Positions 1 through 23,696 of a DNA stretch of 23,696 nt are shown piece after piece (the stretch's first letter is position 1; every line of letters begins with the position of its first letter). Below the pieces are notes generated by a model that worked only from the letters and a program-made list of their open reading frames with translations, searched no databases and was not told where the DNA came from. The stretch is from Hyphomicrobiales bacterium. Its GTDB lineage: Bacteria > Pseudomonadota > Alphaproteobacteria > Rhizobiales > BM303. The stretch lies in NCBI GenBank assembly GCA_002869085.1, contig PKTQ01000122.1, positions 1 to 23,696 on the forward strand. Direction: 5' to 3'. The translations under genes were made by a program, and so were the position numbers.

Positions 1-1048
1 GCGGCGGGGCGATGAGACCGAACTGGTGCCGGGTGGCTCCAGCGGCGGTTCGGCGGCGGCGGTATCGGCGCGGCTATGCGCGGCGGCTACCGGCACCGAC
101 ACCGGTGGCTCGATCCGGCAGCCGGCGGCGTTTACCGGGCTGGTCGGGCTGAAACCCACTTATGGGCGCTGTTCGCGCTGGGGCATTGTGGCCTTTGCCT
201 CCTCGCTGGACCAGGCCGGGGCCTTTACCCGCGATGTGCGCGATGCGGCGGTGATGCTGCGGGCGATGGCCGGGTTCGATGCCAAGGATTCGACCAGCGT
301 CGACGTGCCGGTGCCCGATTACGAGGCCAGTCTCGCCGGCGGGGTCAAGGGCATGAAGATCGGCATTCCCAAGGAATACCGGGTCGATGGCATGCCGGCG
401 GAAATCGATGCGGTGTGGGCCGAGGGCGCCCGATGGCTCGAAGCGGCCGGCGCCGAGATCGTCGAAGTCAGCCTGCCGCATACCCATCTGGCGCTGCCGG
501 CCTATTATATTGTGGCGCCGGCCGAGGCCTCGTCGAATCTGGCCCGGTATGACGGGGTCAAATACGGCCTCAGGGTCGAGGGCGACGACATCATCTCCAT
601 GTATGAGGCGACAAGGGCGGCCGGCTTTGGCGACGAGGTGAAAAGGCGGGTGATGATCGGCACCTATGTGCTGTCGGCGGGCTATTACGATGCCTATTAC
701 CTCAAAGCCCAGCAGGTGCGCAGCCTGATCAAGAGCGATTTCGACCAGGCCTTTGCCGAGGTCGACATGCTGCTGACCCCGACCACCCCCAATACCGCTT
801 TCGCGCCGGGCGAGATCACCGATCCGGTGACCATGTATCTGAACGATGTGTTCACGGTGACCGCCAATCTGGCCGGTCTGCCGGGCATTTCGGTGCCGGC
901 GCGGCTGGCGGAAAACGGCCTGCCGCTCGGTCTGCAACTGATCGGCAAATCCTTCGACGAGGCCGGGCTGCTGCGGGCGGCGGCGGTGGTCGAGCAGGCG
1001 GCGGCGCTCAATGCGAAGCCCGGCGAATGGTGGCGGGGGCAGTCATGA
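1..1048 (+). CDS. gatA: Glu-tRNA(Gln)/Asp-tRNA(Asn) amidotransferase subunit A, 5'-truncated at the window edge (codon phase begins at nt 2)
   Basis: Translation reads ...[59 protein letters not shown].... The amidase-signature GGSSGG / [12 protein letters not shown] motifs and the C-terminal region are typical of GatA. The frame is open to nt 2, so the N-terminus lies upstream of the window. Confidence 0.9.
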
Positions 1049-1362
1049 GCGGCGCCATGGTCAACCGGCCCGAGGATTGCGCCAGCATGGACGAGGTGCG
1101 GGTCGAGATCGATCGGCTCGATGCGGCGCTGATCGAGCTGGTGGCGGAGCGCTTTCAATATGTGGACCGGGCCTGGCAGATCAAGCAGGGCGGTCCGGAA
1201 GGGGCGCTGGTGCCGTGGCGGGTGCAGCAGGTGATCGACAAGGTGAAGGCCGAGGCCAAACGCAAGGGCCTGCCGCCGGAACTGGCGGAAGCCATGTGGC
1301 GGCAGATGATCGGCTGGTTTATCCAGTATGAATCGGAAAAGCTGGACCAGCCCGGCGCATAA
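1045..1362 (+). CDS. AroQ-type (class II) chorismate mutase-like small protein
   Basis: The product is about 105 aa. [33 protein letters not shown] fits the AroQ helix-1 pattern L..LR..ID.ID..Ll.Ll..R......ia..K. Its ATG overlaps the gatA stop (ATGA at 1045-1048). The ORF track begins the frame at 1027. Confidence 0.55.
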
Positions 1363-1372
1363 TTTTTAAGAA

Positions 1373-2863
1373 GTGGCGAGCGATATGTATGCGGAAAATC
1401 GCAAGACGGAAGCGAAAAACCTGATCAGCGGCGCGACCGGGGACTGGGAGCTGATCATCGGGCTTGAAGTGCATGCCCAGGTGATCTCCAAGGCCAAATT
1501 GTTTTCTGGCGCTCCGGCCGATTTCGGCGGCGCGCCCAATGACCATGTCAGCTTCGTCGATGCGGCGATGCCGGGCATGCTGCCGGTGATCAACCGCAAA
1601 TGCGTCGAGCAGGCGATCCGCACCGGGCTCGGCCTGAAGGCGAAGATCAACACCCGCTCGGTGTTCGACCGCAAGAACTACTTCTATCCCGACCTGCCGC
1701 AGGGCTATCAGATTTCCCAGTTCAAGCAGCCGATTGTCGGCGAGGGCAAGGTGCTTCTCGACCTGGAGGACGGCTCGGTGGTCGAGGTGGGCATTGAGCG
1801 GCTGCATCTGGAGCAGGATGCAGGCAAGAGCGTGCATGACAAGCATGACAGCAAGAGCCATGTGGACCTCAACCGCTCCGGGGTGGCGCTGATGGAAATC
1901 GTGTCCTATCCGGATATCCGCTCGATCGAGGAAGCCAAGCTCTATGTGGGCAAATTGCGCTCGATCCTGCGCTATCTCGGCACCTGTGACGGCAATATGG
2001 ACGAAGGCTCGATGCGCGCCGATGTCAATGTGTCGGTGCGCCGGCCGGGCGAGGAGTTCGGCACACGCTGCGAGATCAAGAATGTGAACTCGATCCGCTT
2101 CATGGGCCAGGCCATCGCCTATGAGGCCGACCGCCAGATCGCCATCCTGGAGGATGGCGGCGAGATCGTGCAGGAAACCCGCCTGTTCGACACCGCCAAG
2201 GGCGAGACCCGCTCCATGCGCTCAAAAGAAGAGGCGCATGATTACCGCTATTTCCCCGACCCGGATCTGCTGCCATTGGAATTCAGCCAGGACTGGGTGG
2301 ACGAGATCGCCGCCGGGCTGCCGGAACTGCCGGACGAGAAAAAGGCCCGCTTCATCTCCGAGCTGGGCCTGTCGGCCTATGATGCCGGCGTGCTGGTGGC
2401 CGACCGCGAGGCGGCGGCGTTTTACGAGGAGGTGGCCGGCGGGGTCGACGGCAAGGCGGCGGCCAATTGGGTAATCAATGAAGTGTTCGGCCGCATGAAC
2501 CGCGACGGGGTCGGCTTTGCCGACATGCCGGTTTCGGCAGCGGCCAATAACGCCATCATCCGCATGATCGCCGACGGGGACATCTCCGGCAAGATCGCCA
2601 AGGATCTGTTCGATATCGTGTGGCGCGAGGGCGGGGATCCGGCCGAGATCGTCGAGGCGCGCGGCATGAAGCAGGTCTCGGATACCGGGGCGATCGAAAG
2701 ATTCGTCGATGAGATCATCGCCGCCAATCCGGACAAGGTGGAGGCGGCGCAGGCCAAGCCGAAAATGATCGGCTGGTTCGTCGGCCAGGTGATGCAGGCC
2801 AGCCAGGGCAAGGCCAATCCGCAGGCCGTCAATCAGATTTTGAAGCAGAAGCTGGGCCTCTAG
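1373..2863 (+). CDS. gatB: Glu-tRNA(Gln)/Asp-tRNA(Asn) amidotransferase subunit B
   Basis: 496-aa ORF. The N-terminus [13 protein letters not shown]...[13 protein letters not shown] and the C-terminal GatB/YqeY domain ([29 protein letters not shown]) are typical. An alternative start exists at ATG 1385. Confidence 0.93.
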
Positions 2864-2983
2864 ACGGCGCTTATCTCGTTTTGGAAGTATTTTGAACTGG
2901 GATCGTTTCCGGTTAGGCTCTGATCTCGAATCGGTGAGGGCAGTGCTGCGCTCACGTCAAGTCATGAAGCTAGGGAGGCGCTC

Positions 2984-4762
2984 ATGTTTGAGGTATTTGC
3001 AGGATTCGTGGCGCTGGCGCTCGGCTTTGCATTGCTGTTCCGGAAGGCCAAGCCATCCGAGAGCGGGGATACGGCGCGGCGGAAATTCTTCCGCGCCATG
3101 GCCAGCCGGTTCGGGGGGGTGGTGCTGACCCTGGTCGGACTCTTTTTGCTGGCCGGCTCCTCTTTCATTTTCATCAACGCCGATAAGGTCGGCCATCTGA
3201 AGCGCATCTACGCCTTTGAGGAGCTGCCGCCGGGGCGGATTATCGCTCTGCAGGGCCAGAAGGGGCCGCAGGCGCGTATTCTGGGGCCGGGCTTTCACTT
3301 CATTCCGCTGATCCGGGTGCTCTATGACGTGGAGCAATACCGGGTGATCAATGTGCCGGAAGGCTATTACGGCGAGATCACCGCCCGCGACGGCAAGCCG
3401 ATGCCCGAAGGCATGTTCATCGCGCCGGCTTTCGCTGATGACCGGGTCACGCAGATGCTCAATGCGGACATCTTCCTGACCGAGGGCGGCATTCGCGGCC
3501 CGCAGGAAACGGTGCTGAAACCTGGCTCTTATCGCCTGAACCGCTATCTGTTCAATGTGGAGGTGACCAAGAACACCAATGCCACCATCATCCCGGCCGG
3601 TCATGTGGGGGTGGTGAAGAGCAATGTGGCCAATGAGGGCAAGGATTGCTCTCATCAGGAGGTGAAGGCGGTGGCCTCTGGCGCCCTGTCGGTGCCGCTG
3701 GTGGACCGGGGCTGTATCGGCATCTGGAAAGAGCCTCTGCTGCCGGGCGCCTATTACCTCAATCACAAGGCTTATGAAGTCACCCTGGTGGATACGCGGG
3801 TGCAGACCTGGATCTATAGCGGCGGTTATGTGAAGCGCATTATCGATCTGCATGTGGACCAGCAGGGCAATATCAAGCAGACCGAGCGCTCGGAAACGCA
3901 GCAGATGCCGCAGAATGCCGCCGATAGGGCGGTGTTCGTGAAAATCGAGGGCTGGGACATTCCGCTCGATCTCAGGGCGCTGGTGCAGGTGCCGCCGGAA
4001 AACGCGCCGGTCCTGGTCGGTTCGGTGGGCGGCATCACCGAGATCGAAAACCGCATCCTGACCCCGGCGATCCGCTCTATCGTGCGTAATGTGGCCGGCA
4101 GTCAAATCCGGGTGCCGGTGGTCGATGATAAGGGGGTGCCGGTGCAGCCAATGACCTTCACCAGGCGCCCCACGCGGGTGCTGGATCTGATCGAGCATCG
4201 GGATTTCATCGAGGAAACCATCGAAAGCAAAATCAAGATCGAGGGCCGCAAGGCCGGGGTGGAGATCAAGGAAATCCGCCTGGGTGAGCCGTCGATCCCG
4301 CCGGAATTGCTGATTTCGCGGCTGCGGGTGCAACTGGCAGACCAATTGGGCAAGGCCTATGAGCGCGAAACCTCGGCCCAGGCCAAGCGGGTCGAGACCG
4401 AACAGGCCCGGGCCACCGCCAATGAGCAGCCGCGTCTGGTGGCGGCGCAGATCGCGGTGAAGGTCGCCAAGCAGCGCGAGGCGGAGCGGGCGGCACTGGG
4501 CTCGGCGGAGCGCAAGTTCCTGGAAGAGCTGGCCAAGGGCCAGAACGCCCAGGCCAGCGTGCTGGGCAAGGACAGGGTGGCGATGCTGCAGGCGCTGGAC
4601 AAGGTGCTCGGCACGCTGGAATCCAAGCCGGAGCTGGTGGGGCTGGTCAGCCGGCTGGTGCCGCATACGGTGGTCGGCGGCGATGGCGGCGGCCTGACCG
4701 GGGCGGCTGCCATTCTGGGTAGCGCGCTTTCAGGTAAAACGCCTGAGAAACCAGCGCAATAG
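2984..4762 (+). CDS. SPFH/band-7 (flotillin/YqiK-like) membrane protein
   Basis: 592 aa. Two N-terminal hydrophobic segments (VFAGFVALALGFALLF and GGVVLTLVGLFLLAGSSFIFI) are followed by a large domain and a C-terminal Ala/Glu/Arg/Gln-rich coiled-coil (ETSAQAKRVETEQARATANEQ...AKQREAERAALGSAERKFLEELAKGQ) typical of flotillin/HflKC/stomatin-like proteins. A good RBS (agggagg) lies 7 nt upstream of the ATG. Family assignment is by architecture only. Confidence 0.45.
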   Translation: MFEVFAGFVALALGFALLFRKAKPSESGDTARRKFFRAMASRFGGVVLTLVGLFLLAGSSFIFINADKVGHLKRIYAFEELPPGRIIALQGQKGPQARILGPGFHFIPLIRVLYDVEQYRVINVPEGYYGEITARDGKPMPEGMFIAPAFADDRVTQMLNADIFLTEGGIRGPQETVLKPGSYRLNRYLFNVEVTKNTNATIIPAGHVGVVKSNVANEGKDCSHQEVKAVASGALSVPLVDRGCIGIWKEPLLPGAYYLNHKAYEVTLVDTRVQTWIYSGGYVKRIIDLHVDQQGNIKQTERSETQQMPQNAADRAVFVKIEGWDIPLDLRALVQVPPENAPVLVGSVGGITEIENRILTPAIRSIVRNVAGSQIRVPVVDDKGVPVQPMTFTRRPTRVLDLIEHRDFIEETIESKIKIEGRKAGVEIKEIRLGEPSIPPELLISRLRVQLADQLGKAYERETSAQAKRVETEQARATANEQPRLVAAQIAVKVAKQREAERAALGSAERKFLEELAKGQNAQASVLGKDRVAMLQALDKVLGTLESKPELVGLVSRLVPHTVVGGDGGGLTGAAAILGSALSGKTPEKPAQ

Positions 4763-4765
4763 ACT

Positions 4766-4794
4766 GGCCGGCCGGCAACGCCCGCCGGCCCGGG
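4766..4794 (+). terminator. GC-rich hairpin (ggccggc-aacgccc-gccggcc) downstream of the SPFH gene, with no U-tract
   Basis: 7-bp perfect GC stem with a 7-nt loop, 4-30 nt after the stop codon. It lacks a T-run, so it may be a weak or atypical terminator. Confidence 0.2.
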
Positions 4795-4857
4795 CCTTGA
4801 GGGCGGGGCGGGATATCCACCGGCCTCGCCCCTGCGGCGCCTATGCGGGTTAAAAAC

Positions 4858-4885
4858 TTGCGCCGGGCCGGGCTGTGCTTTAAAT
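4858..4885 (+). promoter_or_regulatory. Putative sigma70-type promoter of the nuo operon (TTGCGC-N15/16-TTTAAAT)
   Basis: The only AT-rich hexamer pair in the 190-bp gap upstream of nuoA, about 70 nt before the nuoA ATG. A strong RBS (agagggggttcaaATG) follows at 4941-4952. Confidence 0.3.
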
Positions 4886-4952
4886 CTTGGCAGGCAATGG
4901 GGCGACTCGGAAATTTCCGTGCCGCCCTGACGAGGTACTAGAGGGGGTTCAA

Positions 4953-5318
4953 ATGCCTGATCTGCTGATGGATTATCTGCCGGTCATCATTTTCATAGGA
5001 ATCTCCCTGGTTATCGGGCTGGCGCTGCTGCTATCGGCGATCATTATCGCTGTCAGCCGCCCGGACAGTGCGAAAGTCTCCACCTATGAATGCGGCTTCG
5101 ATCCGTTCGACGATGCGCGCATGCGTTTTGATGTGCGCTTCTATCTGGTAGCGATCCTGTTCATCATCTTCGATCTGGAAGTGGCTTTCCTGTTCCCCTG
5201 GGCGATCACCCTGAAGGAAATCGGCGTGTTCGGCTTCTGGTCGATGATGGTGTTTCTGGGGGTTCTGACTGTCGGCTTTGCCTATGAATGGCGCAAGGGA
5301 GCACTGGAATGGGATTAA
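4953..5318 (+). CDS. nuoA: NADH-quinone oxidoreductase subunit A
   Basis: [26 protein letters not shown]...YECGFDPF...[12 protein letters not shown] is canonical NuoA/ND3, about 121 aa from the ATG at 4953 with a gagggg RBS. The ORF track's upstream start at 4887 is unlikely. Confidence 0.9.
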
Positions 5319-5857
5319 AGGACTCGACTTTATTGTCTCCCACCAGCCAGGTGCCGGCCGGGGATGACGCCTTTTATGCCGGCATTTCCAACGATCTGGC
5401 CGACCGTGGCTTTGTGGTCACCTCGCTGGACGAGTTGATCAACTGGTCGCGCACCGGCTCGCTGATGTGGCTGACCTTCGGTCTGGCCTGCTGCGCGGTG
5501 GAAATGATCCAGGCGGCGATGCCGCGCTACGATCTGGAGCGGTTCGGCTTCGCGCCGCGCGCCAGCCCGCGCCAGGCCGATGTGATCATTGTCGCCGGTA
5601 CCCTGACCAACAAGATGGCGCCGGCCCTGCGCAAGCTTTACGACCAGATGCCGGAGCCGCGCTATGTGATCTCCATGGGCAGCTGCGCCAATGGCGGCGG
5701 CTATTATCACTATTCCTATTCCGTGGTGCGGGGCTGCGACCGGGTGTTGCCGGTGGATGTCTATGTGCCGGGCTGCCCCCCGACGGCCGAAGCGCTGGTT
5801 TACGGCGTGCTGCAGTTACAGAAAAAAATCCGCCGGACCGGCACCCTTGAGCGGTAG
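5309..5857 (+). CDS. nuoB: NADH-quinone oxidoreductase subunit B (20 kDa, N2 cluster)
   Basis: [16 protein letters not shown]...[35 protein letters not shown] is canonical NuoB. The ATG at 5309 overlaps the nuoA end by 10 nt, with an aagggag RBS. Confidence 0.92.
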
Positions 5858-5878
5858 CGGACCCGATACGTAAAGAGC

Positions 5879-6502
5879 GTGAAGATTATGGATCAGGATG
5901 CGTTGACGGAACTGAAGGAGCACATCGAGGCGGCTCTGGATCAGGACATTGTCAAGGCCAGTCTCGAAAATGGCGAGCTGACCGTCTGCGTGGTGCCCGA
6001 GCATATCGACCGGGTGCTGAAATTTCTGCGCGACGATGCGCGCTGCGGTTTCCGGGTGCTGGTGGATGTGTGCGGGGCCGATTATCCGGGTCGCAAGAAC
6101 CGTATCGACGTGCTGTATCATCTGCTCAGCATGACCCGTAACCTGCGGGTGCGGGTGAAGGCGCAGATTCCCCAGGACGGCTCCATCCCCTCGGTGGTCG
6201 GGCTTTTCCCCTCCGCCATGTGGTATGAGCGCGAGACCTATGATCTGTTCGGGGTGGTGTTCGAGGGCAATCAGGATCTGCGCCGCATCCTGACCGATTA
6301 CGGTTTTGAGGGGCACCCGCTGCGCAAGGATTTCCCGCTCACCGGCTTCAATGAAGTGCGCTATGACGACGAGCAGAAACGGGTGGTTTATGAGCCGGTG
6401 CATCTGGTGCAGGAATTCCGCTCATTCGACAGCCTGAGTCCGTGGGAGGGCGAGCAATCGCTGCCCGGGTTGGACAAAGCGGCATCGGAAGGGGAGGGCT
6501 GA
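5879..6502 (+). CDS. nuoC: NADH-quinone oxidoreductase subunit C (30 kDa)
   Basis: LTELKEHIEAAL...CVVPEHIDRVLKFLRDD...VDVCGADYP...FPSAMWYERETYDLFGVVFEGNQDLRRILTDYGFEGHPLRKDFPLTG is canonical NuoC. GTG at 5879, or ATG at 5888. Confidence 0.9.
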   Translation: MKIMDQDALTELKEHIEAALDQDIVKASLENGELTVCVVPEHIDRVLKFLRDDARCGFRVLVDVCGADYPGRKNRIDVLYHLLSMTRNLRVRVKAQIPQDGSIPSVVGLFPSAMWYERETYDLFGVVFEGNQDLRRILTDYGFEGHPLRKDFPLTGFNEVRYDDEQKRVVYEPVHLVQEFRSFDSLSPWEGEQSLPGLDKAASEGEG

Positions 6503-6505
6503 GGC

Positions 6506-7690
6506 ATGGCCGAACATGATCTTCGCAACTTCCTGATCAATTTCGGGCCGCAGCATCCGTCCGCGCACGGGGTGCTGCGCATGATCCTGGAGCTGGACGG
6601 CGAGGTGGTCGAGCGGGCCGACCCGCATATCGGTCTGTTGCATCGCGGCACCGAGAAGCTGATCGAAAACAAGACCTATCTGCAGGCGATCCCCTATTTT
6701 GACAGGCTCGATTACGTTTCGCCGATGAACCAGGAGCACGCTTTCGTGCTGGCGTTCGAGAAGCTGCTGAAAGTGGACGTGCCGATCCGCGGCCAGCTCA
6801 TTCGGGTGATGTATGCGGAAATCGGCCGCATCCTCAACCATCTGCTCAACGTGACCTCGATGGCGCTCGATGTGGGGGCGCTGACCCCGCCGCTCTGGGG
6901 CTATGAAGAGCGCGAAAAATGCATGATCTTTTATGAGCGCGCCTGCGGGGCGCGCCTGCATGCGGCCTATTTCCGGCCCGGCGGGGTGCATCAGGACCTG
7001 CCGGATGATCTGATCAACGATATCGAAGCCTTCTGCGAGAGCTTTCCCAAGGTGCTTGACGACCTTGAAGGGCTGCTGACCGATAACCGCATCTTCAAGC
7101 AGCGCAATGTGGACATTGCCGTGGTGTCGCTGGAGGAGGCCGAAGCGCATGGTTTTTCCGGCGTGATGGTGCGCGGCTCCGGCGCCGCCTGGGATCTGCG
7201 CCGCGCCCAGCCCTATGAGTGCTATTCGGATCTGGACTTCAAGATTCCGGTCGGCAAGAACGGCGACTGCTATGACCGCTATCTGGTGCGGATGGAAGAG
7301 ATGCACCAGTCGGTGCATATCATCAAGCAATGCGTCGAGCGGCTGCGCCAGGTCAAGGGGCCGGTCTCCTGCATCGATCATAAAATCTCGCCGCCCAGCC
7401 GCAAGGAGATGAAGCGCTCGATGGAAGCGCTGATTCATCATTTCAAGCTGCATACCGAAGGCTTCAAGGTGCCGGCCGGCGAGGTTTACAGCGCCGTGGA
7501 GGCGCCGAAGGGTGAGTTTGGGGTCTATCTGGTGTCGGACGGCTCCAACAAGCCCTATCGCTGCAAGATCCGCTCGCCGGGTTTTGCGCATCTGCAGGCG
7601 ATGGATTTTCTGTGCAAGGGCCACATGCTGGCCGATGTGGCGGCCGTTATCGGCACGCTGGATATCGTTTTCGGGGAGATCGACCGGTGA
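6506..7690 (+). CDS. nuoD: NADH-quinone oxidoreductase subunit D (49 kDa)
   Basis: [45 protein letters not shown]...[11 protein letters not shown] is canonical NuoD, 394 aa. Confidence 0.95.
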
Positions 7691-8703
7691 GTGTGCGCCG
7701 TCTTCATACCGAGCAGCCGGACAGTTTCGCCTTCACGGCGGAAAACCTGACCTGGGCTGAGGGCCAGATACGTAAATACCCGCAAGGGCGCAAGTCGAGC
7801 GCGGTGATTCCGCTGCTGTGGCGGGCGCAGGAGCAGCATGGCTGGCTGACCGAGCCGGCGATCCGCACGGTGGCGGAGATGCTGGACATGGCCCCGATCC
7901 GGGTGCTGGAGGTGGCGACCTTCTACACCATGTATAATCTGAAGCCGGTGGGAAAACATTACGTGCAGGTGTGCGGCAATATCTCCTGCATGCTGCGCGG
8001 CTCGGACGAGCTGATGCAGGCTTGCGAGCGGGAAATCGGCCCGCGCGATACCATCAATGAAGATTTGGACATGAGCTGGACCGAGGTCGAATGCGCCGGG
8101 GCCTGCACCAATGCGCCGGTGGTGGCGATCGGCGATGATTATATCGAGGATCTGACCGGCGAGAAGCTGGCCGAGATCATCGGCAAGATCGCGCGCGGCG
8201 AGGCGGTCAAGCCTGGCCCGCAGAACGGCCGTCATTCCTCGGAGCCTGAAGGCGGGGCGACCTCGCTCCTGAATGAAGAGGCGATTTTCGAAGCCTGGAA
8301 GGCGTTTTCACCGAAAATGCCGAATGAGAAGGCCGCCGAGCCTGAATTGCTGGCCGACAAGCATGAAGAGCTGGAACTGATCGCGGATGCGCATGACGAG
8401 CCCGAATTGCTTGAGGATGACCATGTGGAGCCGGTACTGCTGGCCGAGGCGCCCGAGGGCGGCGCGGATAATCTGAAGCTGATCAAGGGTGTAGGGCCGA
8501 AGCTTGAAGGCATCTTGCATGAGCTCGGCGTCTATACATTCGCGCAGGTGGCCGAGTGGACCCCGGAGAATGTGGCCTGGGTTGACGGGCGGCTGAAATT
8601 CAAGGGCCGTATCGCCCGCGACGGCTGGATCGACCAGTGCAAATTGCTGGCCAGCGGCCAGGAGACCGAATTCTCGAAACGCACGAAGAAGGGGGATGCG
8701 TAA
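7687..8703 (+). CDS. nuoE: NADH-quinone oxidoreductase subunit E (24 kDa) with a long C-terminal extension
   Basis: The GTG at 7687 overlaps the nuoD stop (GTGA). The NuoE thioredoxin-like 2Fe-2S core ([19 protein letters not shown]...[19 protein letters not shown]) is followed by about 160 extra residues. These comprise an acidic EPELL-type repeat linker and a C-terminal HhH-like module ([29 protein letters not shown]...[12 protein letters not shown]). The ORF-track start at 7612 lies inside nuoD and is rejected. Confidence 0.88.
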
Positions 8704-10007
8704 TGCTATCTGATCAAGACCGCATCTTCACCAATCTCTACGGTTTTCACGACTGGCGGCTCGAGGGCGCGCTGAAACGGGGCGTGTGGGACAACACCAA
8801 GGCGCTGCTGGCGCGGGACCAGGACGGCATCATCGATGAAATGAAGGCTTCGGGCCTGCGCGGGCGCGGCGGCGCCGGCTTTCCCACCGGGCTGAAATGG
8901 TCGTTCATGCCCAAGGACCCGGATGCGGACGGGCGGCCCAATTATCTCGTCGTCAACGCCGATGAAGGCGAGCCTGGCACCTGCAAGGACCGGGAGATCA
9001 TGCGCCACGAACCGCACCGGCTGATCGAGGGCTGCCTTCTCGCCGCCTATGCCATGCGGGCGCATGCGGCCTATATCTATATTCGCGGCGAGTTCATCCA
9101 GGAACGGCATCATCTGGAAGCGGCGATCGCCGAGGCCTATGAGGCCGGGCTGATCGGCAAGGATTCCTGCGGTTCGGGCTGGGCGTTCGACTGCTATGTG
9201 CATCACGGCGCCGGGGCTTATATCTGCGGCGAGGAAACCGCGCTGATCGAGAGCCTCGAAGGCAAGAAGGGCATGCCCCGGCTGAAGCCGCCATTCCCGG
9301 CCAATTCGGGCCTTTATGGCTGCCCGAGCACGGTCAATAATGTGGAGAGCATCGCGGTGACCGGCGAAATCCTGCGCCGTGGCGGCACCTGGTTCGCGGG
9401 GCTCGGCCGGCCCAACAATACCGGCACCAAGATTTTCGGCATTTCGGGACATGTCAACAAGCCCTGCGTGGTGGAAGAAGAGATGGGTGTGGATCTGCGC
9501 GAGCTGATCGAGACCCATTGCGGCGGTGTGCGCGGCGGCTGGGACAATCTGCTGGCGGTGATCCCGGGCGGCTCGTCGGTGCCTTGCGTGCCGGCGGAGC
9601 AGTGCGAGTCGCTGAAAATGGATTTCGACGGGCTGCTCGAGGTCAAATCCGGCCTTGGCACCGCGGCGGTGATCGTGATGGACAAATCCACCGATATCGT
9701 GCGCGCCATCGCCCGTCTGTCGGCATTTTACGAGCATGAAAGCTGCGGCCAGTGCACCCCGTGCCGGGAAGGTACCGGCTGGATGAACCGGGTGATGCAG
9801 CGCATGGCCACAGGAAGCGCCCACAAGCACGAGATCGACATGCTGCTCGATGTCACCAAGCAGGTCGAGGGCCACACCATCTGCGCCCTGGGCGATGCGG
9901 CGGCCTGGCCGATCCAGGGGCTGGTGCGCCATTTCCGGCATGTGATTGAAGAGCGCATTGACGAATATACCAGCAATCCGGCCGATGCGCCGGTTGCGGC
10001 GGAGTGA
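8703..10007 (+). CDS. nuoF: NADH-quinone oxidoreductase subunit F (51 kDa, FMN/NADH-binding)
   Basis: The ATG at 8703 overlaps the nuoE TAA (TAATG). [18 protein letters not shown]..., the glycine-rich FMN site and the [12 protein letters not shown] 4Fe-4S motif are canonical. 434 aa. Confidence 0.95.
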
Positions 10008-10013
10008 GGGATC

Positions 10014-12062
10014 ATGCCGAAACTGACCATTGACGGCATCGAGATCGAGGTTGAGAACGGCATGACCGTTCTGCAGGCCTGTGAGGAGGCGGGGGTCGAG
10101 ATTCCGCGTTTCTGCTATCACGAGCGCCTGTCGATTGCCGGCAATTGCCGCATGTGCCTCGTGGAGATCGAAAAAATGCCCAAGCTGGCGGCGAGCTGCG
10201 CCATGCCGGCGGGCGAGGGCATGGTGGTGCATACCCGCTCGGACAAGGTGCGCCGCGCCCGTAACAATGTGATGGAATTCCAGCTGATCAACCATCCGCT
10301 CGACTGCCCGATCTGCGATCAGGGCGGGGAATGCGATTTGCAGGATGAGGCGATGGCCTATGGGCTGGGCGAAGGCCGGTTCACCGAGGATAAGCACGCC
10401 TTCGAGGCCAAGCATATGGGGCCGCTCATCAAGACCATGATGAACCGCTGCATCCATTGCACACGCTGCGTGCGCTTCATCGCCGAGATCGCCGGCACCG
10501 AGGAAATGGGCGCCACCGGGCGCGGCGGCTATACCGAAATCATGACCTATCTGCAGAGCGCGATCACCTCGGAACTGTCGGGCAATGTGATCGATCTGTG
10601 CCCGGTGGGGGCGCTGACCTCGCGGCCTTATGCGTTCTCGGCCCGGCCATGGGAGCTGCGCAAGACCGAAAGCGTCGATGTGATGGACGCGGTCGGCAGC
10701 AATATCCGGGTCGACAGCCGCGGAGCGGCGGTGATGCGGGTGATGCCGCGCAATCATGACGATGTGAATGAAGAATGGCTGGCCGACCGCAGCCGTTTCA
10801 TCTGGGACGGGCTGAAATCGCGCCGTCTCGACCGGCCTTATGTGCGCAAGGACGGCCAATTGGTGGAAGCGGACTGGGACGAGGCGCTGGCGCTGGTGGC
10901 TGAAAAGCTCAAAAGCACCGATGGGGCCCGCATCGGCGCCATTGCCGGCGATCTTTGCGCCGCCGAGGAAATGTTCGCGCTGAAAGGTCTGATGGCGGGT
11001 CTCGGCGCGGCGAGCCTCGATTGCCGCCAGGACGGGGCGGCGCTCGAGCCATCAGCGGGCCGGGCGGGATATCTTTTCAATCCGGGCATTGCCGGCATCG
11101 AGGAGGCCGATGCGCTGATGCTGATCGGCGCCAATCCGAGGCGGGATGCACCGGTGCTGAATGCGCGTATCCGCAAGCGCTGGCTGCGCGGCGGGTTTGA
11201 AGTGGGGCTGATCGGGGAAAATGCCGATCTGACCTATGACACCACCCATCTGGGCGCCGGGCCGGACAGTCTGGCGGCGCTGATTGATGATGAGAATTAT
11301 GCCGGACAATCCGAACATCCGATGGTGATTGTCGGGGCCGATGCGCTGGCGCGCCCTGATGGGGCGGCGGTGCTGGCGCTGGCGGCGAAATTCGCCCTGA
11401 AACGGGGCGCGATCAAACCGGACTGGAACGGCTTTGCGGTGCTGCACAATGCGGCCTCGCGGGTGGCCGGGCTTGATCTCGGCCTCACGCCGGGAGCGGG
11501 CGGCCAGGACGCGGCGGCGATGGTTTCGGGCGGGGTTGATGTTCTTTATCTGCTGGGCGCCGATGAAATCGATATGAGCGGGCTTGGCGAGACCTTCGTC
11601 ATTTACCAGGGCAGCCACGGCGATGCGGGCGCGCACCGGGCCGATGTGATCCTGCCGGGGGCGGCCTATACGGAAAAGGACGGCATTTACGTCAATACCG
11701 AAGGTAGGGCCCAGAGCGGGCGCCGGGCGGTGATGCCGCCGGGCGAGGCGCGCGAGGACTGGAAGATTATCCGGGCGCTGTCCGGGGCATTGGGCGCCGC
11801 CTTGCCCTATGACACGCTTGAGGAGCTGCGCGCCGCCATGTTCCAGGCCGCGCCGGTGCTGGCCGAGCTCGACAGCGTGCCGCAAGCCGATGCGGGCGCC
11901 GTCCAGACGCTGGCCGGGCAGGGGGGTAGCCCCTCATCGGAGCCGTTCAGGGGCGGCGCCAATCATTATCTGGTCAATCCGATCCTGCGGGCGTCGAAAA
12001 CCATGCATGACTGCGTCGCCGCGAGCGAGACAGAACAGGAGGCAACGGGTACTGATGCTTGA
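10014..12062 (+). CDS. nuoG: NADH-quinone oxidoreductase subunit G (75 kDa)
   Basis: [52 protein letters not shown] and the Fe-S motifs [14 protein letters not shown] and [10 protein letters not shown] are canonical. 682 aa. Confidence 0.95.
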
Positions 12063-13077
12063 GTTCTTCTGGACCTATATCTGGCCGCCATTGCTGATGA
12101 CCATTCACAGCCTGGCGGTGCTGGTGGTGCTGCTGATCCTGCTGGCCTATCTGCTCTATGCCGACCGGAAAATCTGGGCGGCGGTGCAGCTTCGGCGCGG
12201 GCCGAATATGGTTGGGCCGTGGGGGCTGTTCCAGTCCTTCGCCGATATGCTGAAATTCGTGTTCAAGGAAGTGGTGATACCGGCCGGTTCCAACAAGGCG
12301 ATCTATATTCTGGCGCCGCTGATCACCTCGGTGCTGGCCATGTCGTCCTGGGCGGTGATCCCGGCGGCGGAAGGCTGGGCGGTGGCCGATCTGAATGTGG
12401 GCATTCTCTATATTTTCGCCATTTCCTCGCTGGAAGTCTATGGGGTGATCCTGGGCGGCTGGGCCTCGAACAACAAATACGCCTTTCTGGGCAGCTTACG
12501 CTCGGCGGCGCAGATGGTGTCCTATGAGGTCTCGATCGGTTTCGTGATCGTCACCGTGCTGATGTGCGCCGGCACCCTCAACCTGACCGAGATCGTCAAT
12601 GCCCAGAAGAGTTCCTATGGCCTGTTCGGCTGGTACTGGCTGGCGCTGTTCCCGATGTTCGTGGTGTTCTTCATCTCGGCTCTGGCCGAGACCAACCGTC
12701 CGCCCTTCGACCTGCCGGAGGCGGAATCGGAACTGGTGGCCGGCTTCATGACCGAATATGGCTCGACGCCCTATCTGCTGTTCATGCTCGGCGAATATGT
12801 GGCCATCCTGTTGATGTGCGCCATGACCACGATTCTGTTCCTTGGCGGCTGGCTGCCGCCATTTGATATCGCGCCGTTCAACTGGATTCCGGGTTTCTTC
12901 TGGTTCCTGGCCAAATTCTGCGCCGTCTTCTTCATGTTCGCCATGGTGAAGGCTTTCGTGCCGCGCTATCGCTACGACCAGCTGATGCGGCTGGGGTGGA
13001 AAGTGTTCCTGCCCCTGTCACTGGCGATGGTGGTGATTGTGGCGGCGGTTCTGGTCGGCTTCGATCTGGCCCCGTGA
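12055..13077 (+). CDS. nuoH: NADH-quinone oxidoreductase subunit H
   Basis: [15 protein letters not shown]...[32 protein letters not shown]...[26 protein letters not shown] is canonical NuoH/ND1. The ATG at 12055 overlaps the nuoG end by 8 nt. 340 aa. Confidence 0.93.
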
Positions 13078-13087
13078 GGAGAATGTG

Positions 13088-13597
13088 ATGAGCAACAGAT
13101 CCATGACATCCCGCGCGCTGCAGATCGCCAATTCGTTTCTGCTGAAGGATTTCGTCGGGGCGTTCTTCCTGTCGATGCGCTATTTCTTCAAACCCAAGCC
13201 GACGGTGAACTATCCGTTCGAGAAGGGGCCGCTCAGCCCTCGCTTCAGGGGCGAGCATGCGCTGCGGCGCTATCCCAATGGCGAGGAGCGCTGCATCGCC
13301 TGTAAATTATGCGAGGCGGTGTGTCCGGCGCTGGCCATCACCATCGAGGCCGGGCCGCGCCAGAATGACGGCACCCGCCGCACCACCCGCTACGATATCG
13401 ACATGACCAAATGCATCTATTGCGGTTATTGCCAGGAGGCCTGCCCGGTGGAGGCGATCGTGCTGGGGCCGAATTTTGAATTTGCCACCGAAACCCGCGA
13501 AGAGCTGTTCTACGACAAGGGGCGGCTGCTGGCGAACGGAGATCGCTGGGAGCGCGAAATCGCCAAGAACATCGCGCTTGACGCGCCGTACCGGTAG
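13088..13597 (+). CDS. nuoI: NADH-quinone oxidoreductase subunit I (2x[4Fe-4S] ferredoxin)
   Basis: [13 protein letters not shown] and [13 protein letters not shown], with a gaggagaa RBS before the ATG at 13088. 169 aa. Confidence 0.93.
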
Positions 13598-13619
13598 CTG
13601 ATGAGGAAATGAGAAAACA

Positions 13620-14225
13620 ATGATAGAAGCAGCCTTTTTCTATCTCTATGCCATCATCCTGGTGGTGTCGGCCTTCATGGTCATCGTGTCGCGCAACCCG
13701 GTGCACTCGGTGCTGTTTCTCATTCTGGCCTTCTTCAACGGCGCGGCCCTGTTTGTGATGCTGGGGGCGGAGCTGCTGGGCATGCTGCTGCTGATCGTCT
13801 ATGTGGGCGCGGTGGCGGTATTGTTCCTGTTCGTGGTGATGATGCTCGATATCGACTTTGCCGAAATGCGCAAGGGCCTGCTGAAATATCTGCCGGTCGG
13901 CGGCGCGGTCGGGGTGGTGGTGATGCTTGAGCTGCTGATCGTGTTCGGTAGCTGGGCGGCGGCGCCCGACGCGGCCAGCCATCTTGGCGCGCCGGCGCCC
14001 GAGGGCCTGACCAATACCGAGGCGCTGGGGCAGATTCTTTACACCAAATATGTCTATTTCTTCCAGCTTGCGGGGCTGGTGCTGCTGGTGGCGATGATCG
14101 GCGCGATCGTGCTGACCCTGCACCACCGCGAAAACGTCAAGCGTCAGAACATCCCGGACCAGATCGCCCGCACCCGCGAGATGGCGGTCGAGCTGAAGGA
14201 TGTCGAGCCGGGGCAGGGGATTTGA
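13620..14225 (+). CDS. nuoJ: NADH-quinone oxidoreductase subunit J
   Basis: [76 protein letters not shown] is canonical NuoJ/ND6. 201 aa. Confidence 0.9.
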
Positions 14226-14229
14226 TGCG

Positions 14230-14535
14230 ATGATTGGACTGGAACATTATCTTTCACTGTCGGCGGTGCTGCTGACCATCGGCATGTTCGGCATCTTCCT
14301 CAACCGGAAGAATGTGATCATCATGCTGATGTCGGTCGAGCTGATGCTGCTGGCGGTCAATATCAATCTGGTGGCGTTTTCGAGTTTTCTGGGGGATCTC
14401 ACCGGGCAGGTGTTCGCCATGCTGGTGCTGACTGTGGCGGCGGCGGAAGCGGCGATCGGCCTGGCTATCCTGGTGGTGTTCTTCCGTAATCGCGGCTCAA
14501 TCGATGTCGAAGATGTCGACATGATGAAGGGGTAG
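14230..14535 (+). CDS. nuoK: NADH-quinone oxidoreductase subunit K
   Basis: [51 protein letters not shown] is canonical NuoK/ND4L. 101 aa. The ATG at 14230 is in frame with the ORF-track frame that starts at 14200. Confidence 0.92.
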
Positions 14536-14540
14536 GGGGC

Positions 14541-16469
14541 ATGTATACGACAATTGTATTCCTGCCGCTTCTGGGCGCCATACTGGCCGGGTTTTTCGGC
14601 CGGTTTCTGGGGGTCAAAGCGAGTGAGGTGATTACCAGCGGCTTCGTGCTGCTCGGGGCACTGCTGTCCTGGATCGCCTTTTTCCAGATCGGCGTCGGCG
14701 GCGAGACCGCCCATGTCACCGTGCTGCCCTGGATCAAATCGGGCGGGCTTTCGGTGGACTGGGCGCTGCGCATCGACACGCTGACCGCGGTGATGATGGT
14801 GGTGGTCAACACGGTCTCGGGCCTGGTGCATGTCTATTCCATCGGCTATATGCACCACGACCCGCACCGGACCCGGTTCTTCTCCTATCTGTCGCTGTTC
14901 ACCTTCGCCATGCTGATGCTGGTGACCTCGGATAATTTCCTGCAGATGTTCTTCGGCTGGGAAGGGGTGGGCCTCGCCTCCTATCTGCTGATCGGCTTCT
15001 GGTATCAGAAACCCTCGGCCAATGCGGCGGCGATCAAGGCCTTCGTGGTCAACCGGGTCGGCGATTTCGGCTTCGCGCTCGGCATTTTCGGGGTCTATGC
15101 GGTGTTCGGCTCCATCGACTATGACACGGTGTTTGCCGCCGCGGCGGAAAAGGCCGGGCAGGAGTTCAGCTTCCTTGGCATGCAACTCGACATCGTGACC
15201 ACTTTATGCGTGCTCTTGTTCATGGGCGCGATGGGCAAATCGGCCCAGTTCCTGCTGCATACCTGGCTGCCGGACGCCATGGAAGGCCCGACACCGGTCT
15301 CGGCGCTGATTCACGCCGCCACCATGGTGACCGCCGGGGTGTTCCTGGTGGCGCGCTGCGCGCCGATGTTCGAATTGTCGGTTGATGCGCGCTTCTTCGT
15401 GGTGCTGGTGGGGGCGACCACCGCCTTTTTCGCCGCCACGGTCGGCCTGGTGCAGAACGACATCAAGCGGGTGGTGGCCTATTCCACCTGCTCGCAGCTC
15501 GGCTATATGTTCGTGGCCGCCGGGGTCGGTGCTTACGGCGCGGCGATCTTTCATCTGTTCACCCATGCCTTTTTCAAGGCGCTGTTGTTCCTGGGTTCCG
15601 GCTCGGTGATCCACGCCATGTCCGACGAGCAGGATATGCGCCATATGGGCGGGCTGTTTCCGCATCTGAAAAAGACCTGGGTGCTGATGCTGGTGGGCAC
15701 GCTGGCGCTCACGGGCTTTCCGCTCACCGCCGGATATTTCTCCAAGGATGCGATCATCGAATCGGCCTATGCGGCCCACAGCAATATTGGCATGTACGCC
15801 TTCGTGCTGACGGTGATCGCGGCGGCGCTGACCTCGTTCTATTCCTGGCGGCTGATGTTCATGACCTTCCATGGCAAGCCCCGGGCCAGCGATGAGGTGA
15901 TGAGCCATGTGCATGAATCGCCCTGGGTGATGCTGGCGCCGCTGGTGGTGCTGGCGCTGGGGGCGCTCGGTGCGGGCTTCCTGTTCTCCGGCTATTTCAT
16001 CGGCGAGCATAACCATGCCTTCTGGGCCGAGGCGATCCGCCTGGCCAAGGACAACACCATTCTTGAAGATATCCACCATGTGCCCTCCTGGGTGAAGGCG
16101 GCGCCCTTCGTGATGATGGTGGGCGGGCTGGCTGTTGCCTCGCTGTTCTACCTGGCCAAGCCCGACCTGCCGGTGCGGCTGGCGACGCGGATGCCGCGGC
16201 TTTACAAATTCCTGCTCAACAAATGGTATTTCGATGAGCTGTTCGACTGGATGTTCGTCCGGCCGGCCTTCCGCATCGGGCGCACTTTGTGGAAAACCGG
16301 TGACGGGGCGGTCATTGACGGTCTCGGTCCGGACGGGGTTGCAGCCCGGGTGCTGGCCTTCACCGGCCGGGCGGTGCGGATGCAGTCCGGTTTCGTCTAT
16401 CACTACGCCTTTGCCATGCTGATCGGCGTGGCGTTCCTTATCACCTACGTCCTGTTTAATGGAATTTGA
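14541..16469 (+). CDS. nuoL: NADH-quinone oxidoreductase subunit L
   Basis: 642-aa polytopic antiporter-like subunit. [29 protein letters not shown] and the NuoL-specific long C-terminal region are present. Confidence 0.94.
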
Positions 16470-16470
16470 T

Positions 16471-17988
16471 ATGAATAGCTGGCCGATCCTCTCCGTCGTC
16501 ACCTTCCTGCCGCTCCTGGGGGCGCTGTTCATCTTCACCATCCGGGGCGAGGACGAAACCGCGCTGCGCAATGCGCGCTATGTGGCCCTGTGGACCACGC
16601 TGATCACCTTCGTGCTGTCCCTGTTTATCTGGGGCGGCTTCGATAACTCCTCGTCTGAGTTCCAGTTCGTCGAAAAAGGCGAGTGGCTGGGCGGCAATAT
16701 CAATTATCATATGGGCGTTGACGGCATTTCGATGCTGTTCGTCATCCTGACCACCTTCCTGATGCCGGCGGCAATCCTGGCCAGCTGGAAATCGGTTAAG
16801 GTGCGGGTGAAGGACTATATGATCGCCTTCCTGGTGCTGGAAACCCTGATGATCGGGGTGTTCTGCGCGCTGGATCTGGTGCTGTTCTACCTGTTCTTCG
16901 AAGGGGGCCTCATCCCGATGTTCCTGATCATCGGGGTGTGGGGCGGTGCGCGCCGGGTCTATGCGGCGTTCAAGTTCTTCCTCTATACGCTGCTGGGTTC
17001 GGTGCTGATGCTGATCGCGCTGATGGCGATGTATTGGGGCGCCGGCACCACCGACATCCCGACCCTGATGGCCCATCAGTTCCCGGCCCAGCTCCAGACC
17101 TGGGCCTGGCTGGCCTTCTTCGCGTCCTTCGCGGTGAAAATGCCGATGTGGCCGGTGCATACCTGGCTGCCGGACGCCCATGTGGAGGCGCCGACCGCCG
17201 GCTCGGTCATTCTGGCGGCGATCCTACTGAAAATGGGCGGCTATGGTTTCCTGCGTTTCTCGGTGCCGATGTTCCCGCTCGCGACCGATCTGTTTGCGCC
17301 GCTCATTTTCGTGCTCAGCGTGGTGGCGATCATCTACACCTCGCTGGTGGCGCTGGCGCAGGAGGATATCAAGAAGCTGATCGCCTATTCCTCGGTGGCG
17401 CATATGGGCTTTGTCACCATGGGCATCTTCACCATGACCATTCAGGGTGTGCAGGGCGGTATTTTCCAGATGCTCAGCCATGGCCTGGTGTCGGGGGCGC
17501 TGTTCCTGTGCGTCGGCATCATCTATGACCGCATGCATACCCGCGAGATCGCCGCTTATGGCGGGCTGGTGCACCGAATGCCGATCTATGCCTTCGTGTT
17601 CATGCTGTTCACCATGGCCAATGTGGGCCTGCCGGGCACCAGCGGGTTCGTCGGCGAATTCCTGACCCTGCTGGGGGCGTTCCGGGTCAATACCTGGGTG
17701 GCGTTCTTCGCCACCACCGGCGTGGTGCTCAGCGCCGCCTATGCCCTGTGGCTCTACCGGCGGGTGATCTTCGGCAAGCTCGAAAAAGAAAGCCTGATGA
17801 GCATCAAGGACATGAATGCGCGCGAAATCGCGATCATGGCGCCCCTGGTGGTGCTGACCGTGCTGTTCGGGATCTGGCCGGCTCCGCTGATCGATGTCAC
17901 CACCGCATCGGTAGAAAAACTGATCTCCAATTACCAGGCGGCGATTTCCGCCGCATCTAGCGCGGCGCAGCACGCCGCTCTGTATTGA
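16471..17988 (+). CDS. nuoM: NADH-quinone oxidoreductase subunit M
   Basis: [34 protein letters not shown] is canonical NuoM/ND4. The ATG at 16471 lies 1 nt after the nuoL TGA. The upstream ATG at 16459 would overlap nuoL. Confidence 0.93.
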
Positions 17989-17993
17989 GGCTG

Positions 17994-19433
17994 ATGACTA
18001 TGGCGCAGACGATGGTTCCTTCATTTTGGCCGGCCCTGCCGGAACTGATGCTGGCAGTGGGCGCCATGGCGCTGCTGTTGCTGGGCGCGTTCCGCCGCGA
18101 GGGCAAGAACATGTGTGTGCTGTCCGCGGCGCTGCTGGTGCTGGCCGGCATCGCGATTCTGTTTCAGAGCGGCGAGACCACCACATTCGGCGGCGCGTTC
18201 GCGGTCGATCCCTTTATCCGGCTGATGAAGATTCTGGCCATTGTCGGCTCGCTCAGCGCCATGGCGATGTCGTTGAACTATTTCCGCAACGAAAACCTGA
18301 CCATGTTCGAATATCCGATCCTGATCGTGCTGGCGACGCTCGGCATGTTGCTGATGATTTCGGCCAATGGTCTGATCGCGCTGTATCTGGGCCTGGAGCT
18401 GCAGAGCCTGGCGCTATACGTGCTTGCCGCCATCCGGCGCGACAAGCTGCGCTCGGCCGAGGCGGGGCTGAAATATTTCATTCTCGGCGCTCTGTCTTCC
18501 GGGCTGCTGCTCTATGGCGCCTCGCTGATCTACGGCTTCACCGGCACGGTGCAGTTCGAGGGCATCGCGGCGGTGGCGGCGTCGGGCGGCCCCTCGCTGG
18601 GGCTGCTGTTCGGTCTGGTGTTCCTGTTGGCCGGGCTGGCTTTCAAAATCTCGGCGGTGCCGTTTCACATGTGGACGCCCGATGTCTATGAAGGCGCGCC
18701 GACCCCGGTGACGGCGTTTTTCGCCGCCGCGCCGAAAATCGCCGCCATGGCGCTGCTGATCCGGGTGCTGTTCACGGCCTTTCCGGCCATTTCCGGGCAA
18801 TGGCAGCAGATTCTGGTGTTCATCTCCCTGGCCTCGATGGTGCTGGGCGCATTCGCCGCCATCGGCCAGCGCAATATCAAACGGCTGATGGCCTATTCCT
18901 CGATCGGCCATATGGGCTTTGCCCTGGTGGGGCTGGCGGCAATGAACCAGGAAGGGGTGAGCGGTGTTATCCTCTATCTGATCATCTATCTGGTGATGAC
19001 GGTCGGCACTTTCGCCTTCATTCTGTCCATGCGCCGCGACGAGACCATGGTCGAGAATATCGACGATCTGGCGGGCCTTTCCCGCACCCGGCCGATGCAG
19101 GCGCTGGCCCTGTCGCTGCTGATGTTCTCGCTGGCCGGCATTCCGCCCCTGGCCGGATTCTTCGCCAAATTCTATGTCTTTCTGGCGGCGGTGAAGTCGG
19201 GCCTGTTCCTGCTGGCGGTGATCGGTGTGCTGGCAAGCGTGGTGGGCGCGTTCTATTATCTGCGCATCGTCAAGGTGATGTATTTCGATGAGCCGGAAGG
19301 CGAGGCCTTCGAGCCGATGCCGCGCGAGCTTGGGCTGCTGTTTTCGGTGGCGGGTCTGTTTGTTCTGGTGTTCTTCCTCTATCCGGCGCCGGTGCTGAAA
19401 GCGGCGCAGAACGCGGCGGCGGTCCTGTTCTGA
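17994..19433 (+). CDS. nuoN: NADH-quinone oxidoreductase subunit N
   Basis: [32 protein letters not shown] is canonical NuoN/ND2. The ATG at 17994 lies 6 nt after the nuoM stop. Confidence 0.93.
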
Positions 19434-19449
19434 CCCGGTTCCTGAGTTG

Positions 19450-20220
19450 ATGCCCGATGACCCTATCCTGCCGGCCGGCTCTGCATTAGCCCGTTTCGAC
19501 GAGATCGATTCCACCAATTCCGAAGCCTTGCGGCGCGCGCCGCAAGAAGGGCCGCTCTGGGTCTGGGCCAGGGTCCAGACCAAGGGGCGCGGCCGCCAGG
19601 GGCGGGTATGGGCCTCGGGGCGCGGCAATCTTTATGCCTCGCTGCTGCTGCCGGTGGATTTCGAGCCGGCCTTGACGCCGCAGGTCTCCTTCGTGGCGGC
19701 GCTGGCGGTGCATGACACGGCGGCGCAATTGTTAGGGAAGGGCGATCCGTCGGACCGGCTGAAGTTGAAATGGCCGAATGATGTGCTGCTCGGCGGGGCG
19801 AAGATTGCCGGCATCCTGCTGGAAGGCGCCTCGAGCGGCGCGGCGCGGGGGGCGGTGGCCATCGGCTGCGGCATTAATCTCGCCCATCACCCCGAACTCG
19901 ACGAGCGCAAGGCGACCTCGCTGGGGGCCTATGGATGCGAAGTGGAAGCCGGCGCGGCGCTCAGCGTGCTGGCGGCGGCGATGCAGGCCCGGCTCGGGCA
20001 ATGGCGCGGCGGGGCGGGCTTTGCCGCCATTCGCGCCGACTGGCTGGCGCGGGTTGGCGGGCTTGGCGAGCGGGTGGAGATCCGGCTGCCGAATGAGCGC
20101 CGCAGCGGTATCTTTGCGACCATCGACAGCGGGGGTGCGCTGATTTTGCGACTTGATGACGGGCAGGAACAGCGTATTACCGCCGGGGACGTCTTTACAT
20201 TGGGGCATGACAGGGTATGA
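19450..20220 (+). CDS. birA: Biotin--[acetyl-CoA-carboxylase] ligase, group I (no N-terminal DNA-binding domain)
   Basis: QTKGRGRQGRVWASGRGNLYASLLL (the GRGRxGRxW biotin-binding loop) and [19 protein letters not shown]. 256 aa. The position immediately after nuoN is typical of alphaproteobacteria. Confidence 0.85.
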   Translation: MPDDPILPAGSALARFDEIDSTNSEALRRAPQEGPLWVWARVQTKGRGRQGRVWASGRGNLYASLLLPVDFEPALTPQVSFVAALAVHDTAAQLLGKGDPSDRLKLKWPNDVLLGGAKIAGILLEGASSGAARGAVAIGCGINLAHHPELDERKATSLGAYGCEVEAGAALSVLAAAMQARLGQWRGGAGFAAIRADWLARVGGLGERVEIRLPNERRSGIFATIDSGGALILRLDDGQEQRITAGDVFTLGHDRV

Positions 20221-21902
20221 GCGGCAAACGCAAAGCCGGACAGGACGAATTGGTATTTCTGCCTTTGGGCGGGGCCGGCGAGATCGGCATGAATCTCTAT
20301 CTCTATGGCCTGGGGCCGGCCTCGGCGCGGCAATGGATCATCGTCGATCTCGGCATCAGCTTTCCGGGGCCGGAACTGCCGGGGATCGAGGTGGTGATGC
20401 CGGACACGGCGTTTCTGGAGCAGATGGACGGGGAATTGCTGGCCATCGTGCTGACCCATGCCCATGAGGATCATTACGGCGCCATTCCCTATTTGTGGCC
20501 GCGCCTGAAGGTGCCGGTCTATGCCACGGCGTTTTCGGCCGGGCTGCTGCGGATGAAACTGCATGAAACCGGCCTTGAGGACGAGGTGCCGGTGCATCTG
20601 CTGCATCAGGGCGAGCGCTTTAAGATCGGGCCGTTCGATCTTGAGCTGATCACCGTCACCCATTCCATCCCCGAGCCCAATGCCCTGGCGATCCGCACCC
20701 GGCAAGGCAATGTGCTGCATAGCGGCGATTGGCGCATCGATCCCGACCCTGTGGTGGGGGACAAGTTCGACGAGGCCCGCATGCGCGCCTTCGGCGCCGA
20801 GGGCTGCCGGGCGGTGATCTGCGATTCCACCAATATATTAAGCTCGCGGCAGGCGCCGTCCGAGGCTGAGATCGGTAAGAACCTGGCCAAGCTGGTGGCC
20901 GAGGCCGAGGGGCGGGTGGCGATCACCACCTTTGCGTCCAATGTGGGGCGCATCCTGTCGGTGATGCGGGCGACCAAGGCGGCGGGGCGGCATCTGGTGC
21001 TGGCCGGGCGCAGCATGCATAAATTCGTGGCGCTGGCGCGCGAGACCGGCCTCATTCCGCAACAGGGCGAATTGCTCAGCGAGGATGATTACGGCTTTCT
21101 GCCGCGCGAAAAGGTGGTGCTGCTATGCACGGGCAGTCAGGGCGAGGCGCGGGCGGCGCTGTCGCGCATCGCGTCGGGCAGCCATCCGCGCATCACCCTC
21201 AATAAGGGCGATACGGTGATTTTCTCGTCCAAGACCATCCCCGGCAATGAAAAAGAGATCGGCGCGGTGGAGAACAATCTGGCGGCGCTGGGGATCAAGA
21301 CCATCCATGGCAGCGCCGATTTCCCGGTCCATGTCACCGGCCATCCCTATTGCAACGAGGTCGAGCGGCTGTATGACATGCTGAAGCCTGAAGCCGCGAT
21401 CCCGATCCATGGCGAAACCCTGCATCTGGCCACCCATGCCGAGCGCGCCCGGGAATGGGGGGTGAAAGAGACGGTGATGGCCCGCAATGGCGATCTGGTG
21501 CGGATTGCGCCGGGGAAGCTGGAGATTTGCGGGGCGGCGCCGGCCGGGCGGCTATGCCTTGACGGCAAGATAACCGTGCCGGCCGAAAACGGGCCGTTGC
21601 GGATCCGGCGGCGGCTCAACTTTGCCGGCGCGGTGGTGGTGTTTCTGGCCATCGACAAGCGCGGCGCGCTCGCCGACGATCCGCTGTTCGAGGTCATGGG
21701 GCTGCCGGAGCGGGACGATTATGGCGATGCCATGGAGGATGTGATATTCGAGGCCATTGACGAGGCGCTGGACGTTGTGCCGCGCAAAAGGCGCCAGAAC
21801 ACCGATACGCTGGCCGAGACCGTGCGCCGTTCGGTGCGCCGGGCGGTGCGCGAGGCCTGGGGCAAGAAGACCGAATGCCGGGTGCAGATCGCGCGGGTCT
21901 GA
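20217..21902 (+). CDS. rnj: Ribonuclease J-type metallo-beta-lactamase fold RNA hydrolase
   Basis: The VLTHAHEDHYGAIPYL HxHxDH zinc motif, a beta-CASP-like central region and a 561-aa length fit RNase J. The ATG overlaps the birA stop (ATGA). Confidence 0.8.
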   Translation: MSGKRKAGQDELVFLPLGGAGEIGMNLYLYGLGPASARQWIIVDLGISFPGPELPGIEVVMPDTAFLEQMDGELLAIVLTHAHEDHYGAIPYLWPRLKVPVYATAFSAGLLRMKLHETGLEDEVPVHLLHQGERFKIGPFDLELITVTHSIPEPNALAIRTRQGNVLHSGDWRIDPDPVVGDKFDEARMRAFGAEGCRAVICDSTNILSSRQAPSEAEIGKNLAKLVAEAEGRVAITTFASNVGRILSVMRATKAAGRHLVLAGRSMHKFVALARETGLIPQQGELLSEDDYGFLPREKVVLLCTGSQGEARAALSRIASGSHPRITLNKGDTVIFSSKTIPGNEKEIGAVENNLAALGIKTIHGSADFPVHVTGHPYCNEVERLYDMLKPEAAIPIHGETLHLATHAERAREWGVKETVMARNGDLVRIAPGKLEICGAAPAGRLCLDGKITVPAENGPLRIRRRLNFAGAVVVFLAIDKRGALADDPLFEVMGLPERDDYGDAMEDVIFEAIDEALDVVPRKRRQNTDTLAETVRRSVRRAVREAWGKKTECRVQIARV

Positions 21903-21966
21903 GCCGCCCCGGCCGAACAGGGGCATGCGCAGGCAGTAGCTGGCCTTTGCCGGGAAAGGAGACATC

Positions 21967-22371
21967 ATGATCGGACAACTCAACCATGTCGCCATTGTGG
22001 TGCCGGATCTGGCGGCGGCGGCGGCGTTTTACGCCGAGGCGCTGGGCGCGAGCGTTTCGGCGCCCCATGATCTGCCCGAGCATGGGGTGACGACGGTGTT
22101 TGTGGAACTGCCCAATACCAAGATTGAATTGCTGCACCCGCTGGGGGCGGACTCACCGATTGCCGGTTTTCTGGCCAAGAACCCGGCCGGCGGCATGCAC
22201 CATGTCTGTTACGAGGTCGAGGATATCATCGCGGCGTGCGATCATCTGGTGGCTTCCGGGGTGCGGGTGCTGGGGGACGGCGAGCCCAAGACCGGAGCCC
22301 ATGGCAAGCCGGTGCTGTTCCTGCATCCCAAAGACGGGCTCGGCACGCTGATCGAGCTTGAACAGGCCTGA
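21967..22371 (+). CDS. mce: Methylmalonyl-CoA epimerase (VOC/glyoxalase-fold)
   Basis: 134 aa. LNHVAIVVPDLAAAAAFY...TKIELLHPLG...GGMHHVCYEVEDI...GKPVLFLHPKD..GTLIELEQ closely follows the characteristic epimerase pattern. A strong aaggag RBS precedes it. Confidence 0.85.
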   Translation: MIGQLNHVAIVVPDLAAAAAFYAEALGASVSAPHDLPEHGVTTVFVELPNTKIELLHPLGADSPIAGFLAKNPAGGMHHVCYEVEDIIAACDHLVASGVRVLGDGEPKTGAHGKPVLFLHPKDGLGTLIELEQA

Positions 22372-22393
22372 CCGGGCCCGCGCCTGACCATAT

Positions 22394-23696
22394 TCACCGC
22401 GATCTGAAGGTCTTGCTGCCGAATTTGCTGCCAAACGAGTCATGTACGCCGCCCGGGGCTTTGACCGGCGGTTTGGGCTTCGGGTTCGGCTTGGGCTTGC
22501 CGGCGGGGATGCCGGTGCGCGGCAGGCAGAACGCCCGCCCGGGGATGCACCTGGCCGCTTCGCCGCGCGGTTTGCAGGGGCGCATGCCGCGCGGGCAGAT
22601 CATGCCCTGGCTGCAGCTCTGCCGGGCGGGAGCGAAACAGCCGCCCCGGCCGAAGCGCCCGGGGGCGCAGAGACGGCGCGGCGGCGCGCATCGGCCACCG
22701 GTGGCCGTCCCCGCCGGTCTGGCGCGGGAGGTGGCGGGCTGATGGCGCGAAGAGGGCGCGGTGCGATGAAAATTCTGCAAGGGCGTATTGGCCTGTGGGC
22801 GCTGGGGTGACAGGCACAGCCCATTGGCGGGGATGCAGCGCGGGCGCTGGCCGGCGATCCGGCAAACCCTGAACCCGGCCGGGCAGACAAGGCCGCCGGC
22901 GCATCTTTGCGCGCCGGGCAGGAAACAGCGCCCGGGGCCATGGATGCCGGGCGGGCACCAGCGCTGGGGCGGCCGACAGCGCGAGACGGGCTGGGTGACG
23001 GCTGGGCGCGGCGGTACCACCGCTCCGGAGTTCGCCGGATTATGGGCGCGCGAGGCCCCAGTCTGATGGAAGCGGCTGAGGGCGGGCGCATGCACGGGCC
23101 GGCAGCTCTGTCCGCCCGGGATGCAGGAGGCCCGCTGGCCGGGGCGCTTGCAGGGCTTGAACCCGGCGGGGCAGACCATACCCTGGCCGCATCTTTGCGC
23201 GCCGGGCAGATAGCAGCGCCCGGGGCCATAGGCGCCGGCCGGACACCATCTTTGCGGTAGCCGGCAGCGGGGTTGCGGTCGCGGCTGCGGGATGGTCTGG
23301 GGCGGCGGGGCCTGTTTTTTCAGGCGCGAGCGACAGCGCTCGCCCGGGCGGGCGCAATAGGCAGGCTCGCCGGGCAGTTTGCAGAAATATGATCCGCGCC
23401 AGCACACCAGCCCCTTGATGCAGATTTGCTGCGGCGTGATGCAGCCGCCATTGCCATTAGCACCGCGCGGGCAATAGGTGCGGCCGGGGCGGCAAGGCGA
23501 GCCGGGCAGCTGTTTGCGGGGCGGCTTTATGCGCGGCGGCTTTATGCGTGGCGGCTTTATGCGTGCCGGCTGTATGCGGGGTGGCTGTATGCGGGGCGGG
23601 GGTGCGGTCTGGTACTTGGCCCTCGCGGCGGCCTGGATGCGGCGGGCCTTGGCGCAATTGCCGAACTGCCAGCATTCGAGCAGGGCATTGATGCGC
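22394..23696 (-). CDS. Cysteine/proline/glycine/arginine-rich modular repeat protein of unknown family, 5'-truncated by the window edge
   Basis: The minus-strand frame is open for 434 codons, from the TGA (complement of 22394-22396) to the window end. It contains at least three about 96-aa modules with eight positionally conserved Cys each (C..PQRWCP.G..GPGRC.LPGAQRC..G.VCPAGF..C....GQR..CIP....C). A fourth, more diverged module and PRIKP/PRIQP pentapeptide repeats lie upstream, and a Lys/Pro-rich tail (KPKPNPKPKPPVKAP) lies at the C-terminus. The ORF-track start (GTG at 23405-23407) is internal. Confidence 0.7.
   Translation of the reverse strand, partial: RINALLECWQFGNCAKARRIQAAARAKYQTAPPPRIQPPRIQPARIKPPRIKPPRIKPPRKQLPGSPCRPGRTYCPRGANGNGGCITPQQICIKGLVCWRGSYFCKLPGEPAYCARPGERCRSRLKKQAPPPQTIPQPRPQPRCRLPQRWCPAGAYGPGRCYLPGAQRCGQGMVCPAGFKPCKRPGQRASCIPGGQSCRPVHAPALSRFHQTGASRAHNPANSGAVVPPRPAVTQPVSRCRPPQRWCPPGIHGPGRCFLPGAQRCAGGLVCPAGFRVCRIAGQRPRCIPANGLCLSPQRPQANTPLQNFHRTAPSSRHQPATSRARPAGTATGGRCAPPRRLCAPGRFGRGGCFAPARQSCSQGMICPRGMRPCKPRGEAARCIPGRAFCLPRTGIPAGKPKPNPKPKPPVKAPGGVHDSFGSKFGSKTFRSR
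22560..23480. repeat. About 288-bp tandem direct repeats (3 clear copies plus 1 degenerate) inside the Cys-rich gene
   Basis: Near-identical blocks recur about 288 nt apart: gaacccggc(c/g)gggcagac...gcatctttgcgcgccgggcag(g/a)(a/t)a(a/g)cagcgcccggggccat(g/a)g at about 22871 and 23159, with a third diverged copy near 22583. Confidence 0.75.
23506..23598. repeat. 15-nt tandem microsatellite (consensus ggcggctttatgcgY, about 6 copies)
   Basis: gcggctttatgcgcg / gcggctttatgcgtg / gcggctttatgcgtg / ccggctgtatgcggg / gtggctgtatgcggg. The unit is a multiple of 3 and lies inside the coding frame, where it encodes PRIKP/PRIQP on the minus strand. Confidence 0.8.

What the first reader, a model, noticed from the sequence alone, without database searches (positions are those of the whole stretch)
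22394..23696. Unclassified eight-cysteine modular repeat protein at the edge of a core-gene block
A minus-strand frame stays open for 434 codons to the window edge. It encodes tandem modules of about 96 aa. Each module has eight cysteines in a fixed spacing: C-x5-C-P-x-G-x2-G-x-G-R-C-x-L-P-G-A-Q-R-C-x2-G-x-V-C-P-A-G-F-x2-C-K/R-x2-G-Q-R-x2-C-I-P-x3-C. A Pro/Arg/Thr-rich linker follows each module, and the protein ends in a Lys-Pro tail (KPKPNPKPKPPVKAP). By eye, composition is roughly 9-10% Cys with high Pro, Gly and Arg. Conservation of the Cys positions across diverged DNA copies argues for selection on a disulfide-rich or metal-binding fold. The eight-Cys spacing and the C-P-x-G-F segment loosely recall extracellular EGF/laminin-EGF-like or granulin-like modules more than any common bacterial domain. 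I cannot place it in a known family. It sits convergently next to housekeeping genes (mce, rnj) and does not look recently acquired, since its GC content matches the rest of the window. It is the strongest candidate in the window for an undescribed secreted or surface protein.
Basis: partly seen in the sequence, partly recalled or inferred. Interest (0 to 1): 0.75.

Follow-up and report, generated by a model that had tools for sequence, protein, structure and literature searches.

The report
Secreted cysteine-rich repeat protein, undescribed family
This is a real, conserved gene for an exported, very positively charged bacterial protein built from four small disulfide-stapled modules on proline-rich linkers; neither its module nor its N-terminal domain is in any curated family, and its function has to be inferred.

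Summary
It carries four 54-55-aa modules with eight cysteines each, spaced C-x6-C-x9-C-x6/7-C-x5-C-x6-C-x8-C-x6-C.

The gene is real. Its GC3 equals that of its neighbours. dN/dS is about 0.14 in the modules and 0.35 in the linkers. Syntenic orthologues in divergent Hyphomicrobiales MAGs keep every module cysteine.

The missing N-terminus lies on another contig of the same MAG (full length 541 aa). It supplies a Sec-type signal peptide and a helical domain.

A search of 1.84 billion representatives finds about 30 small secreted bacterial proteins built from the same 4-Cys unit. It also finds about 45 proteins that share the N-terminal domain, nine of which fuse it to lectin- or adhesion-type domains.

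Cys 1 and Cys 3 of the unit are lost together in 21 units, which implies 1-3 and 2-4 disulfides.

Best reading: an exported, polycationic (net +73), disulfide-rich beads-on-a-string binding or matrix protein. The function is inferred only. GenBank annotates it as "hypothetical protein, partial".

The parts
22394..23695 (-). 3' part (433 codons plus stop) of the gene. It is deposited as PLX42248.1 'hypothetical protein C0605_05200, partial'. The full-length protein is 541 aa.
   Evidence: GC3 0.81; the only open frame; dN/dS
23612..23695 (-). Last 28 residues (RINALLECWQFGNCAKARRIQAAARAKY) of the N-terminal helical domain. They include its invariant C-x5-C pair. The rest of the domain and the signal peptide lie beyond the window edge.
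   Evidence: (C83 and C89 invariant in 43 sequences)
23495..23611 (-). Basic proline-rich spacer with RI(Q/K)P(P/A) pentapeptide repeats. It is encoded by a 15-nt tandem repeat (23504-23599, 6.4 copies) whose copy number differs between populations.
   Evidence: 15-nt indel against L001; 4 or 5 copies
23333..23494 (-). Cys module 1 (54 aa, 8 Cys)
23267..23332 (-). Linker 1 (22 aa, Pro/Gln/Arg/Lys-rich)
23102..23266 (-). Cys module 2 (55 aa, 8 Cys). This is the sequence modelled by AlphaFold: pLDDT 90, three beta-hairpins.
22979..23101 (-). Linker 2 (41 aa). It holds five of the seven SNPs that separate this gene from L001.
22814..22978 (-). Cys module 3 (55 aa, 8 Cys). It is 65% aa and 72% nt identical to module 2.
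22691..22813 (-). Linker 3 (41 aa). Its NFHRTAPSSRH motif is shared with linker 2 and with P0005.
22526..22690 (-). Cys module 4 (55 aa, 8 Cys)
22454..22498 (-). Lys-Pro stretch KPKPNPKPKPPVKAP, overlapping a 6-nt tandem repeat at 22473-22499
22397..22453 (-). C-terminal motif GGVHDSFGSKFGSKTFRSR. It is conserved in P0001, P0003, P0005 and the L007 copy. Stop codon at 22394-22396.
21967..22371 (+). Convergent neighbour, methylmalonyl-CoA epimerase. This is context only: 22 nt separate the two stop codons and no terminator-like site is found.

Best explanation
The window holds the 3' four-fifths of a genuine, vertically inherited gene of an uncultured marine Hyphomicrobiales lineage. It encodes a 541-aa exported protein.

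Shown:
- The domain order is a Sec-type signal peptide, a roughly 100-aa helical domain with one conserved C-x5-C pair, a basic Pro-rich pentapeptide-repeat spacer, four 8-Cys modules separated by Pro/Arg-rich linkers, a Lys-Pro stretch and a short conserved C-terminal motif.
- Each module is two 4-Cys units: unit A (C-x6-C-x9-C-x6/7-C, with the core CPxGxxGxGGC[YF]) and a cap unit B (C-x6-C-x8-C-x6-C).
- The same units build a rare family of small secreted bacterial proteins with the grammar (A)n-B.

Inferred:
- In the oxidising periplasm each unit forms two disulfides, 1-3 and 2-4. This gives four disulfides per module, stapling three stacked beta-hairpins into a rigid bead.
- The linkers are extended and disordered, so the mature protein is a polycationic (net about +75) beads-on-a-string molecule.

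Proposed mechanism (inference): the four rigid beads act as multivalent binding modules for an anionic polymer or surface. Candidates are envelope or extracellular polysaccharide, LPS, eDNA or mineral. The cationic linkers add electrostatic avidity. The N-terminal helical domain is a shared docking or assembly module, since in other proteins it carries WSC, PAN, SUEL-lectin, VWA, PKD or RTX domains in the position the Cys modules occupy here.

My confidence is about 0.85 for 'real, exported, disulfide-rich modular protein of an undescribed family' and about 0.3 for the binding or matrix function. The score given is a blend of the two.
For: Real gene: the only open frame of six, and GC3 0.81, equal to the neighbours. 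dN/dS against the L013 orthologue is 0.135 in the modules and 0.35 elsewhere. Orthologues in four other assemblies sit in the same position next to mce-rnj-birA-nuoN. Every module Cys is invariant at 41-46% identity.

Exported: the N-termini of P0001, P0086, P0089, P0002, P0003 and P0004 have a basic n-region, a hydrophobic core and an A-x-A/VxA cleavage motif followed by Q. Mature proteins have even Cys counts.

Disulfides rather than metal sites: of 131 units in 80 proteins, 96 have all four Cys. Another 21 have lost Cys 1 and Cys 3 together, replaced by V/Y/F and I/A/T/L, while keeping Cys 2 and Cys 4. Only one unit breaks the pairing.

Family: about 30 proteins carrying the unit, mostly small with signal peptides, plus about 45 proteins with the N-terminal domain.

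Binding role by architecture: identifiable fusion partners of the N-terminal domain are WSC (2), PAN (2), SUEL lectin (2), VWA (1), RTX (1) and PKD (1). The unit also occurs in a 1024-aa DUF11/SBBP surface-type protein.

Charge: net +73 to +83 and pI 9.8-11.5 in the large orthologues.
Against: - No binding, localisation or expression data exist.
- No conserved operon partner was seen in any context examined.
- The signal peptide was judged by eye, because no SignalP tool was available.
- Model coordinates could not be read, so the disulfide pairs rest on the co-loss pattern alone.
- Only 9 of the 45 N-domain proteins have an identifiable partner domain, so the architectural argument is thin.
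- The extreme positive charge is specific to this orthologue group and is not a property of the whole repeat family.
- In two assemblies the gene is frameshifted (L007) or 5'-truncated (L013). It may therefore be dispensable, or those assemblies may be faulty.
Confidence: 0.55

Rival explanations
1. It is a polyprotein precursor. Proteases cut the Pro/Arg-rich linkers and release four ~55-aa cationic disulfide-rich peptides, as progranulin releases granulins. These peptides would act as antimicrobial, defensin-like or signalling peptides.
For: The beads-on-a-string layout has long, fast-evolving linkers rich in Arg/Lys. Distant relatives are free-standing 84-165-aa secreted basic proteins of 2-4 units, which shows the unit works without the N-terminal domain or the linkers. 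The weak fold match is to granulin.
Against: No conserved dibasic or other processing motif flanks the modules in the orthologue alignment. No immunity, transporter or protease gene is linked. Linker motifs such as NFHRTAPSSRH and the C-terminal motif are themselves conserved between this genome and P0005, which argues that the linkers are more than spacers to be discarded. Most distant members have only mild net charge.
Confidence: 0.12
2. It is a periplasmic metal-binding, metallothionein-like protein. The cysteines would chelate Cu, Zn, Cd or Fe-S, which would be useful in metal-rich hydrothermal settings.
For: It has 34 Cys in 433 residues. One orthologue comes from a hydrothermal chimney metagenome of the Southwest Indian Ridge (PMC9769843).
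Against: The modules have no CxC, CxxC or CC clusters; all gaps are 5-9 residues. Cysteines are lost in specific pairs and replaced by hydrophobic residues, as expected for disulfides. The protein has a Sec signal peptide and goes to an oxidising compartment. AlphaFold gives a confident beta-hairpin fold without any ligand. Cys counts are even in all mature orthologues.
Confidence: 0.07
3. It is a eukaryote-derived EGF, laminin-EGF, granulin or TNFR-type module acquired by horizontal transfer, a 'eukaryote-like protein'.
For: It is a disulfide-rich extracellular-type module. The weak structural neighbours are all eukaryotic: granulin, TNFR cysteine-rich domains, EGF and VWF.
Against: No Pfam hit to any of these families appears even at E<=10. 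hhalign against granulin A finds nothing. The four looked-up loci of distant relatives (P0006, P0019, P0054, P0014) are bacterial gene neighbourhoods, and most repeat-family members begin with signal-peptide-like N-termini. GC3 is native. Synteny is conserved across family-level divergence. The eukaryotic CysRRep repeat of Daugavet et al. has a different pattern that ends in CC.
Confidence: 0.05
4. It is not a gene: a chance open frame in GC-rich DNA, or the antisense shadow of another gene.
For: Long spurious ORFs are common at 62-70% GC. Many overlapping ORFs are listed across the window.
Against: All five other frames contain stops. GC3 is 0.81. dN/dS is well below 1. The full-length orthologues have signal peptides. 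All 32 module Cys are kept although the module DNA copies are 55-72% identical. A GAGGG ribosome-binding site precedes the ATG in L001.
Confidence: 0.01

Closest known systems
Granulin / progranulin (Pfam PF00396; PDB 6cku, 2jye)
   Different: Granulin has 12 Cys including four CC doublets. This module has 8 single Cys with 5-9-residue gaps. There is no Pfam or hhalign similarity. The origin is bacterial. No evidence of processing exists.
TNF-receptor cysteine-rich domains (B2-type modules), furin-like repeats and laminin-type EGF
   Same: These are units of roughly 25 residues with two disulfides in 1-3/2-4 topology, concatenated into elongated rigid rods used for binding (from my knowledge of these families). 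DR6, DcR3, TNFR2, HER3 and EGF structures are the top Foldseek rows.
   Different: All of those matches are insignificant (E>3, TM<0.33). No Pfam hit is found. The second half of laminin-EGF pairs 5-6/7-8, whereas 5-7/6-8 is inferred here.
SCREPs, the 'secreted cysteine-rich repeat proteins' architecture class (Maxwell et al. 2018, PMC6262176)
   Same: The protein has a signal peptide plus tandem, independently folded disulfide-rich domains with internal homology. That paper notes many uncharacterised bacterial examples.
   Different: SCREP is an architectural label, not a homologous family. The characterised members are animal toxins and protease inhibitors (ICK, Kunitz, WAP). Here the domain type is undescribed, the linkers are very long and an extra N-terminal domain is present.
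Lustrin A and barnacle or mussel cement-type matrix proteins (from my knowledge, not tested)
   Same: They alternate Cys-rich modules with Pro-rich linkers and carry basic regions. They serve as extracellular adhesive or elastomeric matrix proteins in marine settings.
   Different: There is no sequence relationship: Pfam, which includes Lustrin_cystein, gave no hit. They are animal proteins. This is an analogy of composition and architecture only.
CysRRep / rusticalin-type cysteine-rich repeats (Daugavet et al. 2020 PMC7379824; bioRxiv 10.64898/2026.06.07.730663)
   Same: It is a short secreted Cys repeat that precedes other domains and has been discussed for bacteria and eukaryotes.
   Different: Its pattern is Cx6-9Cx5-7Cx8-11Cx7-8CC with a terminal CC doublet, and it is almost exclusively eukaryotic. 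It is not the same repeat.

Membership tests
Granulin (PF00396) | 12-Cys motif with four CC doublets | tested here: not met
   All module Cys are single and the gaps are 5-9 residues. There is no CC anywhere.
Granulin (PF00396) | Significant match to the family profile or a member sequence | tested here: not met
   Pfam gives 0 families at E<=10 for the protein, and the 38 modules scanned singly give no Granulin hit.
Granulin (PF00396) | Beta-hairpin-stack fold | tested here: inconclusive
EGF / laminin-type EGF | Profile match, with a CxC element and 1-3, 2-4, 5-6 (7-8) disulfides | tested here: not met
   No Pfam EGF or Laminin_EGF hit except two single-module hits at E>1. There is no CxC. 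The inferred pairing of the second half is 5-7/6-8.
TNFR cysteine-rich domain | Profile or fold match | tested here: not met
   No Pfam hit. Foldseek to DR6, DcR3 and TNFR2 gives E 3-9 and TM about 0.27.
SCREP architecture class | N-terminal secretion signal | tested here: met
   Read directly from the full-length sequences: MPHPAVNGPRLFPAVLTALAAACLLAMAGAALA|QS, with equivalents in P0002-P0004. No SignalP run was possible.
SCREP architecture class | Two or more tandem homologous Cys-rich domains | tested here: met
   Four modules, 38-65% identical to each other.
SCREP architecture class | Cysteines form structural disulfides, not metal or catalytic sites | tested here: inconclusive
   This is supported indirectly by the paired loss of Cys 1 and Cys 3 in 21 units and by even Cys counts. 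No chemistry or model coordinates were available.
Metallothionein-like metal binder | CxC / CxxC / CC clusters with little regular secondary structure | tested here: not met
   No such clusters occur in the window protein. The beta-hairpin model is confident.
CysRRep (Daugavet et al.) | Cx6-9Cx5-7Cx8-11Cx7-8CC spacing | tested here: not met
   The spacing differs and there is no terminal CC.
Undescribed bacterial (A)n-B Cys-repeat family (defined here) | Unit C-x6-C-x9-C-x6/7-C with core CPxGxxGxGGC[YF], repeated every 31 residues and closed by a C-x6-C-x7-9-C-x6-7-C cap | tested here: met
   The HMM search finds P0006, P0008, P0016, P0019, P0024, P0054 and others at E 1e-27 to 1e-4, with 2-7 matched stretches each. 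The spacing table and alignment A4 show 8 invariant Cys and 3 invariant Gly.
Undescribed N-terminal helical domain family (defined here) | Roughly 90-aa helical domain after a signal peptide, with consensus IENxVL..LP.P.GD...P.I.K.GL..WL..K...A....D....DRY.AF..C....DC..L..LQ and an invariant C-x5-C | tested here: met
   About 45 representative proteins match at E 1e-21 to 1e-4. Only the last 28 residues, including the C-x5-C, lie inside the window; the rest is seen in P0086 and P0089.

The most novel reading that the evidence does not exclude
The gene is the largest, most elaborated member of two previously undescribed bacterial domain families: a disulfide-laddered beta-hairpin 'CPxGxxGxGGCY' repeat and a helical N-terminal docking domain. 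It would work as a polycationic, multivalent surface cement or adhesin that glues cells of marine and hydrothermal Hyphomicrobiales to anionic exopolymers or mineral surfaces. That would make it a bacterial counterpart of animal Cys/Pro/Lys-rich underwater adhesive and matrix proteins.
Probability: 0.2. Interest if true: 0.6.

Novelty: new variant of a known kind. Interest (0 to 1): 0.4.

Why it matters
Secreted disulfide-rich repeat modules are a mainstay of eukaryotic extracellular biology (EGF, granulin, TNFR). They are poorly charted in bacteria. This locus gives a clean, conserved bacterial example whose module and N-terminal domain are both absent from Pfam and NCBIfam.

A testable disulfide map (1-3, 2-4 per unit) comes from evolution alone. 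The repeat grammar (A)n-B links about 30 otherwise orphan small secreted proteins. Defining the two families would turn a set of 'hypothetical proteins' into annotatable ones.

If the binding or adhesive role holds, the protein would point to how uncultured marine Hyphomicrobiales attach to surfaces. The practical pay-off is modest: the family is rare, restricted to uncultured lineages, and its function remains inferred.

Tried and rejected
1. Pfam and NCBIfam scans of the window protein, the full-length orthologues and the distant members found no family. Scanning 38 modules singly gave only scattered one-off weak hits: WAP 0.009, scytovirin 0.014, snake toxin 0.016. None is consistent, and none survives correction for 38 queries.
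2. I followed the scytovirin lectin lead. I dropped it.
3. PDB sequence searches with the protein and with profiles A2, A3 and A4 gave only insignificant hits: cyriotoxin 0.4, draxin 0.23.
4. Foldseek against the PDB gave nothing below E=3. The afdb50 library was unavailable.
6. I looked for functional partners in the gene neighbourhood across the orthologues and four distant relatives. The neighbours are housekeeping or unrelated genes and nothing is conserved. The 207-aa gene next to P0019 is not an N-domain protein.
7. The search for homologous proteins with module profile A4 returned only five short proteins with no names.
8. The literature gives the CysRRep/rusticalin repeat, which has a different pattern. 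The search for 'beta-hairpin stack' in prokaryotes returned nothing relevant.
9. The terminator and promoter scan around the 22-nt convergent gap found nothing.
10. Spurious ORF and recent horizontal acquisition were considered and rejected.
Full report
**1. The observation**

The coordinates as given are one base out of frame. In the correct frame, window:22394-23695 on the minus strand gives 433 residues and a stop, and stays open to the contig end. The other five frames of the same stretch contain 3-10 stops each. The frame has GC1/2/3 of 0.65/0.68/0.81. Its GC3 equals that of the flanking mce, rnj, birA and nuo genes (0.76-0.83). The raised GC of the region (0.70 against about 0.62) sits at codon position 2 and reflects the amino-acid composition.

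The protein fragment has 34 Cys (7.9%), P 17.1%, R 13.4%, G 11.3%, A 10.4% and only five acidic residues. Net charge is +73 and pI is 11.5.

Four modules occupy residues 68-121, 144-198, 240-294 and 336-390. Their spacing is C-x6-C-x9-C-x6/7-C-x5-C-x6-C-x8-C-x6-C. I checked the window coordinates of every part by translation. The module DNA copies are 55-72% identical and the proteins 38-65% identical, yet all 32 Cys are retained.

The first gap is x6, not x5. Cys is 7.9%, not 9-10%. The KP stretch is followed by 19 more conserved residues.

**2. It is a real gene, and the rest of it was recovered**

Only four proteins among 5.8 billion match the fragment. P0001 is 98% identical and full length (536 aa). 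Its contig L001 is 99.3% identical to window 19998-23696 and extends 2.7 kb further.

The exact-sequence look-up shows that the window is a GenBank MAG contig. There the fragment is PLX42248.1, 'MAG: hypothetical protein C0605_05200, partial [Hyphomicrobiales bacterium]'. The first 141 residues of the same gene sit at the edge of another contig of that MAG (PLX45625.1) and overlap the fragment by 38 residues. A 541-aa version lies on a 130-kb contig. The assembly broke next to a 15-nt tandem repeat (23504-23599). That repeat encodes RI(Q/K)P(P/A) pentapeptides, and its copy number differs between populations at 4 or 5.

Of the 11 SNPs between the window and L001, 7 fall in this gene, 5 of them in linker 2.

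Against the orthologue in L013, Nei-Gojobori dN/dS is 0.135 in the modules and 0.35 outside them. Against L002 and L004 it is 0.19-0.32. dS is close to saturation, so these values are approximate.

Orthologues P0002, P0003 and P0004 are 41-46% identical and come from uncultured Hyphomicrobiales or Alphaproteobacteria MAGs. One comes from a Southwest Indian Ridge hydrothermal chimney (PMC9769843). They lie in the same position: FAD monooxygenase gene, then this gene, then convergent mce, rnj, birA and nuoN-H. The neighbours are 75% (mce), 66% (rnj), 80% (nuoN) and 41-48% (birA) identical to those of the window. The gene has therefore been inherited vertically across roughly family-level divergence and evolves about as fast as birA. 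The neighbour identities were confirmed: TIGR03081 methylmalonyl-CoA epimerase above its cut-off, RNase J family, and BirA ligase.

**3. Anatomy of the full protein**

In order, the protein has:
- a signal peptide, MPHPAVNGPRLFPAVLTALAAACLLAMAGAALA|QS, read by eye, with equivalents in all orthologues;
- a helical domain of about 100 aa;
- the Pro-rich basic spacer;
- four modules here, and six 8-Cys modules (one of them carrying an extra Cys pair) in P0002 and P0003;
- Pro/Arg-rich linkers of 22-41 aa;
- the KP stretch;
- the motif GGVHDSFGSKFGSK.

Mature orthologues have even numbers of Cys. A GAGGG ribosome-binding site precedes the ATG.

**4. The module**

**5. Wider relatives**

An exhaustive HMM search of 1.84 billion cluster representatives with the orthologue alignment gave 78 hits at E<1e-3. 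They fall into two groups.

(i) About 30 proteins match the Cys modules. Most are 84-165 aa with signal peptides, for example P0016, P0019, P0024 and P0054. Some are larger: P0006 (373 aa), P0009, and P0048 (1024 aa, with DUF11 repeats). In these the repeating element is a 4-Cys unit of 31 residues with the form C-x6-C-P-x-G-x-x-G-x-G-G-C-[YF]-x7-C-x5. Arrays end with a cap, C-x6-C-x7-9-C-x6-7-C. The window's 8-Cys module is exactly one unit A plus one cap B.

Tabulating 131 units gives this picture. Ninety-six have all four Cys. Twenty-one units, in P0048, P0040, P0042, P0074, P0079, P0072 and P0009, have lost the first and third Cys together and kept the second and fourth. One unit has lost only the third. 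In the units checked by eye in P0040 and P0048, the position of the first Cys is occupied by V, Y or F. This co-loss implies disulfides 1-3 and 2-4 in each unit, hence C1-C3, C2-C4, C5-C7 and C6-C8 in the module. That is an inference. I could not read the model coordinates.

Gene neighbourhoods of P0006, P0019, P0054 and P0014 show no conserved partner.

**6. Interpretation**

Shown: a genuine, conserved, exported, modular Cys-rich protein made of two undescribed domain types.

Inferred: four disulfides per module, rigid beads on flexible polycationic linkers, and a multivalent binding or matrix role. The binding role rests on three points. The Cys modules occupy the position that lectin- or adhesion-type domains occupy in other N-domain proteins. 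The unit occurs in large surface-type proteins. The charge is extreme.

Rivals:
- A progranulin-like precursor of cationic peptides is possible, but no processing sites or linked functions were seen.
- A metal binder is disfavoured by the spacing, the paired loss and the oxidising compartment.
- A eukaryote-derived module is disfavoured because there is no sequence signal, GC3 is native and synteny is conserved.
- A spurious ORF is refuted.

**7. Novelty and score**

The architecture class, secreted cysteine-rich repeat proteins, is known and includes many unstudied bacterial cases (PMC6262176). The domain families here are not described, and the eukaryotic CysRRep repeat is different. This is a sound find for family curation and a reasonable candidate surface or matrix protein. 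It remains a rare hypothetical protein of uncultured bacteria with no experimental handle. I score interest at 0.4.

Noticed in passing
window 23504-23599 (-): An in-frame 15-nt tandem repeat (6.4 copies) encodes RI(Q/K)P(P/A) pentapeptides. Copy number differs between near-identical populations: 5 pentapeptides in the window and P0089, 4 in P0001 and P0087. The MAG contig ends about 100 nt beyond it, so the repeat probably broke the assembly.
   Followed up: partly
window edge at 23696; other contig of the same MAG (PLX45625.1, P0086): The gene is split over two contigs of the deposited MAG and annotated twice as 'hypothetical protein, partial'. The two fragments overlap by 38 residues and together give the 541-aa protein.
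   Followed up: yes
L007 9917-11848: The orthologue in the hydrothermal-chimney MAG is interrupted by a frameshift near 11119-11207. Its last module has lost several Cys. This is either a pseudogene or an assembly error.
   Followed up: partly
L013 2992-3693: A 233-aa orthologue (P0005) retains only the last two modules and the tail. It starts at a TTG, has no signal peptide, and has an Mrp/Mnh antiporter operon upstream instead of the usual FAD monooxygenase gene. This is a truncated copy or a chimeric contig.
   Followed up: partly
Proteins P0007, P0010-P0078 (not in the window); last 28 residues at window 23612-23695: The N-terminal helical domain with the invariant C-x5-C is itself an undescribed family of about 45 clusters. 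It is fused to WSC, PAN, SUEL-lectin, VWA, RTX or PKD domains in other bacteria.
   Followed up: partly
L001 855-2315; L004 8395-9869: Upstream, on the same strand as the Cys-rich gene, lie a zf-CHCC protein (82 aa) and an FAD-dependent aromatic-ring monooxygenase whose best NCBIfam match is 3-hydroxybenzoate 6-monooxygenase, below the cut-off. Only 91 nt separate the monooxygenase stop from the Cys-rich gene start, so co-transcription is possible.
   Followed up: no
L010 591-845: A small secreted protein with a Kazal-like Cys pattern (CTKEFRPVCG...YGNGCDAC) lies about 2 kb from the distant repeat-family member P0019.
   Followed up: no
window 22372-22393: Only 22 nt separate the convergent stop codons of mce and the Cys-rich gene. 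No terminator-like hairpin was detected there.
   Followed up: partly
P0002 224-277, P0003 234-287, P0004 226-279: One module of the longer orthologues has 10 Cys (…CKKGSCICKLPGVPKYCAPCGAIC), an extra pair inside the cap unit. This module and the one before it are absent from the window's protein.
   Followed up: no
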